DNA from: a virus
Taxonomy: Duplodnaviria > Caudoviricetes
IMG/VR virus record: IMGVR_UViG_3300020576_002141
Location: 11,384-75,383 of that record
Reading direction: 5' to 3' (one strand)
DNA length: 64,000 nt
How positions within the stretch are numbered: position 1 is the stretch's first letter; every line of letters begins with the position of its first letter. Below the pieces are notes generated by a model, which did no database searches, was not told the origin of the DNA, and saw only the letters and a program-made list of their open reading frames with translations. This document shows positions 1 through 64,000 of the stretch, piece by piece. Made by a program: the position numbers and the translations under genes.

Positions 1-495
1 CAATCTAAAAATAACAAACAAGGGAGAGATGGTGAAATAGATTCCGATACGGTGTCTAAGTATATTGCTGATTTGGAGTTTCAATCCAACCAATCATTTC
101 ATCGATATCAGAATCACTTAAAAACAGGAATAGCAAGAGAATTGTGTAGAATGGAATTACCGGTAAACCTCTATACAGAATGGTACTGGAGATTCGATCT
201 GCATAATCTACTACATTTCTTGAAGTTGAGAATGGATCCACATGCTCAACAAGAAATACAAGATTATGCTAAGACAATGTTCTCTCTTGTAAAAACTAAG
301 TTTCCGATAATAATGGAAGCATTCGAGGATTATACGTTAAATGCTAAGTGCTTTTCTTATCATGAAATGAATCTACTGAAGAAAATGGTAAACACAGGTA
401 ATATTACTTTACCAGCGGATCCTAAAGAGTTACAACAAGAAACCGGATTAAGCAAGAGAGAAATAGAAGAGTTTTGGGCTAAGATTAAAAACTAA
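1..495 (+). CDS. thyX: Flavin-dependent thymidylate synthase ThyX, C-terminal part (5' end outside window)
   Basis: Frame is open from base 1 (QSKNNKQGR...). Contains ARELCRMELPVNLYTEWYWRFDLHNLLHFLKLRMDPHAQQEI, the typical ThyX C-terminal motifs. Confidence 0.92.
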   Translation, partial: QSKNNKQGRDGEIDSDTVSKYIADLEFQSNQSFHRYQNHLKTGIARELCRMELPVNLYTEWYWRFDLHNLLHFLKLRMDPHAQQEIQDYAKTMFSLVKTKFPIIMEAFEDYTLNAKCFSYHEMNLLKKMVNTGNITLPADPKELQQETGLSKREIEEFWAKIKN

Positions 496-504
496 AGGAG
501 CAGT

Positions 505-3108
505 ATGTATACGTATCAGGAAGCACTAGAAGAATCTACAAAGTACTTTAATGGAAACGAATACGCAGCTAGAATATTTGTAGATAAGTATGCGTTAAAG
601 AATGGCAACATCATCATGGAGAAGACTCCTGATGCCATGCACCACCGTTTAGCTAAGGAGTTTGCTAGAATACAAAAAAAGAAATACGGTAATAAAGCTC
701 TATCTGAAGAAGAGATATATTCTTACCTAAAAGATTTCAGCAAGATTATTCCGCAAGGATCTCCTTGCTTTGCTATAGGCAACCCTTATCAGATTGCCAG
801 TATTTCTAACTGTTTCGTCGTTGAATCTCCTATTGATAGCTACGGTGGTATTTGTAAGACAGACGAAGAGTTAGCTCAAATCTCAAAGAGACGCGGTGGT
901 GTTGGAGCTGATATAACAAATATTCGCCCCAGAAATACACCTACTAAAAACTCTTCTCGGTACTCTACTGGTATTCTTCTATTCATGAATAGGTATTCAA
1001 ACACTATTAGAGAAGTTGGTCAAGATGGTCGACGCGGTGCTCTGATGCTTTCTTGCGATATTCATCACCCAGAATCTGTGATTCCTTGGGACCCTGCGAT
1101 ACATGGTGAAGAGTTTGAAACAGAGATTAATAACAAGGAACTTGGTAAATATAAGATTTCGTCTAAGTGGTATAATCCAAAGGTATTGGATTTCGCTACT
1201 TCCAAGTACGACTCTTCGAAAGTAACGGGGGCTAATATCTCTCTTCGTCTATCTGATGAATTTTTGAATGCCGTAGAAAATGATACTACATTCGAGAAGA
1301 GATGGCCGCCAGAAAATCCAACGTATAGAGAGAATATTTCAGCTAGAGCTGTGTGGGATAAGATTATCTATTCTGCTTGGAGAACAGCAGAACCCGGTAT
1401 TCTTTTCTGGGATAACATCATTCGAGAAAGCCCGGCTGATTGTTATTCGGATGTAGGATTTAAAACTATAAGCACAAACCCGTGTTCCGAAATCCCGCTT
1501 TCTGCCAATGATTCGTGCCGATTGTTGGTTATCAATTTGTTTGCCTTTGTGAGGAATCCTTATACCAAAGATGCTTACTTTGACTACGAAGAGTTTTATA
1601 AAGTTTCAGAAATAGCGCAGAGACTAATGGATGATATTGTAGATCTCGAAGAAGAGTGTATCGAAAGAATCATAAGCAAGATTCAATCAGATCCAGAATC
1701 TGTGGATATTAAGTCTCGCGAGCTATCTTTGTGGAAGAAGATGTTAATAGCTTGTCAAAATGGTAGAAGAACCGGAACGGGCATTACGGCTCTCGGTGAC
1801 ACTTTAGCTGCTATAAACGTTAACTATGGTAGCAAAGAAGGAGTAGATTGTGTTGGCAACATATACAAAGTCATGAAATTCGGTTGCTTCTCTGCTTCTG
1901 TAGATATGGCAGAAGAGCTTGGTGCTTTTCCTGTCTGGGATAGGAATAAAGAAGTTGGTAATCCATTCCTTAATAGAATACGAGAGGAAACAGTTGATCT
2001 TCGCCCGCACGAAACAGCCAAAGGAAACGAATCTTTGTTTATTTCCGGCGCAGCTATATGGGAGAAGATGCAGCGAGTCGGAAGAAGAAATATTGCTTGT
2101 TTAACAACCGCTCCCGTTGGAACTATATCATCTTTGACTAAGTTACTAAAGAGGTTTGGATCTACATCTGGCGTTGAACCTCATTATTCTTGGTCTCCGT
2201 ATACCAGAAAAAAGAAGGGCAATCCAACAGATCAAGACTTCAGAACAGATTCCGTTGATCAAAATGGAGATCATTGGATGCATTTTAAGATCTATCCTAC
2301 TGGTATACAAGAATGGATAGAAGCTACTGGAAACGAAAACATAAAGGAATCTCCGTTTTACGGTAATACTGCTGAAGAAATAGACTGGGAGCTTAGAGTG
2401 GAGTTACAATCTGCTGCTCAAAAACACATCGATCATGCTATATCAAGTACGGTAAACTTGCCTAACTCGGCTACTGTTGAAGATGTCGCGAAAGTATATA
2501 ACGCAGCTTGGAAAAAAGGATGCAAGGGAATCACTGTCTATAGAGACAAGTGTAGAACGGGAGTTCTTGTAAAAGATGAGACCCCTGGTATCCCTGTATC
2601 GATTACAAAGACTACTGCTCCAAAGAGACTGAAATCTATGACATGCGAAGTTTATCATAGTACAGTAAAGGGAGAAGTATATTTCGTTGTAATAGGTTTA
2701 CTGGATGGTCAACCTTACGAAGTGTTCGCCGGTCAGGGAGATAATATCAAATCTGGAAAAGGAACCCTTCACAAGGTAAGCAGAGGTCATTACCGACTTA
2801 CTACTGAACACGGCGAATCGATTGAAAACATATGCGATTTACTTACAGACGAACAAGCTGTAATAACCAGAATGATTAGTCTTTCTTTGAGACACGGATC
2901 TGATATCCAGTTTATTGTTGACCAGATAGAGAAGTCTCCCGGAGACATGTATGGCTTCGGAAAAGCTGTCGGAAGAATACTAAAGAAGTACATTCCAGAC
3001 GGCGCCAAAGTGTCTGGACAGACGTGCGAAACCTGCGGAGGAACTAATCTAGTACGCCAAGAAGGGTGTATTTCTTGTAAGGATTGTGGAAACAGCAAGT
3101 GCGGATAA
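505..3108 (+). CDS. nrdJ: Class II (adenosylcobalamin-dependent) ribonucleotide reductase with C-terminal TSCPD-like domain and Zn ribbon
   Basis: PQGSP...SNCFV, RRGGVG, RRGALM, TNPCSEIPL (NPCxE catalytic motif), TTAPVGTIS, SGVEP, ISSTVNLP, KGITVYRD; C-terminal CETC...CKDC. SD AAGGAG upstream. Confidence 0.93.
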   Translation: MYTYQEALEESTKYFNGNEYAARIFVDKYALKNGNIIMEKTPDAMHHRLAKEFARIQKKKYGNKALSEEEIYSYLKDFSKIIPQGSPCFAIGNPYQIASISNCFVVESPIDSYGGICKTDEELAQISKRRGGVGADITNIRPRNTPTKNSSRYSTGILLFMNRYSNTIREVGQDGRRGALMLSCDIHHPESVIPWDPAIHGEEFETEINNKELGKYKISSKWYNPKVLDFATSKYDSSKVTGANISLRLSDEFLNAVENDTTFEKRWPPENPTYRENISARAVWDKIIYSAWRTAEPGILFWDNIIRESPADCYSDVGFKTISTNPCSEIPLSANDSCRLLVINLFAFVRNPYTKDAYFDYEEFYKVSEIAQRLMDDIVDLEEECIERIISKIQSDPESVDIKSRELSLWKKMLIACQNGRRTGTGITALGDTLAAINVNYGSKEGVDCVGNIYKVMKFGCFSASVDMAEELGAFPVWDRNKEVGNPFLNRIREETVDLRPHETAKGNESLFISGAAIWEKMQRVGRRNIACLTTAPVGTISSLTKLLKRFGSTSGVEPHYSWSPYTRKKKGNPTDQDFRTDSVDQNGDHWMHFKIYPTGIQEWIEATGNENIKESPFYGNTAEEIDWELRVELQSAAQKHIDHAISSTVNLPNSATVEDVAKVYNAAWKKGCKGITVYRDKCRTGVLVKDETPGIPVSITKTTAPKRLKSMTCEVYHSTVKGEVYFVVIGLLDGQPYEVFAGQGDNIKSGKGTLHKVSRGHYRLTTEHGESIENICDLLTDEQAVITRMISLSLRHGSDIQFIVDQIEKSPGDMYGFGKAVGRILKKYIPDGAKVSGQTCETCGGTNLVRQEGCISCKDCGNSKCG

Positions 3109-3110
3109 TG

Positions 3111-3144
3111 TGTGGGCAGCGAGAAAGACGCTGCCCATATTTTT
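3111..3144 (+). terminator. Rho-independent terminator after nrdJ
   Basis: TGGGCAGCG-AGAAAGA-CGCTGCCCA stem-loop followed by TATTTTT, immediately after the nrdJ stop. Confidence 0.75.
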
Positions 3145-3159
3145 CTAAATACCTGTACA

Positions 3160-3852
3160 ATGGCAATCATATATTTGGTAACAAACAACATAAATGGTAA
3201 AAAATACGTAGGATTTACCGTTGATTCTTTAGCAAAACGATGGGCTCGACATTTACGCGACGCAAGTAGAGGATCTAATTATGTTTTTCATATGGCATTA
3301 CAGAAATATGGTCCCGAAAATTTTACCATTAAAGAATTGATTTCTTGTGAAGATGCCAAATATGCTCTTGAATTTTTAGAACCTCACTACATTTTACTTG
3401 AAAATAGTTTTATCAGAGCACCAAATGGTGGTGGGTATAACATGACCCTTGGTGGAAAAGGCAGTCTAGGCCTCACGCATTCGGAAGAAACAAAGCAAAA
3501 AATGAGTGAAATTAAATCGGGCGAAAAAAGTCCGTGGTTTGGTAAAAGACACACAGAAGAAACAAAGCAAAAAATGAAAACCTCTGCAATAGGCAGGACG
3601 CATACCGAGGAATCAAAGAAGAAAATGAGCCTGAAACAAACAGGGCGTATATGCTCCGACGAAACTCGAAAAAAAATGAGTCTATCTAGACAGAATGTTT
3701 CCCAAGAAACCCGAGAAAAAATAGGGAAATCTTCTAAAGGTCGTATTGTTTCAGAAGAAACTAGAAAAAAACTAAGCAAAGCCCTAACAGGAAGATCATC
3801 AAGTCAAATAAAAAGAAATAAAGAGGCATCTAATGAAAATAGCTGCCATTGA
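3160..3852 (+). CDS. Free-standing GIY-YIG homing endonuclease with NUMOD3 repeats
   Basis: Likely start is ATG 3160 (MAIIYLVTNNINGKKYVG, GIY-YIG motif), with GYNMTLGG and six HSEETKQKMS-type repeats. The ORF-track start at 3112 lies inside the terminator. Confidence 0.9.
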   Translation: MAIIYLVTNNINGKKYVGFTVDSLAKRWARHLRDASRGSNYVFHMALQKYGPENFTIKELISCEDAKYALEFLEPHYILLENSFIRAPNGGGYNMTLGGKGSLGLTHSEETKQKMSEIKSGEKSPWFGKRHTEETKQKMKTSAIGRTHTEESKKKMSLKQTGRICSDETRKKMSLSRQNVSQETREKIGKSSKGRIVSEETRKKLSKALTGRSSSQIKRNKEASNENSCH

Positions 3853-4372
3853 CTATTCGATGACATGTCCTTCTGTTACTACCTTCTCAGGCGGTCCTTT
3901 CACATTCGAAAATACCAAGTCGTATTTCCGCACTAGTACAAATAAGTATGTAGGACAATTTGGAAATATAAAGGGCACAGAAATACAAGAGTATAAATCA
4001 GAAATGGAAAGATATATCAACCACGCACAATGGGTATTATCCATTGTACGAGGATGTGATATGGTTGCTATAGAAGGGTATTCTATGGGCAGCAGAGGTA
4101 AAGTTTTTCACATAGCCGAAAATACTGCTATATTGAAGTATATTCTTTTCCAGAATAATATTCCATTCATAACAGTCCCACCAACAAGAGTCAAAAAGCA
4201 CGCCTGTAAAGGCAACGCATCAAAGGAGGAAATGTATGAAGCATTTGTAAAGTTAACTAAATCTGACTTGAAAAAAACTATAGAATACAATGCTAAGAAA
4301 ATAGCAAGTCCTATAGGAGATATCGTAGATAGTTTTTTTATATGTAAGTATCTTCACGATAAGGGAGAATAG
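3833..4372 (+). CDS. RuvC-like Holliday junction resolvase
   Basis: N-terminal KIAAIDYSMTCP, VAIEGYSMG, VPPTRVKKHACKGNASKEEM and DIVDSFFI match the RuvC acidic catalytic pattern. Confidence 0.8.
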   Translation: MKIAAIDYSMTCPSVTTFSGGPFTFENTKSYFRTSTNKYVGQFGNIKGTEIQEYKSEMERYINHAQWVLSIVRGCDMVAIEGYSMGSRGKVFHIAENTAILKYILFQNNIPFITVPPTRVKKHACKGNASKEEMYEAFVKLTKSDLKKTIEYNAKKIASPIGDIVDSFFICKYLHDKGE

Positions 4373-4373
4373 A

Positions 4374-6113
4374 ATGTCCAAAAAGAAGGGTTCCAAGGCG
4401 GATGCCTTAGTTGGCGATAATATGATGCCAGTTGAACCTGTACTACAGAAAGCCAGCTTTCCAGGTGTAATCGTTTCTGCTAAAAATGAAGGACAGAAGG
4501 AAGCCATACGAACAATAGAAACACATGAAGTTTCTATTCTATCAGGCGTTCCGGGAACAGGCAAAGCACAACCTCTCGATTCTACAATTTATACCCCAAA
4601 CGGTAAAATGAGGTTTGGTGATATCAGGGTAGGAGACGATGTTTGTACCCCCGATGGAAAAACTGCTAAAGTAATAGGTATATACCCACAAGGAAAAAAA
4701 GAAGTATATAAAATTACATTTAAGGACGGCAGTACAGTAGAATGTTGCCTGGAACACCTGTGGAAAATATACTTTAAAAACAACAAACATAAATCCCGGA
4801 TAGTAGATACCAAGTATATTTTAGAAAATTTTAATAGAAGAACAATATCTATAGAGGCTACCAGACCTGTAGATTTTGCCGAAAGTTCAGTATTAATTCC
4901 CCCTTATTTGTTGGGTTTACTATTAGGAGATGGTGGATTTTCTAACTCTAACATAACACTCACAACAGCCGACGAATCTATTGTTGTTGGTGTTCGATCT
5001 ATCTTGTCTGAAAAATATCAGTTAAAAATCAAGAAAAATTCGGAAATAGATTATAGGATAGTAAAAACAGAAAAAACTTCTAGTAAAAACGAATATAAAG
5101 ATGCGCTACGCATATATGGTCTTTGGGGATTAAAATCCAACGAAAAACACATACCTCATCCATATCTTTATGGTTCAATAGATCAACGCAAAGATTTATT
5201 GCGGGGATTGATGGATAGTGATGGCTGGGTGGAGAAGAACGGGCAGGTTTGCTATTGTTCTACATCAAAGCAACTTATAGAAGACTTTACAGAATTAATA
5301 AACTCGCTTGGTGGAAGAGTATACCTGCATTCTTCTATACCCTCATACAGATATAAGGGCGAAAAGAAATATGGAAAATTGTGCTATACCGCATCCATTG
5401 TAATAGATAACCCCGAAGATTTATTTACTCTCGAAAGGGAAAAAATCCGAATAAAGCCAAGGAGAAAGTACTTTTCTAAAAATATTATTAGGAGTATAGA
5501 GAAAATTGGTGAAAAAGAATGCCAATGTATTATGATTGATTCGCCGGATCATCTATATTTAACAAACCATTTCATACCTACACACAACACCCACCTCGCA
5601 GTAGGTTTGGCTCTAAAAGATCTCTTTGCTCGAAAATATGAAAGAGTCATCTTGACTCGTCCGTATGTGGAAGCAGGAGAGCACCTTGGCTTTTTGCCGG
5701 GTGGTTATAATAATAAAATCGCACCCTTTATGTATCCCATCGTAGAGATTATGTCTCAATATATAAAAAGCAAAGATTTGATTACGAAACTTATAGATAA
5801 CGGAAATATCTCTGTTGTTCCTTTGGCTTATATGAGAGGGTGTACATTCAAGAACTCTTTTGTAGTAGCAGACGAATGTCAGAATACAACTGTATCTCAA
5901 ATGCGAATGCTTCTTACTAGAATAGGTGACAACTCAAAGTTAGTCATCACCGGTGATGTGGAACAATCAGATATTGGATATAAAAACGGTCTTATGGATG
6001 CCATAGACCGTCTTCAAGATATCAAGGAGATTGGATTTCACAACATGGGAGAAGAATGTTGCGTAAGATCTGGCATAGTAGCCAAGATCGAAATGAAGTA
6101 TAGAAATAAGTAA
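4374..6113 (+). CDS. phoH: PhoH-family ATPase interrupted by an intein
   Basis: KNEGQKEAI, GVPGTGK|THLA (Walker A split by the intein), TRPYVEAGEHLGFLPG, LAYMRGCTF, VADECQN, RMLLTRIG, TGDVEQSD. Confidence 0.93.
   Translation: MSKKKGSKADALVGDNMMPVEPVLQKASFPGVIVSAKNEGQKEAIRTIETHEVSILSGVPGTGKAQPLDSTIYTPNGKMRFGDIRVGDDVCTPDGKTAKVIGIYPQGKKEVYKITFKDGSTVECCLEHLWKIYFKNNKHKSRIVDTKYILENFNRRTISIEATRPVDFAESSVLIPPYLLGLLLGDGGFSNSNITLTTADESIVVGVRSILSEKYQLKIKKNSEIDYRIVKTEKTSSKNEYKDALRIYGLWGLKSNEKHIPHPYLYGSIDQRKDLLRGLMDSDGWVEKNGQVCYCSTSKQLIEDFTELINSLGGRVYLHSSIPSYRYKGEKKYGKLCYTASIVIDNPEDLFTLEREKIRIKPRRKYFSKNIIRSIEKIGEKECQCIMIDSPDHLYLTNHFIPTHNTHLAVGLALKDLFARKYERVILTRPYVEAGEHLGFLPGGYNNKIAPFMYPIVEIMSQYIKSKDLITKLIDNGNISVVPLAYMRGCTFKNSFVVADECQNTTVSQMRMLLTRIGDNSKLVITGDVEQSDIGYKNGLMDAIDRLQDIKEIGFHNMGEECCVRSGIVAKIEMKYRNK
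4566..5588 (+). mobile_element. Class 3-type intein (341 aa) with LAGLIDADG endonuclease, inserted in the PhoH P-loop
   Basis: Starts AQPLD; block B ECCLEHLW; LAGLIDADG motifs YLLGLLLGDG and LLRGLMDSDG; block F ECQCIMID; ends FIPTHN followed by Thr+1. Confidence 0.9.
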
Positions 6114-6118
6114 AAATG

Positions 6119-6152
6119 AAAACAGGGTTTGAAGAAACCCTGTTTTTTTTTG
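6119..6152. terminator. Bidirectional intrinsic terminator
   Basis: AAAACAGGGTTT-GAAG-AAACCCTGTTTT with T/A tracts, between convergent genes. Confidence 0.85.
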
Positions 6153-6160
6153 TTGTTTTG

Positions 6161-6259
6161 TTATCTGTGCGCGTCGTCTTCTAGATCTTCCCAGAATTCT
6201 TCCCACGACTCAGGAAGATCAACTTGTTTACTTTCGTTACGTTCTATCAAGTCAGACAT
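6161..6259 (-). CDS. Possible 32-aa acidic peptide (MSDLIERNESKQVDLPESWEEFWEDLEDDAHR)
   Basis: Fills the gap between the 6285 ORF and the terminator in the same orientation; not in the ORF track. Confidence 0.4.
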   Translation of the reverse strand: MSDLIERNESKQVDLPESWEEFWEDLEDDAHR

Positions 6260-6284
6260 ATTCCAATCAAACTCAAGTTGAGCA

Positions 6285-6467
6285 TCATTTCTTGCGGAAT
6301 TTTTCTCTAGATTCGAATCCTGGGTCATCTATTTCTCCTTCTTGGAAAGTGTCAATGTTTCTGATCTTTTGATTGATTTTCTGCTTCTCTTTAATACGTT
6401 GTATCTTCTTATATGATTTTCTTCCATCGTATTTATCAAAAGCATCAAATCTATTATCCTTGTTCAT
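6285..6467 (-). CDS. Hypothetical protein
   Basis: ATG overlaps the upstream gene's TGA; co-directional with the operon. Confidence 0.65.
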   Translation of the reverse strand: MNKDNRFDAFDKYDGRKSYKKIQRIKEKQKINQKIRNIDTFQEGEIDDPGFESREKFRKK

Positions 6468-6871
6468 GGTATAAGTCCGGGAAACGCATCATTTATAATT
6501 TTCTTGTTAAGTCTTAGTAATAGTTTTCCAGAGAAACGCTGATGAAGAAGACTTGCTTCTCCTGTATCGATTGATTCCAGAATCTCAGTAAGAAGTTGGT
6601 CCTTCTTTTCTTTCTTTAAAGAATAGTTTTCCGTAAAGATATAGAACTTTCTGTATACGTTATACAGCGTTTGGTAACTATATCCTACGGGGGCTGGGTC
6701 TTTCTTGTATTCTGGCGGGGTCGATGTATAAAGTTTTACATCAGGGTGAAACAGAAACTTCAATACTTCTCGCAAGGCAGGACTGTCGTTTTCTTTTAGA
6801 ATCTTTACTTTGTGTCTTGCTTCCTTGGCGTTCGATGCTTCATTAATAACTTCCGAAATAAGCTTAGTCAT
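6464..6871 (-). CDS. Conserved T4-like phage hypothetical protein (usually next to RNase H)
   Basis: LISEVINEASNAK...KVKILKENDSPALREVLK pattern resembles a hypothetical protein common in T4-like myophages. Confidence 0.7.
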   Translation of the reverse strand: MTKLISEVINEASNAKEARHKVKILKENDSPALREVLKFLFHPDVKLYTSTPPEYKKDPAPVGYSYQTLYNVYRKFYIFTENYSLKKEKKDQLLTEILESIDTGEASLLHQRFSGKLLLRLNKKIINDAFPGLIP

Positions 6872-7726
6872 TTAATACTCTCCAATATGCTCCATCAAAT
6901 ACTTCATTCCATATTTGATAAAATAGTCAATCATTCTACTTCTGTCCTTCGATTCAGAAGATTCATACATATTTATAATTTTCTCTTGTATGTCTTGCGG
7001 AATACACTCAAAATCAATCAAAGTCCTATTCCGAGCATAATTTTCTGGATTTTCAAGGTTTCTTGTCCAATCCGAGTCGTTTAAGAATGACTGGTAGAGC
7101 ATGTCTACCTTCTTGGAGCTAAGAGATCTTTGACGCTTTCCTTCTACTTCAAAGGTATCGTCATCTGATAATATGTTAGGAATACCATCGGATGTATCAC
7201 CGCGCAGCACATGCTCAAAGAGGTACTTTGCTGGATCATCGCTGGATATCTGCTTCTTTAGAATAGGACTATATTGATGTACATTTCTGTATTTCTGAAG
7301 CTGTACGAAATCTGTATCAGAGCTTATAATCTGTATTGCTTCGCCACCTGCGTAGTTTTTACAAATAACAGCTATCAAATCATCAGCTTCGCAATTTTCT
7401 AAGTGAAGTACCTTATATGGCATAAACTCTTTCATTTCCTCTCTTACTTTAGAAAGGAAATCAAACAGCTTCTTCCAATCAAAATCCGATGTTTCTCGAT
7501 TCTTTTTACGGTTGGACTTATAGTACTTATAGACACTCTTTCTCCAAGAGTTATGTCCATCGTAGCACAAAACAATCTCCCCATAGGTTTTTGATTGCTT
7601 TTGCTTTATTGTTCTTAACGTATTCAAAATAATATGTCTAATCAGATTTTCATCATAGACTGGGCTGCCTTTTGATTCGGCCATGATCCCGGCTATGGTT
7701 ATCTGATTCATGTCAACAAGTATCAT
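6872..7726 (-). CDS. rnh: T4-type RNase H / 5'-3' exonuclease
   Basis: Likely start ATG 7726 (MILVDMNQI; TGATG overlap, GGAG SD). Motifs WRKSVYKYYKSNRK, EADDLIA, ISSDTDFVQLQ, LRGDTSDGIPNILS. Confidence 0.92.
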   Translation of the reverse strand: MILVDMNQITIAGIMAESKGSPVYDENLIRHIILNTLRTIKQKQSKTYGEIVLCYDGHNSWRKSVYKYYKSNRKKNRETSDFDWKKLFDFLSKVREEMKEFMPYKVLHLENCEADDLIAVICKNYAGGEAIQIISSDTDFVQLQKYRNVHQYSPILKKQISSDDPAKYLFEHVLRGDTSDGIPNILSDDDTFEVEGKRQRSLSSKKVDMLYQSFLNDSDWTRNLENPENYARNRTLIDFECIPQDIQEKIINMYESSESKDRSRMIDYFIKYGMKYLMEHIGEY

Positions 7727-8919
7727 CAATATACTCCAAGAATGATCGTATCTTCGTTTATTCTTCCAGAACATTCATAGGAAGATGTTTTTATAGAGTC
7801 CAGAGAACTTTTAACAGCTCTGATACCCTTGTCTTTGATCTCTTTCATAAACTCTGCGGGTTTTCTTATTTTCTTTGTGTAGGATTTAGAGATAGATGAA
7901 TCAAAGTCGATAATAGTGCTTCCCTTGATGGATAGCCCGTGCGAGCTGTTGGCTTCTATAATAGTAGCCTTTGCTGACTGGGTGTTATACAAAAGTACTT
8001 TTTCTGCTCCTATTATCTTAGTAGGAGAAAGAGACTTAATCCCAAGAGTCTTATCTTCTTGTTGATACTTGACTTTCTTGCACATATCGACAGGAGACTT
8101 CTTTCTCTTCTTACGTATGGTTATAGTCTTATTGGCTTCACCATACTGCTTACATGAAAGAATAATCTCATTGAGAAAATCTTTGTACTCCTTGATTCCT
8201 GCTTTAGAATAGCAGGAATAGGCATTTTCTTTCATGTCTTCCTCGAACAAAGATAAAACACCAGTAAACCAAGATGCGATTTTGTCACATTGGTTTGGCT
8301 TTACGTTCTTTGTATGTAAGATATCTTTTACAGTTATAGTTTTTTCTTGCTTCTTTTGAACCTTTTTGCTAGCTATCTCTTCTTTCTTTTGTTCAAATAT
8401 AGCTATACTGGATATACCAGAACTGACTGTTTCTAGCTTGGTGTCAGCCATTTTCTCTAGATCACCTATGACTCCATATATTTTCTCGTTCGTTCTTTCT
8501 CTTATGGAGATAACAGGTTCGGTAGTTTCTACTGCTTCCTTTGGTTTACTCTTTTCTTTGTTTATTAAATGAGTTAAGCACTTATTCAAAGAATCTATAT
8601 CTTCTTTTCTAACAGGTGCTCCCAGTGAAAGCATTCGGCACATCATGCCTACATTAAATCCATACAAACCAGGAATATCCCCATATTTAATGGAGATATC
8701 CATATTTTGAATAGATTGAATATCTTCCTTTGAAAACTTATTGGACTTCATGTATTCTATAGTCCACTTTTTACATTCAGAATCACTGGACATATAGTTA
8801 TACCAAGAGAATGCTCTTGCTAAAGCACAATCTCTATCTACATCGGTTTCGAATTTTTCAGTCCAAGTGGGTTCGGTGCCATAATGGACTACTTCAGTAT
8901 TTATTGCTTTTTTAGCCAT
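7726..8919 (-). CDS. Conserved T4-like phage hypothetical protein
   Basis: 397-aa ORF; C-terminal SPTKIIGAEKVLLYNTQ...IKGSTIIDFD...IRKP...GRINEDTIIL resembles a conserved myophage protein. Confidence 0.7.
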   Translation of the reverse strand: MAKKAINTEVVHYGTEPTWTEKFETDVDRDCALARAFSWYNYMSSDSECKKWTIEYMKSNKFSKEDIQSIQNMDISIKYGDIPGLYGFNVGMMCRMLSLGAPVRKEDIDSLNKCLTHLINKEKSKPKEAVETTEPVISIRERTNEKIYGVIGDLEKMADTKLETVSSGISSIAIFEQKKEEIASKKVQKKQEKTITVKDILHTKNVKPNQCDKIASWFTGVLSLFEEDMKENAYSCYSKAGIKEYKDFLNEIILSCKQYGEANKTITIRKKRKKSPVDMCKKVKYQQEDKTLGIKSLSPTKIIGAEKVLLYNTQSAKATIIEANSSHGLSIKGSTIIDFDSSISKSYTKKIRKPAEFMKEIKDKGIRAVKSSLDSIKTSSYECSGRINEDTIILGVY

Positions 8920-8952
8920 ATTTCTCGATCTTTACTAAAACTATACATATAT

Positions 8953-8980
8953 AGTATATGTTCAAATAATGTAAAGTCAA
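8953..8980 (-). promoter_or_regulatory. Sigma70-type promoter (leftward)
   Basis: Minus strand TTGACT-N16-TATACT, about 35 nt upstream of the 8919 start. Confidence 0.7.
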
Positions 8981-9003
8981 GTGAAAAAGAACTATAGTTT
9001 CAG

Positions 9004-9031
9004 TTGACTTAAGATTTCTGTTGACTATACT
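9004..9031 (+). promoter_or_regulatory. Sigma70-type promoter (rightward) driving the tRNA cluster
   Basis: TTGACT-N16-TATACT, followed by hairpin GTGTTTGAT-AA-ATCGAACAC (9041-9060) and the first tRNA. Confidence 0.7.
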
Positions 9032-9069
9032 ACTATGTTCGTGTTTGATAAATCGAACACAGAATGCTT

Positions 9070-9138
9070 TGCGAGAAGTCTTGGTAGACAAGTGGCCTCA
9101 TAAGCCACCCAAAGAAGGTTCAACTCCTTCTCTCGCTA
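9070..9138 (+). tRNA. tRNA with CAU anticodon (Met or Ile2), atypical short D arm
   Basis: Acceptor (T)GCGAGA/TCTCGC(T); D arm GTCT-TGGT-AGAC; anticodon arm GTGGC-CTCATAA-GCCAC; T arm GAAGG-TTCAACT-CCTTC. Confidence 0.75.
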
Positions 9139-9151
9139 TTCGATATTTACA

Positions 9152-9220
9152 TGGTATAGCATAAACAATGCATGTTCTCTTATGAAGAATACGATGTGGG
9201 TGTAACTCCCGACTACCACC
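9152..9220 (+). tRNA. Degenerate tRNA-like element with UAU (Ile) anticodon
   Basis: D arm GCAT-AAACA-ATGC; anticodon arm GTTCT-CTTATGA-AGAAT; bulged T arm with TGTAACT loop; only 5-bp acceptor TGGTA/TACCA. Confidence 0.5.
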
Positions 9221-9244
9221 GGACTCAGTCCGGTATAAGTATCT

Positions 9245-9277
9245 GAGTTTATAGTCAGGCCAACGCCGTATAAACTT
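9245..9277 (+). ncRNA. Repeated structured RNA hairpin, copy 1
   Basis: GAGTTTATA-GTCAGGCCAACGCCG-TATAAACTT; 9-bp basal stem. Confidence 0.6.
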
Positions 9278-9292
9278 ATTATAAAATACTAT

Positions 9293-9363
9293 GCGCTCAT
9301 CGTCTAAGGGCAAGGCATACCCCACGGAGGGGTAAAATATAGGTTCGAATCCTGTTGGGCGTA
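9293..9363 (+). tRNA. tRNA with non-canonical anticodon loop (CGG in 7-nt register, A33; ACG-like Arg if shifted)
   Basis: Acceptor GCGCTCA/TGGGCGT; D arm GTC...GGC; anticodon arm TACCC-CACGGAG-GGGTA; T arm ATAGG-TTCGAAT-CCTGT. Confidence 0.7.
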
Positions 9364-9379
9364 GCAACAATAGTATAAA

Positions 9380-9412
9380 GAAGTTATAGTCAGGCCAACG
9401 CCGTGTAGCTTC
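9380..9412 (+). ncRNA. Repeated structured RNA hairpin, copy 2
   Basis: GAAGTTATA-GTCAGGCCAACGCCG-TGTAGCTTC; 9-bp basal stem; 21-nt core identical to copy 1. Confidence 0.6.
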
Positions 9413-9418
9413 ATTATT

Positions 9419-9450
9419 GCCCCCATAGTTTAGTTGGCTAGAACATCCGT
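9419..9450 (+). pseudogene. tRNA 5' half (positions ~1-31) with no 3' half
   Basis: GCCCCCA-TA-GTTT-AGTTGGCT-AGAAC-A-TCCGT gives an acceptor 5' strand, a D arm and an anticodon 5' strand; no anticodon loop, T arm or acceptor 3' strand follows. Confidence 0.6.
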
Positions 9451-9473
9451 AAAACTGAACAACGTATTTATAC

Positions 9474-9509
9474 CCTAAATAGTATATATCGAGTTCGATT
9501 ATTTAGGAG
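9474..9509 (+). promoter_or_regulatory. Late-promoter-like CTAAATA inside a hairpin that sequesters the SD of the downstream gene
   Basis: CCTAAATAG (9474-9482) pairs with TTATTTAGG (9499-9507), which overlaps SD TAGGAG (9504-9509). Confidence 0.6.
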
Positions 9510-9518
9510 CGTATAAAG

Positions 9519-10202
9519 ATGAAGTATCAGGAAATGATTGAAGCCAAAAAGCTTCGAAAAGAAGAAGGTATGTCTATCACCGAAATAGCAAAAAGACTCA
9601 ATGTTGCTAAAAGCAGCGTTAGTCTTTGGGTGCGAGATGTTCCTTTAACACCAAAACAGCAACGAGCCTTATTAGATAAAAATCCCATTCACAATAGACA
9701 ATTAAATGGATCAAGAGTCAGAAAAGAAAATGCGAAAAAATGCAGAGTTACGTATCAGGAGGAGGGTAAAGAAAAGGCTAAAGAAAAATCTTGGTTACAT
9801 ATGACGGGCTGTATGCTTTATTGGGCGGAAGGTTCAAAGGGGCGAAATGGTGTAGGATTTTGCAATACCGATGTACAAATGATGAAGCTTTTTATGAGAT
9901 TTCTTCGAGAAGAAATGAAGATAAATGAAGATAAATTTTGTTTTAGTATTAATATGTACGAAAACAATGGAATAACAGTCGAAAATGTCGAAAATTTCTG
10001 GTTAGATCAACTATCTCTTGATAAAAAATGCTTACGAAAATCTAGAGTTAATAAGTTACCGAAATCCAGCAAAGGATATAAAAAGAATAAGCATATTTAT
10101 GGAGTTGGAAACATAACAGTTAATGATACACACTTAGTTCAACATATTTATGGTGCTATACAAGAGTATGGTGGTTTCATAAATGAAATTTGGATAAAAT
10201 AA
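9519..10202 (+). CDS. HTH + LAGLIDADG-like putative homing endonuclease
   Basis: N-terminal HTH (GMSITEIAKRLNVAKSSVSLWV), then GCMLYWAEGSK...FCNTDVQMMKLFMRFL, a degenerate single LAGLIDADG-like motif; located inside the tRNA cluster. Confidence 0.7.
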   Translation: MKYQEMIEAKKLRKEEGMSITEIAKRLNVAKSSVSLWVRDVPLTPKQQRALLDKNPIHNRQLNGSRVRKENAKKCRVTYQEEGKEKAKEKSWLHMTGCMLYWAEGSKGRNGVGFCNTDVQMMKLFMRFLREEMKINEDKFCFSINMYENNGITVENVENFWLDQLSLDKKCLRKSRVNKLPKSSKGYKKNKHIYGVGNITVNDTHLVQHIYGAIQEYGGFINEIWIK

Positions 10203-10207
10203 TTTTC

Positions 10208-10282
10208 GGGGCAGAATACAAAGCGGATCGAGTAACATGACTTTCAATCATGTCATAATGGGTTCAAGTCCCATCTGCCTCA
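10208..10282 (+). tRNA. tRNA-Glu(UUC)
   Basis: Acceptor GGGGCAG/CTGCCTC; anticodon arm CATGA-CTTTCAA-TCATG; T arm ATGGG-TTCAAGT-CCCAT; A at position 8 and 3-bp D stem are atypical. Confidence 0.85.
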
Positions 10283-10310
10283 TTTACAGTTTGAATAGGG
10301 AAAAAATATT

Positions 10311-10499
10311 ATGAAAAATACTTCTTATCGTACCCGTGTTAGTATCCGTAGCAGTCAAACTCCGAGATTCTCGGGTGAGCTTATTCGTATGGAATATGAT
10401 CACCGCTTTGGTGAGCAATATTTAATCAAAACGTATCATCCAGATTGGGGCGAGGAATATTTCTGGATGAGAGAGAACGAAGTTAGATTTCAACGCTAA
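10311..10499 (+). CDS. Hypothetical protein
   Basis: 62-aa ORF between tRNAs, AGGG upstream. Confidence 0.6.
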   Translation: MKNTSYRTRVSIRSSQTPRFSGELIRMEYDHRFGEQYLIKTYHPDWGEEYFWMRENEVRFQR

Positions 10500-10505
10500 C
10501 TTATT

Positions 10506-10577
10506 GGCTTCATAGTTTAAATGGTAAAACATCTGTCTGTCTAACAGAAATCAGGAGTTCAATTCTCCTTGGAGCCG
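10506..10577 (+). tRNA. tRNA-Asp(GUC)
   Basis: Acceptor GGCTTCA/TGGAGCC; D arm GTTT...AAAC; anticodon arm TCTGT-CTGTCTA-ACAGA; T arm AGGAG-TTCAATT-CTCCT. Confidence 0.92.
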
Positions 10578-10592
10578 TTTGAGGAAAATATT

Positions 10593-10982
10593 ATGACGAA
10601 CTATATTACAAAAGATTTGAGTCCAAGAATAAGAAGATGTAATCTAGAACACGAAGAGAAATGGGCCGAATGGCTCAACAAGATACCATCCTTTTCTTTC
10701 TCGAATAAAGTATTCGTTACTATTATACCACCCTTTGGTGGTGCTCTTGCTCGCTTCCGAGTTACATTAAAATCAGACCAGAGCGTATCTGTATCTGTTT
10801 ATTTGGATGTAAATGAATCTCTTGGATATTACGATGGAAAGCCATATTGGGAGATTTACCCAGACATCACCAATGATGCTCAAAGATTTGATTTCAAAGA
10901 CACAGATGGAGTAATAAAATCTGTGATGAAATCTCTAAATAAGCAACATAGGGAAAACACAAAAGGAAAGTGTTCGCCGTAA
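10593..10982 (+). CDS. Hypothetical protein
   Basis: Start moved to ATG 10593 (GAGG SD), since the track start lies within tRNA-Asp. Confidence 0.7.
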   Translation: MTNYITKDLSPRIRRCNLEHEEKWAEWLNKIPSFSFSNKVFVTIIPPFGGALARFRVTLKSDQSVSVSVYLDVNESLGYYDGKPYWEIYPDITNDAQRFDFKDTDGVIKSVMKSLNKQHRENTKGKCSP

Positions 10983-10988
10983 ATCAAT

Positions 10989-11018
10989 GAGCATGGGCGT
11001 AAATCCCATGCTTGTTTT
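10989..11018 (+). terminator. Terminator-like hairpin
   Basis: GAGCATGGG-CGTAAAT-CCCATGCTT followed by GTTTT. Confidence 0.55.
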
Positions 11019-11549
11019 ATGAATATATTTGTGCTAGATAAAGATATACACAAATCTATAATGTCTTATAATGATAAACACATTGTCAAAATGCAGCTAG
11101 AATCCGCTCAGATGTTATGCACCGCTGTTGTGCTGTCTGGCGATGTTGCTCCATATAAACCAACTCACAAAAATCATCCTTGCTCTATTTGGGCAAGAGA
11201 ATCTTTGTCAAATTGGCTTTACTTGAGAGAAATGGCGTATATAATGGAAGACGAATGGCGCTATCGATATGATAAGCCAAAGTCTCATACCCACAAAGCC
11301 GTAGATGCTATTAGGACACTTATAATACCAAACATAGAAGACAAAGGATTAACTCCTTTTGCTATGGCCATGTCCGATAAGTATAAATCCGAAGATCCAA
11401 TTATGTCTTATAGAGCTTACTATACTCTAGAAAAGCAGACATATTATCGGAAAGGCAAGGTAATAGATCATACTTGGACGAGAAGAGAACGACCAGAGTG
11501 GATGGACTTTAATATATACTTAAAAGGATCTAATAATGCCAATGTATGA
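11019..11549 (+). CDS. denV: Pyrimidine-dimer DNA glycosylase (T4 endonuclease V-like)
   Basis: MNIFVLD...DKHIVKMQLESAQMLCTA...YKPTHKNHPCSIWARES. Confidence 0.85.
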   Translation: MNIFVLDKDIHKSIMSYNDKHIVKMQLESAQMLCTAVVLSGDVAPYKPTHKNHPCSIWARESLSNWLYLREMAYIMEDEWRYRYDKPKSHTHKAVDAIRTLIIPNIEDKGLTPFAMAMSDKYKSEDPIMSYRAYYTLEKQTYYRKGKVIDHTWTRRERPEWMDFNIYLKGSNNANV

Positions 11550-11799
11550 CTATTTGTGTAAAGAATGCGGACATAAATTTGAGCAGATGGAAAAAATCGA
11601 TAATCGTAAGGATCCAGAAAAATCTCCATGCCCATCTTGCGGTAAAAATGGAATAGAATTCCAAATCGGTGCTCCTGCTATAGGAGATTCTGTTAGAATG
11701 GGACTTACTAAACCAGATGGTGGATTCAGAGAAGTAATGGCTAAAGTTAAACAAAAGCACAAAGTAAATCAACTTAAAGATAGAAGATGGGGAAACTAA
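11536..11799 (+). CDS. FmdB-family Zn-ribbon protein
   Basis: MPMYDYLCKECGHKFE...CPSCG. Confidence 0.85.
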   Translation: MPMYDYLCKECGHKFEQMEKIDNRKDPEKSPCPSCGKNGIEFQIGAPAIGDSVRMGLTKPDGGFREVMAKVKQKHKVNQLKDRRWGN

Positions 11800-12516
11800 A
11801 TGAAATATGCTATAGGTGATATTCACGGTAATATAACAAAGTTAAAGATGCTTATATCTTCAATAGAAGGCAGAGGAGATATTACCAAATTGATATTTCT
11901 AGGAGATTACATTGATAGAGGAGATTATTCAGCAGAAACTATTTCGTTCCTCATTGAACTTTCTAAGAAATACGATTGTACATTCCTCAGAGGAAACCAT
12001 GATGATGTGTTTTGCTTCCTTCTTGATATTCCATGGTTTACTGAAATAGAGTATTTTGTGTCGAGAAAGAACCTATCTAAAACATTCTTGTATACTTGGT
12101 TCGCTCAGCATGGAATAAATGATACTCTTGAATCTTATAAGGTATTCGATAAGTATAGTATCGAACAAGTAACTGCTAATCCAAGCTTAATCAAAGAATG
12201 TATTCCAGCAGATCATATAGAGTTCTTCAAGAATACTGTTGTTCAATACGAAGACGATGATGTATATTGTTTCCATGCATTTCCTGGATCAGATTCTCAC
12301 TTGAAAATGTGGGGTCGATTTGAGAACCTAGAGATAGCAAAAGGACTAAAGTGTTCAAAACCACTATGCGTCGGGCATACTCCGGTTCAAGTTTATGGAG
12401 AACATGAACCTCTTATTATGAATAATGTTGTACTTCTAGATGGCTTATCATGGAAGCCAGAAGGATTCATAGCAGCTTATTGTGTGACTGATAAATCTTT
12501 GACATACGTAACATGA
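11800..12516 (+). CDS. Calcineurin-like metallophosphoesterase (Ser/Thr phosphatase-like)
   Basis: GDIHG, GDYIDRG, GNHD, FHA and GHTP motifs. Confidence 0.9.
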   Translation: MKYAIGDIHGNITKLKMLISSIEGRGDITKLIFLGDYIDRGDYSAETISFLIELSKKYDCTFLRGNHDDVFCFLLDIPWFTEIEYFVSRKNLSKTFLYTWFAQHGINDTLESYKVFDKYSIEQVTANPSLIKECIPADHIEFFKNTVVQYEDDDVYCFHAFPGSDSHLKMWGRFENLEIAKGLKCSKPLCVGHTPVQVYGEHEPLIMNNVVLLDGLSWKPEGFIAAYCVTDKSLTYVT

Positions 12517-13187
12517 ATATTATAGACCTCGATAAAATAGAGATTCCTGGAGCTGGTAGATTTTACCGATCTCCGACTACAAAATTATGGTATCCTTCTA
12601 TTACCACAGTTACTGGGCACGCTAAAGCCCAGTTCTTCAATGAATGGAGAAAAAAACCCGGCAATGATAAGGTTCTTTCTCAGGCTGCCAAAACTGGAAC
12701 AGCAGTCCATAGTATTATAGAAAAATACTTAAATAAAGACGAAAGCTTTGATTCTAAGAAGTTTACTTTAATGGATAAGTTACTATTTCATCAGATAAAA
12801 CCAGAAATAGATAAGATAACTGATATTGTACTTCAAGAAAAAAGTCTATTCTCTGATTTAGCAAAGGTAGCCGGACGAGTAGACTGTATAGGTATGTACG
12901 ATGGAAAGTTATCGGTAATCGACTTCAAGACATCCAGAAAGCAGAAGAAAGCAGAATGGATTTCTAACTACTTTCAGCAAGCTACTGGTTACGCAATAAT
13001 GTATGAAGAAATGACAGGTCAGAAAATAGATGATATAGTTATTCTTATGACCTGCGATGATGGTGAAATACAAGTATTTAAAGAAAAATCAAAGGATCAC
13101 GTAGAACCTTTGTTTCAAACCATAAAATCATATTGGTCATCTAGAAGTTTCAGAAAATTACAGGAGTCGATCAATGAGGGAAACTAA
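12513..13187 (+). CDS. PD-(D/E)XK (Cas4-like/RecB-family) phage exonuclease
   Basis: YPSITTV, GTAVHSIIEKYL, AGRVDCIG, IDFKTS, YFQQATGYA. Confidence 0.88.
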   Translation: MNIIDLDKIEIPGAGRFYRSPTTKLWYPSITTVTGHAKAQFFNEWRKKPGNDKVLSQAAKTGTAVHSIIEKYLNKDESFDSKKFTLMDKLLFHQIKPEIDKITDIVLQEKSLFSDLAKVAGRVDCIGMYDGKLSVIDFKTSRKQKKAEWISNYFQQATGYAIMYEEMTGQKIDDIVILMTCDDGEIQVFKEKSKDHVEPLFQTIKSYWSSRSFRKLQESINEGN

Positions 13188-14181
13188 GTTAGATTTTTGT
13201 GACGTATTGATGGTTCCCCAGCAGTCTGACTTGGACTCTAGATCTAAAGTAACTTTGGAGCGCACATTTACATTCAAAAATGGGCATAGCTTTACTGCTT
13301 TACCTATAGTTGCTTCTAATATGGATACAGTAGGCACCGTTAGTATGGCAAAAGCCTTTAGACCATTTAAGGCCCTTGTGGCTTTACATAAGCACTATAA
13401 AGATTACGTTTATGTAGAATCTATATTTGGCGAACAAATCAATAACGTTTTCTTTACTGTGGGTGTTCAGGATACCGAAAGAGATAGGGTAAAGAAGTGT
13501 GTTAGACTACCCGGTTCTCATCCTTTGTTAATGATAGATGCTGCGAATGGATATATTCCAGCTATGAGGGAGAGTATTAGATATTATAAGGATATCTATC
13601 CATGGATGGTTATTTGCGCCGGCAACGTAGCATCGCCGGAAGGCGTGGAGTTATTAGCCGATGCTGGAGCTGATATTATTAAAATAGGTATTGGTTCTGG
13701 TAAGTTATGTAACACCAGACTAAAAACTGGAATAGGATACCCTCAGTTTTCTTTGATTCAAGATTGTAGACTAGCAGCTAACGAAAAGAAAGTATACTTG
13801 ATGTCTGATGGAGGCATTGAGAATCCCGGGGATATAGCCAAAGCCTTTGGTATCGGTGCTGATTTTGTTATGCTAGGAAGTATGCTGGCTGGGCACGAAG
13901 AATGTGAAGTCGCGTTTCACAAAGAAGAAGATGAAGAATACATGACATGTTATGGTATGAGTTCTTCTACAGCAATGGGCAAATATCACGGTGGAGTCGC
14001 ATCTCATAGGACATGCGAAGGTCGAACGTTATCTATAAAGAAAAAAGGACTAGTTGCGAATACCATCAAAGATATATGTGGGGGATTGCGCTCTGCTGGT
14101 ACATACTTAAACGCAAGCAACTTAGAAGAGTTTTCAAAGAAAGCTTGGTTTATTCAAGTAAATAGACAAGTTAATCATTAA
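13174..14181 (+). CDS. guaC: GMP reductase
   Basis: KLDFCDVLMVPQQS.L.SRS.V, PIVASNMDTVGT, IDAANGY, AGNVA, KIGIGSGKLCNTRLKTGIGYPQ, SDGG, GADFVMLGSMLAGHEE, GGLRSAGTY. Confidence 0.9.
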   Translation: MRETKLDFCDVLMVPQQSDLDSRSKVTLERTFTFKNGHSFTALPIVASNMDTVGTVSMAKAFRPFKALVALHKHYKDYVYVESIFGEQINNVFFTVGVQDTERDRVKKCVRLPGSHPLLMIDAANGYIPAMRESIRYYKDIYPWMVICAGNVASPEGVELLADAGADIIKIGIGSGKLCNTRLKTGIGYPQFSLIQDCRLAANEKKVYLMSDGGIENPGDIAKAFGIGADFVMLGSMLAGHEECEVAFHKEEDEEYMTCYGMSSSTAMGKYHGGVASHRTCEGRTLSIKKKGLVANTIKDICGGLRSAGTYLNASNLEEFSKKAWFIQVNRQVNH

Positions 14182-14190
14182 GGAAATATT

Positions 14191-14424
14191 ATGAGTTCTA
14201 TTTTGAAGTTTACAGAAAACAGTTTTTCGACTCTCGTAGAAGAAATGGTTATCAAGAGAGGTATGTCATATATTGAATCCGTTTTATTCATATGCGAGAG
14301 AGAAAATCTAGAGCCTGATTCCGTTGGAAGTTTATTATCAACTCCTATTAAAGAAAAGTTGAAGATAGAAGGACAAGAGATTAACATAATCAAGAAATCC
14401 ACACCTCCTCTGAGTTTCTTATGA
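14191..14424 (+). CDS. gp33: Late transcription coactivator (T4 gp33-like)
   Basis: FSTLVEEMVIKRGMSYIESVLFICERENLEPDSVGSLLSTPIKEKLKIEG; synteny with gp59 and gp32. Confidence 0.85.
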   Translation: MSSILKFTENSFSTLVEEMVIKRGMSYIESVLFICERENLEPDSVGSLLSTPIKEKLKIEGQEINIIKKSTPPLSFL

Positions 14425-15053
14425 ATATGACACCGTTCGATGCTTATAGAACATATCTTGGAATTAAACGATATTTTATGAGCGAAAAAACAACGGTTGT
14501 TTCTGCTCCTAGAAATGTCAAGTATGAAACCTTCGAGAGAAGGAATGACGCTAAGTTATTCCACTCTTTGTGTAAAAAGTATCATAGTGACAAGGATATC
14601 GTTAACTTATATGTTTCAAATATGTTGGTTTACACTGACTGCTGGGTTGGGGATTTGTTAAGTGAGGAATGTGAAGCAAACTATAAAGAATGGAAAAGAA
14701 GATCAGAGAGTTTGGATTACATGTTCGAAATAGATCTCGGAGTTATTGCCGAGTTTCTGAGTAACAATAATCTCAAGTTCAAAGATTTGTTTACCCCTAG
14801 TGAATCTTCTATTCCTCATATAACTAAGTTGCTTTTGAAAAAGATGATTATTCCAGAGACTTATACCATATTGGATATTTTGATAAATTTTAGCAAGCCA
14901 CTTGACTCCTATTATTCGACGAATATAGTATGGAAGACTCTTACTAATCGCTTCAATAAATACAAAGCTTTCATGACTATTTCAACAGAACAGGAAAAAA
15001 AGTATAGAAAGATCGTGTTTATGAAAATGAAGCAGGCTAGGATAGATATATAA
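14421..15053 (+). CDS. gp59: Helicase loader (T4 gp59-like)
   Basis: MTPFDAYRTYLGIKRYF...FERRND...WVGDL...Y..WK.R..SL.Y.F. Confidence 0.88.
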   Translation: MNMTPFDAYRTYLGIKRYFMSEKTTVVSAPRNVKYETFERRNDAKLFHSLCKKYHSDKDIVNLYVSNMLVYTDCWVGDLLSEECEANYKEWKRRSESLDYMFEIDLGVIAEFLSNNNLKFKDLFTPSESSIPHITKLLLKKMIIPETYTILDILINFSKPLDSYYSTNIVWKTLTNRFNKYKAFMTISTEQEKKYRKIVFMKMKQARIDI

Positions 15054-15134
15054 TAGTAAAAGGAGATATATTCAAAAAAAAAAACAGTAGACAGAAAAGT
15101 AAAATAAAACATACACAAACAAAGGAAATAACAA

Positions 15135-16067
15135 ATGGGTAATTTTTCAGATTTCAAGAAAAAGTCAAAGGATTCGGTAACGTTCTTAACTTCTAAGGTG
15201 GAAGAGTTAAACTCTAAAACATCTTATGCTACGGATGATAGATTCTGGTCTCTCACCCGCGATGAAAAAACAGGCAACGGACTAGCTATCATACGCTTCC
15301 TTCCTGCTCCAGAAAACGAAGATCTTCCCTTCTCTCGCTTCTATAGCCACGGTTTCAAAGGACCCGAGGGTAAGTGGTATTATGAAAATTGTCCTACGAC
15401 CATTGGTGGTAAGTGCCCCGTATGCGAAGAGAACAATAAGCTTTGGAACTCTGGGTTAGATTCTGACAAGAAGATCGCCAGAGGACGCAAGAGAAAGCTG
15501 ACTTACGTTTCTAACATTTACATTATCAAGGATCCAAAGAATCCTGATAATGAAGGTAAGTGCTTCCTTTACAGATACGGTGCTAAGATTTGGGAGAAGA
15601 TCAACAACTCCATGAATCCTACCGAAGAGGAACTAGCAACCGATATCGAACCATGTAATCCGTTCGATTTCTGGACTGGTAGAACGTTTACTCTTAAGAG
15701 CAAGCTAGTAAAGACCGGAAGCGAATCATATCCTAACTATGATGATTCTGGATTCCTGGTTGCGTCTCCATTGCTAAACGGCGATGATAAGCAACTAGAA
15801 GCATTATGGAAGAAGCAATATCCATTGGTTCCATTTACCGATGCTTCTATGTTCAAGTCATATGATGAGCTTAGAGCTAGATATAACGAAGTACTGGAGA
15901 TTCCAGCTAACTTCACACCTGCTCCTCCTGCTGCGTCTCAGCCTGCTAGACAAGCTAGCAAGCCTGCTCCGGCTCCGTCTGTTAAGAAGGAGAGCGCACC
16001 GTTTGATACAGCTGACGATATTGATAGCGCGTTGGCTAGATTTAAGAGCTTGAGCGAAGAAGAATAA
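15135..16067 (+). CDS. gp32: Single-stranded DNA-binding protein (T4 gp32-like)
   Basis: DDRFW...GNGLAIIRFLPAP, HGFKGPEGKWYYENCPTTIGGKCPVCE, RKRKLTYVSNIYIIKDPKNP, NPFDFWTG, acidic tail. Confidence 0.96.
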   Translation: MGNFSDFKKKSKDSVTFLTSKVEELNSKTSYATDDRFWSLTRDEKTGNGLAIIRFLPAPENEDLPFSRFYSHGFKGPEGKWYYENCPTTIGGKCPVCEENNKLWNSGLDSDKKIARGRKRKLTYVSNIYIIKDPKNPDNEGKCFLYRYGAKIWEKINNSMNPTEEELATDIEPCNPFDFWTGRTFTLKSKLVKTGSESYPNYDDSGFLVASPLLNGDDKQLEALWKKQYPLVPFTDASMFKSYDELRARYNEVLEIPANFTPAPPAASQPARQASKPAPAPSVKKESAPFDTADDIDSALARFKSLSEEE

Positions 16068-16088
16068 TTCGCAATAGAATACTAAATC

Positions 16089-16121
16089 AAAACACCAGAG
16101 AGAAATCTCTGGTGTTTTTTT
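16089..16121. terminator. Bidirectional intrinsic terminator
   Basis: AAAACACCAGAGA-GAAA-TCTCTGGTGTTTT between convergent genes. Confidence 0.88.
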
Positions 16122-18447
16122 ATTTGTTGGCTATTCTTCCAAACATATCTCTTTCGTAACCAAAATCTGGAGTTGTTGAAAGGTGGGTTGGATAAGACAT
16201 ATTAGAAATATTAGTAGTTGTGGTAGGAGCATTTACTACTGTTGTAGATTCTTTATCTGTTGCTCTGTTAGCTGCTTCTAATAAAGTTGATGCTTCGTAT
16301 TTTCTATCTTGCATACCACTAGTAGGAAATATTTTAATAGGCTCTTGCCTTGTATTGATTGGTGCTGAAGAAGGAGGGTTGATCTTTACTGGAGTTGGAT
16401 TCAATGCTTTATCCAGTCTTTCTGGAATCCTGTCTTTTATGTTCTTGTTACCAAAATTTTGTAATTCCGAAACGAGATCCAATAATCCAGGGTTTCTCAT
16501 CATAATCAATGTTCTTTTGTTTACATCGTTTACAATACCAGAAACATCCGATCTTAACTTATTAACTTCGCCTATATCCACTCCAGCCTGCTTCCCGTTT
16601 TGATCCACAACAGTTTCAACCACGCCAACCGGAGTAGCTACCGATTTTATGCTATACTTACTAAAGAATTTTATATACTCAACCAAAGTATCTTTCATTG
16701 ATGTATATTCGTCCTCTTGTTTTTTCTTCAAAGAATCTTTAATAGTATCTTCGACAGCAGTCTTTATGTCTGGATGATCTTTCTCCATAACAGCCATTCT
16801 GGACTTACGATCATTGATTTCCAGCTGTGTTTTGTAGTATTCCTTTAGAGATTGATTATTGTTTAGAGTATCCTTTTCTATCTTAGACATTCTTGGATCA
16901 TTTTCTATGAGGCTGGCATAGGTTTCTTCGAAATTTTCTGGTGTCAAATTCTCAACGGAATGAAGTTTTTCTTCTAAACCAGATACTAAACTGGTGTTAG
17001 AATTTTTAAACTCTTGGTACTTCTTTGTTTTTTCTCCTATAGAAATACGTGAAGCTTCTTCTTCAGCTCTGAGGGTTGCGTAATCGGCCTTGGTCTTATC
17101 GCCTTCTGATCCAGTAGATGCTGCGGTTTTAGCGAAAGACTCTGCTATTGCAGCTACATTAGAAGCACTGTCCACCACTCTTTTCATTTCTTCGGATATA
17201 GTTTTGCTTTCTCTAATAATATCTCTTGTTACTATAACACCATCCGTTACTATGGATGCCATTGTTCCCAAACCAGGAATCAGAGAGAAAATACCAGATA
17301 GAACTTCTAATCCAGCTCCTGTATAATCTCCTTCGTTAGCCCGTTGCATGGCGAAAGCTGCACCTATACCAAGTCCCATGACAGGAATAGCTTTTCCTAC
17401 TGTCTTACCAGCTGCTTTGCCAGCAAATTTTCCTGCCTTAGCAGCACCCTTCAAAGTTCCTTCTGCCATTTCCTTCGAAATGCTTTTTATCCAAGATTTT
17501 GAAGTAACTTCGGCCGCTTCCTTTGCTGCTTCTTTAGCCACTACTTCCGTGGTTTCTGCGGTAACTTTCTTAGGAATCATACTCTCTATCATAGAATATG
17601 GTTTCTTTATTCCGCCTGGTTGAAGTAAGCTTGTGGCTAATTTAGCTCCCCTTAGTCCTTCGTCACTATAACCACTTGTATAATCGTTTATATGGTTGAA
17701 AGCTGACAAACCAAGAAACCCTGGTATCAAAATATCAAATATGCTACGTACTCCACTTTCTACCGCTTTTTCATTATTGGTTTTTCTTCCTCTGCGTCTA
17801 TCTGGTTTCCTTTCACTCAATAAGTCTTCCATTAGGGCTTTGTAGTCTTCTTTACCTTCTCTGTCTCTTAGAGGATTAGAAATAAGAGACTCAGACAGAA
17901 CCTTCATATATTGAGCTATTGCTTCGATATTATGATCGATTCTGGTTAGAGGAGCTATATCGGTTGCGGATGTAGTTAGACCAGAGCCGCTTAGATTAAC
18001 CACCACAGGAGCTTGCGTTTTTGTATTCTTCTGAACTGTTCTTATACCTCTGGTTGTATATCCTAGATTTACTATTTTTTCGTTTATATCCTTGATACCC
18101 AAATAGATTTCTCTAACCAGAGCCTTATCTGATTTTAGAGTTTCCTTAAGGTTCTTCGGTATCTTTTCTACGCTTTCTTGTACTAGTTTTTCGTATTTTT
18201 TATTCAGAGCTTTGAGATTTTTGTTCAAAGAAGATTGTAGCTTCTTCTCGTTCTTTAGATTATTTGTATACTTTTCATGGAACTTAGCTAAGAGTTTGCC
18301 GTGCTTAGAAGTAGTACTGAATATTTCTCCTATTTTAGGAGTCATTTTATCCAGAGTATTTTTCTGGGAATCTATTTTTTCAGAACTTTCAGATACGGTT
18401 TTATCTGTATCTGTTACCTTCTCCAACACTTTCTTTAGAATGTCCAT
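16120..18447 (-). CDS. Tape-measure-like / baseplate hub (gp29-like) protein
   Basis: 775-aa helical coiled-coil ORF with a Gly/Ala amphipathic core (GKAIPVMGLGIGAAFA...GLEVLSGIFSLIPGLGT), downstream of gp26/gp51. Confidence 0.65.
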   Translation of the reverse strand: MDILKKVLEKVTDTDKTVSESSEKIDSQKNTLDKMTPKIGEIFSTTSKHGKLLAKFHEKYTNNLKNEKKLQSSLNKNLKALNKKYEKLVQESVEKIPKNLKETLKSDKALVREIYLGIKDINEKIVNLGYTTRGIRTVQKNTKTQAPVVVNLSGSGLTTSATDIAPLTRIDHNIEAIAQYMKVLSESLISNPLRDREGKEDYKALMEDLLSERKPDRRRGRKTNNEKAVESGVRSIFDILIPGFLGLSAFNHINDYTSGYSDEGLRGAKLATSLLQPGGIKKPYSMIESMIPKKVTAETTEVVAKEAAKEAAEVTSKSWIKSISKEMAEGTLKGAAKAGKFAGKAAGKTVGKAIPVMGLGIGAAFAMQRANEGDYTGAGLEVLSGIFSLIPGLGTMASIVTDGVIVTRDIIRESKTISEEMKRVVDSASNVAAIAESFAKTAASTGSEGDKTKADYATLRAEEEASRISIGEKTKKYQEFKNSNTSLVSGLEEKLHSVENLTPENFEETYASLIENDPRMSKIEKDTLNNNQSLKEYYKTQLEINDRKSRMAVMEKDHPDIKTAVEDTIKDSLKKKQEDEYTSMKDTLVEYIKFFSKYSIKSVATPVGVVETVVDQNGKQAGVDIGEVNKLRSDVSGIVNDVNKRTLIMMRNPGLLDLVSELQNFGNKNIKDRIPERLDKALNPTPVKINPPSSAPINTRQEPIKIFPTSGMQDRKYEASTLLEAANRATDKESTTVVNAPTTTTNISNMSYPTHLSTTPDFGYERDMFGRIANK

Positions 18448-18450
18448 ATG

Positions 18451-18628
18451 TTATCCGTTGTTTTTGCTACGTTTTTCTTCTTCCATATGCTGTCGCAACA
18501 ACTCGATATATATTTCTCGTTCCCATGGCATCATATTTTCTAAATCTACTAACGTATATCCATGGAGCTGCATTAGCTGAAAATTAAGTTTGTAGTATAT
18601 CGATAGCGATTCGTGGCAACAGCTTATC
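18451..18628 (-). CDS. gp51: Baseplate hub assembly protein (T4-like gp51); no start upstream of the conserved N-terminus, probably reached by -1 frameshift
   Basis: Frame reads RISCCHESLSIYYKLNFQLMQLHGYTLVDLENMMPWEREIYIELLRQHMEEE*; first ATG only at 18573; absent from the ORF track. Confidence 0.8.
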
Positions 18629-19322
18629 CTAAAAAATCTGGCAAACCTTGTAGTGTAATAGTTGAGTTATAACCGCACACACATTTAATATCTACAGTAG
18701 TTTCTACTTTAGGCTGATTAGCAAAGAAGTCTAATATCTTCTCAAATTGACTAGAGTTCAAGTTCTCGATGAATTCCGCAAACTCTTGTACTGTGAAATC
18801 TTTCTTTGTATAAACCTGATTTTCATCATACATCTTTTCTATACAACTATAAAGAAGCTCATATTCAGATGGTAGCGTAGAGCTAGAAGTTTGAATTTTT
18901 ATTTCTTCTTCTAGAGTTGGGTATTTGAAGATTATTCCAACATTTTTAGCTAGTTCTATCTTATTTGATTGCTTTGGTTTACTTACCTCGATTGTATTTA
19001 AATCTATTCTTAACTTAATTGGTTTCTTACAAGACGGGCATTCGGTAGTCGGCTCACATATTTCCCCGACTGATTTGCTTCTTATTTTCAAGAAAATATA
19101 CTCAATATCAAATTGAGGCAGTGTACTTACATCCACTGTATTATATGTACAGTTTTCTATTATTTGCTTTACAGCGGATGTCATATCTTTCAAGTCTTCT
19201 GATATTACAGCCATCAGCAAAATCTTCTGTTCCTTGACCAAGTAAGGTCTGTACTTTATTTTCTTTCCATTCGATGGCAAAATCAACTCATAATATGGTA
19301 CATTTAGCACTGGTAAACTCAT
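18624..19322 (-). CDS. gp26: Baseplate hub subunit / tail assembly chaperone (T4-like gp26)
   Basis: MSLPVLNVPYYELILPSNGKKIKYRPYLVKEQKILLMA...FDIEYIFLKIRSKSVGE...CPSC...GLPDF. Confidence 0.88.
   Translation of the reverse strand: MSLPVLNVPYYELILPSNGKKIKYRPYLVKEQKILLMAVISEDLKDMTSAVKQIIENCTYNTVDVSTLPQFDIEYIFLKIRSKSVGEICEPTTECPSCKKPIKLRIDLNTIEVSKPKQSNKIELAKNVGIIFKYPTLEEEIKIQTSSSTLPSEYELLYSCIEKMYDENQVYTKKDFTVQEFAEFIENLNSSQFEKILDFFANQPKVETTVDIKCVCGYNSTITLQGLPDFLG
18630..18636 (-). promoter_or_regulatory. Candidate -1 ribosomal slippery site T_TTT_TTA
   Basis: ...CCA GAT TTT TTA GGA TAA at the gp26 end; a -1 slip enters the gp51 frame. Confidence 0.65.
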
Positions 19323-19331
19323 AGTAACTCC

Positions 19332-20492
19332 TTATAAACCAAATCCTTCTCTAAAGCCAAATCCACGTGTATTTATCGTGGTTTCTGGATTTCCAATATT
19401 TGATAGAGGTTGCAACAGACGAGAACGAAGATTCTGATAAGAATAGTCTGGACTTCTTCTGAAGACATCGATTATCTGACCTGCTTGAGCCGCAGACTCT
19501 ACATTTTCTATACCAAATTCACTACCCAAGATTTCTACTCCCTTATCAACAACTAACTGTTTCAATTCCTTGGGGTTGGAATATCTTATAATATCTCTAG
19601 CTACTCTCCTGAATTTAGTCCATGGAGAATCTACTTCCTCTACTGGACCAACTCTATCTTCAGTCAAGTCTCTCTTACGTTCGTTCAAGACATTTCCTCT
19701 ATCAGCATACGGTGTTTCAAAACTATCTACGAGCAAACTATCTGGATCTTGCGTTAGAATAGACCTAGACATTTCTGACATATCATTTTGTTCTTTTACT
19801 GTATGGAACTGTTCAATAGGATCTACCCACTTTCTAAACGCCATGGTCACTTTCATTTCTAGAATACCAGAATTATTTGATGCCAACGGTATTTCTGTTA
19901 TTTCTGTCGGGTAGCATTCCAAGCACTTGATGAAGTATATACCAGATGTGTCAGGTGTTTGATCATCAAATGGTTTCGGATTAATCGATGTGCTACTGCT
20001 GTCATATCCTACTGCTAACGGGTTTCCTAGCTGAGTGAACGAATTGACATAATCAGGAAGAACCATGATAGTTATAGTAAACGGTTTAGCGTAGGAGTCA
20101 TATAACTTTGGGCTGTGGGTTCTAGGATTCATTACTCCATCTTGCCAATTCTTGAAATACATACGTTCAAACATATCGGTGCTACAGAGGAAATTTAGTG
20201 AAAGTGTTTGCGAATATGTTTCAAAATTTGGCATCTTGGTGCCTAAGTTATAATACTTTACGTCTTCTGTAGATATCAGTCTTCCTGGTAGATTAACTCC
20301 AGTACATGTCAAAGCCAATCTCTGTAAAGTTATTATATTTACAAAGTTAATTGGATTTAACGGAGAACCACTATTCAGTCTTTTTTCTGTTCCGGGGCCA
20401 TTTATAAAAACTATGAACCTATTGGATTTTTGAAAGCCATATTGTCCGGCGTGAGTTATAAGATCAGTAATAAATGATGGTTTATTAGCCAT
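19332..20492 (-). CDS. gp54: Baseplate tail-tube initiator (gp54-like, tube fold) with C-terminal extension
   Basis: KSNRFIVFI...LTCTGVNLPGR...F.CSTDMFERMYFKNWQD...VTMAFRKW. Confidence 0.75.
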   Translation of the reverse strand: MANKPSFITDLITHAGQYGFQKSNRFIVFINGPGTEKRLNSGSPLNPINFVNIITLQRLALTCTGVNLPGRLISTEDVKYYNLGTKMPNFETYSQTLSLNFLCSTDMFERMYFKNWQDGVMNPRTHSPKLYDSYAKPFTITIMVLPDYVNSFTQLGNPLAVGYDSSSTSINPKPFDDQTPDTSGIYFIKCLECYPTEITEIPLASNNSGILEMKVTMAFRKWVDPIEQFHTVKEQNDMSEMSRSILTQDPDSLLVDSFETPYADRGNVLNERKRDLTEDRVGPVEEVDSPWTKFRRVARDIIRYSNPKELKQLVVDKGVEILGSEFGIENVESAAQAGQIIDVFRRSPDYSYQNLRSRLLQPLSNIGNPETTINTRGFGFREGFGL

Positions 20493-21084
20493 TACGTTCC
20501 TTTATTTTATCAACCGATTCTTTCCAAACTGTATTCTTTGAGAAATGCTTAGACTTGCGTCTGAATCCTTCTAGCGGCAGAAACGTGGTATGAATCCACT
20601 CGTCAGCCGGTATCAGTCCTATAGTCTCAACATTAGAGTACAGATATTTCTTTATACAAACTCTGGCTCGCCTGCTTTCAGCAAATGACTTCATGGTCTT
20701 GTAAGAAAGCTTAAGTCTAGTACTTTCGTCCATTTTATCATTGTTTGATTGAATATGAAGCAAAGCTTTCATCAATACAGCTCTTTCGCTTGGAGGTAGA
20801 TAATGAAGGTTTATACCCAAAAATCCATCGGATTGTATGTTTAAGATAAATACCAAAGGAAATCTGTCAAAATATGGTAGCTTCTGTATAGTCTTTGGAG
20901 TGTAAGACAACAGGAACATCTTTCCAATACCAGGCGTAGACATCTTCTTTAGTCTAGATTTGGTGTTTCTGGCTTCCATCAATCTCTGAATATTCTTAGT
21001 AAACCAGCGAATAGAGCTATAGTTTCTTATAGCAGAGCCTACTTGAAGCATTTCGTTTGTTATTTTTTGATAGAGATTAATCAT
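20485..21084 (-). CDS. gp2: DNA end protector (T4 gp2-like)
   Basis: GKMFLLSYTPKTIQKLPYFDRFPLVF...GFLGINLHYLPP..R. Confidence 0.9.
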   Translation of the reverse strand: MINLYQKITNEMLQVGSAIRNYSSIRWFTKNIQRLMEARNTKSRLKKMSTPGIGKMFLLSYTPKTIQKLPYFDRFPLVFILNIQSDGFLGINLHYLPPSERAVLMKALLHIQSNNDKMDESTRLKLSYKTMKSFAESRRARVCIKKYLYSNVETIGLIPADEWIHTTFLPLEGFRRKSKHFSKNTVWKESVDKIKERNG

Positions 21085-21535
21085 TTTTGAATAAGTTCTT
21101 TTCTGTTATAATGACAAAATCCCATTTTTTTGTTTCACAGAGAGTCTTCGCTGCACCCCATTTGCTGCTATTCTTGACCCATAACTCCATCTCTTGAAGA
21201 TACTTTTTCTTCTTTCTTTCGTTGCTAGGTTTCTTGGGTGGTTGAGTCAGTTTGAATGGTTTTACTTCGATTAGTTTCTCAGAAACGACCCCACGCTTAT
21301 CTCGTACCTTTATCCAGAAGTCTATCCAATAGTTATGCTGCTTTCCATCCATGGGATTATAGTATGGAATAGAAAAGGGCTCTATAGCCCACTCCAGAAT
21401 GTTTGGGTTCATATCAAAGTACTTACATAGCTTTCGTTCCCAAAGGGATCTATAAACTACGTTTTCTTTGTCGCCGACGTACTTCTGGGGGTTTTTTAGA
21501 CTGTACTTGCCTTTGTATGACCTATCAAAGCTCAT
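21077..21535 (-). CDS. gp4: Head completion nuclease (T4 gp4-like)
   Basis: SYKGKYSLKNPQKYVGD...VYRSLWER...IPYYNPMDGKQHNYWIDF...EVKP...KWGAAK. Confidence 0.92.
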   Translation of the reverse strand: MSFDRSYKGKYSLKNPQKYVGDKENVVYRSLWERKLCKYFDMNPNILEWAIEPFSIPYYNPMDGKQHNYWIDFWIKVRDKRGVVSEKLIEVKPFKLTQPPKKPSNERKKKKYLQEMELWVKNSSKWGAAKTLCETKKWDFVIITEKNLFKND

Positions 21536-21540
21536 ATTAC

Positions 21541-21555
21541 TATTTAGTATAAATA
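21541..21555. promoter_or_regulatory. Divergent T4-type late promoters
   Basis: TATAAATA (+, 21548-21555) and CTAAATA (-, 21541-21547) between gp4 and gp48. Confidence 0.75.
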
Positions 21556-21583
21556 CTTACAATCCATATAAGGACAATAAAAC

Positions 21584-22834
21584 ATGCCAACAATTCCGGG
21601 CGCAGGGTTTAACGCAGACGGCAAGTACGTCAACCCGATTATGAATGGGGCAGATTATTATGACCCCACGTTGTCTAGGTTAGATGCTAATAACCAATTG
21701 CGTTCTGACTTTTATACGCATTTGACTTTTCCATCAGAATTGTCTACTCTTGACATAAAGTATTCTGAAATACGAGATTTTATGGAAATAGAAGTTCTCA
21801 AAATCATAGGACAGAAGTTTGAGCATTTTATGGACAATACGGGTAACGACAATTTCACTAAAACTCAGATTTTAGAGCAACTTAATGATTCTCAAGCACA
21901 AGCTTTAAACCTATCAGAATCCCAGGCTGCCGGGGGAGCTTTGGACTTCAATAACATAAAAAATACAATAGAAAAGACATCTAAACAAATTGGAGCAAAC
22001 CAGCTATTCACAGATAATACAAAGCTCAGAGATCAAACATTGGATAAAATAGCTAAGATTTGGTTGTATGAACCAGCTTCTATTCAATCTCAATACGGAA
22101 TAAAGTATTCTGATGAAGATTTGTCTGCTACTAAGAAAGCATTTGAGCTTATTCCATTAGCATCCGATGGAAAGATTCCAGGACAGATATTAAAGCAGGG
22201 TATAACCAATATCGTTGCTACAGCAGTAGAAGGCGCTGCTAAAGTAGGAAAAATAATCAATGCTGAAAAAGCCTTGGGTGGGCAAATAAATGTACGAGAT
22301 TATGTAAACTATAAGTCTAGATCTATCTCGACTCCCCTTATGGAATACCTATTCAACGGTATATCCAGAAGAAAGTTCTCGTTTGCGTGGAAGTTCTATC
22401 CAAAAAATCATCAAGATGTAATGAACGTATATCAGATTATACGAACTTTAAAGAAAAATGCTCACCCTAGCAGGTTGGGAGCTGGCTTTTATTTGAAATA
22501 CCCAAATATATTTAAGATTCGACATTTGTTCTACAATACCGAAGGGAAAATAGCAGAGAACGTTTATCTCAACAGAATAAAACCATGCGTATTGGAAAAT
22601 ATAACCGTAAACTATACTGACTCCAATGGATACGTAGTATTCGATAAAGAGTTTGATATGGACTTCTTTGAAACAGATAATAAGCAAAGTAAGCTCTATA
22701 AAAACGGCAAAGGCAAATCTCCAATAGGCATTCAGCTTCAACTCGAATTTGCTGAACTAGAACTTCTTCTATCCGAAGACTTTGAAGCAATCGAGCCATC
22801 CGAAACCAATCCGTACTTGGGTGGAGGATATTAA
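21584..22834 (+). CDS. gp48: Baseplate tail-tube cap (T4 gp48-like)
   Basis: PLMEYLFNGISRRKFSFAWKFYPKN...IIRTLKKNAHP...YPNIFKI...CVLENITVNY...LEFAELELL. Confidence 0.85.
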   Translation: MPTIPGAGFNADGKYVNPIMNGADYYDPTLSRLDANNQLRSDFYTHLTFPSELSTLDIKYSEIRDFMEIEVLKIIGQKFEHFMDNTGNDNFTKTQILEQLNDSQAQALNLSESQAAGGALDFNNIKNTIEKTSKQIGANQLFTDNTKLRDQTLDKIAKIWLYEPASIQSQYGIKYSDEDLSATKKAFELIPLASDGKIPGQILKQGITNIVATAVEGAAKVGKIINAEKALGGQINVRDYVNYKSRSISTPLMEYLFNGISRRKFSFAWKFYPKNHQDVMNVYQIIRTLKKNAHPSRLGAGFYLKYPNIFKIRHLFYNTEGKIAENVYLNRIKPCVLENITVNYTDSNGYVVFDKEFDMDFFETDNKQSKLYKNGKGKSPIGIQLQLEFAELELLLSEDFEAIEPSETNPYLGGGY

Positions 22835-23697
22835 TGTATTTTAAGAATATGCCTGTCATAAACTATGATATCGGAAATATAAAGAAAGTCTGTCGAAATA
22901 TAATGGTGTGCGCTAAGTTTAGCGACTTATTCAGAGGAGCTGATCAAGAACAACTTTTCGTAGAATACCTAGTTAAAGATGGCGAAACTCCAGAAGAGAT
23001 AGCTCATAGAGTCTATGGATCTGCTTCTTTACATTGGGTTCTGTTGTTATTCAACAATATAATAAATCCTTACTTCGAATGGCCTCTTTCTCAATCTGAT
23101 TTGGATGAGTTAATATACAAAAGTTATCCTGGATCTGCCATCTTTGTAGATATTTCTTCGACATTCAATAGAACAAATGGCGTAACTTTGCCTTCGAAAA
23201 AGTCTAACTTTGTTGTAGGCGAAGCTGTTGCTCACGAAGACGGAACGTGGGCGGCTATAATCAAACGCTGGGATCCTACATTAAGAAAATTAGAAATAGA
23301 TAGCATCGATGGAACATTTGACGCCAATATCTCTGATACATATACTGGTAAAATAATATCGGTGAACTCTGACGGTCATGAGTTTGAGGCTAACATGAAG
23401 CGCGTGGTATTCGACAATACATACGCGCTTCATCATTTTGAGGATTCAAACGGCGAATACATAGATCCGTATCAAGATTTTGCTGGAAGAACCAACAACA
23501 GAACAAGTCTTACCGATGATGCTTTATCTGGGGATTTCATATTAAAAAGATACATAGAGCAAGGCTACGATACGGATGTTGTAGTTAATCGTCTATACGA
23601 AGATAATCTAAACGATAGCAGAAGACAAATCAAGGTACTCAAAATAGAATACGTACAAAAAGTCATTGACACTTATATAAGTATATTCAATGGATAA
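22834..23697 (+). CDS. gp53: Baseplate wedge (T4 gp53-like, LysM-like fold)
   Basis: MYFKNMPVINY...YLVKDGETPEEIAHRVYGSASLHWVLLLFNNIINPYFEWP...E..LND..RQIKVLK. Confidence 0.9.
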   Translation: MYFKNMPVINYDIGNIKKVCRNIMVCAKFSDLFRGADQEQLFVEYLVKDGETPEEIAHRVYGSASLHWVLLLFNNIINPYFEWPLSQSDLDELIYKSYPGSAIFVDISSTFNRTNGVTLPSKKSNFVVGEAVAHEDGTWAAIIKRWDPTLRKLEIDSIDGTFDANISDTYTGKIISVNSDGHEFEANMKRVVFDNTYALHHFEDSNGEYIDPYQDFAGRTNNRTSLTDDALSGDFILKRYIEQGYDTDVVVNRLYEDNLNDSRRQIKVLKIEYVQKVIDTYISIFNG

Positions 23698-24943
23698 CGC
23701 AGTAACTAATGTTTCTTCCCCCGGTCAAGTTATTATAGATAAGGTTCAACTTATCTCGAATAACGGATTTATTATAGACTTGCGCCCATTTATGGTAGAT
23801 ATTACCATAACAGAAAGCATCAATGATATCTTTGTTTCCGGATTATTGAGTTTGACAGAATCGCTGAACTTGATAAGATTTGCTCCTATCATAGGCAACG
23901 AATATGTAAATATAGTTTTTTATACGCCTGGTAGACGAAAAATCGATTACACTTTTTATGTATCTAGAGTATCGAAGAGAATCTTAGAAAACAAAACAAC
24001 AACTTACTACCTAGAGCTTTCCTCTATTGGGGCTATAACATCCACTTATAAAGCCATTTCTACATCATTTTCTAATATGACTTATAGTGAGATGGCTCAA
24101 TCAATATACTCGGATTTCTTGAAACAAGAAAATACGAAGTTTTCGTATTATGACACAAAATATAAGAAAAATTATACGTGCGGTTATAAGCTACCGGCTG
24201 AAATATTAGCTGACCTTGCCTCGTTTGCTGCTGATACAGAAGGAAACAAAAATTACGTATTTTTTGAAACATTGAATAATGATTATATCTTTCGACCTCT
24301 TTTTGAAATCAACACCCCTTCTGTATTTCAATACTCTAACTTCTTTGCTGGATTAGCCGGCATCAACACATTGCTGGAATATACGAGAATACGAGAACTA
24401 GAAGTTTATGATACCGGTGATATCAAAAAGAATATTGCGGGTGGTGTGTTTGGATCTTGGTATTTGTCTGTGGACACCACGTACAAGGAAATAACCGAAG
24501 TCAATAAATCATATCATGATTTGTTTTCTGAAGTAGGTCACGTAAATCAATTTCCTATTTTTCCAAAAGCTAATCAGTTTATTTCGTCGGCTCCTGGTGA
24601 CATAGACGTTTTTCCAAAAGCATCTTATAATTATGACAATATCAAAGACAACGAGAATTATGGCGAAGTGATTTCTGGCAGAAACTTTCAGCTGGTTTCT
24701 AGTAACTCCTATTCTTTGGGTATAAACGTTCTAGGAGACTCCGATAGGCATCCTGGTGATAAGGTTACTGTCTTTATACAGTCTCCTCAGGCTACGGATA
24801 TAGATGACGAAAAGGATGATCCATATCTATCAGGATATTACACCATAAGCAAAATAAAACACCTAATAAGACCAGAACAATATCAAACAAATATCCTATT
24901 GATCAAAGATTCTAACTGGAAACCAGTAAAGGAAGAAAATTAA
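23690..24943 (+). CDS. Baseplate hub (gp27-like)
   Basis: ITESINDIFVSG.L...IIGNEY, YVFFET...FRPL, GD.D...G.....I...... D..D.YLSGYY.I.KI.H; located between gp53 and gp5. Confidence 0.7.
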   Translation: MDNAVTNVSSPGQVIIDKVQLISNNGFIIDLRPFMVDITITESINDIFVSGLLSLTESLNLIRFAPIIGNEYVNIVFYTPGRRKIDYTFYVSRVSKRILENKTTTYYLELSSIGAITSTYKAISTSFSNMTYSEMAQSIYSDFLKQENTKFSYYDTKYKKNYTCGYKLPAEILADLASFAADTEGNKNYVFFETLNNDYIFRPLFEINTPSVFQYSNFFAGLAGINTLLEYTRIRELEVYDTGDIKKNIAGGVFGSWYLSVDTTYKEITEVNKSYHDLFSEVGHVNQFPIFPKANQFISSAPGDIDVFPKASYNYDNIKDNENYGEVISGRNFQLVSSNSYSLGINVLGDSDRHPGDKVTVFIQSPQATDIDDEKDDPYLSGYYTISKIKHLIRPEQYQTNILLIKDSNWKPVKEEN

Positions 24944-25935
24944 TGTCTCCTGATTTTATATGGTGGCAGGGTATTGTAGAGGACGTAAACGACCCCCTAA
25001 AGATAGGAAGATGTCGAGTACGTATTATTGGATGTCATTCTTCAAATAAATCCGATGTTCCGACTTCATCATTGCCTTGGTCTCAACCAATACAGCCCAT
25101 AACAAGCGCAGCCATCAGTGGTATAGGACTATCCCCCACCGGTATTGTTCAGGGATCGTGGGTATTTGGATTTTTTCAGGATGGAGAAAGAAAACAAATA
25201 CCCATTATATTTGGTACGTTAGCTGGTATTCCGCAGAAAGAACCATTGCCTTCCAAAGGATTTAATGATCCTGATGGACTATTTCCTAGAGAAAGTTATG
25301 TCGGAGAGTCTGATGTCAATAGGTTGGCTAGAAACGAAAACATAGAAAACACGGTTGTATCTACAAAGAAACAAAACGAAGAAACTGATATCGTATCTGC
25401 TCTAGGTGAGGAATGGTGGAAAGAACCATCTACTCCATATAACGCAGAATATCCAAAGAACAAAGTATTAGAAACGGAAAGCGGGCACATCGAAGAGTTC
25501 GATGATACTCCCGGATTTGAAAGAATTCACCGATACCATAAGTCTGGAACTTTTGAGGAAATTCATCCCGATGGGTCTAAGGTAACGAAGGTTATAGGCT
25601 CTTCATATTCTATAGTAGCTGGTAATAACAAAGTACTAATAAAAACAAATAACAGCACAAATATAGAAAAAGATGGTAATATAAAAATAGGTGAAAATTG
25701 TAATGTCGAGATTGAAGGAAATGTTAACCTCTTTATCAAAGGAAACATTATTTTAGAATGCGACGGGGATGTTAATCAACAGATAGCAGGAACTTATACA
25801 GTAGTTTCGAATGGAAATATGACATTACTGGCACCAAGAATTGACTTGAATCCAAACGGCTTCTCATCAAGCGACGTAAATGATCCTATAAGCCCATCTA
25901 TACCACAATACGACTCTAACGGTAATCCTCAATAA
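24943..25935 (+). CDS. gp5: Baseplate central spike (gp5-like), no lysozyme domain
   Basis: FIWWQGIVEDVNDPLKIGRCRVRIIG.H (OB fold), YPKNKVLETESGHIEEFDDTPGFERIHRYHKSGT, beta-helix repeats. Confidence 0.93.
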   Translation: MSPDFIWWQGIVEDVNDPLKIGRCRVRIIGCHSSNKSDVPTSSLPWSQPIQPITSAAISGIGLSPTGIVQGSWVFGFFQDGERKQIPIIFGTLAGIPQKEPLPSKGFNDPDGLFPRESYVGESDVNRLARNENIENTVVSTKKQNEETDIVSALGEEWWKEPSTPYNAEYPKNKVLETESGHIEEFDDTPGFERIHRYHKSGTFEEIHPDGSKVTKVIGSSYSIVAGNNKVLIKTNNSTNIEKDGNIKIGENCNVEIEGNVNLFIKGNIILECDGDVNQQIAGTYTVVSNGNMTLLAPRIDLNPNGFSSSDVNDPISPSIPQYDSNGNPQ

Positions 25936-26933
25936 TGTCAATAGATATTACACAACTATCTTCTGAAGTGTCTGGACTTATACTCGCTGCGGGTGTGAGC
26001 GGAAACCTTATAGCATTGGTTCAAGGGGAACAAGGCGAACAAGGCGATCAAGGCTTACAGGGAAATGATGGTATAGGAATAACATCTGGCGGGCTATCTG
26101 GGCAGTTTCTTATCAAAGCCGGAACTGCTGATTATGAGACACAATGGGCATCTTTGACTATCACTTCGGGGCTTATCGGTGGCGTTTATGTCGATACTCC
26201 TTCTAATGGGCAGGCATTGGTTTGGGATGACGCAAACCAATATTTCACTAATCGAGATGTTAGTGGAAGCTCGTCCTCTTCTTCCGCAGCATCCACGTCT
26301 ATTACCGTAACGCAAGCAGCTCACGGATTAACAACCGGACAAGTAGTATATTACAACGGATCTATCTGGAGAAAAGCTCAGGCTGATTCTACATCGACAT
26401 TAGGAATCGGTATAGTACAATACTTAACCCCGAATACGTTTAACGTAGTATTCTCTGGGCAGGTATCTGGATTTTCTGGATTATCAGCTGGCAACTATTA
26501 TTTCGTATCTGATAGTTTGAGCGGCGGGCTAACTTACAACGAACCAACTATAAGCAACCCACTTGTATTTGCGGTAAGTACCACAGCCGGAATTGTCATT
26601 CCTTGGAGACCAGTTGATAATAGCGCATTTCAATCAGATTATGTTAGCGTTACTGCTGGAGTTTTCACGGTATCTCAGCTAGTAGATTATATTTACTGCG
26701 ATTGCTCTTTAGGAGGAATAACTGCTTCTCTCCTTTCGGTAGCAGATATTCCCGGGAAAGCGTATACTTTCAAAAAGCTGGATTCTTCTTCTGTCAATAA
26801 CATAAAAATACAACCAGATGGCTCAGAGCTATTAGAATCTGGATCGAACTATACACTAACAGGCCAGTATAGCTCTATAACAATAGGAAACAACGGCGTT
26901 CAGTGGTATATCCATAATATTTACAGAGCATGA
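25935..26933 (+). CDS. Virion fibre/structural protein (short collagen, repeated HGL domain, gp9/10-like C-terminal domain)
   Basis: GEQGEQGDQGLQG; TQAAHGLTTGQVVY...PWRP domain; C-terminal KKLDSS...W domain. Confidence 0.65.
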   Translation: MSIDITQLSSEVSGLILAAGVSGNLIALVQGEQGEQGDQGLQGNDGIGITSGGLSGQFLIKAGTADYETQWASLTITSGLIGGVYVDTPSNGQALVWDDANQYFTNRDVSGSSSSSSAASTSITVTQAAHGLTTGQVVYYNGSIWRKAQADSTSTLGIGIVQYLTPNTFNVVFSGQVSGFSGLSAGNYYFVSDSLSGGLTYNEPTISNPLVFAVSTTAGIVIPWRPVDNSAFQSDYVSVTAGVFTVSQLVDYIYCDCSLGGITASLLSVADIPGKAYTFKKLDSSSVNNIKIQPDGSELLESGSNYTLTGQYSSITIGNNGVQWYIHNIYRA

Positions 26934-27595
26934 CAACTACTCCATTATCAACGTTTCAATTTACTGATTTCGTTACAGGAGAACCGAAGACCTTCTCCTA
27001 TAATGACCGAGGTGGCAGCACCCTCAGTATGTTTACGAATAACAGGATAAACACGTCTTTGGGAGTTGCTCCGGTATATCTAGGAACGATAAATCATTAT
27101 AATACGGTGTCAGATATGAGGCGCGGAGTATGGACTTCTATTTCTCTGGGAGCCACAATCAGGAGAACGGCTCCGGGTGGACCAATAGGAGAACTTACTT
27201 ATGGAAGCTATCGGATTAGTATTCTTGATGGTTTACCGACAGGACTATCCTATCGCGTAGAAAATGATGAAGTTGTGTTTTATGGCAATGATATTCAGTC
27301 TATTCCACCAGAAATCCAACAAGTTATAGATAATCCAACAACCGATAATTATCCAGTAAATATGGTTATAAATAATCTAAGGTGCTATTTCAGAATACGA
27401 GCGGAAAGAATATCTTTTCCTGATACATTATATAGTACATGGCTATACTATTTCATAGTCAGGACCAACTGGTCAACTATACGTGATGCGTTTATAGGAA
27501 ATATGCCCTGTAATAACTTTTCGTTCGATCAAATACATACAGTTTCTAATCAAGAGTTTATAGATACTCAAAAAGCCGACGGGTACTACTTATAG
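26930..27595 (+). CDS. Hypothetical virion protein
   Basis: 221-aa ORF coupled within the baseplate operon. Confidence 0.6.
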   Translation: MTTTPLSTFQFTDFVTGEPKTFSYNDRGGSTLSMFTNNRINTSLGVAPVYLGTINHYNTVSDMRRGVWTSISLGATIRRTAPGGPIGELTYGSYRISILDGLPTGLSYRVENDEVVFYGNDIQSIPPEIQQVIDNPTTDNYPVNMVINNLRCYFRIRAERISFPDTLYSTWLYYFIVRTNWSTIRDAFIGNMPCNNFSFDQIHTVSNQEFIDTQKADGYYL

Positions 27596-27605
27596 AAAGG
27601 GCAAT

Positions 27606-28211
27606 ATGTTTGTAAGCTTACTATTACTATTATCTGATACATTTTCTATATTTAAGAATATTGAAGTTTATTTGGGTATTGTAGCAGGAATGCTCACAGC
27701 TGGTGCGACCATCTGGAAGTTTGTAGTGATACCGGCTAGAAGAAATCTAAAGAAAATATCGGACGCTATTTCGTCTATTGGAGAGATTTCTTCTAGTATT
27801 AAACCAAACGGTGGTTCTTCTATAATGGATAGGCTATCCAGAATAGAGAAAACTATACTTTATTCTGAATCTAGACACAAGCTTCTCACATCCGCTGTTA
27901 ATGTTGCTATGTTCGAAACCGACAGTCAAGGAACTTGCCTTTGGGTAGCTCCCTCTTGGACGGAAATAACTGGGATAGATAACGAAGACGCTCATGAAAA
28001 TGGTTGGCTGAACTCTATACATCCCGATGAAAGAGAAGAAGTCTACAAACAATGGCAAGCTGCGGTAGAGCAAAAACGAGAATTTAGAATGACCTATAAC
28101 ATAGTTAATATTAAAACAAACGATATTATTCATGTCAGGGGGTTAGCAAGGTCTCTTCGGGACCACAAAGGTAATGTTATAGGATTCGTAGGACTAATAA
28201 AGAGGATTTAA
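27606..28211 (+). CDS. Membrane-anchored PAS-domain protein (holin-like N-terminus)
   Basis: Hydrophobic segment IEVYLGIVAGMLTAGATIWKFVVIP followed by RRNLKK and KPNGGSSIMDRLSRIE; PAS signature FETDSQG.CLWV...W.EITG......GWLNSIHPDERE.V...W......EF. Confidence 0.8.
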   Translation: MFVSLLLLLSDTFSIFKNIEVYLGIVAGMLTAGATIWKFVVIPARRNLKKISDAISSIGEISSSIKPNGGSSIMDRLSRIEKTILYSESRHKLLTSAVNVAMFETDSQGTCLWVAPSWTEITGIDNEDAHENGWLNSIHPDEREEVYKQWQAAVEQKREFRMTYNIVNIKTNDIIHVRGLARSLRDHKGNVIGFVGLIKRI

Positions 28212-28213
28212 TA

Positions 28214-28507
28214 ATGCCATGCATGGGTGCTGCTAGGTTGGGTGATTGGTGTTCTGGCCACGGTTGCTTTCCACCAAGACAAAACAATGAAGGATCTCCT
28301 ACCGTGTTTGTCAATGGAAGAGGATGGCACAGGAAAGGCGACAACTGGCAGAGACATTCGTGCGGCGACAACAGACACTCTGGCACTCTAGCAGAAGGCT
28401 CCAGCACAGTCTTTATAAACAGCACACCGGCTGGAAGATTTGGTGATCCAGTTTCTTGCGGATCTGCTGTCATTACCGCTAGCGGAAATGTGATTTGTGG
28501 AGGTTAG
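28214..28507 (+). CDS. PAAR spike-tip protein (gp5.4-like)
   Basis: AARLGDWCSGH...GSPTVFVNGRGWHRKGD...H.C...H.G.LAEGSSTVFIN.TPAGRFGD.V.CGS. Confidence 0.92.
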   Translation: MPCMGAARLGDWCSGHGCFPPRQNNEGSPTVFVNGRGWHRKGDNWQRHSCGDNRHSGTLAEGSSTVFINSTPAGRFGDPVSCGSAVITASGNVICGG

Positions 28508-28520
28508 CTAAATATAAAAT

Positions 28521-28907
28521 ATGGATAACATCAAATATAGAGATCTAGATTTAGACTTTCAACGTCATCCAGTAACGAATGACGTTGTTGTTAAGATAAA
28601 TGCCGATGCGGTTCGTCGTTCTGTTAGAAATCTTGTTTTGATGAACTTGTTTGATAAGCCCTTTCATCCAGAAATCAGCACCAACCTCTCGGGTATCTTA
28701 TTTGAAAATATAACTCCACAAACCATTTATATACTAAAACAAAATATTCTCGATATATTGAGAAAATACGAAAAGCGTATCCAGCCAATCATTGTTGAAG
28801 TTAATGCTGATTTCAACAACAATGCTGTTTATGCTTTAATAGAATTTTATATAGTAAATATTCCAGGTAGATTTTCAGTAAATGTGCCGCTAGTAAGGAC
28901 CAGATAA
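28521..28907 (+). CDS. gp25: Baseplate wedge (T4 gp25-like)
   Basis: YRDLDLDFQRHPVTNDV...DAVRRSVRNLVL....KPFHPE...LFEN...YEKR. Confidence 0.95.
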   Translation: MDNIKYRDLDLDFQRHPVTNDVVVKINADAVRRSVRNLVLMNLFDKPFHPEISTNLSGILFENITPQTIYILKQNILDILRKYEKRIQPIIVEVNADFNNNAVYALIEFYIVNIPGRFSVNVPLVRTR

Positions 28908-30832
28908 TGGCAACAAATAGATCAAATCTTTCTATTACATCATTAGATTTTGATTCAATCAAGGAAAGCTTAAAAACTTATCTTAAAGCGCAAGATCAGT
29001 TCAGAGACTATGACTTCGAGGGGTCTGGTCTTAATATTCTATTAGATCTTTTATCTGCTAATACACATTATATGGCATTCTATGCCAATATGGTAGCCAA
29101 TGAAAGCTTTTTGGATAGCTGTAAGATACCAGAATCTGCTATTTCTATTGCTAAGCATTTAGATTATGTTCCAAAATCATACAGAGCCGCTGTAACCTAT
29201 GTTAACGTAGAACTGTTGAATGTTCCAGAAGAGACAAAGATAGCCATACGAAACGGGCGATCATACTACATTGTCCAAGGATCTCAGTTCACAGCCAAGA
29301 ATCCAGATGGAAGAACACTGACTTTTACTTCAACAAAAGATTCAAAAGTAGTCTATGATTCCGGTAAGTACATAGCAAACGATATAGAAATCAAAGAAGG
29401 AACTTATAAAACTGTAACCTATATTGTTGATGCAAACAATGATACTCAAAAATTTATTATTCCGGAACCAAATGTCGATACTACTACGATAGAGGTAAGA
29501 GTACAAAGATCGTTAACAGACACCACCGATTCTACTAGATTGTGGTATCTCGTAACAGATCTGAATAAGCTAACTGAAGACTCTTATTCTTACTTTCTTC
29601 AATACCACGATGGTGCATTTGAAATATATTTCGGAGATGGTATTGTAGGAAAACAACCAGAAACAGGAAACGTTGTAACAATAAAGTATCTTATTACATC
29701 TGGTCCGGAAGGAAACGAAATCGGAAAGAATGAATCCGCCTCGTCTCCTACTTTCACATACCTCGGCGACGCAGATTCGTCTGTCACTATTTCTACGGAT
29801 ACAAATGGAACATACATCTACACGTACGGTGGTTCTCTGCTTGAAAGTCTAGAATCTATCAAATACTACGCTCCAAGAAACTATCAAGCACAAGAAAGAG
29901 CGGTGACTGCTGAGGATTATCGCACCTTATTAGCCAGACAATACAGCGAACAAGCCGATTCCGTATTTGTTTGGGGTGGTGAAGACAATGATCCTCCGAT
30001 TTATGGAAAGGTATTTGTTTCCATCAAACCAACAAATGGCAAAAAATTCACTCAAGCCGAAAAATCAGCTATAGCAAAGAATATTCTCAAAGAGAGAAAT
30101 CTAGTATCAATAACACCGGAGATAGTAGATCCAGATTATCTGTATGTTCTAGTAACATCTGAAGTTCTATATGATCCAAAGAAAACCTCTTTGTCTCAAA
30201 CATCACTAGAAAATTTGGTTACACAAGGAATAATAGACTTCAGTGATACTTACTTGGAAAAGTTTGATAGAAATCTAAGATACTCCCGTTTCAGTTCAGA
30301 AATAGACAATATGGAAGATTCTATATTAAGTAATATCACCACATTCAGATTACAAAAAAGATTTGAACCAAATCTGGGAGTCACATCTTCGTATAGTATA
30401 AAGTTTGATAATGCCTTATTTCACCCCGTTGACGGATATTCTTCTATTCTGGAAAGTAACGCCTTCTATTATTACGACCCAGTAACTACAGAAAATAAAG
30501 TATGTTACTTAGATGATGATGGTTATGGAAACGTAAGAATATACAAAGTGGTCGATCAAGACAAAATCTACATAAATGAAACTGCTGGTACAATAAACTA
30601 TACCACAGGAAAAGTAACTTTAACTTCATTTAAGCCTGTTTCTATCTACGATGCAGCAGAATCAGAAATAAGAATAACAGTAACTCCTAATAAATCAGAT
30701 TTGTATTCTAGAAGAAATCTAATACTTATACTCGACGAAGATTATATTGACGTTACAGCTACAAAAGAAACATTAAGATATGATCCATATAATGCATCTG
30801 CTTCGTCATTCCCATATAATACAGGAACATAA
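28907..30832 (+). CDS. gp6: Baseplate wedge (T4 gp6-like)
   Basis: LDFDSIKESLKTYLKAQDQFRDYDFEGSGLNILLDLL..NTHY.AF.ANM..NESFLDS; ESLESIKYYAPRNYQAQERAVTAEDY; WGGEDNDPP.YGKVF. Confidence 0.96.
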   Translation: MATNRSNLSITSLDFDSIKESLKTYLKAQDQFRDYDFEGSGLNILLDLLSANTHYMAFYANMVANESFLDSCKIPESAISIAKHLDYVPKSYRAAVTYVNVELLNVPEETKIAIRNGRSYYIVQGSQFTAKNPDGRTLTFTSTKDSKVVYDSGKYIANDIEIKEGTYKTVTYIVDANNDTQKFIIPEPNVDTTTIEVRVQRSLTDTTDSTRLWYLVTDLNKLTEDSYSYFLQYHDGAFEIYFGDGIVGKQPETGNVVTIKYLITSGPEGNEIGKNESASSPTFTYLGDADSSVTISTDTNGTYIYTYGGSLLESLESIKYYAPRNYQAQERAVTAEDYRTLLARQYSEQADSVFVWGGEDNDPPIYGKVFVSIKPTNGKKFTQAEKSAIAKNILKERNLVSITPEIVDPDYLYVLVTSEVLYDPKKTSLSQTSLENLVTQGIIDFSDTYLEKFDRNLRYSRFSSEIDNMEDSILSNITTFRLQKRFEPNLGVTSSYSIKFDNALFHPVDGYSSILESNAFYYYDPVTTENKVCYLDDDGYGNVRIYKVVDQDKIYINETAGTINYTTGKVTLTSFKPVSIYDAAESEIRITVTPNKSDLYSRRNLILILDEDYIDVTATKETLRYDPYNASASSFPYNTGT

Positions 30833-30834
30833 AT

Positions 30835-32562
30835 GTGTCTATAAACGGCGATAACAAAATATCTCCTATAATAAAGAATGATCTTCCTCAATTCGTCAGG
30901 TTAGATCATCCTACGTTTATAGCATTCATGGAAAAGTATTATGAATGGCTTGAAGAACAGGGATCTTATCTCAGATCTCCTCTGGCTCTATCTACAGTAA
31001 ATGATATCGATAGTACGTTTGATGATTTTATTGGTAGTTTCAAAGCGCAGTTCTTGCTTGACTTTCCCGAAAATTTGGCTATAAACCAAACAACAGGAAA
31101 TCCTGTAGACGCTAAAAAATTATTAAAGCACATCAAACAGTTCTATAGAGCAAAGGGAACAGAGAAGACCTATGAACTTCTATTCAGAATTCTATACGAT
31201 ACAAATGTAGAATTTTATTATCCTAAGAATGATATACTTAGATGTTCTGATGGTAAGTGGATATTAAAAAAGACCATAAGAACTACTGTAACATCTGGAT
31301 CTAAAATATTTCATTCCCTCGGGCAAACAATAAAGCAATTTTCTTCCTCCGGAGCTGTTACCGCGTCTGGTCAAGTTTCAAACATTTCGAGATATCAGCT
31401 CGGTACTTTGGAAATATTTGAAATAGAAATAAACAACGTAAACGGAACTTTTCTAGCAAATGTTCCGGTTTATTATCAAGATAACTCCGGAAATACAATA
31501 AAAGAGCAGAAAGTTTATTCTGTTGTTTCAACTATTTCTATATCTAATGGTGGACAAAAGTATAGAGTGGGAGACAGAGTTGTATTTACAAATGCATCGG
31601 GTGACTCTGGTCAGCAAGCATCTGCTGAGGTATCACAGGTTGATTCAACTGGTAAAATTCTAAAGATAGCTATAACAAACTTTGGAATAAACTACAATGC
31701 AGCTCCTACTATAGCCGTATCGTCTGTCAAGGGAACGGGATTCTCTGGAACAGCAACAATTGGTGGCTTGTGTAATTTCGATGGATACTATCAGAATAAT
31801 GATGGAAAGTTAAGTTCTAATAAATTTTTACAGGACAATCATTATTATCAAAACTATTCCTATGTTTTGAAAACAGAAATAGTAGTTGATAGATATAAAG
31901 AAATAATCAAGAGATTGATTCACCCAGCCGGTCTTGGGTTCTTCGGTCAAGTATTAATAAAACGATGCGCTGAAGCAGATCTTCATAAATCATCTGCTTT
32001 GGTAAGATACGAAGTTCCTATCATCGGTCATTATGCCCCATATACTCCAAGAACATATGATGACCTTTACAATTGGTTTCAATCTGGTTCAACGTTTGCT
32101 GGCTATAATCCATCCTTTCATGATCCAATTATTATAACAGCAGCCGATTGTAACCCACTGACTAATGGTATTGTTTATCTTTCCGGAACTACAGCAGATT
32201 GGCAAGGCCTTTCTGGATTTGATAGAGCTGATCCTTTCTGGATAATATATCATCACCCAAATACAAGAATAGTAGATCCCGTAGTAGCTAGAATAGATTA
32301 TGCTGATAAATGGGAGTTTGCTGGTACTGGCGGTGTGACAGGCTGGACAGAATGGACTATGACATCTCAAGACCAAAGAAATACATGGATAGATGGATTT
32401 ACATCTGACTACAAGTATGCCAAGTTACAATATACAGGAACCAGCGAATTTAGAAAAATATCTATTAGAAGTTTCTTGACAATGCCTTTGGGTGATGAGT
32501 TTGATTGTAGAGCAGATCCGTCGGGCATAGTTCAATCACATGGCGAAAGTCCAAATTTTTGA
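30835..32562 (+). CDS. gp7: Baseplate wedge initiator (gp7-like)
   Basis: LPQFVRLDHPTFIAFMEKYYEWLE; FYRAKGTEKTYELLFRILY; LQDNHYYQNYSYVLKT...LIHPAG; GTG start. Confidence 0.85.
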   Translation: MSINGDNKISPIIKNDLPQFVRLDHPTFIAFMEKYYEWLEEQGSYLRSPLALSTVNDIDSTFDDFIGSFKAQFLLDFPENLAINQTTGNPVDAKKLLKHIKQFYRAKGTEKTYELLFRILYDTNVEFYYPKNDILRCSDGKWILKKTIRTTVTSGSKIFHSLGQTIKQFSSSGAVTASGQVSNISRYQLGTLEIFEIEINNVNGTFLANVPVYYQDNSGNTIKEQKVYSVVSTISISNGGQKYRVGDRVVFTNASGDSGQQASAEVSQVDSTGKILKIAITNFGINYNAAPTIAVSSVKGTGFSGTATIGGLCNFDGYYQNNDGKLSSNKFLQDNHYYQNYSYVLKTEIVVDRYKEIIKRLIHPAGLGFFGQVLIKRCAEADLHKSSALVRYEVPIIGHYAPYTPRTYDDLYNWFQSGSTFAGYNPSFHDPIIITAADCNPLTNGIVYLSGTTADWQGLSGFDRADPFWIIYHHPNTRIVDPVVARIDYADKWEFAGTGGVTGWTEWTMTSQDQRNTWIDGFTSDYKYAKLQYTGTSEFRKISIRSFLTMPLGDEFDCRADPSGIVQSHGESPNF

Positions 32563-32586
32563 GATAAATAACTAAAGAGGAAACAT

Positions 32587-34878
32587 ATGGGCGTTTGTGA
32601 TCCATTTAGACAGCAACTAAGACGTAATTTAATACAGAATTTCTATAAAGAGTTTGAGTCAAATCAAACAGATAGATATTTTGTTTCTATCGGTAAGATA
32701 GACGAATGGTCAGGAACTACCGCATCTACTAATGATGACTTTCCGCCAAGAAATACCGACAGCGTTCAATCAGATACCGATTTCTGGAGAGGTATTCTAG
32801 CATATAAGCGAGTATATGCCACTGATGTTTCCCTTGTGGTTCCAAGATATGATTGGGAACCAGGAGAGGTATATGATGCGTATAGAGACGATACCGATTT
32901 GTTTGACGATGAAAATCCATCAAAGTTTTATGTTCTGGTCGATGAGGAACGAGTTTATAAATGTATTGATAACAATTTTGATGCTGCATCAACCATAGCT
33001 CCAACTCATACCGACTATCAAATAAGAACTCTGTCCGATGGATATAGATGGAAGTTCTTATATCAGATTCCAGAATCAAAGAGAAAATTCCTCACTAAAG
33101 GATTCTCAAACAAAACCGGTTACATGCCTGTAGAATATGTCGAACGCTTATTAGAAGACGATGATAGAACTCTTCAATGGGCGACACAGCAAGCCGCGGT
33201 GGACGGTTCAATAGATCACATCGCAGTAAACGAAACCTTGCGCAATCAGATTATTTCATCTAGAGTTGTTTTTCCGTCTACCGACAATCAGGTGGCTTCT
33301 GCTGCTACAGCCGGATCTTATACTATTATCATTTCTGGACCAAACTTAGTTTATTCCAATGATTACTATAATAACATGGTGATCAAAATAGATTCTGGAT
33401 CTGGTGAAGGTCAACAAAGAATAATATCGGACTATCTGGCGGGTTCAAATACAGCAACCGTTACTATAGAAACTCCATTGGACATAGGTGTTACAGGAGG
33501 TACGGGATCTGATTTAAGCATTTATTCCATTTTACCACAAATAAGAATAGATGGAGATGGAAGAGCCTATAATAATGACCTCAACAGCCAGTCTTCTAGA
33601 GCAGAAGCAACTGTTACTTTTCAAGATGGAGTAACTGGATATAGGTATATTGACACGATAGAAATAATAGACTGTGGGCAAAATTATACATTCGCCGATG
33701 TAACGATAGTTTCTGGTTTAACGAGCGCCCCGGGAATAACAGCAGAACTAGCCAACCTAGCTTCAGCAGTCATTTCTCCTGTTGGAGGGCACGGCTCTAA
33801 TCCAGTAAAAGAACTAGGATGCTCTGCGTTGATGATAGTTCTAGATTTCGCTCAAGACGAAAATGGAAAAATATCTGTCGATAATGAATTCAGACAGTTT
33901 GGTTTAGTGAAGAATCCAGAGCTATATTATACCCAGAATAGAATACGCTTATTTCAAACTCCACCAGAATCGACTTATACAGCAGGCGATGGTGTTACGG
34001 CTTCTTCTGGAGGATTAGGCACAGTAGTTAGTTGGTATGGTGGTATAACAGGAGTAACAGGGACTAGTGAACTTGTTGTAGATGTTATTTCTGGATCATT
34101 TGCTATAGGAGCAACCGTCTCTCCAGGGTATACAGTTTATAGCATAGATGAAAGAACCATAGCCGGGACTGAAGGAAGAAACCTCAAACAAGTTTCTTTG
34201 GTTCCATCTGGTACAGCAGGAACAACTTTCAATCCAAGCGGAACAGATTTCAGTCGCGGTAAAGTAGTTGTCGCGTTGGGAAGCACAGCGGATACTGTAT
34301 ATCCAACTTACTCTATCGGAGAAGTTTACAGTTGGCAACCAGATGACGGCACCAACCTTTCGGGAAAACTATACCTGGAAAACTATCACGGAGAGTTTGC
34401 CAACGACGAGTTTGTATATCAAACAGACAGAAACATTTCCAGTATTAGTACATCGATTGGCCAAATAACAGATGCATCAGAGGTCGAGGAAGATAATCTG
34501 GATGTATATACTCAAACATTTAGTTTGCGTCTAATCTACAATGGAGTAAACACATTTACTACTTCTAGCTTCACGAATGATGATTTAGTTACATCTATCA
34601 GTGGATCCACTGAGGTTGCTAAGGGGTATGTAGTAGATTGGACTCCTGCAACAGGCGGAACTCAAGGCGATTTGACAGTAAATGGTGTCTGGGGAAGTTA
34701 TGCTACAGGACATGCTATAACATATTTTACTGGTGTTACGGGTGCTATTATAAATACTATACTTGAGGTACCAGATATAAGATATCATTCTGGTGAAATC
34801 CTACATATCCAAAATATAAGACCAGTAGAACGCTCAATCGAACAAAGAGAAGAAATCAAGCTTATTGTGGAATTTTAA
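32587..34878 (+). CDS. gp8: Baseplate wedge (gp8-like)
   Basis: VPRYDWEPGEVYDAY, FYVLVDEERVYKCIDNN, SDGYRWKFLY, SPVGGHGSNPVKELG, FRQFGLVKNP, SGEILHIQNIRPVER..EQREEIKL..EF. Confidence 0.92.
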   Translation: MGVCDPFRQQLRRNLIQNFYKEFESNQTDRYFVSIGKIDEWSGTTASTNDDFPPRNTDSVQSDTDFWRGILAYKRVYATDVSLVVPRYDWEPGEVYDAYRDDTDLFDDENPSKFYVLVDEERVYKCIDNNFDAASTIAPTHTDYQIRTLSDGYRWKFLYQIPESKRKFLTKGFSNKTGYMPVEYVERLLEDDDRTLQWATQQAAVDGSIDHIAVNETLRNQIISSRVVFPSTDNQVASAATAGSYTIIISGPNLVYSNDYYNNMVIKIDSGSGEGQQRIISDYLAGSNTATVTIETPLDIGVTGGTGSDLSIYSILPQIRIDGDGRAYNNDLNSQSSRAEATVTFQDGVTGYRYIDTIEIIDCGQNYTFADVTIVSGLTSAPGITAELANLASAVISPVGGHGSNPVKELGCSALMIVLDFAQDENGKISVDNEFRQFGLVKNPELYYTQNRIRLFQTPPESTYTAGDGVTASSGGLGTVVSWYGGITGVTGTSELVVDVISGSFAIGATVSPGYTVYSIDERTIAGTEGRNLKQVSLVPSGTAGTTFNPSGTDFSRGKVVVALGSTADTVYPTYSIGEVYSWQPDDGTNLSGKLYLENYHGEFANDEFVYQTDRNISSISTSIGQITDASEVEEDNLDVYTQTFSLRLIYNGVNTFTTSSFTNDDLVTSISGSTEVAKGYVVDWTPATGGTQGDLTVNGVWGSYATGHAITYFTGVTGAIINTILEVPDIRYHSGEILHIQNIRPVERSIEQREEIKLIVEF

Positions 34879-34890
34879 TCCGGAGAGAAA

Positions 34891-37800
34891 ATGGTTTACG
34901 ATTCGTCACTTTTCAACATAGACCCTTACTACGACGATTTCGACGAAACGAAGAATTTTCTTCGTATGCTATTTCGCCCTGGTTTTGCGGTTCAAGCAAG
35001 AGAACTAACTCAAATACAAACCATTCTTCAGAATCAACTGGAGAGATTTGGTAACCATCTTTTTTATGATGGAAGTATGGTTCTCGATGGTCAGATAACA
35101 GAAAACAGAGCCTATGTTGCTAGACTAACTTCTCTTAGTGGATCTACTGATATTTCTGATTACCTTTCATCTGTACTTCAGAAAGGAACAACCGGGCCTA
35201 AGATTAGAGTTCTTCATACAGAATCTGGATTAAGTGGATCCAGCGTTGACACCCACTCTTTGATTTATTTCAACTATATTTCTGGATCGTCTCTCACAGC
35301 CGGCGATGTCGTTTCTGGAACAGCCAGTGATACAGCCGTTTCTGCTACTATAATAGGTCTTACTGGAGTAACAGGTAGCGCGGTTGGTTCTTGTATGCTG
35401 GTCAGTGTAAATGATGGTATTCGTTATGTAGACGGTTTCTTCGTAAGACATGATGCACAAAATATCGGATTGTATGATGTAACCGGTCCTGCTGGATCTG
35501 AATACAGATACTTCGCATCTCCTACAGTAAGAGTTGGCTTTGATACCTCTAGATCATATGTGACTTCGGACGATGACACAAGCCTTCAAGATCCTTCGTT
35601 CGGTTCTTATAACTATGCAGCTCCCGGAGCTGATAGATACAAGATCGATTTGACTATCAATCAATATTCGTTTATTCCTACATCTACAGCAGCCACCGAT
35701 AACTTTTCTCGGCAAGACTTTGTGGAGTTTTTGCGTGTAGTTGATGGAGATGTTGTAAAGAAAGAACTTTATCCAGATTACTCAGTATTAGAAGACACAT
35801 TAGCAAGAAGAACTTATGATGAATCTGGTAACTATACCGTAAGACCTTTTGATCTTTCTACGGAAGTCGGTCCTTCTGATTCTACTTTGTATGCTAAGCT
35901 CGAAGCAGGAAAAGCATATATCTTTGGTTACGAGTTCGAAACACAGGGATCTACTAAAGTAAGCGTAAACAAAGCCAGAACTACTAGAGCAGTAACAGAA
36001 GAATCTGTAGATAGAACAATAGGTCCATATCTTTCTTCTATGCGGTTCAACGGAACAGCAGACAGCATCGGTCTAACATTTGCTACTAATAAGGGTGATA
36101 CGGTATACCTAGGTAGCTCTACTGGAAACAGTGCGTTTGCTGAAATTGGAACAGCTAAAATCAGACACGTAAACTTTGCATCTGGTTCCAACTATTATGT
36201 TTACCTATATGACGTTTCGTTTACTGGTGGAAATTCTGAACAAAGCATAAGATCCATTTATAGAGTTGGCCAGACAGCTTCAGGAAAACAAATATTTGAA
36301 ATAGCAAGTGGTACTACGGCTTCGTTCTCCAACGGTAACTATAATAACTTGTTGTTCGAAACAAACTATTCTGGATTGACTTCTGTAACCGATTTGCGTC
36401 TATATTATTGGGCTCATACTGCCATAACATTCAATTCAAGCAATGGTTACGGATTCATTCCTATAGGATCTTTCTACGATCAGTTTGTAGCCGACGAAAC
36501 TCCAGGAGATTTCCCACAATCTTCTGTGATGGTATTTTCTCCAGACGGAAGATCTCTGACAGGAACTCTTGATATAACAGGCGCTCCAGAGCAGCTAGAC
36601 CTTCGGTTGTCTGTGACGGGACCAACTTTTGGATACGTATACTACGAAGTAGAGGCTAACGATATAACTGACATCAGAACAAAGACTCTATCTTCTTCTA
36701 CGTTGAGCTTGACAGCCGGAAACGCGGTTATCCGTACAGACGAAAACAACAAGAAATACTTGACACTAAGTAACTATTATGATGTAGTTTCTATTAGTCA
36801 TATTACCGGAGATAACGGATCTGGTTTGACAGATATGACTTCGTGGTTTACTCTTGACACGGGTCAAAGAGATAACTACTACGATTGGGCTAGAATAGTA
36901 CTAAATCCATCAATAACTTCTTCTGCTTCGTTTACTGGTCCATACTCGGTATCACTAACAAGATACGTACATTCCGGAAACGGACCGTGTATAGTAAATT
37001 CTTATCCAACATATTCCACTATTCCTGATTACACAAGCACATCAACAGGAAAAGTATATAAGCTAAGAGATGTCATTGACTTCCGTCCTTATAAGGATTC
37101 TTCTGGATCTCTAACAGGATGCGATGTTCCTTCTGATAACGTCTTAGCTACTATTTCCTACAACCACTATCTTCCTAGAACAGACAAGATAGTTCTTACC
37201 AGAGACAGACAGTTCAATGTTATACAGGGAACTCCTAGCTTAGACGCCATCTCTCCTGCTGATGACGCCGATTCCATGACTCTGTACACAATAACATATA
37301 ATCCATATACCTACGACGAAAACGATGTAACCATAAGATACATCGAGAATAAGCGTTATACAATGCGTGATATAGGAAATCTGGAAAAGAGAGTTGACAA
37401 TCTAGAATACTATACTTCTTTGAGTGTCATAGAGCAAGAAGCAAAGAATACTGCTATCTATGACGAGTTTGGGTTGGATAGACCAAAGCTAGGAATACTA
37501 GTAGATACATTCAAAGGGCACAATATAGGTGACGTTCTTGACGAATACTATGCCTGCTCCGTAGATTACGAAAATTCTGCGCTTCGTCCTAAGTTTGCCG
37601 TTTCTGCTACACCAGTAGATTATACGGCTATAGTTCTACAATCTGGAATCACTTATACTTCCGACAACATTCTAATGGCTTCTTGGTCATCTTCTACTCC
37701 TACTATCATTCAGACTGTAGTAACCGATTCTATTCAAGTCAATAATACTGGAGTATTCCCGCTTCTCGGTAAAGTATCTCTTTCTCCATCTACTGATGCG

Positions 37801-39717
37801 AAATACGATTCAACCAATGAAGTATTGGTAAAGGTAAACGTTGAAGGCGAAAATGACAACTGGGCAGCCCCAGGTGCGTCTGGTAATGGATTTGGAAGTC
37901 AGTGGAACGACTGGGAGCTAAACTGGCTAGGAAAAGAAATCATCGAAGAACAGACTTCTAGAACCAACAGCACAGTTTCTAGATCTGTAGGACTTTATTC
38001 TTCTTCGTCTTCTTCAAACATTTCTAACAGATCTGTTCCTGAGTCGATTAGAAGATCTAAGCTAAACAGATATGTAAATGAAAATATTGTTCCTTGGATG
38101 AGAGCCAGAAACGTTTCTGTAACAGCAGAAGGACTGAAACCAAACACAACTTACTATCCATATTTTGATGGAGTGGATGTAACCTCTTACTGCACCGGAA
38201 GCCTACTGTCTGATAGTTCGGGAAGAATAACTGGACTTACCTTCGGAATTCCATCTGAAACTTTCAGAACAGGCCAAAGACTATTCAGACTAACTGACAG
38301 CCCAACCGATACCGTAGCAAACACTACTTCGGCCGCTGAATCTGTATACTACGCCAAGGGTTTCATTCAGAACAGAGAAGAAGGAATAGTTTCTGTTCTT
38401 CCTCCTGTAATCAGAAGAGAAAGCGTAAACTCTGAAAACATTATCAACAACATATTGACAAGAAGAAGATCGAGAGATGGTTCTCAGACTATCGGATATA
38501 TCGATCCTCTTGCTCAAACATTCACAGTCGATTCTAATACCTATCCAGATGGCTTCTTCTGCTCGAAGATCGGAATACTGTTCAAGACTAAGGAAACAGA
38601 AACCAATGAGCCAATAATACTACAGGTTCGCCCACTTCAAAGCGGTTTCCCACATCCATCTAAGATTATTCCATTCTCTGAAGTTTATGTCTACCCATCG
38701 GCTATTACAACTAGCACGGATGGAAGTGAAATAACTAACTTCAACTTCAGTACTCCTATATACCTACCACCAGGAGATTATGCTATCTGTCTTCTTTCTT
38801 CTAGTGAAAACTACGAAGTATATACAGCTAAGGCTGGAAACTATTCTCTAGTGGATACCGAACAAAGAGCATCTAAGAATGCTCTGAGTGGCTACTTGTT
38901 TAGACCACAAAACAGCGGAATATACACATCTACAGACACAGAAGATCTTTGCTATATCGTTTATCGTTGCGTGTTCAATACTTCTAGCACATATGCTGAT
39001 ATTGGATTCCAAAATGATGGATTCTCAGCTCCTTCGAATATAAACGTAGATTATGTTCGTATAGCTTCTGAAGAACTAACACCAAGCAACACTTCTGTTT
39101 CCTATGCTTCAACCTCTACCAAGGGATTGAATAATGGTTCCTACTCTGCTAATAGAAACATACAAGCCAATAATACTGCTACAAGAGCCATAGCACAAGG
39201 TGGAAACACCGAACCAGAATTCCGTGTAACTTATGTTGCTACAGAATATGTCTCTCCGCAAATAGATTTGAACAGACTCTACATTTACTCCATTTGCCAT
39301 CTTATCAACTCCAACACAACTCCTGGAAACACACTAGAAGGCAACCCAACTCCTCTAAATGCGTCTGCTGGTACTTTAAGCAGATATATTACAAAGAGTG
39401 TAGAGCTTGATGATACAGTAGAAGCTACGAATATTAATGTCTACTTGAATGCTTACAAGCCAATAGAATCAACTATTCAAGTATGGTTCAGATATCTTCC
39501 TTATGGTCTAAAAACTGGTATATCTGATAGAAGTTGGACTCAGCTTCAATCTGTGACTACAGGAAACTCGGCTAACGAAACCGATTACACAGAACTACAC
39601 TATAACCTAGCAGCAGATGTTGAACGGTATGGAATTTTCCAAATCAAGTTAGTATTCTCAACTACAGATTCCAGTAAATCGCCTGTTGTAAGAAACATGA
39701 GAGCCATTGTTGTATGA
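34891..39717 (+). CDS. Large baseplate-associated structural protein (VrlC-like)
   Basis: FNIDPYYDDFDETKNF.RMLFRPGFAVQARELTQIQTILQNQ; NYAAPGADRYKI; RYTMRDIGNLEKRV.NLEYYTSLS; DPLAQTF; 1608 aa. Confidence 0.88.
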   Translation: MVYDSSLFNIDPYYDDFDETKNFLRMLFRPGFAVQARELTQIQTILQNQLERFGNHLFYDGSMVLDGQITENRAYVARLTSLSGSTDISDYLSSVLQKGTTGPKIRVLHTESGLSGSSVDTHSLIYFNYISGSSLTAGDVVSGTASDTAVSATIIGLTGVTGSAVGSCMLVSVNDGIRYVDGFFVRHDAQNIGLYDVTGPAGSEYRYFASPTVRVGFDTSRSYVTSDDDTSLQDPSFGSYNYAAPGADRYKIDLTINQYSFIPTSTAATDNFSRQDFVEFLRVVDGDVVKKELYPDYSVLEDTLARRTYDESGNYTVRPFDLSTEVGPSDSTLYAKLEAGKAYIFGYEFETQGSTKVSVNKARTTRAVTEESVDRTIGPYLSSMRFNGTADSIGLTFATNKGDTVYLGSSTGNSAFAEIGTAKIRHVNFASGSNYYVYLYDVSFTGGNSEQSIRSIYRVGQTASGKQIFEIASGTTASFSNGNYNNLLFETNYSGLTSVTDLRLYYWAHTAITFNSSNGYGFIPIGSFYDQFVADETPGDFPQSSVMVFSPDGRSLTGTLDITGAPEQLDLRLSVTGPTFGYVYYEVEANDITDIRTKTLSSSTLSLTAGNAVIRTDENNKKYLTLSNYYDVVSISHITGDNGSGLTDMTSWFTLDTGQRDNYYDWARIVLNPSITSSASFTGPYSVSLTRYVHSGNGPCIVNSYPTYSTIPDYTSTSTGKVYKLRDVIDFRPYKDSSGSLTGCDVPSDNVLATISYNHYLPRTDKIVLTRDRQFNVIQGTPSLDAISPADDADSMTLYTITYNPYTYDENDVTIRYIENKRYTMRDIGNLEKRVDNLEYYTSLSVIEQEAKNTAIYDEFGLDRPKLGILVDTFKGHNIGDVLDEYYACSVDYENSALRPKFAVSATPVDYTAIVLQSGITYTSDNILMASWSSSTPTIIQTVVTDSIQVNNTGVFPLLGKVSLSPSTDAKYDSTNEVLVKVNVEGENDNWAAPGASGNGFGSQWNDWELNWLGKEIIEEQTSRTNSTVSRSVGLYSSSSSSNISNRSVPESIRRSKLNRYVNENIVPWMRARNVSVTAEGLKPNTTYYPYFDGVDVTSYCTGSLLSDSSGRITGLTFGIPSETFRTGQRLFRLTDSPTDTVANTTSAAESVYYAKGFIQNREEGIVSVLPPVIRRESVNSENIINNILTRRRSRDGSQTIGYIDPLAQTFTVDSNTYPDGFFCSKIGILFKTKETETNEPIILQVRPLQSGFPHPSKIIPFSEVYVYPSAITTSTDGSEITNFNFSTPIYLPPGDYAICLLSSSENYEVYTAKAGNYSLVDTEQRASKNALSGYLFRPQNSGIYTSTDTEDLCYIVYRCVFNTSSTYADIGFQNDGFSAPSNINVDYVRIASEELTPSNTSVSYASTSTKGLNNGSYSANRNIQANNTATRAIAQGGNTEPEFRVTYVATEYVSPQIDLNRLYIYSICHLINSNTTPGNTLEGNPTPLNASAGTLSRYITKSVELDDTVEATNINVYLNAYKPIESTIQVWFRYLPYGLKTGISDRSWTQLQSVTTGNSANETDYTELHYNLAADVERYGIFQIKLVFSTTDSSKSPVVRNMRAIVV

Positions 39718-39917
39718 GAAAGTTTATCAAAGAAACCAAAGAGTTCGTAAGGGATAGTAATAACAATGCTATTTTACGAATATCTACAGCAGAGGTAAAC
39801 AAGTACAAATCTCAAAGAGAAGAACTTCTACGACAGAAAAATGAAATAAATAAGTTGAGAGAAGAAATAGAAAATCTACGAGTTATAGTAAATAAACTTG
39901 TAAATAGGACTGAATAA
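39714..39917 (+). CDS. Small coiled-coil protein conserved after VrlC-like genes
   Basis: FVRDSNNNAIL....E..KYK...coiled-coil; coupled start and stop. Confidence 0.75.
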   Translation: MRKFIKETKEFVRDSNNNAILRISTAEVNKYKSQREELLRQKNEINKLREEIENLRVIVNKLVNRTE

Positions 39918-42900
39918 TGCCCCTAACAGCAGATCTAATAAATATCGATTCACTTGTTTTAAGTGATACCTTTCAAACATGGGTAAATAGAACCAATCAA
40001 ATCATAGATGATTTGAATCCTCTTCAAGTTTACGATGTTGAAGTGGGCACCACTGGAGGTTTACTCAAAGAAACAGGGATGAGCGCCGGAAACTATAACG
40101 GCGTAGTTACTCTTTCTTTGAATCCGGGTCCTGGTGTAGGAACATGGACTTTAGGGGGCGCAAGCAGAGCTGTTGTAGATTTTTCTAGATTTGGTACATA
40201 TAGTCTAGAACTCACGGGTGGTGCTTCTGGTGCGGCTTCTGCTGTGGCTGGAACAGACGAATTCATCATCAACGATATAAGTGATACACAACAATCTGGA
40301 TCTGGAACTGCTAAGAAAGTTCAAGCCAGAAATATGTTGCCATACGAAATAGCAGGCGACCACAGGTTTAGCAGCAACATAACAATTGGTGGTAATCTTA
40401 TAGTTCAGGGATCTGATACATTTATCGCAGCCAACAATCTTCGTATTGAAGACAAGCAGATCGAACTGGCTTATCAGCAAGCTATTGCGTTAACTCTTAC
40501 GGGTGTCACGGGTGGTACGTTTAGATCGACTTCTTTTGGTGCTACGGCGTATCACTTCGTTACTTCGACAGGGTTGACTCCTGATATGTATGGTCACCTT
40601 GATACATACACGGGTGCAGCCGCAGGTCCTACCGGTAGGTTTACAATAGGCTCTTTGTTCCAAGATCCATATGACGCAGATAACTTTGTAGGTATAACTG
40701 GATATATTAGCTTAGGATCTACAGGAAACCCAAGATATTTAGTAGTAAGTGCCGGAACTCCATTTAATTCATTCCTAAATGACGAAGAACTATCACAGGG
40801 TGGTATTGTTCTAAAGGGTGCGTCGGGAGACAAGTCTTTTCTTTGGTTAGATTCTGATACATCTCTTGTTTATAATTACGAAAATACATGGGCTGCGTTG
40901 ACTTCAAATATTGGCGTGGCTTCTCCATATAACTCAGTAGTATCCAGCAACTATAGATCTGTCTATGTTATAGATGACGATGATGATATTTTCAGATTTA
41001 TGTCTTATGATAGTGCTTTCGGAGTCAAGCTACTGCTGGGTTCGGCTCCGTGGTCAATAACGGCAAACTCTCAGTTTGGAAGCTCTATAGGTTTCTATAG
41101 ACCTGCTACAACATATCAGCTAGCAATAGTTTCTCATACTGGCGGAAATGCTGCTTATACAACACTTGCTACGCTGATGCCAAATATTTCTCAAGCAGGT
41201 GGTGTCACCGGCTCCACTTGGAGAGCCCTACAAGGAATAACAGCCACAAACTTCTTCTATCAACTAAACGTAGATCAACTTGACGGTGCTCACGGATCGA
41301 CCTCAGCCGCTGCGTATACTATTCCTATTGCTAGCGAATATGGAACGATTGATGAAACTTGGCTAGAAGCTTCTTCTATAAGAAGAAGAGTAACACAAGC
41401 TTCCCATGGTTTGACTATGGGCGATGTTGTAAGAGTTAACTCTTCTGGAAGCTATGTAAAAGCTATCGCAACTTCTCCTCAACTAGGAGAAGCAATAGGT
41501 ATGGTCTCATCTGTTTCCGGAAACTCATTTGTCGTTACACTAAAGGGAAAGATTTCTGGACTATCAGGAGCTGTGCAAACAGTCGAAGCTGCGGCATATA
41601 CTCCTGGCGAAGTTTACTTCCTTTCTGGATCTACAGCAGGAAAACTGATATCAGATCCAGATAATGCAGTTCTTACTAGAATACCAGCCGGTGGTGTTCG
41701 TAAGCCAATGTTCTTACCGACAAGCACCACAGAAGGATATGTATTAGGATATGTTGGATCGGTTGTCACCGAACATACAGATGAGCTTTACTTAGATGGA
41801 CTAGTTCCTCTCGGCACCATTTATCCATACGCAGCAAGTTCTTCTTATATAACTGAAGAATGGCTAATCTGTGACGGATCTAGATATACCCGAGCTGCTT
41901 ATCCAGATTTGTATACCATAACATATAATCTATATTACGCTAACGTTGTTATAGCAAACGCCGGTGATGATTATGGAACTATAGAAGGTGGTATAAGAAA
42001 CCTTGCTATCGGCGACGTAGTAACCGTAAGATATAATGGAACAGATTACGACAGAGAAATAACAGATCTAAACGAATCTACAGATTATGTTCAGTTTGAT
42101 ACTGGTCTTCCCTACGCCGCAACATATGAAATGCGAGTAACCGAAGACAGCAACGGAAATGAAGTATTCTTTATTCCTGATTTGAGATCTAAGTTCATCA
42201 GAGGCAAAGGTACTTCGCAAAATGCTGGAACTATAGGCGGCTCGGATACCGTAACTCTCGATATCGGAAACTTACCATCTCACAGCCACGGTCTGGATAT
42301 TCAGTCAACCGATGCGCAAGCTGGTTCTGGTTTGGGACTAGTAAAAGATGGATCAACAAATGATACAACTACTTCTCTAACCGGTGGCGGAGAAGCAGTA
42401 GACATAGTGCCTTCTTATGTTGCTTTGTATTACATAATCAGGGCTAAGCACAAGACAAAAGCCACCATTCTGACTGGACATGATCATGACAACAGATATA
42501 TTAGATTTGACGCTACTCACGATTCTTCTCTTGGTTTAACTGAAGGTGGAAGAGAAAGATTTAGAAGAAACGCAAGCGTCGCTGGATATCCTCTGGGATC
42601 CAGTTTGACAGCGTTTGGTCCTACACACGATCACGATTTGCGTTATGTAAGATTCGATGATACACAAACTCTAACCGATTCGCAAGAATATAAAGCCAGA
42701 ACAAACATCAATGCTGCTGCGGCTGGTGAAGGAGATGGATATGCACAAAACTCTTCATCAACAGCTCACAACCATGACTACATTTATCCAAGATTTGATG
42801 GGCAAGCTCAGAGCGCATTTGATGATTATCCTTCTATCAAGTCTGCTTTCCGCACAAAACTCGGAGTATACTCTACTACCGAAATGGATGACAGATATGT

Positions 42901-43921
42901 AAATGTCTCCGGTGATACAATGCGCGGTAACCTCACCATGAGCAGCGCCAATATTATTATCACCAACGGTATGCTACAAGCTGATACCTCATTCAAGATG
43001 AACGGAAGCGATTCTTCGAATCCATTTATCGAGGCTAACTCCACATCGAAGTATGCTATATTCGATATAAACAACACATACTCTTCATACTTTATCGTAG
43101 AAAGTTCAGACTTAGACAACTCCACAAACGGAAGAACACGCAAAGATATACTGTATATTTACAGAGAACCGAACCCCTCTGGAAACAACTCGAACTGCGA
43201 AGTTCAAGTATACGGTGACTTTACGGTGTGGGGTGATGGACAGACCACTCAGGGGTATGCTGGAATCTCGAATCCTCTTTCTCAAGTAGGAGCCTTTGGT
43301 GTTGATCCTCACTTGGGAAGAATTTTCGTCGGCGGCCGTCAACCAAGAACAGATTCATCCTTAGTTGCTGGACCAGAAATCAATCTGATTGAAGGTAACG
43401 ATTATATAACACCGAGCACTCATGGTAAGATTACCGGTCTAACATTCCCAACAGAGACTCATGCGGCTGCGAACAAAGCTTATGTAGATAAGCAAACCGC
43501 TCTATTCAAATATTGGGCTATAGGTTCTGGATCAGATGGAGTAACTGCGGCAAACGGACTCTATTATCCCGTAAGCAATAATACATCCTTTGGTATTGAT
43601 GCTGTCAATCCTATAACAAGAAACAACATATCTCTTCCAACAGGATACTGGCACTTTACCTTGATTTACTCCTTCATAAATGCTGATAACGCTGATTGTG
43701 ATATAGTATTTACAGTTAATGGAGATACTGTAAGAACCCACGTTCAGGGGCCCGGAGCAAACGATAGAACATTATCTGGATCTATAACTCTTCTTACTAA
43801 CATAACTAGTACATTCGATATATCTGTTTCTGTTTCCGGAATTGTTCCAGATGATACTCAGATGGACTGGACTCACGCAGAGATAAACGCAACTAAGGTA
43901 GGAGACGTTTACACGGTATAA
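39917..43921 (+). CDS. Tail fibre protein with collar domain and HxH repeats
   Basis: N-terminal DTFQTWVNRTN; HGL domain; collar VPLGTIYPYA...WLICDG...PDLRSKFIRG...LPSHSH...PSYVALYYIIRA; HxHDxxYxRFD repeats. Confidence 0.8.
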   Translation: MPLTADLINIDSLVLSDTFQTWVNRTNQIIDDLNPLQVYDVEVGTTGGLLKETGMSAGNYNGVVTLSLNPGPGVGTWTLGGASRAVVDFSRFGTYSLELTGGASGAASAVAGTDEFIINDISDTQQSGSGTAKKVQARNMLPYEIAGDHRFSSNITIGGNLIVQGSDTFIAANNLRIEDKQIELAYQQAIALTLTGVTGGTFRSTSFGATAYHFVTSTGLTPDMYGHLDTYTGAAAGPTGRFTIGSLFQDPYDADNFVGITGYISLGSTGNPRYLVVSAGTPFNSFLNDEELSQGGIVLKGASGDKSFLWLDSDTSLVYNYENTWAALTSNIGVASPYNSVVSSNYRSVYVIDDDDDIFRFMSYDSAFGVKLLLGSAPWSITANSQFGSSIGFYRPATTYQLAIVSHTGGNAAYTTLATLMPNISQAGGVTGSTWRALQGITATNFFYQLNVDQLDGAHGSTSAAAYTIPIASEYGTIDETWLEASSIRRRVTQASHGLTMGDVVRVNSSGSYVKAIATSPQLGEAIGMVSSVSGNSFVVTLKGKISGLSGAVQTVEAAAYTPGEVYFLSGSTAGKLISDPDNAVLTRIPAGGVRKPMFLPTSTTEGYVLGYVGSVVTEHTDELYLDGLVPLGTIYPYAASSSYITEEWLICDGSRYTRAAYPDLYTITYNLYYANVVIANAGDDYGTIEGGIRNLAIGDVVTVRYNGTDYDREITDLNESTDYVQFDTGLPYAATYEMRVTEDSNGNEVFFIPDLRSKFIRGKGTSQNAGTIGGSDTVTLDIGNLPSHSHGLDIQSTDAQAGSGLGLVKDGSTNDTTTSLTGGGEAVDIVPSYVALYYIIRAKHKTKATILTGHDHDNRYIRFDATHDSSLGLTEGGRERFRRNASVAGYPLGSSLTAFGPTHDHDLRYVRFDDTQTLTDSQEYKARTNINAAAAGEGDGYAQNSSSTAHNHDYIYPRFDGQAQSAFDDYPSIKSAFRTKLGVYSTTEMDDRYVNVSGDTMRGNLTMSSANIIITNGMLQADTSFKMNGSDSSNPFIEANSTSKYAIFDINNTYSSYFIVESSDLDNSTNGRTRKDILYIYREPNPSGNNSNCEVQVYGDFTVWGDGQTTQGYAGISNPLSQVGAFGVDPHLGRIFVGGRQPRTDSSLVAGPEINLIEGNDYITPSTHGKITGLTFPTETHAAANKAYVDKQTALFKYWAIGSGSDGVTAANGLYYPVSNNTSFGIDAVNPITRNNISLPTGYWHFTLIYSFINADNADCDIVFTVNGDTVRTHVQGPGANDRTLSGSITLLTNITSTFDISVSVSGIVPDDTQMDWTHAEINATKVGDVYTV

Positions 43922-43924
43922 CCT

Positions 43925-44263
43925 ATGGCTATAACAAAAAACATCTTTATAGATCAGGGATCTACTTATAGTGCGTCTTTGACAGCCCAAGATTCATATG
44001 GAAATACAATAAATATAGACGGAGCAACAGGATATTGTCATCTCAGAAGAAGCTATTATTCTTCTTCTTATAATGAAATGACTGTTTCTGTAACTGGTGC
44101 ATCTGGCTCTGGTTGGTATAATCTCTATATGGGAGCTACAGCTACTGCTGAATTAAAACCAGGAGTATATGTTTACGATGTTGAGTTTCACAAGCCGGAC
44201 GGTACAGTTGTAAGAGTTCGCCAAGGAAATGCTACAGTAGACCCGGAAGTGACTAAGTTATAA
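43925..44263 (+). CDS. Virion adaptor protein (BppU N-terminal-like)
   Basis: MAITKNIFIDQGSTYS...LRRSYYSS...T..LKPGVYVYDVE...RV.QG.A.V.PEVT. Confidence 0.75.
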   Translation: MAITKNIFIDQGSTYSASLTAQDSYGNTINIDGATGYCHLRRSYYSSSYNEMTVSVTGASGSGWYNLYMGATATAELKPGVYVYDVEFHKPDGTVVRVRQGNATVDPEVTKL

Positions 44264-44276
44264 TGCGGAGAAGTAG

Positions 44277-44849
44277 ATGCTGAATTTTACAAACTTTACT
44301 AGACTTGATAATATTTTCAAGTTTAATACATTCAAAAAATCAGTAGTATCTGAATCCGCTTTTTCTAGAATATGTGGTTCATATAAAAACGTAAGCTTGA
44401 TTTTCTCAGAAAATCAAAAAGACTATGTACAAATATTGAATACTATCAAAGAAAATCAAAGATGTTATCCTGTTGTGTGTATGTGTAACAACAGAATAGT
44501 TTCGGGTATTCTTATTACAGAAAACGTCAACGAATCCAACGATGTGTTTAAAAATAGATTGAATGAAATATATGAAATAAATCCAGATTCCATACTTGTT
44601 CTATATAAGCAAGGAGTTTCATCTAAAATCTTATTTGAAAACTCTATGGTAGAACTAGAGAAATCGCATTTAATAGAAGACTTCAATCAACACATATCTA
44701 AAGTTATAGACAAAGACTTTAAGATTCTTGGAATTGAAGTACCAACCGAAAAAGAACTAGTAAATGAGTACAGAAAAAACAACTATATAGTATTTGCTTT
44801 AAACGAAGACGAGTTTAATAACAGCGTTTCCTGGAAAGATATTATCTAA
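44277..44849 (+). CDS. Hypothetical protein
   Basis: 190-aa ORF, GGAG SD. Confidence 0.65.
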   Translation: MLNFTNFTRLDNIFKFNTFKKSVVSESAFSRICGSYKNVSLIFSENQKDYVQILNTIKENQRCYPVVCMCNNRIVSGILITENVNESNDVFKNRLNEIYEINPDSILVLYKQGVSSKILFENSMVELEKSHLIEDFNQHISKVIDKDFKILGIEVPTEKELVNEYRKNNYIVFALNEDEFNNSVSWKDII

Positions 44850-44853
44850 AAAA

Positions 44854-46857
44854 ATGAATCTTGTACTGAAAAAAGCATTTGGTATTTACAAACAAGGGCA
44901 TAGCTTTAAGCTGTCCGAAAATTATCACATGCTGGATGAACATATCTCTGTAGGCAAGAAAAACACTATAAAACTATCTGTTATGGATTCGTTTGGTTCA
45001 AAAGTTGGACTATTTTATGATACATTCGATCAAATAAAAGAATACTTTGATTTTGATTATTCTCTCTATCTCAAAGAAAATAACTTATTTTATCTAAAGA
45101 CTCCATTCGGTATATACGAACGCGGAGATATCTTTGTAAAGATCCATTCGTGTAATATTGTAGCCGAAACATATGCTATCTCTGGTAGCGATAGCCATTA
45201 TTTTATAGATCCGTCTAATACGTGTATAGAAATAATCTGCGATCAATCTAATCTATCGGAAGTATTCTATACATTCTCGCCTGACACGAAACCCATTTCC
45301 AACACCCTGGGATTGACGGAAGAGAATATTTCTTCGCTTCAGAGTATACCGGGTATAAAAGGAGACAAGGGCGACAGAGGAGAAATGGGTCCTCGTGGAT
45401 ATGATGGCAAACAAGGCGAACGAGGACTTCAAGGATTTCCTGGACAAAAAGGAGATCCCGGTGAAAGAGGCCCAAGAGGAGAAAGAGGTCCGAAGGGAGA
45501 TAAGGGTGATCCTGGGCGAGACGGTATTGATGGAAGTCCAGGATTAAAGGGTGATGTTGGTCCCAGAGGACCAACAGGCGAATCTGGATTATTAAAGGCT
45601 ATCTATCCTTTGCGATATGATAGCAAATCTAAAATATTAGATATCGATATAACAAAAATATCCGCTGCCTTCGGTGTGCCCGGCGGTGGTATGGATACCG
45701 CCTTTAAGCAGATAGTCGTAGACGGTGTTACATTAAACTCTATTCAGTATACAGATGAAACATTTACGATTAATAGTGGTTCAAATGTTTCTATAGTAAC
45801 AAATCCTCTTTCAAACTCAATAACAATCTCTTCTCTTGGTGGTGGTGGAGGTGGAGGGTCTAGTACAAGCACGTCTCTTACTGTAAATCAGGTATCTCAT
45901 GGTTTAACTACCGGTGATGCTATTTATTTTGATGGTTCAACTTGGCAAAAAGCTAAGTCCGATTCGTCTGATACATTGGGAATAGCAGTAGCTAGCATAG
46001 TAAACGCAAACTATTTTAATGCCATATTTTCTGGCTTTATGGAACTAAACGGTCTGTCTGCTGGAAACTACTATTTTGTTTCTAGCACAACAGCGGGTGA
46101 ACTTACCTTAGAAGATTCTACGATAAGCAATCCAATTTTGTTTGCTACTGGTATTACTCAGGGTATAGTACTACCTTGGAGACCAACAACAAATATTAGC
46201 ACAAGCTCATCGTCCGGTGGTGGCGAATCAACGAGTTTAAGAGTTAATCAAAATTCACATGGTCTTTCCACTGGTGATGCTATTTATTTTGATGGTTCTT
46301 TGTGGAGAAAAGCCAAATCCGATTCAGCTAGTACTCTGGGTATAGCAATCGCTAGATTCGTGTCATCAAATTCATTTGATGCTATATTTTCTGGGTTTAT
46401 ATCTACTGGTGGGTTGTCAGCAGGAAACTACTACTTTGTATCTAGTGCTACAGCCGGATTACTAACAACTCAAACAAGCAATATAAGCAATCCAATTTTG
46501 TTTGCTACTGGTATTACTCAGGGTATAGTACTACCTTGGAGACCAACAACAAACTCCGACGGAGCTTCTCCTAATAGCATCATGACTATAACAGAAAACC
46601 AGTATTTTATGAGTAATGATGATGATATCATTTTAGGTGATGCTTCTCTCACTACCGTAAACATTTATTTGCCTGATCCATATGTTAATACCGGCAAACA
46701 ATATAATTTCAAGAAAATAGATTCTACTACTGGATATATAAATATATTGCCAAATGTATCTGAAAATATAGAAGGTACATCTTCAAAGTCTTTAACTACA
46801 CAATATTCTCATTGTATTTTATCTAGTGATGGATCTCAATGGTGGGTCGTAGGATGA
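44854..46857 (+). CDS. Collagen-like fibre protein with two tandem HGL domains and a gp9/10-like C-terminus
   Basis: Charged G-X-Y run (GIKGDKGDRGEMGPRG...), two ~105-aa domains at 45871-46185 and 46231-46545. Confidence 0.75.
   Translation: MNLVLKKAFGIYKQGHSFKLSENYHMLDEHISVGKKNTIKLSVMDSFGSKVGLFYDTFDQIKEYFDFDYSLYLKENNLFYLKTPFGIYERGDIFVKIHSCNIVAETYAISGSDSHYFIDPSNTCIEIICDQSNLSEVFYTFSPDTKPISNTLGLTEENISSLQSIPGIKGDKGDRGEMGPRGYDGKQGERGLQGFPGQKGDPGERGPRGERGPKGDKGDPGRDGIDGSPGLKGDVGPRGPTGESGLLKAIYPLRYDSKSKILDIDITKISAAFGVPGGGMDTAFKQIVVDGVTLNSIQYTDETFTINSGSNVSIVTNPLSNSITISSLGGGGGGGSSTSTSLTVNQVSHGLTTGDAIYFDGSTWQKAKSDSSDTLGIAVASIVNANYFNAIFSGFMELNGLSAGNYYFVSSTTAGELTLEDSTISNPILFATGITQGIVLPWRPTTNISTSSSSGGGESTSLRVNQNSHGLSTGDAIYFDGSLWRKAKSDSASTLGIAIARFVSSNSFDAIFSGFISTGGLSAGNYYFVSSATAGLLTTQTSNISNPILFATGITQGIVLPWRPTTNSDGASPNSIMTITENQYFMSNDDDIILGDASLTTVNIYLPDPYVNTGKQYNFKKIDSTTGYINILPNVSENIEGTSSKSLTTQYSHCILSSDGSQWWVVG
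46123..46553 (+). repeat. 71-bp identical direct repeat (46123-46193 and 46483-46553), 360-bp period
   Basis: ATAAGCAATCCAATTTTGTTTGCTACTGGTATTACTCAGGGTATAGTACTACCTTGGAGACCAACAACAAA occurs twice. Confidence 0.95.
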
Positions 46858-46860
46858 CAA

Positions 46861-47919
46861 ATGCCCAATAATATTCTTTTCACAGCCAGCGGAAATAGAG
46901 GCGCTACAGGCCCAACAGGTGCTCAAGGACCTACTGGATCTCAGGGTATTCAGGGGCCCACCGGTAGTCAAGGCCCCACAGGACCAACGGGAAATGATGG
47001 TTTGCAGGGTATACAGGGTATTCAAGGTATTCAAGGTCCAACAGGACCAACTGGAAATACTGGTCTACAAGGACCAACTGGCCCAACCGGATCTATAGGA
47101 GCAACAGGTTCAACCGGACCAACAGGTAATAGCGGTCCAACAGGTAACACTGGACCAACAGGCTCAATAGGACCAACCGGACCACAAGGAACAACGGGTG
47201 CTACTGGTCCTCAAGGACCAACCGGAGCAACCGGTCCTCTTCCAACTAACTATGTTGTTTCTATCAATGGAACTACTGGACCAATCTCAATAACAGCAGG
47301 TTCGAATGTTACCATCTCCCAGACAGGATTAACATTTACTATCAGTTCTTCTGGTTCCGGTGGCGGGGTTGACTTTACTTATGGAACTGCGGCGCCTCCT
47401 TCTCCTACAAGCGGATCACAATGGTTTGATAGTGAAAATGCTATACTATTTACCTACATCAATGATGGTTCTTCATGGCAATGGGCACAGCTTGTCAAGA
47501 ACGGCAATGGACCAACTGGACCGACAGGACCAACCGGGACAGCTTCTACAAATGTCAAAACATTCTCAGTTGGAGCAGTATTTGATGGTGGTGGAAGTGT
47601 TCCTACTGTCAACAGTTATACATATGTTCGGTCGGCTATCGATGGAACCATAAGCAGAGCCTCGATCTTTGCGGATATTACAGGATCGGCTGTCGTCGGT
47701 GTTTGGAAGTCAACGTGGACGAACTACCCACCCGTTTCCGGAAACTCAATAACAGGATTGACTTTCCCACCAAGCTTATCCGGACAAATCAAAAATGAGT
47801 ATACATCCTTAACTGGGTGGAATACCAGCGTCACAGCCGGTGACGTGTTTGCGTTTAATCTCGATTCAGTTAGCACATCAACAAAGGTGATCGTCCAATT
47901 GGACATTATCAAGACTTAA
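46861..47919 (+). CDS. Thr-rich collagen-like fibre protein
   Basis: Long GPT/GAT/GPQ run, then [12 protein letters not shown] and a C-terminal domain paralogous to 50536. Confidence 0.8.
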
Positions 47920-47931
47920 GGAGCGGTTTGT

Positions 47932-48258
47932 ATGGATCTAAGAGAAACACCACATTTGAATGTTCACTTTCAAGAAGTTCTTCGTCCAATGGCAGAAAAA
48001 CTAAGAGCCATTTTATACGAAGGTCAAGCCAATCTAAACACTCATATTGAACTTCTTACGGCTTTAAGTATGTTCCCCGATCAGAATGCTTTGGTAATCG
48101 ATGGGCGAGCCGCCGAAGGCGTCAGACCAATGACGGTAGAACAACTGAAAGTAGCCTGCCAGTTTCTGGTGGACATGCTTCAGTGGAGCCAAACCGTAGA
48201 AAACGAACCAAGAGGAACGACAGCACTGAGAATGACCGTGCGTCCATTCAGAGTATAA
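47932..48258 (+). CDS. Hypothetical protein
   Basis: 108 aa, AAGGAG SD. Confidence 0.7.
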   Translation: MDLRETPHLNVHFQEVLRPMAEKLRAILYEGQANLNTHIELLTALSMFPDQNALVIDGRAAEGVRPMTVEQLKVACQFLVDMLQWSQTVENEPRGTTALRMTVRPFRV

Positions 48259-48264
48259 TAAACT

Positions 48265-49377
48265 ATGACAGAAAGATGGTTCACCACTTCAACCGAAGGA
48301 GCACAGGGCGACGGTAGCGGATCTTCTTGGGCAAACCGAGCAGTTCTAGTTTCCGGTTCGACGTGGTCTACTATTATCACCGGATGGAACTTTCCTTCTA
48401 GCGGGACTTTGATTTGTTATGTCGGACCCGGAACATATAGCGTTAGCGGAAAGTTAGATACAGCAGCAATTACAAATCCTCCGGTTGTTTATGCTCCATT
48501 GCTATTCCATGGTTGTGACAGCAGCGGCAATCCACTCACTCCACCGGATCCAGACTGGAAATCAAATCAAGAACCATGGGATGACTCTTCATTACCAGTT
48601 CTTTCGTCTAGTGGTAATATCAATATTTTCAATTTAAGCAGTTTTTCTTGCGCCTGCTTGTTGAAATTTGTTTCTTCTGGAAATACCACAAATTCTACAT
48701 TTGAAGTTGGAAAAACCATTTGGTGTCACGCCGTAAATTCTACTTCGAACGCCAGCACAAGAATTGGTGCTGGCGTTCACCATATGAATTCGGTTTTCAA
48801 AATGACTGGAACTGTGTATTCTGATATAAGTGCTGGTGTTACAATTTCATACAATTCCAAATATATCGGCAACAGTTCGGCGTCAGCGGGTAATGGAATA
48901 CTACCGGGAACAAACCAAGTAAATGTTTTTGGATGCACATTTGTTGATCATCCAAATTATATGATCAAATTTGGTTCTGGCACACTTTCTCAAAATCATA
49001 ACGTATTGTATAATCTATTTTACAACTGCACCACAGCTATTCAACTAGCTAGTGTGGCATCTCAAAGCAATACTCAAAAAATAATACACAACTATTTTGG
49101 AAATTGCTCTACAGTAATAGATTGCAATACCAACGCTAAACTAAAATTCTACGATAATCGATGTATACAATACACAAATCTTCTTATCAATGAAAACGCT
49201 ATGGGCACCATTACCCCATTTAATGACTTTGACGCTGCAAGCACTGCCTCTGACGAATTGGTAAACGTTGCAACCGGTGATTATCGCATCAAGAATACTG
49301 TCGATGTATGGGGGAAAAACTACGGACCCTCCGACCAACCGAGATCAGGAGGAGGAACTGTAGTTTCTCTACTATAA
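48265..49377 (+). CDS. Putative beta-helix virion/receptor-binding protein (paralog A)
   Basis: DGSGSSWANRA N-terminus; Asn/Ser-rich beta-helix-like repeats (NLFYNC, NYFGNC); GDYRIK near the C-terminus. Confidence 0.65.
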   Translation: MTERWFTTSTEGAQGDGSGSSWANRAVLVSGSTWSTIITGWNFPSSGTLICYVGPGTYSVSGKLDTAAITNPPVVYAPLLFHGCDSSGNPLTPPDPDWKSNQEPWDDSSLPVLSSSGNINIFNLSSFSCACLLKFVSSGNTTNSTFEVGKTIWCHAVNSTSNASTRIGAGVHHMNSVFKMTGTVYSDISAGVTISYNSKYIGNSSASAGNGILPGTNQVNVFGCTFVDHPNYMIKFGSGTLSQNHNVLYNLFYNCTTAIQLASVASQSNTQKIIHNYFGNCSTVIDCNTNAKLKFYDNRCIQYTNLLINENAMGTITPFNDFDAASTASDELVNVATGDYRIKNTVDVWGKNYGPSDQPRSGGGTVVSLL

Positions 49378-49380
49378 ACC

Positions 49381-50526
49381 ATGGCATATACCACCAGATA
49401 TTTTGGAACAACCGGAGGACCCAGCGGAAGCGATGGGTCGGACTGGAACAATCGAGCACCCCTATTGGTTGGAGGTACATCTGGAACATGGAGTGGCTCA
49501 CTTACGGGTTGGAATTTTGGTCTTTCTGGGTCTCTTCTTGCTTATATTGGTCCGGGTAGATATACACCAAGCGTAGCATTAAGTCAAACTCTATTTGCAT
49601 CCCCGTGTGGTGTCAGTGGGCATCTGTTCATGTGCGGATGTGATGCTTCTGGTAATGCCATACAGCCAGATTTGGGATGGAATTCATGCGAACCGGAATA
49701 TGACACTTCTTCATATCCTGTATTTGTTGTAAATACCAATGCCAACTTTGTAAACTTGAGCGCAAATTTTGCTACGATAAGATGCCTTTACGTGGAAGGA
49801 AACAATGTAACAACAAACTTTATAGTAAGGTTTTGCGATACTAGTTATTGCAAAGTCCATGCCAAAAGTACTTGCACCTACGTAGGCAGCGGTCTGCATG
49901 ATGCCAACTCAAAAGCGTTCGATAGCGTATATCAAAATGATTCCACTGTCTTTGGTACTATATTAGGGTCAGACCCTTTTAACTGCCGATCATTTGCTAC
50001 AGCAACCGGTGCCACATGGGGAACCGGCATTGGCAATAACAATGCACCACATATATTATACAAATGTACTTCATATGGCGCTCCGTTGAGTCAAATACGC
50101 AGCAGCAGCGTTTCTCAAAATAATATGACACCATATTGGTTTGATAACACATTTTATGACGCTGGATTGACGATGGCTGCATTTTCTCTGACTGGTAGAA
50201 ATATCGCTATTGGTATAATAGCCAATAACTACTTTGCAGATGCTACTGTTGGCATAGATTATCTTTCTTTCATCAACTGTATCACCATAAATAATAGACT
50301 AAGAACATTCACCACCTCTACTTTTTCTGGAACAGCCGACAACATTTTTCTATTCAATCAGATAACCGGAGGAACCGACGCCGATGAATTTGTGAATGGT
50401 ACTGGTGGTACCAGCGGAGATTTGACAATCAAGAGCACTTCTACTATGTGGGGTCGAGATTACGGAGTAGCCGATCAACAACCAACCGGCGGTGGAAATA
50501 GAGTCGGTGGATTCTTCTTTGGATAA
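49381..50526 (+). CDS. Putative beta-helix virion/receptor-binding protein (paralog B)
   Basis: DGSDWNNRAPL...TWSGSLTGWNF...YIGPGRY aligns with 48265; GDLTIK near the C-terminus. Confidence 0.65.
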   Translation: MAYTTRYFGTTGGPSGSDGSDWNNRAPLLVGGTSGTWSGSLTGWNFGLSGSLLAYIGPGRYTPSVALSQTLFASPCGVSGHLFMCGCDASGNAIQPDLGWNSCEPEYDTSSYPVFVVNTNANFVNLSANFATIRCLYVEGNNVTTNFIVRFCDTSYCKVHAKSTCTYVGSGLHDANSKAFDSVYQNDSTVFGTILGSDPFNCRSFATATGATWGTGIGNNNAPHILYKCTSYGAPLSQIRSSSVSQNNMTPYWFDNTFYDAGLTMAAFSLTGRNIAIGIIANNYFADATVGIDYLSFINCITINNRLRTFTTSTFSGTADNIFLFNQITGGTDADEFVNGTGGTSGDLTIKSTSTMWGRDYGVADQQPTGGGNRVGGFFFG

Positions 50527-50535
50527 GGAACGCAC

Positions 50536-51018
50536 ATGCCTGTAAACTTTCCATTATCACCAGCAACAAACGATCTGTATTCGTACGGAAATACCGTATG
50601 GAAATACAACGGAACGGCATGGGTAGTACAAAACTACGCCCCGGAGTCTGTAACCACAAACATCAAGACTTTCTCGATTGGTGCCGTTTTCGACGGTGGC
50701 GGGGCTTTGCCAACGGTGGATACAAAGTCATATGTTCTTTGCCCAAACAGCGGAACATTATCAAAATCTTCAATCTTCGCAGATATCACTGGTTCGGCTC
50801 AAATTACAGTATATCGCAATAGTTCCTCTTCCTATCCCCCATCTACTTCTATAGTTGGATCACTTCCACCAAGCTTGTCTGGGCAAAATTTTAATCAATA
50901 TCCTTCTCTAACGGGTTGGAGTACAAGCGTCACGGCTGGTGATATTTTTGGATTCAAACTAGATTCCGTAACAGGTTGTACTCGTATCACAGTTCAAATC
51001 GAGTGTATAAAATCATGA
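50536..51018 (+). CDS. Small virion protein paralogous to the C-terminus of 46861
   Basis: FPLSPATNDLY...WKYNGTAW, then [16 protein letters not shown]...[10 protein letters not shown]...PPSLSGQ...LTGW.TSVTAGD.F.F.LDSV. Confidence 0.75.
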   Translation: MPVNFPLSPATNDLYSYGNTVWKYNGTAWVVQNYAPESVTTNIKTFSIGAVFDGGGALPTVDTKSYVLCPNSGTLSKSSIFADITGSAQITVYRNSSSSYPPSTSIVGSLPPSLSGQNFNQYPSLTGWSTSVTAGDIFGFKLDSVTGCTRITVQIECIKS

Positions 51019-51029
51019 GGAGTGCGTAA

Positions 51030-51314
51030 ATGCCAGCAGAACCAAGACCATTTCCTATGTTTACTATAATAGACCCATCTATAAAAAGAGTTTCAGTAAC
51101 TCTTTCTACGTCAGAAGTTATTGAATTTAATCTTGATCAGATTTTGTATCCCACCGATTTAGTAAATATCGATCATCCTGATTTTGAAACGTTTTATGCT
51201 GTTTTGAGATGGCTGCGATCAAGAAATACAAATCTTGAAAATGGATTTAATGATCCTCAGGTCATGCAAGCCTATTTTAGTGCATACTTTATACCTATGG
51301 AGATTTCACCATGA
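51030..51314 (+). CDS. Hypothetical protein
   Basis: 94 aa, GAGGAG SD, coupled to the next gene. Confidence 0.65.
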   Translation: MPAEPRPFPMFTIIDPSIKRVSVTLSTSEVIEFNLDQILYPTDLVNIDHPDFETFYAVLRWLRSRNTNLENGFNDPQVMQAYFSAYFIPMEISP

Positions 51315-52465
51315 GTAAGTGGCTACAAAATATATCAACAAGTGACGGTAGTATGCCTTCCATGTGGTTTAGAGGTGGCGTAAGTAACACAGAGGCATCA
51401 TTTACTCTAACTGGTGCATCTGGTTATGTGTATGGATCAGCCGGTTCTGCTATATGCATGATGTCATTTTGTCCAATTGACAACGGTAATCTTACCGATA
51501 TAGTTTTTAGACCAAAGCGATTTAATGGTACTTGGTCAAACACAGATCAAAAAATCAATTATGAAATACGAGAAGGGTTAGCTGCAGCTCGCAGGCCAGG
51601 AAATATTCTAACATGCACGGGAGACGTTCAATTAAGTGGCGCAGTTGAATGGGTAAATAAGACAGGAATTTCACAATCACTTACAGCAGGAAAAATATAT
51701 TCATTAGTATTATATGATGCTGATGTTACAAATGGTGCAAATAATGTTTCTGTTGTTTTTCGTTTGGGAACAAGCATATCTACATATCATAGTTGTGTAA
51801 TTGCAGAAGCGGGCACTACTGTTAATGGGTTTTCTACTTCTTATAATGTTTCGGGTGGAAATCCGGCGTGTGCTCTTAAAGTTGGAAATAGATGGTATGC
51901 TGGTCAATGTCAAGATTATCTAAATACAGAACCAGGAAGTTCAAAGTTACGAGGTAATAGATTTAAAGTAACTGAGAATTGTACTATTATTGGGCATATA
52001 GTAGGCTCGTCAGATGGAGATATGTTATATTTGCCTTATAAGTTCAAATTATTTGACGATTCTACTACAGCCGGAGGCACTCCGCTTTACACATTTACTC
52101 CATCCGCAACTTCAAACCAAAACGGGTCAACTCAAACCCCCGTCGCCACATATTATACAGAATCCCAGCATTATGATATACAAAAGGATACGTGGTATAG
52201 GTTTGTGGTAGATCCTAATCCATATGATGTGGCGAATACTAGACCAAGAAAAAGTGCTATCACCATTAGCGGAGATACAAGTACATTGTTGTCTGCTTTT
52301 GTTGCTCTATCTGGATCTTGTTATTGGACAGAATCTACTACAGGGGCAACAAGTTGGACAAATAGTATAACTGCTATGGCTTTAGTCAGCCCTTTGTTTG
52401 CTCCAAAAACACAACCCACAGGAGGAACTGGTTCTTCAACTCACGCTTTCGGGTTCGTTGGATAA
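51311..52465 (+). CDS. Hypothetical beta-rich virion protein
   Basis: 384 aa, Ser/Thr/Gly-rich, ends QPTGGTGSSTHAFGFVG. Confidence 0.65.
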   Translation: MSKWLQNISTSDGSMPSMWFRGGVSNTEASFTLTGASGYVYGSAGSAICMMSFCPIDNGNLTDIVFRPKRFNGTWSNTDQKINYEIREGLAAARRPGNILTCTGDVQLSGAVEWVNKTGISQSLTAGKIYSLVLYDADVTNGANNVSVVFRLGTSISTYHSCVIAEAGTTVNGFSTSYNVSGGNPACALKVGNRWYAGQCQDYLNTEPGSSKLRGNRFKVTENCTIIGHIVGSSDGDMLYLPYKFKLFDDSTTAGGTPLYTFTPSATSNQNGSTQTPVATYYTESQHYDIQKDTWYRFVVDPNPYDVANTRPRKSAITISGDTSTLLSAFVALSGSCYWTESTTGATSWTNSITAMALVSPLFAPKTQPTGGTGSSTHAFGFVG

Positions 52466-52475
52466 ATAAGAATAT

Positions 52476-53417
52476 ATGTCAAACTCCATAGCAATATCTC
52501 CCAGAGGACCAAGAGGCAATACCGGACCATCCGGCTCCATTGGCCCAACAGGAAATACTGGACCAGCCGGACCGACGGGATCAATAGGAGCAACCGGCTC
52601 AACAGGACCAACAGGCTCAATAGGGCCAACTGGGCCACAAGGAACAACAGGTGCTACCGGTCCCCAAGGACCAACTGGAGCAACCGGTCCTCTTCCAACA
52701 AACTATGTCTCCAGTTTTAATGGAGTAACTGGTGCTATAATATATTCTTCTACTCTAGCTACCTATAGTCTTACCGGAGTAGCCTCCTATAACATCAACG
52801 ATTTTGTTATTTCTTCTACTGGAAACGTGGGCCTTACTTCTTCCGTGGCTAAGACAACCACAGGAAATACATTTACCCCCAGACAGACATTTTCTGGTGG
52901 CATAACTACTCAAAGTCTATATGTTTCATCCGGTGCTACCTTCGCGTCTTCAGCTAATTTTCAGACTACGGTAACTGTTCAAAATACACTTACCATCAGT
53001 GGCAACACTAACTTAGGAAACTCTACTTCTACAACCATAGTTTTACCAAATGCTCAGCAAATAAAAACAGCAAGCAACAGCACAACATCTGTTTCCCAAT
53101 ATACACTATACTCTGCTGATCCTAGTTTAGGTGGGTTTAATACAGCAGATGTAGTCATTCAAGCAGAAAGGTATGATGCTGTCCTTGGAACATTGGGAGT
53201 TCATACTGTTAGAATGATGATAGTAGGTAACTGGGCTGGTACGTTATATACAGCCAGCATATATGGAGAGACAAAAACGGGATCTCCTGTAGCCACATTT
53301 ACGGTCGATGATGATGGTCTTTCTAGCTGGAGAATACGCGTTACACCATCTAGTACAGATTTGACATCAGTAAAAGCTTTCATAATAGCCTCTCCGAACC
53401 TAGGTCTATCCGTATAA
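52476..53417 (+). CDS. Collagen-like fibre protein
   Basis: [10 protein letters not shown]...GPTGATG run, then fibre-type segments ([13 protein letters not shown]) and a C-terminal beta domain. Confidence 0.78.
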
Positions 53418-53420
53418 ATA
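53413..53420 (+). promoter_or_regulatory. T4-type late promoter
   Basis: TATAAATA, 7 nt before ATG 53428. Confidence 0.65.
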
Positions 53421-53427
53421 GGTTTAT

Positions 53428-53949
53428 ATGCCAATAATACCATTTGACTCATATGGTGGATTTTCTATAAATGGAGCTACGTTCGCTGACAGTTCGCGTA
53501 ATGTTTACGCTGTCGGAGCCACATTTACTGGAACTGTCTTCATTGGAGCTACGGGTGTCACTAGCATAGTTGGCAGTTTAAATGGATTTTATGGTGGCGT
53601 CTCTATTACCGCAGGATCGAACGTAACCATAAATAACTCCGGTAATGTAATCACCATCTCAAGCAGCGGTGGTGGGGGACCAGCCGGTGCAACAGGACCA
53701 ACCGGGCCAACAGGACCCAGAGGATCGACAGGTCCTACGGGAAGTTTTCAGGATGGAACATACGGTGATATCGAGGTAACTGGCGGCGGATTAACTCTAA
53801 ATATTATAGCAACGTTGGACACGATTCCTGTTGCTGTGACCGGGGTTAACTTTAACAGTCAGCAAGCCTTGAATTTTAGAATAGAAAACAGAACAAGCGA
53901 TCCTGCTTCGCCTACAAGCGGGCAGATTTGGTTAAGAACGGATTTATAA
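53428..53949 (+). CDS. Small fibre-like virion protein with short collagen run
   Basis: [13 protein letters not shown]...[16 protein letters not shown]...RTSDPASPTSGQIWLRTD. Confidence 0.7.
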   Translation: MPIIPFDSYGGFSINGATFADSSRNVYAVGATFTGTVFIGATGVTSIVGSLNGFYGGVSITAGSNVTINNSGNVITISSSGGGGPAGATGPTGPTGPRGSTGPTGSFQDGTYGDIEVTGGGLTLNIIATLDTIPVAVTGVNFNSQQALNFRIENRTSDPASPTSGQIWLRTDL

Positions 53950-53959
53950 AGGAACAGTT

Positions 53960-54391
53960 ATGCCAAAAGCAACGACATTTTCAAACGACTTGATTGCTCT
54001 TATATTTAACGCAACCGCTATTGCTAATATAGCGGATAATGCCTCGTCTTCTCCTATTACTAACCTGTACTTAAGTCTTCATACTTCGGATCCGGGGGTA
54101 GGTGGATCTCAAACCACCAACGAAACCAGCTATACTAACTATGTCAGAGTAGCTGTTGTTCGATCTGGCAGCGGATGGACAGTTTCGGGAGGTGTTGCGC
54201 AGAACGCTGCTCTAGTACAGTTTGCTCAGTGCGGTGCCTCTGGTGCTACCATTACTCACGTAGCAATTGGTACAGCCTCAAGCAGCACAGGTAAGGTCCT
54301 CTATGCCGGAGCTTTGAACTCGTCCCTAGCAGTATCAAACGGCATTCAGCCTCAGTTTGCGATTAACGCGTTATCAGTAACCGAATCATAA
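53960..54391 (+). CDS. Phage virion/minor tail protein
   Basis: LYLSLHTSDPG...NETSYTNYVRVAV.R...GW...N...VQF.QC......ITH.AIG...G..LY.G.L, a common phage tail protein pattern. Confidence 0.75.
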   Translation: MPKATTFSNDLIALIFNATAIANIADNASSSPITNLYLSLHTSDPGVGGSQTTNETSYTNYVRVAVVRSGSGWTVSGGVAQNAALVQFAQCGASGATITHVAIGTASSSTGKVLYAGALNSSLAVSNGIQPQFAINALSVTES

Positions 54392-54400
54392 GGATATGAT

Positions 54401-54559
54401 ATGAATAATTTTGAATGTAAATCTTGCGGAAAAGAAGTCAAATTGATTGAAGGTGCTTACATAAAAACATGTCAATGCCAGAATTCCGGTATTATAGCAA
54501 ATATGAAAGCCGTGGCATATGGTGAAGCTAAAATAAATCCTGGTAAGAAGGCAAAGTAA
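54401..54559 (+). CDS. Small Cys-rich protein (MNNFECKSCGKEV...KTCQCQ...)
   Basis: 52-aa ORF missing from the track; AAGGA SD; CxxC...CxC; stop abuts the next ATG. Confidence 0.7.
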   Translation: MNNFECKSCGKEVKLIEGAYIKTCQCQNSGIIANMKAVAYGEAKINPGKKAK

Positions 54560-55417
54560 ATGGCTGGATTTAGTACAATAAAAGATTATGTTGATTGCCA
54601 AGTAAACGGGCGTATTCATTCGTGCGTATTCAGAAAAGTTCCTTCACAAGCTTCCACAGCCGGCTGGTGGGTAGACTTATCGATGGCGGCTGGTAACCCC
54701 ATGCCTAACTACTATGTAGGAACAGAACTCAAAGCAACTCTATTTGACGATTTTAGAGGTATATTTCATGGAGATGACAAGTCGCCCTCTTCTAAACACC
54801 TGACCTCTCTATCTTTAATCACACCAACAGCCGCAATGGTTGGTCGATATATGTTATTAGATTATTTGATGTTCTATCCATTCGTAGATGGTGATTCGGC
54901 TGATGTACAAACGATGGATAATACAATAACTCTTCCTAGGTATGCGACAGGTGATGGTGTTCAAGTTATGGCAGTGGCAGTTGCTCCTACAACCGGAAGC
55001 GGAAGGTTTACTTTTGATTATATAAATCAGGATGGAGTTGCTAAAACTTCAAAATCTCAATCATGCTCTACAACTTCTGCTAATATTGCTACACTGGTAA
55101 CAAGTCAGCAAGCGAACACAGATTGTATAGGACCATTCCTATCTTTAAATTCTGGTGATACAGGAGTTCGCAGTATAACTAGCGTTACGTTTAGCGTAGC
55201 AAACGGAGGACTAGTATCTTTGGTTCTTGTAAAACCAATAGCAGAGATAGCAATACGCGAAATAAATACAGAGGTAGAAGCAACATATGTAGATAAAAGA
55301 CCAGGAATTTTACCTAGAATATATGACGGTGCTTATTTAAACTTAATTTCAAGTCCCGCAGGATCAGTGGCAGCCGGTATTTTAAAGGGCGCCGCATCAT
55401 TCGCATGGAGTACGTAA
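54560..55417 (+). CDS. Hypothetical virion protein (paralog of 55419)
   Basis: AGWWVDLSMAAGNP...LPRYATGDGVQ...GPFLSLNSGDTGVRSITSV. Confidence 0.7.
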   Translation: MAGFSTIKDYVDCQVNGRIHSCVFRKVPSQASTAGWWVDLSMAAGNPMPNYYVGTELKATLFDDFRGIFHGDDKSPSSKHLTSLSLITPTAAMVGRYMLLDYLMFYPFVDGDSADVQTMDNTITLPRYATGDGVQVMAVAVAPTTGSGRFTFDYINQDGVAKTSKSQSCSTTSANIATLVTSQQANTDCIGPFLSLNSGDTGVRSITSVTFSVANGGLVSLVLVKPIAEIAIREINTEVEATYVDKRPGILPRIYDGAYLNLISSPAGSVAAGILKGAASFAWST

Positions 55418-55418
55418 T

Positions 55419-56573
55419 ATGGGTTGGACATCAATAGATGATATGGTAAATCAGCTTACTACAAATGGTAAGTATTTAAGAAGAGATACTGCGAAGAATA
55501 CTACACCTGCTCATACAGCAGGCGGTTGGCATCTTTTGGCTGGCTTAGCTGGTAATCCAACGTCTACTACCTTTCCCGGTACCGATTTGGTATGGTCTAA
55601 TACAGATGAGTTTACCGGAGACGGAACAAACGTTTTCGGTATATTAAACGGCGGACCTATGTCTGGTTCAGCTACAAAGCATCTTCTTTCTATAGGTGCT
55701 AGCGTTGTAGCAGCAGCTGGTGCTCCGTGGCAACTAAAGTTAGTGGATCTTCAAGGATATTATAGAATGTCTACTACTAACGTTACCGGTACTGGTTCTA
55801 GAACATTGATAAACTCCGAAACGTTTACAGCAAACGCAGGTACTGATATCATAACATACGCTCAGGACTGGAAATCTGGCACCAAGGTAAGATTTACCAC
55901 AACCACTACTCTTCCCGCAGGATTATCTTTGGCTACCGATTATTACTTGGTGCGTCAATCGGCTACCACAGCAAAAGTGGCTTCTTCTTATGCTAACTAT
56001 ATTGCTGGTACAACTATAGACATTACAGATGCCGGTACCGGTACCCACACTTTAACTATTCAGATGCCAAGATATACAGACGGAGTTGGTTGCCAAGCTT
56101 TCTTCGTTGCTCAAACTGCTCCTTCAACAGGTGGTCCTACTTTGAGCGCGTCATCTTATACTAATACAGCAGGAACGTCTTCTAGATCATTTCAAGGATC
56201 TGTTACTTTCGGTGCTGCGGCTGATGCTTATGCTACCCGCGTTATTCACAGCGGAAACGCAGCAGGTAGATACGGACCGTTCCTTCCTTTAGCAGGAGGT
56301 GATACGGGAATTAAATCTATAGAATCATTTACATGGTCTGCTGGTACAGCTTATACCGGCTCGGGTGTTATAGCTTTGTGTATAGCAAGGCCAATTTGCG
56401 ATATATCAGTTCCCGTTACTGGTATGTGGTCAGAGAGAGATTTGGTGAATCAGCTACCATCTCTTCCAGAAATCAAAAACGGTGCTAACCTGCAATTCAT
56501 GATGTTCTCTACTGGTGCTACAACAAACTTGTCTCCCGTGACTGCTGCTTTGGATTTTGGTTGGGGAGGATAA
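55419..56573 (+). CDS. Hypothetical virion protein with an inserted ~83-aa domain
   Basis: AGGWHLLAGLAGNP...MPRYTDGVGCQ...GPFLPLAGGDTGIKSIESF; insertion at 55809-56057. Confidence 0.7.
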   Translation: MGWTSIDDMVNQLTTNGKYLRRDTAKNTTPAHTAGGWHLLAGLAGNPTSTTFPGTDLVWSNTDEFTGDGTNVFGILNGGPMSGSATKHLLSIGASVVAAAGAPWQLKLVDLQGYYRMSTTNVTGTGSRTLINSETFTANAGTDIITYAQDWKSGTKVRFTTTTTLPAGLSLATDYYLVRQSATTAKVASSYANYIAGTTIDITDAGTGTHTLTIQMPRYTDGVGCQAFFVAQTAPSTGGPTLSASSYTNTAGTSSRSFQGSVTFGAAADAYATRVIHSGNAAGRYGPFLPLAGGDTGIKSIESFTWSAGTAYTGSGVIALCIARPICDISVPVTGMWSERDLVNQLPSLPEIKNGANLQFMMFSTGATTNLSPVTAALDFGWGG

Positions 56574-57371
56574 ATGTTAATAAACAACGCTGTGAGACTC
56601 GGTGGTGGGCCAATGAAGTATATGGGGGGTGCAGCGGCTGGCGTGATAGACCGGTCGATCTGGGGCACTCCTGGATCTATTTTAAATTGGTACGCAGGAG
56701 AAGGAACGAGTCTCAGCGGGTCTTCTATAGCCAACAAATCTGCTTTTCCTGATGGTTATAGTCATCCTTATTGTTGGGTTAAAGCAATCAAACCAGGAGG
56801 AATGGCGTGCAGAGGTATAATCATAGGCGAGGTTGATATATCCCTATCGATGGCTTCTGGTGTAAATGCTGAAGCCGGTCTTACCGGAACTGGTTATATC
56901 AATAATGCAGCTCTTGGTCTAATAGTCTCTCTATTATCTGGAATTACTGGCGGTGGTCAAATTACATCTTCTTCTCTCCTAGCTAAAGCCAACGCAGCAG
57001 CCGGACTAACCGGAGTAGCTTCGTTGTCAAGCGGGGATTTAGAAGCACTCGGTAATATGATATTGGAATTAGTAACAGAAGGAACAGTATCCGATGCTTC
57101 GTTGCTAGCTAAAGGATTTATGGAAGCAGATCTTGACGTGGTTGGAGCTACTCTCACGACAGCAAACGTAGCTGATGCTGTCTGGGGAGCCTTAGCGGAA
57201 GCAGGATTCTCTTACGATCAAATAATAAGAATAATAGCGGCTGCTACGGCAGGAAAAGTATCAGGAGGACCTGGATCTCCTGTCTTTAGAAATTTGTCGG
57301 ATACAACAGATCAGATTATAGGAACAGCAGATTCTTCAGGAAACAGAACAGGTGTGACATACGGGGATTAA
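56574..57371 (+). CDS. Hypothetical virion protein (Gly/Ala-rich)
   Basis: AFPDGYSHPYCWV..IKPGGM; repeated AGLTG; IADAVW-like VADAVWGA...AGK.SG C-terminus. Confidence 0.65.
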   Translation: MLINNAVRLGGGPMKYMGGAAAGVIDRSIWGTPGSILNWYAGEGTSLSGSSIANKSAFPDGYSHPYCWVKAIKPGGMACRGIIIGEVDISLSMASGVNAEAGLTGTGYINNAALGLIVSLLSGITGGGQITSSSLLAKANAAAGLTGVASLSSGDLEALGNMILELVTEGTVSDASLLAKGFMEADLDVVGATLTTANVADAVWGALAEAGFSYDQIIRIIAAATAGKVSGGPGSPVFRNLSDTTDQIIGTADSSGNRTGVTYGD

Positions 57372-57374
57372 TAG

Positions 57375-57680
57375 ATGCCGTGGTTTGCTTCAAACTTTTA
57401 TACTACAAGCTGGTATGAAACTAACTGGTATTACGGAGCAACCGGAGCTACTGGATTTCCTACACAATATTCTGGATTACGAGTATATTACGATTCTACT
57501 GTTTATGACTTGTGCCTTGTTTCCGTTTCTGACGCTCCGAGTGGAATGGGAGGCGTGTTGAAGGTAAGAAAAAATAACACAACATATGCAGCTTATCTAG
57601 TAGAAACATCAGATCCTATGGCATCAAGCATAAGAATAAAAACATCAACAGGTGTAAAAGCCATAAGACTAAAAGATTAA
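57375..57680 (+). CDS. Hypothetical protein
   Basis: 101 aa, W/Y-rich N-terminus, co-directional. Confidence 0.6.
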   Translation: MPWFASNFYTTSWYETNWYYGATGATGFPTQYSGLRVYYDSTVYDLCLVSVSDAPSGMGGVLKVRKNNTTYAAYLVETSDPMASSIRIKTSTGVKAIRLKD

Positions 57681-57682
57681 TG

Positions 57683-57690
57683 TATAAATA
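57683..57690 (+). promoter_or_regulatory. T4-type late promoter
   Basis: TATAAATA upstream of the glycosyltransferase (AAAGGAG SD follows). Confidence 0.65.
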
Positions 57691-57731
57691 CAAATGAATA
57701 TTTTTATACCATAAAGGAGTTTGATTAAGTT

Positions 57732-58859
57732 ATGAGTACGCCAAAGAAAATAGTGCTTTGTATGATTGTAAAGAATGAAGCCCATGTTATCGAAAGATGT
57801 CTAGCCAGCACGTTGCCGGTTATAGACACATTCTGTATCGTTGACACCGGATCTACCGACGGAACTCAAGAAAAGATTAAGAAGTTTTTTGAGCAACTAG
57901 GTATCGATGGGGTTATTCATGAAAGACCTTGGGTAGACTTTGGTACTAATAGATCAGAGGCTCTGGAGCTAGCTAGACCATGCGGAGATTATTCTCTGAT
58001 GATCGATGCAGATGAAATATTGGAATTCGATGCCAACTTTGACCCAGAAAAGTTCAAGTTATCATTGGATAGAGATTTGTACAATGTGTACGCCATCTAC
58101 GGCGGTACCAAATACCATCGCCCCCAGTTTACGTCAAATGCTAAGAGATTCTATTACCGCGGTGTTTGCCATGAATATGTGGATTGTTATGACAAGATCG
58201 AAACAAGAGATTTCTTAAGAGGTTTCATTAACCGTCCTATTCAGGATGGAGCCAGATCTAAGGATCCAGAAAAGTACAAGAGAGATGCTAAGTTGTTTGA
58301 GGATGCACTGGCTTCTGGTAAGGTAGACCCTCAGGACATTAATAGATATCATTTCTATCTAGCTCAGTCTTATAGAGATTCCCAACAATGGGAAAAGGCT
58401 ATTGACGCATACCTTAAGAGAGCTAGCTTAGGAGGATGGAACGAAGAAGTATTTTATAGTCTGTTCCAAGTGGGCAAGATAAAGGAAATGTTAAAACATA
58501 ATATCGACGAGATTATAAAGTTTTACATTGAAGCATATCAAGCTTGCCCGTTTAGAGCAGAGAGTTTGTGGGCAGCGGCTAAGCTGTGTCAAGTCTATGG
58601 AAGATTCGATCAAGCTTATCGCTTAGCTAAGCAATGCGTGAAGTTACCAAATCCAGATGGAGCCTTATTCGTGCTGTCGTTCATATACGAATGGGCTGCT
58701 CTTGATACATTTGCCTCAGCTGCCTTCTGGACAGAGAACTACAAAGAATGTCAGCAAGCGTGCGATCAACTACTAAAGAGTGGAAAATTGCCTCCACAAG
58801 AACGAGAACGAATAGAAAGAAACAAAAATACTGCTGTACAGTATTTGGTAGGGAACTAA
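57732..58859 (+). CDS. Family 2 glycosyltransferase with C-terminal TPR repeats
   Basis: IVLCMIVKNEAHVIERCL, IVDTGSTDGT, MIDADE (DXD), GVCHEY; TPR-like RYHFYLAQSYRD...AIDAYLKR...EVFYSLFQVG...AYQACPFRAE. Confidence 0.92.
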   Translation: MSTPKKIVLCMIVKNEAHVIERCLASTLPVIDTFCIVDTGSTDGTQEKIKKFFEQLGIDGVIHERPWVDFGTNRSEALELARPCGDYSLMIDADEILEFDANFDPEKFKLSLDRDLYNVYAIYGGTKYHRPQFTSNAKRFYYRGVCHEYVDCYDKIETRDFLRGFINRPIQDGARSKDPEKYKRDAKLFEDALASGKVDPQDINRYHFYLAQSYRDSQQWEKAIDAYLKRASLGGWNEEVFYSLFQVGKIKEMLKHNIDEIIKFYIEAYQACPFRAESLWAAAKLCQVYGRFDQAYRLAKQCVKLPNPDGALFVLSFIYEWAALDTFASAAFWTENYKECQQACDQLLKSGKLPPQERERIERNKNTAVQYLVGN

Positions 58860-58873
58860 AATAAAGGAAAGCC

Positions 58874-61252
58874 ATGGCTTATAGTGCGTTAGATCCTAGT
58901 GTATATGGAGGCACTGCTTCATCCGGAGCAGACGGTCAATCCATTCGTAAAACAATAACTCAAGCCAATAGTTTTGCGGCTGGTGATGCTGTATACTTTA
59001 ATGGGACTACTTATCAAAAAGCACTGGCTACGTCCTTGTCTACCGCCAATATAGTTGGAGTAGTAGAATCGGCTGACTCTAGCACCTTTGTGCTTGTCAT
59101 GCAGGGTTACATAAACATAGCTTCTGCTCCTTATAGCGCAGGAAGCTTACTATATTTGTCTTCTTCTTTGAGCGGAGGACTAACTACATCGGCTCCTACA
59201 AACACAAGCTATATTGCAAATCCTGTTTTAGTATGGAATAGTGCTACAACAGGTATAGTTATAAACTCGCTTAGAACAGGAATAGCAGGATCGGAAGTTG
59301 GATTATATACACCAGTAGGAACCATAATAGCTTATGGTGGAGCTGCTAATAATATTCCAGGAAACTGGCTACTATGTAACGGAGATGCTTTTCCGAAGGA
59401 TGTAACATCTGGTTCAACGGGAGCTACAGGAGAATACGAAGAATTGTATGTAGCCCTCGGTGACACTTACTATATTCTAGGAAGCATTACTGGTTCCGGA
59501 AATACTGGATATATCACATTCAACGATTCTATTGATAATCCTGCTTCTACGCATACAAAAAATCACAACTTTGAAGTAAATGATTATTTTGAAATAGGAT
59601 GGCCTGTGCCGTCTACTCCAAGCACTACACCGACTAATAGAATAGTTGGTAAAATTACTTCTGCTTCGACTTCTTCTAACGTTTGTCAGTTCAATAAGTC
59701 TTACGCAATAGCAAGCGGAACTTTACCTTCTTCTAGCACATTAGTTAAGATTTCCTCATATTCTAGCCCTCCTTCAGCTGGGTTGACTAACAACAAGTTC
59801 TTTATCCCAGACTTAAGAGGAAGAACAATAGTTGGAAGCTATACAGGACACAACTTATCATATATCTCTAGAGGATTTGTCGGTGGCGAAGAATCTTCTA
59901 TTCTGACAGAAGCAAATCTTCCAGCTCACTCGCATGAAATAGGAATAACGGGTGTAGCTGGTCTCGGATCTGGCGGACCAAGCGTAACAGGATTTTCTTA
60001 TGGTGGTAGCTTATCCACCGTTACAACTTTCTTAGAATCAGGAAGAAATCAGGATGTATCTAGCTCTTCTTCTTTTACAAACTTGCCACCTTATTCTTCT
60101 TCTAACTGGATTATTAGATATAAGAGAGCTTCTGGCGCAGGTATTGAAGTGGGTCCGCCTGGTCCTGCTGGGCAGAATGGTACAAATGGCGCAAACGGTG
60201 CTACGGGTGCCACGGGTCCACAAGGAGCTACCGGTTCAACCGGAGCCACCGGTCCACAGGGAGCAACCGGAGCTACCGGGGCAACTGGGTCAAGAGGAGC
60301 CACGGGGTCTACAGGTGCAACTGGATCTACAGGAGCCACCGGTCCTCAGGGAGCCACGGGACCAACCGGACCACAAGGAGCTACTGGTAGCGGCGCGGGA
60401 ACTATAAATAGTACCCCACAACTCAATACAATAAGTCCAGAAATCTATTCAGAACTTCAAATATCTGGAGCCGGATCCCCGGGTGGATTCTATACAATAC
60501 CGTTTACCGGAAACGCTCCTTATATGTTCTCTTACCCGGATATAGGATACTACAACGTAAGATTCTATGGTGGAGAATATGACTTACAATATCCATTCAC
60601 GATCTCTGATAACTATATTTCAGATCACCCAAGCAAACTTCATATTTCGTGCGCAGCAAATACTACAAACTACATTACTCCACTCTCTGCGCTATCCATA
60701 ACAGGACCAACAGCCGGCGGTGGAACTCATACGAACAGATGGGTGTTGACATTTACTGGATCATCTACTGATTTCTTGGATACAGATTACGTCTGTATCG
60801 GTGGAACATCATTGAATATACCAGATTACTTGCGTGGAGTACATAGCGTACTTCGTGTAACAGGCGGAACTCCAAGTCTAAGTAACTTTAGTATTCAACT
60901 ATATTTGGACACCCCGGTTGGTATAACTCCATCTACGTCACTCGCGGCTACATCAGTAAGCGGTTATATTCAATCAGCCGGTGTAGTATTCCATGTTCCA
61001 ACAGTGGCTACAGGAGATCACAAGACCGTCTTCTTGCTAGATTCTCCAAACAAGTGTTGCTCGTTCAATATGCTCAATAACTCTAGACCATTAGTAATGA
61101 TCGGAGATATTACCAGAAATTCCAACGGCTATGGAATCAAGGCTATAAACGGAGCTGAAGTAATACTTGGAAGCAATATATGGTTTGAAAACCTACAAAC
61201 CGCGATTTATATTTCCAACTTCTCAACGGTATCGGATACTGAAATCCACTAA
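58874..61252 (+). CDS. Tail fibre protein: HGL-type domain, collar domain, collagen run, start of beta-helix
   Basis: [14 protein letters not shown]; PVGTIIAY...WLLCNG...[10 protein letters not shown]...LPAHSH...NLPPY...WIIRY; GATG repeats at about 60150-60400. Confidence 0.82.
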
Positions 61253-61261
61253 AGGAAAGAA

Positions 61262-61873
61262 ATGATAAACATATCAAAGTGTAATAATGGTGTATTTCTG
61301 AAATCTGCTAGTCTTGAGATTACTAGCAGACCCTTGCATTTGAGTAGCTGTTTTGACTATGGAATATACTTAACTAATAGTTCAACTCTTAATATTCACG
61401 CAGATGCCATCACCGGAGCCACATATGGCACCTCGTTGTTGGCATACAACACCCCAACAACTGTCTTGGCTAACAAAGGCTCCAGTATAGATGCTATAAG
61501 AGATGCTAGAATAACAAATACAATAAACGGCGTGGCTGTTATTTCTAACTCAACTGCTTTGGTACAAGATAGCGTAATAAACGCTAAAGCAGGTATTACT
61601 TCTTCTGGAAATACAATATCAGCTATCTTGTCTCAATCATCTTATGTACAGTCTTTTGATAACTCCATAACAGGATATGGTTCTCTCACGGGCGGAACGG
61701 GAAGCTCTGTTTATAGGTCTTCGTTGAGTGGAGTACTAGTAGTAGAATCGACTACTGCACAAAATCTATCCAGTTTAGGCATCAATAACTCTGGATCTAT
61801 TGTGGTAGATATATACAGAGGTGCTAACTTTGATGGAAGAACAACGTTATCCGGAGATGGTATAGAGCCATGA
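61262..61873 (+). CDS. Beta-helix (pectin-lyase-like) segment, in frame with the upstream fibre gene
   Basis: Repeats NNGVFLKSAS, DYGIYLTNSS, NGVAVISNS; AAGGA SD before the ATG. Confidence 0.7.
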   Translation: MINISKCNNGVFLKSASLEITSRPLHLSSCFDYGIYLTNSSTLNIHADAITGATYGTSLLAYNTPTTVLANKGSSIDAIRDARITNTINGVAVISNSTALVQDSVINAKAGITSSGNTISAILSQSSYVQSFDNSITGYGSLTGGTGSSVYRSSLSGVLVVESTTAQNLSSLGINNSGSIVVDIYRGANFDGRTTLSGDGIEP

Positions 61874-62343
61874 TATGTTTTAAAGAGGAATGTGGAACCA
61901 TTACAATCAACGGGCAATTTTCTTGCTCTGTTGATGTTTTCAAAGTACTCGAACCAACATATCAACCTTTACCAGAAGGCTACACACAGAGATTATATTT
62001 TCCAGGAAAATCTCATACCCTGATAAGTGATAAAGGTTACCAACCAGTATTATTAGATTCAACATGGATTGACGGTGACAGATATATCTCTAGGATTGAA
62101 GACTTTATTTTATTAAAGAACTACATACTCAGGGATGAAATAGAAACAAATGATCTCATTCTTTCTGAAATAAACAAACGTCTTCCGTATGATGAAAAGA
62201 GAAAAGCAGAATATCCCTCAATAGAACTTCTGGTCATAGCTCTTTGGAATCACATAGTAGAAAAGAAATCCAAAGAAGTATCTGGAATTCTAGATTTACA
62301 GAAGAAGAGAACGCAGATCAAAACAAAGTATCCCAAGGAATAA
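61870..62343 (+). CDS. Hypothetical protein, possible tail fibre assembly chaperone
   Basis: C-terminal KRKAEYPSIELLVIALW...IKTKYPK pattern typical of fibre-adjacent small proteins. Confidence 0.65.
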   Translation: MICFKEECGTITINGQFSCSVDVFKVLEPTYQPLPEGYTQRLYFPGKSHTLISDKGYQPVLLDSTWIDGDRYISRIEDFILLKNYILRDEIETNDLILSEINKRLPYDEKRKAEYPSIELLVIALWNHIVEKKSKEVSGILDLQKKRTQIKTKYPKE

Positions 62344-62346
62344 TAA

Positions 62347-63168
62347 ATGGCGATTAGAACAAGACAACAGCTAATAGACTATTCCCTAAGGAACTTAGGT
62401 CACCCTGTAATACAGATTAACATAGATGAAGACCAAATAGAAGACAGAATAGATGATGCTATTCAGTTTTATACGGAATATACTACAGACGGTATGGAAA
62501 GAGTCTACCTCAAGTATGAGATGACTCAAAATGATATTGATAATGGATACATAACCCTTACATCGGCTGGTGCAACCGGTCAGATGCAGAATAACGAACA
62601 CGAACAGCAGCCCACAGAAGCCGGTGTAACTGCTCCTGTTCCAATCGAAGATTCCTTGATAAGTGTTCTTCAAGTATTTCATTTCTCTAGTTCTTCTATA
62701 AACATGTTTGATATTAGATATCAATATGTCCTAAATGATCTTTATACTATGGGATCTATAGATTTACAACACTATTACATAACTCAAGAATATTTAAGCT
62801 TACTGCGTCAAATGTTAAGTCCAGATAAGCTTATCAGATTCAATAGAAAAATAAACAGACTGTATATAGACACCAAGTTATCCAGAGAAATAAGAGCCGG
62901 TAACTTCCTTGTTATAGAAGGATATAGAGCAGCAGATCCTACAGTATTTCCTGAAGCCTATAATGATATTCTTTTAAAGAGATATGCTACAGCCTTACTG
63001 AAGCGGCAATGGGGAGCCAACCTATCAAAGTTTCAAAACATTCAGCTTCCCGGTGGTGTGATTATGAACGGCGAACAAATATATGGGCAAGCTATTCAGG
63101 AAATACAAGAAATAGAAAATACAGTTATGAGTAAATTTCAAGAACCACCCGACTTTTTTTGTGCCTAG
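62347..63168 (+). CDS. gp13: Neck protein (T4 gp13-like)
   Basis: TRQQLIDYSLRNLGHPVIQINIDEDQIEDRIDDAIQFY; FNRKINRLYID; LKRYATALLKRQWGANLSKF..IQLPGGV.MNG. Confidence 0.96.
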   Translation: MAIRTRQQLIDYSLRNLGHPVIQINIDEDQIEDRIDDAIQFYTEYTTDGMERVYLKYEMTQNDIDNGYITLTSAGATGQMQNNEHEQQPTEAGVTAPVPIEDSLISVLQVFHFSSSSINMFDIRYQYVLNDLYTMGSIDLQHYYITQEYLSLLRQMLSPDKLIRFNRKINRLYIDTKLSREIRAGNFLVIEGYRAADPTVFPEAYNDILLKRYATALLKRQWGANLSKFQNIQLPGGVIMNGEQIYGQAIQEIQEIENTVMSKFQEPPDFFCA

Positions 63169-63197
63169 CCCATCATAAACTCAGGAGGCTGATTTAT

Positions 63198-63205
63198 TAT
63201 AAATA
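63198..63205 (+). promoter_or_regulatory. T4-type late promoter for the GIY-YIG gene
   Basis: TATAAATA followed by AAGGAG SD and ATG 63225. Confidence 0.65.
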
Positions 63206-63224
63206 CTATCATAAGGAGATTAAA

Positions 63225-63953
63225 ATGATAGTATATTTAATAACCAACAAAGTCAATAATAAACAATATGTAGGTATTACCTCTAGACCAATAGAAAACC
63301 GTATAAACGAACACAGAACAGCAACAACCAAGAGTGCTATACATGACGCTATAGTAAAATATGGAATAGAAAACTTTACTGTGGAACAAATAGATACAGC
63401 CAATACATACGAAGAACTATTAGAAAAAGAGATACACTGGATTGAAAAATTGAATACATTTGGATCAGGATATAATTTAACAAAAGGTGGAGAAGGATCG
63501 TTGGGAAGAATAGCATCGGAAGAAACTCGTCAAAGACTCAGCGAAGGTGTTCTTAATAGTCTAACCCCCGAACGCAAAGAGCATCTGTCAAAAAAAACTA
63601 CAGAATATTTTCAAAACAATCCAGAAAAACGGTTAGAAATGTCTGAGAAGATTTCTAAAACTTTAATAGGAAATCAACGAGCTAAGGGAAAGAAACACAA
63701 GAACCCACGTCCAGAACACGCCAACGAAGGTACTCGCTTATATCAGTTAGGAAGAAAAAGAACACCAGAAGAGATAGCGAAACTAAAAGCAACAAAAAAG
63801 AAAAACTACAAACCAGAAGACAATCCTATGAATAGTCTAGAAAACCGTAAAAAAGTTGGGCTATCGAAAATAGGTAAGAAAAAATTCAAACGAGAAGACG
63901 GTTCTTTCTTTTACTCCTTCCCCGAAAATCCAATAGATCCGAAGAAAGCATAA
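63225..63953 (+). CDS. Free-standing GIY-YIG homing endonuclease
   Basis: Start ATG 63225: MIVYLITNKVNNKQYVGIT...R..EH...AIVKYG.ENF...E..WI..LNT...GYNLTKGGEG; NUMOD3-like SEETRQRLS. Confidence 0.9.
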   Translation: MIVYLITNKVNNKQYVGITSRPIENRINEHRTATTKSAIHDAIVKYGIENFTVEQIDTANTYEELLEKEIHWIEKLNTFGSGYNLTKGGEGSLGRIASEETRQRLSEGVLNSLTPERKEHLSKKTTEYFQNNPEKRLEMSEKISKTLIGNQRAKGKKHKNPRPEHANEGTRLYQLGRKRTPEEIAKLKATKKKNYKPEDNPMNSLENRKKVGLSKIGKKKFKREDGSFFYSFPENPIDPKKA

Positions 63954-63962
63954 ATACTTCAT

Positions 63963-64000
63963 ATGTCAACCAACCATTATTTCAATCATATCAGGCAATA
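63963..64000 (+). CDS. gp14: Start of neck protein gp14 (truncated by window end)
   Basis: MSTNHYFNH..., CATAAATA upstream, synteny after gp13. Confidence 0.55.
   Translation, partial: MSTNHYFNHIRQ

Follow-up and report, generated by a model that had tools for sequence, protein, structure and literature searches.

We identified a family of 33-nt hairpins that constitutes a real, uncatalogued, and very rare RNA motif, with copies on four contigs that represent three phage lineages. The eight copies come from independent assemblies, and every one of them lies inside a tRNA cluster and on the tRNA strand. The RNA motif is new, and as a structured spacer element in a tRNA operon it is of a familiar kind. 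We suggest, tentatively and with rather less than even confidence, that it is a cis-acting, sequence-recognized processing or punctuation signal in a polycistronic tRNA transcript.

The window, the whole 64,000-nt stretch of DNA analyzed here, is part of a 75-kb IMG/VR virus record that is estimated to be 42% complete; related contigs are metagenomic, and one of them is labeled aquatic. Since the neighboring genes include T4 RNase H, an intein-bearing PhoH, gp32, gp59, and a MotA-like activator, the source is, on its gene content, an uncultured T4-like phage. The PhoH-like ATPase (4374-6113, + strand) is split by an intein with a LAGLIDADG-type endonuclease domain; in the relatives L206 and L207, the ATPase has an uninterrupted 240-aa form. 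The tRNA cluster runs, on the + strand, from a promoter-like site through tRNA-Met, a diverged tRNA-Ile-like stretch with a GC hairpin, hairpin copy 1 (hp1), an atypical tRNA, hairpin copy 2 (hp2), a 5' remnant of tRNA-Glu, a 227-aa ORF, tRNA-Glu, and a 62-aa ORF to tRNA-Asp. Its features are as follows.

9004..9031, + strand: sigma-70-like promoter TTGACT-16-TATACT upstream of tRNA-Met (consensus scan only)
9069..9139, + strand: tRNA-Met(CAU), the first gene of the cluster (ARAGORN/Rfam)
9146..9233, + strand: diverged tRNA-Ile(UAU)-like stretch, then a GC hairpin, CCGGAC-UCA-GUCCGG, upstream of hp1
9245..9277, + strand: hp1, with a 9-bp stem, internal loop GUCA/G, stem GGC/GCC, and loop CAAC (sequence, fold, covariance models)
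9278..9282, + strand: AUUAU tail directly 3' of hp1 (alignment)
9286..9292, + strand: leader strand AUACUAU, partner of the trailer at 9370-9376, which lengthens the acceptor stem of the atypical tRNA (MFE fold; duplex versus shuffles)
9293..9363, + strand: atypical tRNA-like gene ("tRNAx") between the hairpins (Rfam tRNA, 41.2 bits; ARAGORN, 9292-9365)
9370..9376, + strand: trailer strand AUAGUAU, partner of the leader at 9286-9292 (MFE fold; duplex versus shuffles)
9380..9412, + strand: hp2, with the same core as hp1 and an outer stem that is different yet fully paired (sequence, fold, covariance models)
9413..9417, + strand: AUUAU tail directly 3' of hp2 (alignment)
9419..9448, + strand: tRNA-Glu 5' remnant (homology to contig L211 ends at 9448)
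9519-10202, + strand cluster: 227-aa ORF with an HTH domain
10208-10282, + strand cluster: second, complete tRNA-Glu

The predicted promoter at 9004-9031 is the likely origin of the transcript that would carry the hairpins. Between tRNA genes, positions 10311-10499 (+ strand) encode a protein of about 60 aa with the motif SSQT...G...R.E.D..G.Q...GEE.FWMRE.E; this small protein is present in every relative examined, with or without hairpins, and has no Pfam or PHROG family.

The first-pass annotation had placed two 33-nt hairpins with an identical apex at 9245-9277 and 9380-9412, and both the coordinates and the fold are as it described. In each copy, a 9-bp stem leads through a 4x1 internal loop into a 3-bp stem closed by a tetraloop. 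The folding energies are -8.3 kcal/mol for hp1 and -9.9 kcal/mol for hp2 (z about -3), and both copies form locally in the MFE fold of 9240-9420. The 21-nt core, TTATAGTCAGGCCAACGCCGT, is identical in the two. Its 15-mer has exactly two occurrences, whether counted over the window or over the full 75-kb record; one further site in the window, at 48121, lies within 3 mismatches of it (3 mismatches), giving three matches at this tolerance, a number attained by none of 100 shuffled windows, which average 0.3 matches at ≤3 mismatches. The hairpins are spaced 135 nt apart and enclose a tRNA. The 3' end of hp1 falls 14 to 15 nt upstream of the next tRNA (start at 9292 or 9293), that of hp2 falls 6 nt upstream of the tRNA-Glu 5' remnant (9419), and the distance from hairpin end to next tRNA is 6 to 16 nt across copies. 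The earlier description, in which each copy sits after one tRNA and 6 to 15 nt before the next tRNA or tRNA half, stands for the downstream spacing but not for the upstream neighbor of hp1, which is the diverged tRNA-Ile-like stretch and is not called as a tRNA by ARAGORN or Rfam. Alignment of this stretch (9146-9233) to the tRNA-Ile(UAU) of the close relative L211, where an intact tRNA-Ile occupies the equivalent place, ends at 9164. The stretch retains a CUUAUGA anticodon-like loop, and it shares with the L211 tRNA-Ile an unusual UG at the opening of the T-loop.

A covariance model built from hp1 and hp2 was run on relatives reached via the neighboring 397-aa protein (hp1 covariance-model scores R1/R2, 58/56 bits), and six additional copies were found in three other assemblies of related T4-like phages; the tRNA-associated homologues that the first-pass annotation had proposed to look for thus exist. 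Three copies are in L211, a JGI contig whose 397-aa protein is 100% identical to that of the window and whose tRNA cluster is different; one is in L210, a relative at 76% identity in the same protein; and two diverged copies are in L216 (=L221), at 43% protein identity. Records carry two to three copies, all in the tRNA cluster, with none elsewhere in the 75 kb of the window's record and two in the 14-kb L221 record. The 59% lineage (L206 to L209) has a similar tRNA cluster with short spacers and no hairpin copy, and the element must therefore be dispensable for tRNA expression as such. In L207, the 48-nt Tyr-Ala spacer (1984-2031, - strand) could form an unrelated hairpin of similar layout, with the parts, judged by eye, GAUAA, U, AGG, loop, CCU, CAC, and UUAUC. 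No copy was present in eighty loci around RNase H relatives, in L212 to L215 or L217 to L220, or, except in L221, in loci reached via the small cluster protein; the short contigs L268 and L269 begin too near the small ORF to cover the spacers.

Searches with the core sequence alone gave a similar picture of rarity. The 15-mer has more than 119 matches in viral contigs, none of which, beyond the window's own record, has a flanking stem of >6 bp; these matches, mostly in GC-rich DNA, are read as chance. The 19-mer and a degenerate 21-mer have zero matches in viral contigs, the 19-mer has two in metagenome contigs, both of which read as coding sequence, and a degenerate 19-mer has 41 in genome contigs, against a rough chance estimate of about 35, none with a stem of >6 bp. 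Comparison by blastn of the cluster, the hairpin, and the atypical tRNA with GenBank phages returned nothing relevant and no core match, and no description of the motif was found in the literature searched.

Evidence for selection on the structure comes from the six copies that align without gaps, in which 72 of 72 stem cells are paired and four pairs have changed on both sides. Their covariation score was reached by none of 500 shuffles, and alignments slid out of register, used as controls, gave 31 to 49% pairing. When all eight copies are considered, 93 of 93 cells are paired, 8 of 12 pairs have changed on both sides, and the inner stem also covaries (GGC/GCC to AGC/GCU), in an alignment that was fitted to the covariance model and is in consequence biased towards the structure. 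The covariation first claimed from two copies is thus borne out by six more, and basal-stem pairing is retained in the homologues. Ten of the 72 stem cells in the gapless copies are G-U or U-G, pairs that the complementary strand would present as A-C mismatches, and the opposite strand of hp2 has no more folding stability than shuffled sequence (z = -0.48); together, the G-U cells and the strand asymmetry of hp2 imply that the selected structure is RNA, or a single strand, of + polarity.

The constraint on the apex is of a different nature. In the basal 9-bp stem, pairing alone is constrained, and in the apex the sequence is. The motif takes the form of a 9-bp stem, (GU)CA, RGC, YAAC, GCY, R, and a closing stem strand, and the apical consensus CA-RGC-YAAC-GCY-R is nearly invariant among spacers that are otherwise unalignable, with C12, A13, G15, C16, A18, A19, C20, G21, and C22 invariant in all eight copies. 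The L210 core is identical at 20 to 21 of 21 nt, though its spacers cannot be aligned with those of the window and the neighboring protein is 76% identical. A structure-only stem that presents a sequence-specific apex is how protein-binding hairpins are usually built. At its base the stem is rich in AU, and directly 3' of it an AUU is invariant in the six gapless copies; the tails among these copies read AUUAU, AUUUG, or AUUCU.

Other readings of these sequences were tried and rejected. TATAAAT-like words in the 3' arm, which would suggest a late promoter, are not kept among copies. In the window, the loop sequence GCCAAC could pair with GUUGGC in the D-loop of tRNA-Glu, but L211 does not preserve this. 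For one L211 unit, the first, the MFE structure is a long-range one in which the two flanking copies pair together and no local hairpins form, but compensation occurs within copies and the window copies fold locally. A mini-element inserted into older palindromes would have left the older stem with only 4 bp.

The hairpin also belongs to none of the following known families and classes, in agreement with the first-pass annotation, which did not recognize it as a known family. A gathering-threshold scan of the window with Rfam 15 matched tRNAs only, and a scan of 8900-10700 at E ≤ 10 returned nothing over 9245-9277 or 9380-9412, and likewise at the hairpins in L211 and L216. There is no terminator-like site at the hairpins and no U-tract after the stem, as an intrinsic terminator would have. 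Antitermination, another of the first-pass proposals, finds no support here. A CRISPR repeat or solitary repeat unit of the RNA anti-CRISPR type was rejected on the basis of differing outer stems, a spacing of 135 nt that contains a tRNA, and the absence of a match to a CRISPR-DR family of Rfam at the hairpins. A REP/BIME element was rejected because the 75 kb hold just two copies, neither of them outside the tRNA cluster, and because the stems covary instead of staying fixed. Self-cleavage, which the first-pass annotation had proposed to test, is unlikely for a simple, single 33-nt hairpin with no ribozyme family match at E ≤ 10. An integron attC site, which has conserved RYYYAAC and GTTRRRY boxes paired at the base of the hairpin and a variable center, does not fit: GGCYAAC here is in the loop without a GTTRRRY partner, the conserved part of the hairpin is apical and its base variable, and no integrase occurs among the neighboring proteins scanned. 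The GUCAGG of the hairpin is reminiscent of SRP RNA domain IV, a likeness set aside because the hairpin lacks the 3' side of the SRP loop and matches no SRP family.

The genes that the hairpins enclose are themselves unusual. The window tRNAx has a good cloverleaf body, an anticodon loop, CACGGAG, with A at position 33, and no encoded CCA. Homologues in L211 (5419-5489, - strand) and L210 (1-58, - strand) have the same body and other anticodon loops, so that the three loops read CACGGAG, CAAGUAG, and GCGCGGA; U33 is missing in all, and in two of the three a C32-G38 pair could shrink the loop to 5 nt. On these features tRNAx is unlikely to be an ordinary decoder. A second bracketed tRNA-like gene in L211 (5553-5623, - strand) has an 8-nt anticodon loop (ARAGORN "gtct") and acceptor mismatches, and its leader and trailer form a 12-bp helix (-11.0 kcal/mol) that none of 300 shuffles equaled; the other leader-trailer pairing value among hairpin-flanked units is -5.3 kcal/mol, with a shuffle fraction of 0.02. 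Such pairing is confined to the hairpin-flanked atypical tRNAs, canonical tRNAs being no different from shuffles, and in MFE folds the helix prolongs the acceptor stem, so that this clamp and both flanking hairpins meet at one junction. In L216, both hairpins lie 3' of the last tRNA, with no tRNA downstream, and enclose a 52-nt stretch that has a short similarity to the D-arm of tRNAx and may be a remnant of it; that the hairpins are intact around this stretch indicates that they are independent of an intact enclosed tRNA. In L210, the spacer that separates tRNA-Met from the hairpin (101-155, - strand) forms a strong joint fold with the hairpin (-30.5 kcal/mol; z = -4.3); this spacer may represent a further structured element or a tRNA that has decayed.

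The window and L211 differ in tRNA content between flanking proteins that are 100% identical: one unit lies between two hairpins in the window, and two lie between three hairpins in L211. Homology between them falls into blocks at window positions 8910-9164, 9249-9448, and 10344-10690. The left edge of the middle block (9249) coincides with the start of the hairpin core, and the other junction falls within tRNA-Glu. In L211, the tRNA-Glu (5290-5363, - strand) is single and intact and lies 6 nt after the matching hairpin; at this place the window has the 5' 30 nt of an L211-type gene, the 227-aa HTH protein, and then a divergent complete tRNA-Glu that begins 5 nt past the stop of the 227-aa ORF. 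The protein matches HTH families only and contains an LYWAEG motif, and the arrangement fits the insertion of a mobile gene. The divergent type of tRNA-Glu also occurs on contigs L268 and L269.

The reading that we tentatively prefer, in which the hairpin is a processing or punctuation signal acting in cis, would operate as follows. The hairpins would be carried on a + strand polycistronic transcript of the tRNA cluster, where a protein would read the bases of the bulge and loop. The reader would most simply be an endoribonuclease, or a factor guiding one; an RNase E-type enzyme, which needs a structured element beside a single-stranded AU-rich site, serves as an example. A cut beside the hairpin would separate the tRNA units, and a stable stem would protect the fragment ends as a cap. 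Because CCA is not encoded in the tRNA genes, endonucleolytic cuts in the spacers are needed. RNase E has the core motif RN|WUU, its targets being AU-rich single-stranded sites that have U at +2 (PMC5222698), and to act on tRNA precursors it relies on structured elements nearby (PMC9841416). The AUU tail 3' of the stem in the six gapless copies matches the W-U-U half of this motif; five of the six have a pyrimidine, not a purine, at -2, and positions -1 and -2 would be in the stem. Against the proposal, the L216 hairpins persist without an intact tRNA to process, L206 to L209 manage without the hairpin, and the MFE fold of the first L211 unit, which pairs the flanking copies with each other, is unfavorable to a local hairpin. 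No partner protein was identified, and the conserved small cluster protein occurs in hairpin-less relatives too.

Alternatively, the hairpin may act in trans, an explanation that we regard as unlikely. A spacer-hairpin fragment of about 40 to 60 nt would be freed by RNase P and 3' processing and would persist as a stable small RNA whose task is to bind a specific protein or to titrate it, the target being perhaps an RNA-binding defense or processing protein of the host, with the several copies raising the dose. An invariant apex with a bulged CA and a YAAC loop, carried by a stem constrained in structure alone, is the usual architecture of a protein-binding hairpin, the L216 copies are kept without an intact tRNA between or after them, and the tRNA region of T4 is known to encode the non-tRNA species RNA C and RNA D, of unknown role (PMC3014915). 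Against this stand the lack of a known decoy target, of a CRISPR-DR or other Rfam match at the hairpins at E up to 10, and of an antisense target at ≤3 mismatches in the window; in the cellular genomes scanned, moreover, the core is never inside a stem. Very unlikely, in our judgment, is a more elaborate scheme in which a dedicated RNA-binding nuclease, of the phage or of the host, would recognize the hairpin as its handle and excise the clamped tRNA-like RNAs between copies, these being decoys or sponges against host tRNA-targeting defenses and not decoders, and the units being exchangeable cassettes. The features cited for it are the missing U33 and the diversity among close relatives of the anticodon loops, CACGGAG, CAAGUAG, GCGCGGA, and the 8-nt loop.

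We consider it quite unlikely that the primary role is at the level of DNA, the repeated 21- to 25-bp core being a recombination site bounding exchangeable tRNA cassettes in a PeSL-like manner. The differing tRNA content of the window and L211 between identical proteins, and the start of the middle homology block at the hairpin core, would be expected of such a site, but a DNA homology site requires neither a stem nor compensatory changes, and G-U pairs and strand asymmetry indicate RNA. Comparison of arms showed, furthermore, that hp1 is no simple chimera of L211 copies, and the second junction, within tRNA-Glu, is away from a hairpin, leaving a single junction in support; exchange at any repeat is to be expected as a by-product. 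The earlier suggestion of a mobility signal for tRNA cassettes is thus left with one circumstantial point, a mosaic junction of near-identical phages at a hairpin. Highly improbable is a functionless or selfish small palindromic repeat, REP- or MITE-like, spread locally with duplicated tRNA units: the copies are direct repeats that flank units, their distribution is very narrow, and close relatives are without the element, but there are two to three copies per record in the tRNA cluster only, with none elsewhere in 75 kb, there is no direct target-site duplication (the flanks are inverted complements of each other), and neutral decay is insufficient to account for a core and stem compensation that are kept where the neighboring protein is 43 to 76% identical. 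Scarcely credible, finally, is a promoter plus stem-loop on the opposite strand, PeSL-like in minus orientation. The conserved ATTAT, read on that strand, would supply a -10 box, and an antisense transcript would have the hairpin at its 5' end. In a consensus scan, the minus-strand second hexamers TATAAT (9283-9278) and AATAAT (9418-9413) abut hp1 and hp2, but the -35 parts are inside tRNA genes in an AT-rich region where 6.9 sites were expected and 13 found, two of six copies are without the A2/T6 that is key to a -10 box, the minus-strand fold of hp2 is at the level of chance, and no gene lies downstream on the minus strand.

As a putative processing signal, the hairpin has a close parallel in the spacers of bacterial polycistronic tRNAs that carry RNase E and RNase P signals (PMC9841416, PMC5222698, PMC3985628). 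Like these, it is inter-tRNA and on the tRNA strand, with a stable structure beside a short single-stranded AU-rich stretch that has U at the second and third positions. In the known cases, however, the tRNA itself or a terminator supplies the structure and no particular sequence is required, whereas the phage has a dedicated, repeated hairpin with a nearly invariant bulge and loop, at which cleavage is only proposed here. PeSL motifs, which mediate module shuffling in T4-like phages, combine a sigma-70 or Mot promoter with a terminator-like stem whose sequence is fixed, and they lie beside variable ORFs (PMC4122927). The hairpins resemble them in being short conserved stem-loop repeats in a plastic T4-like region, with one of the two window-L211 junctions at a copy, at the hairpin core, and the other in tRNA-Glu, but they are without a same-strand promoter or U-tract, their stems covary, and the genes they flank are tRNA-like. 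No + strand promoter-like site lies beside either hairpin in the window, where the matches are weak minus-strand consensus ones only.

In design, the hairpin is similar to the coat-protein operators of MS2 and PP7: the lower stem is free in sequence, the bulge contains a conserved A, the upper stem is short, and A residues are conserved in the loop. In sequence, there is no relation. Those operators are RNA hairpins with a bulged base and a short loop that are bound by protein. T4-like phages are not known to have a protein of the MS2/PP7 coat-operator type. RNA C and RNA D of T4 are single, longer genes of roughly 120 to 140 nt. These small stable RNAs, also known as species 1 and 2, are likewise non-tRNA RNAs in a T4-type tRNA cluster (PMC3014915), and they are set apart by description from 33-nt repeats that flank tRNA-like units.

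The non-tRNA RNAs of phage tRNA clusters are poorly understood, and the role of T4 RNAs C and D is still not known (PMC3014915). The hairpin described here is a clean case, with strong covariation and a fixed position by clamped, atypical tRNA-like genes; its value is limited by its rarity, at eight copies in three lineages of uncultured phages. Should an RNase or an RNA-binding protein recognize it, the hairpin would reveal the way in which such phages cut and organize their tRNA transcripts and might help to explain the purpose of their noncanonical tRNA-like genes.
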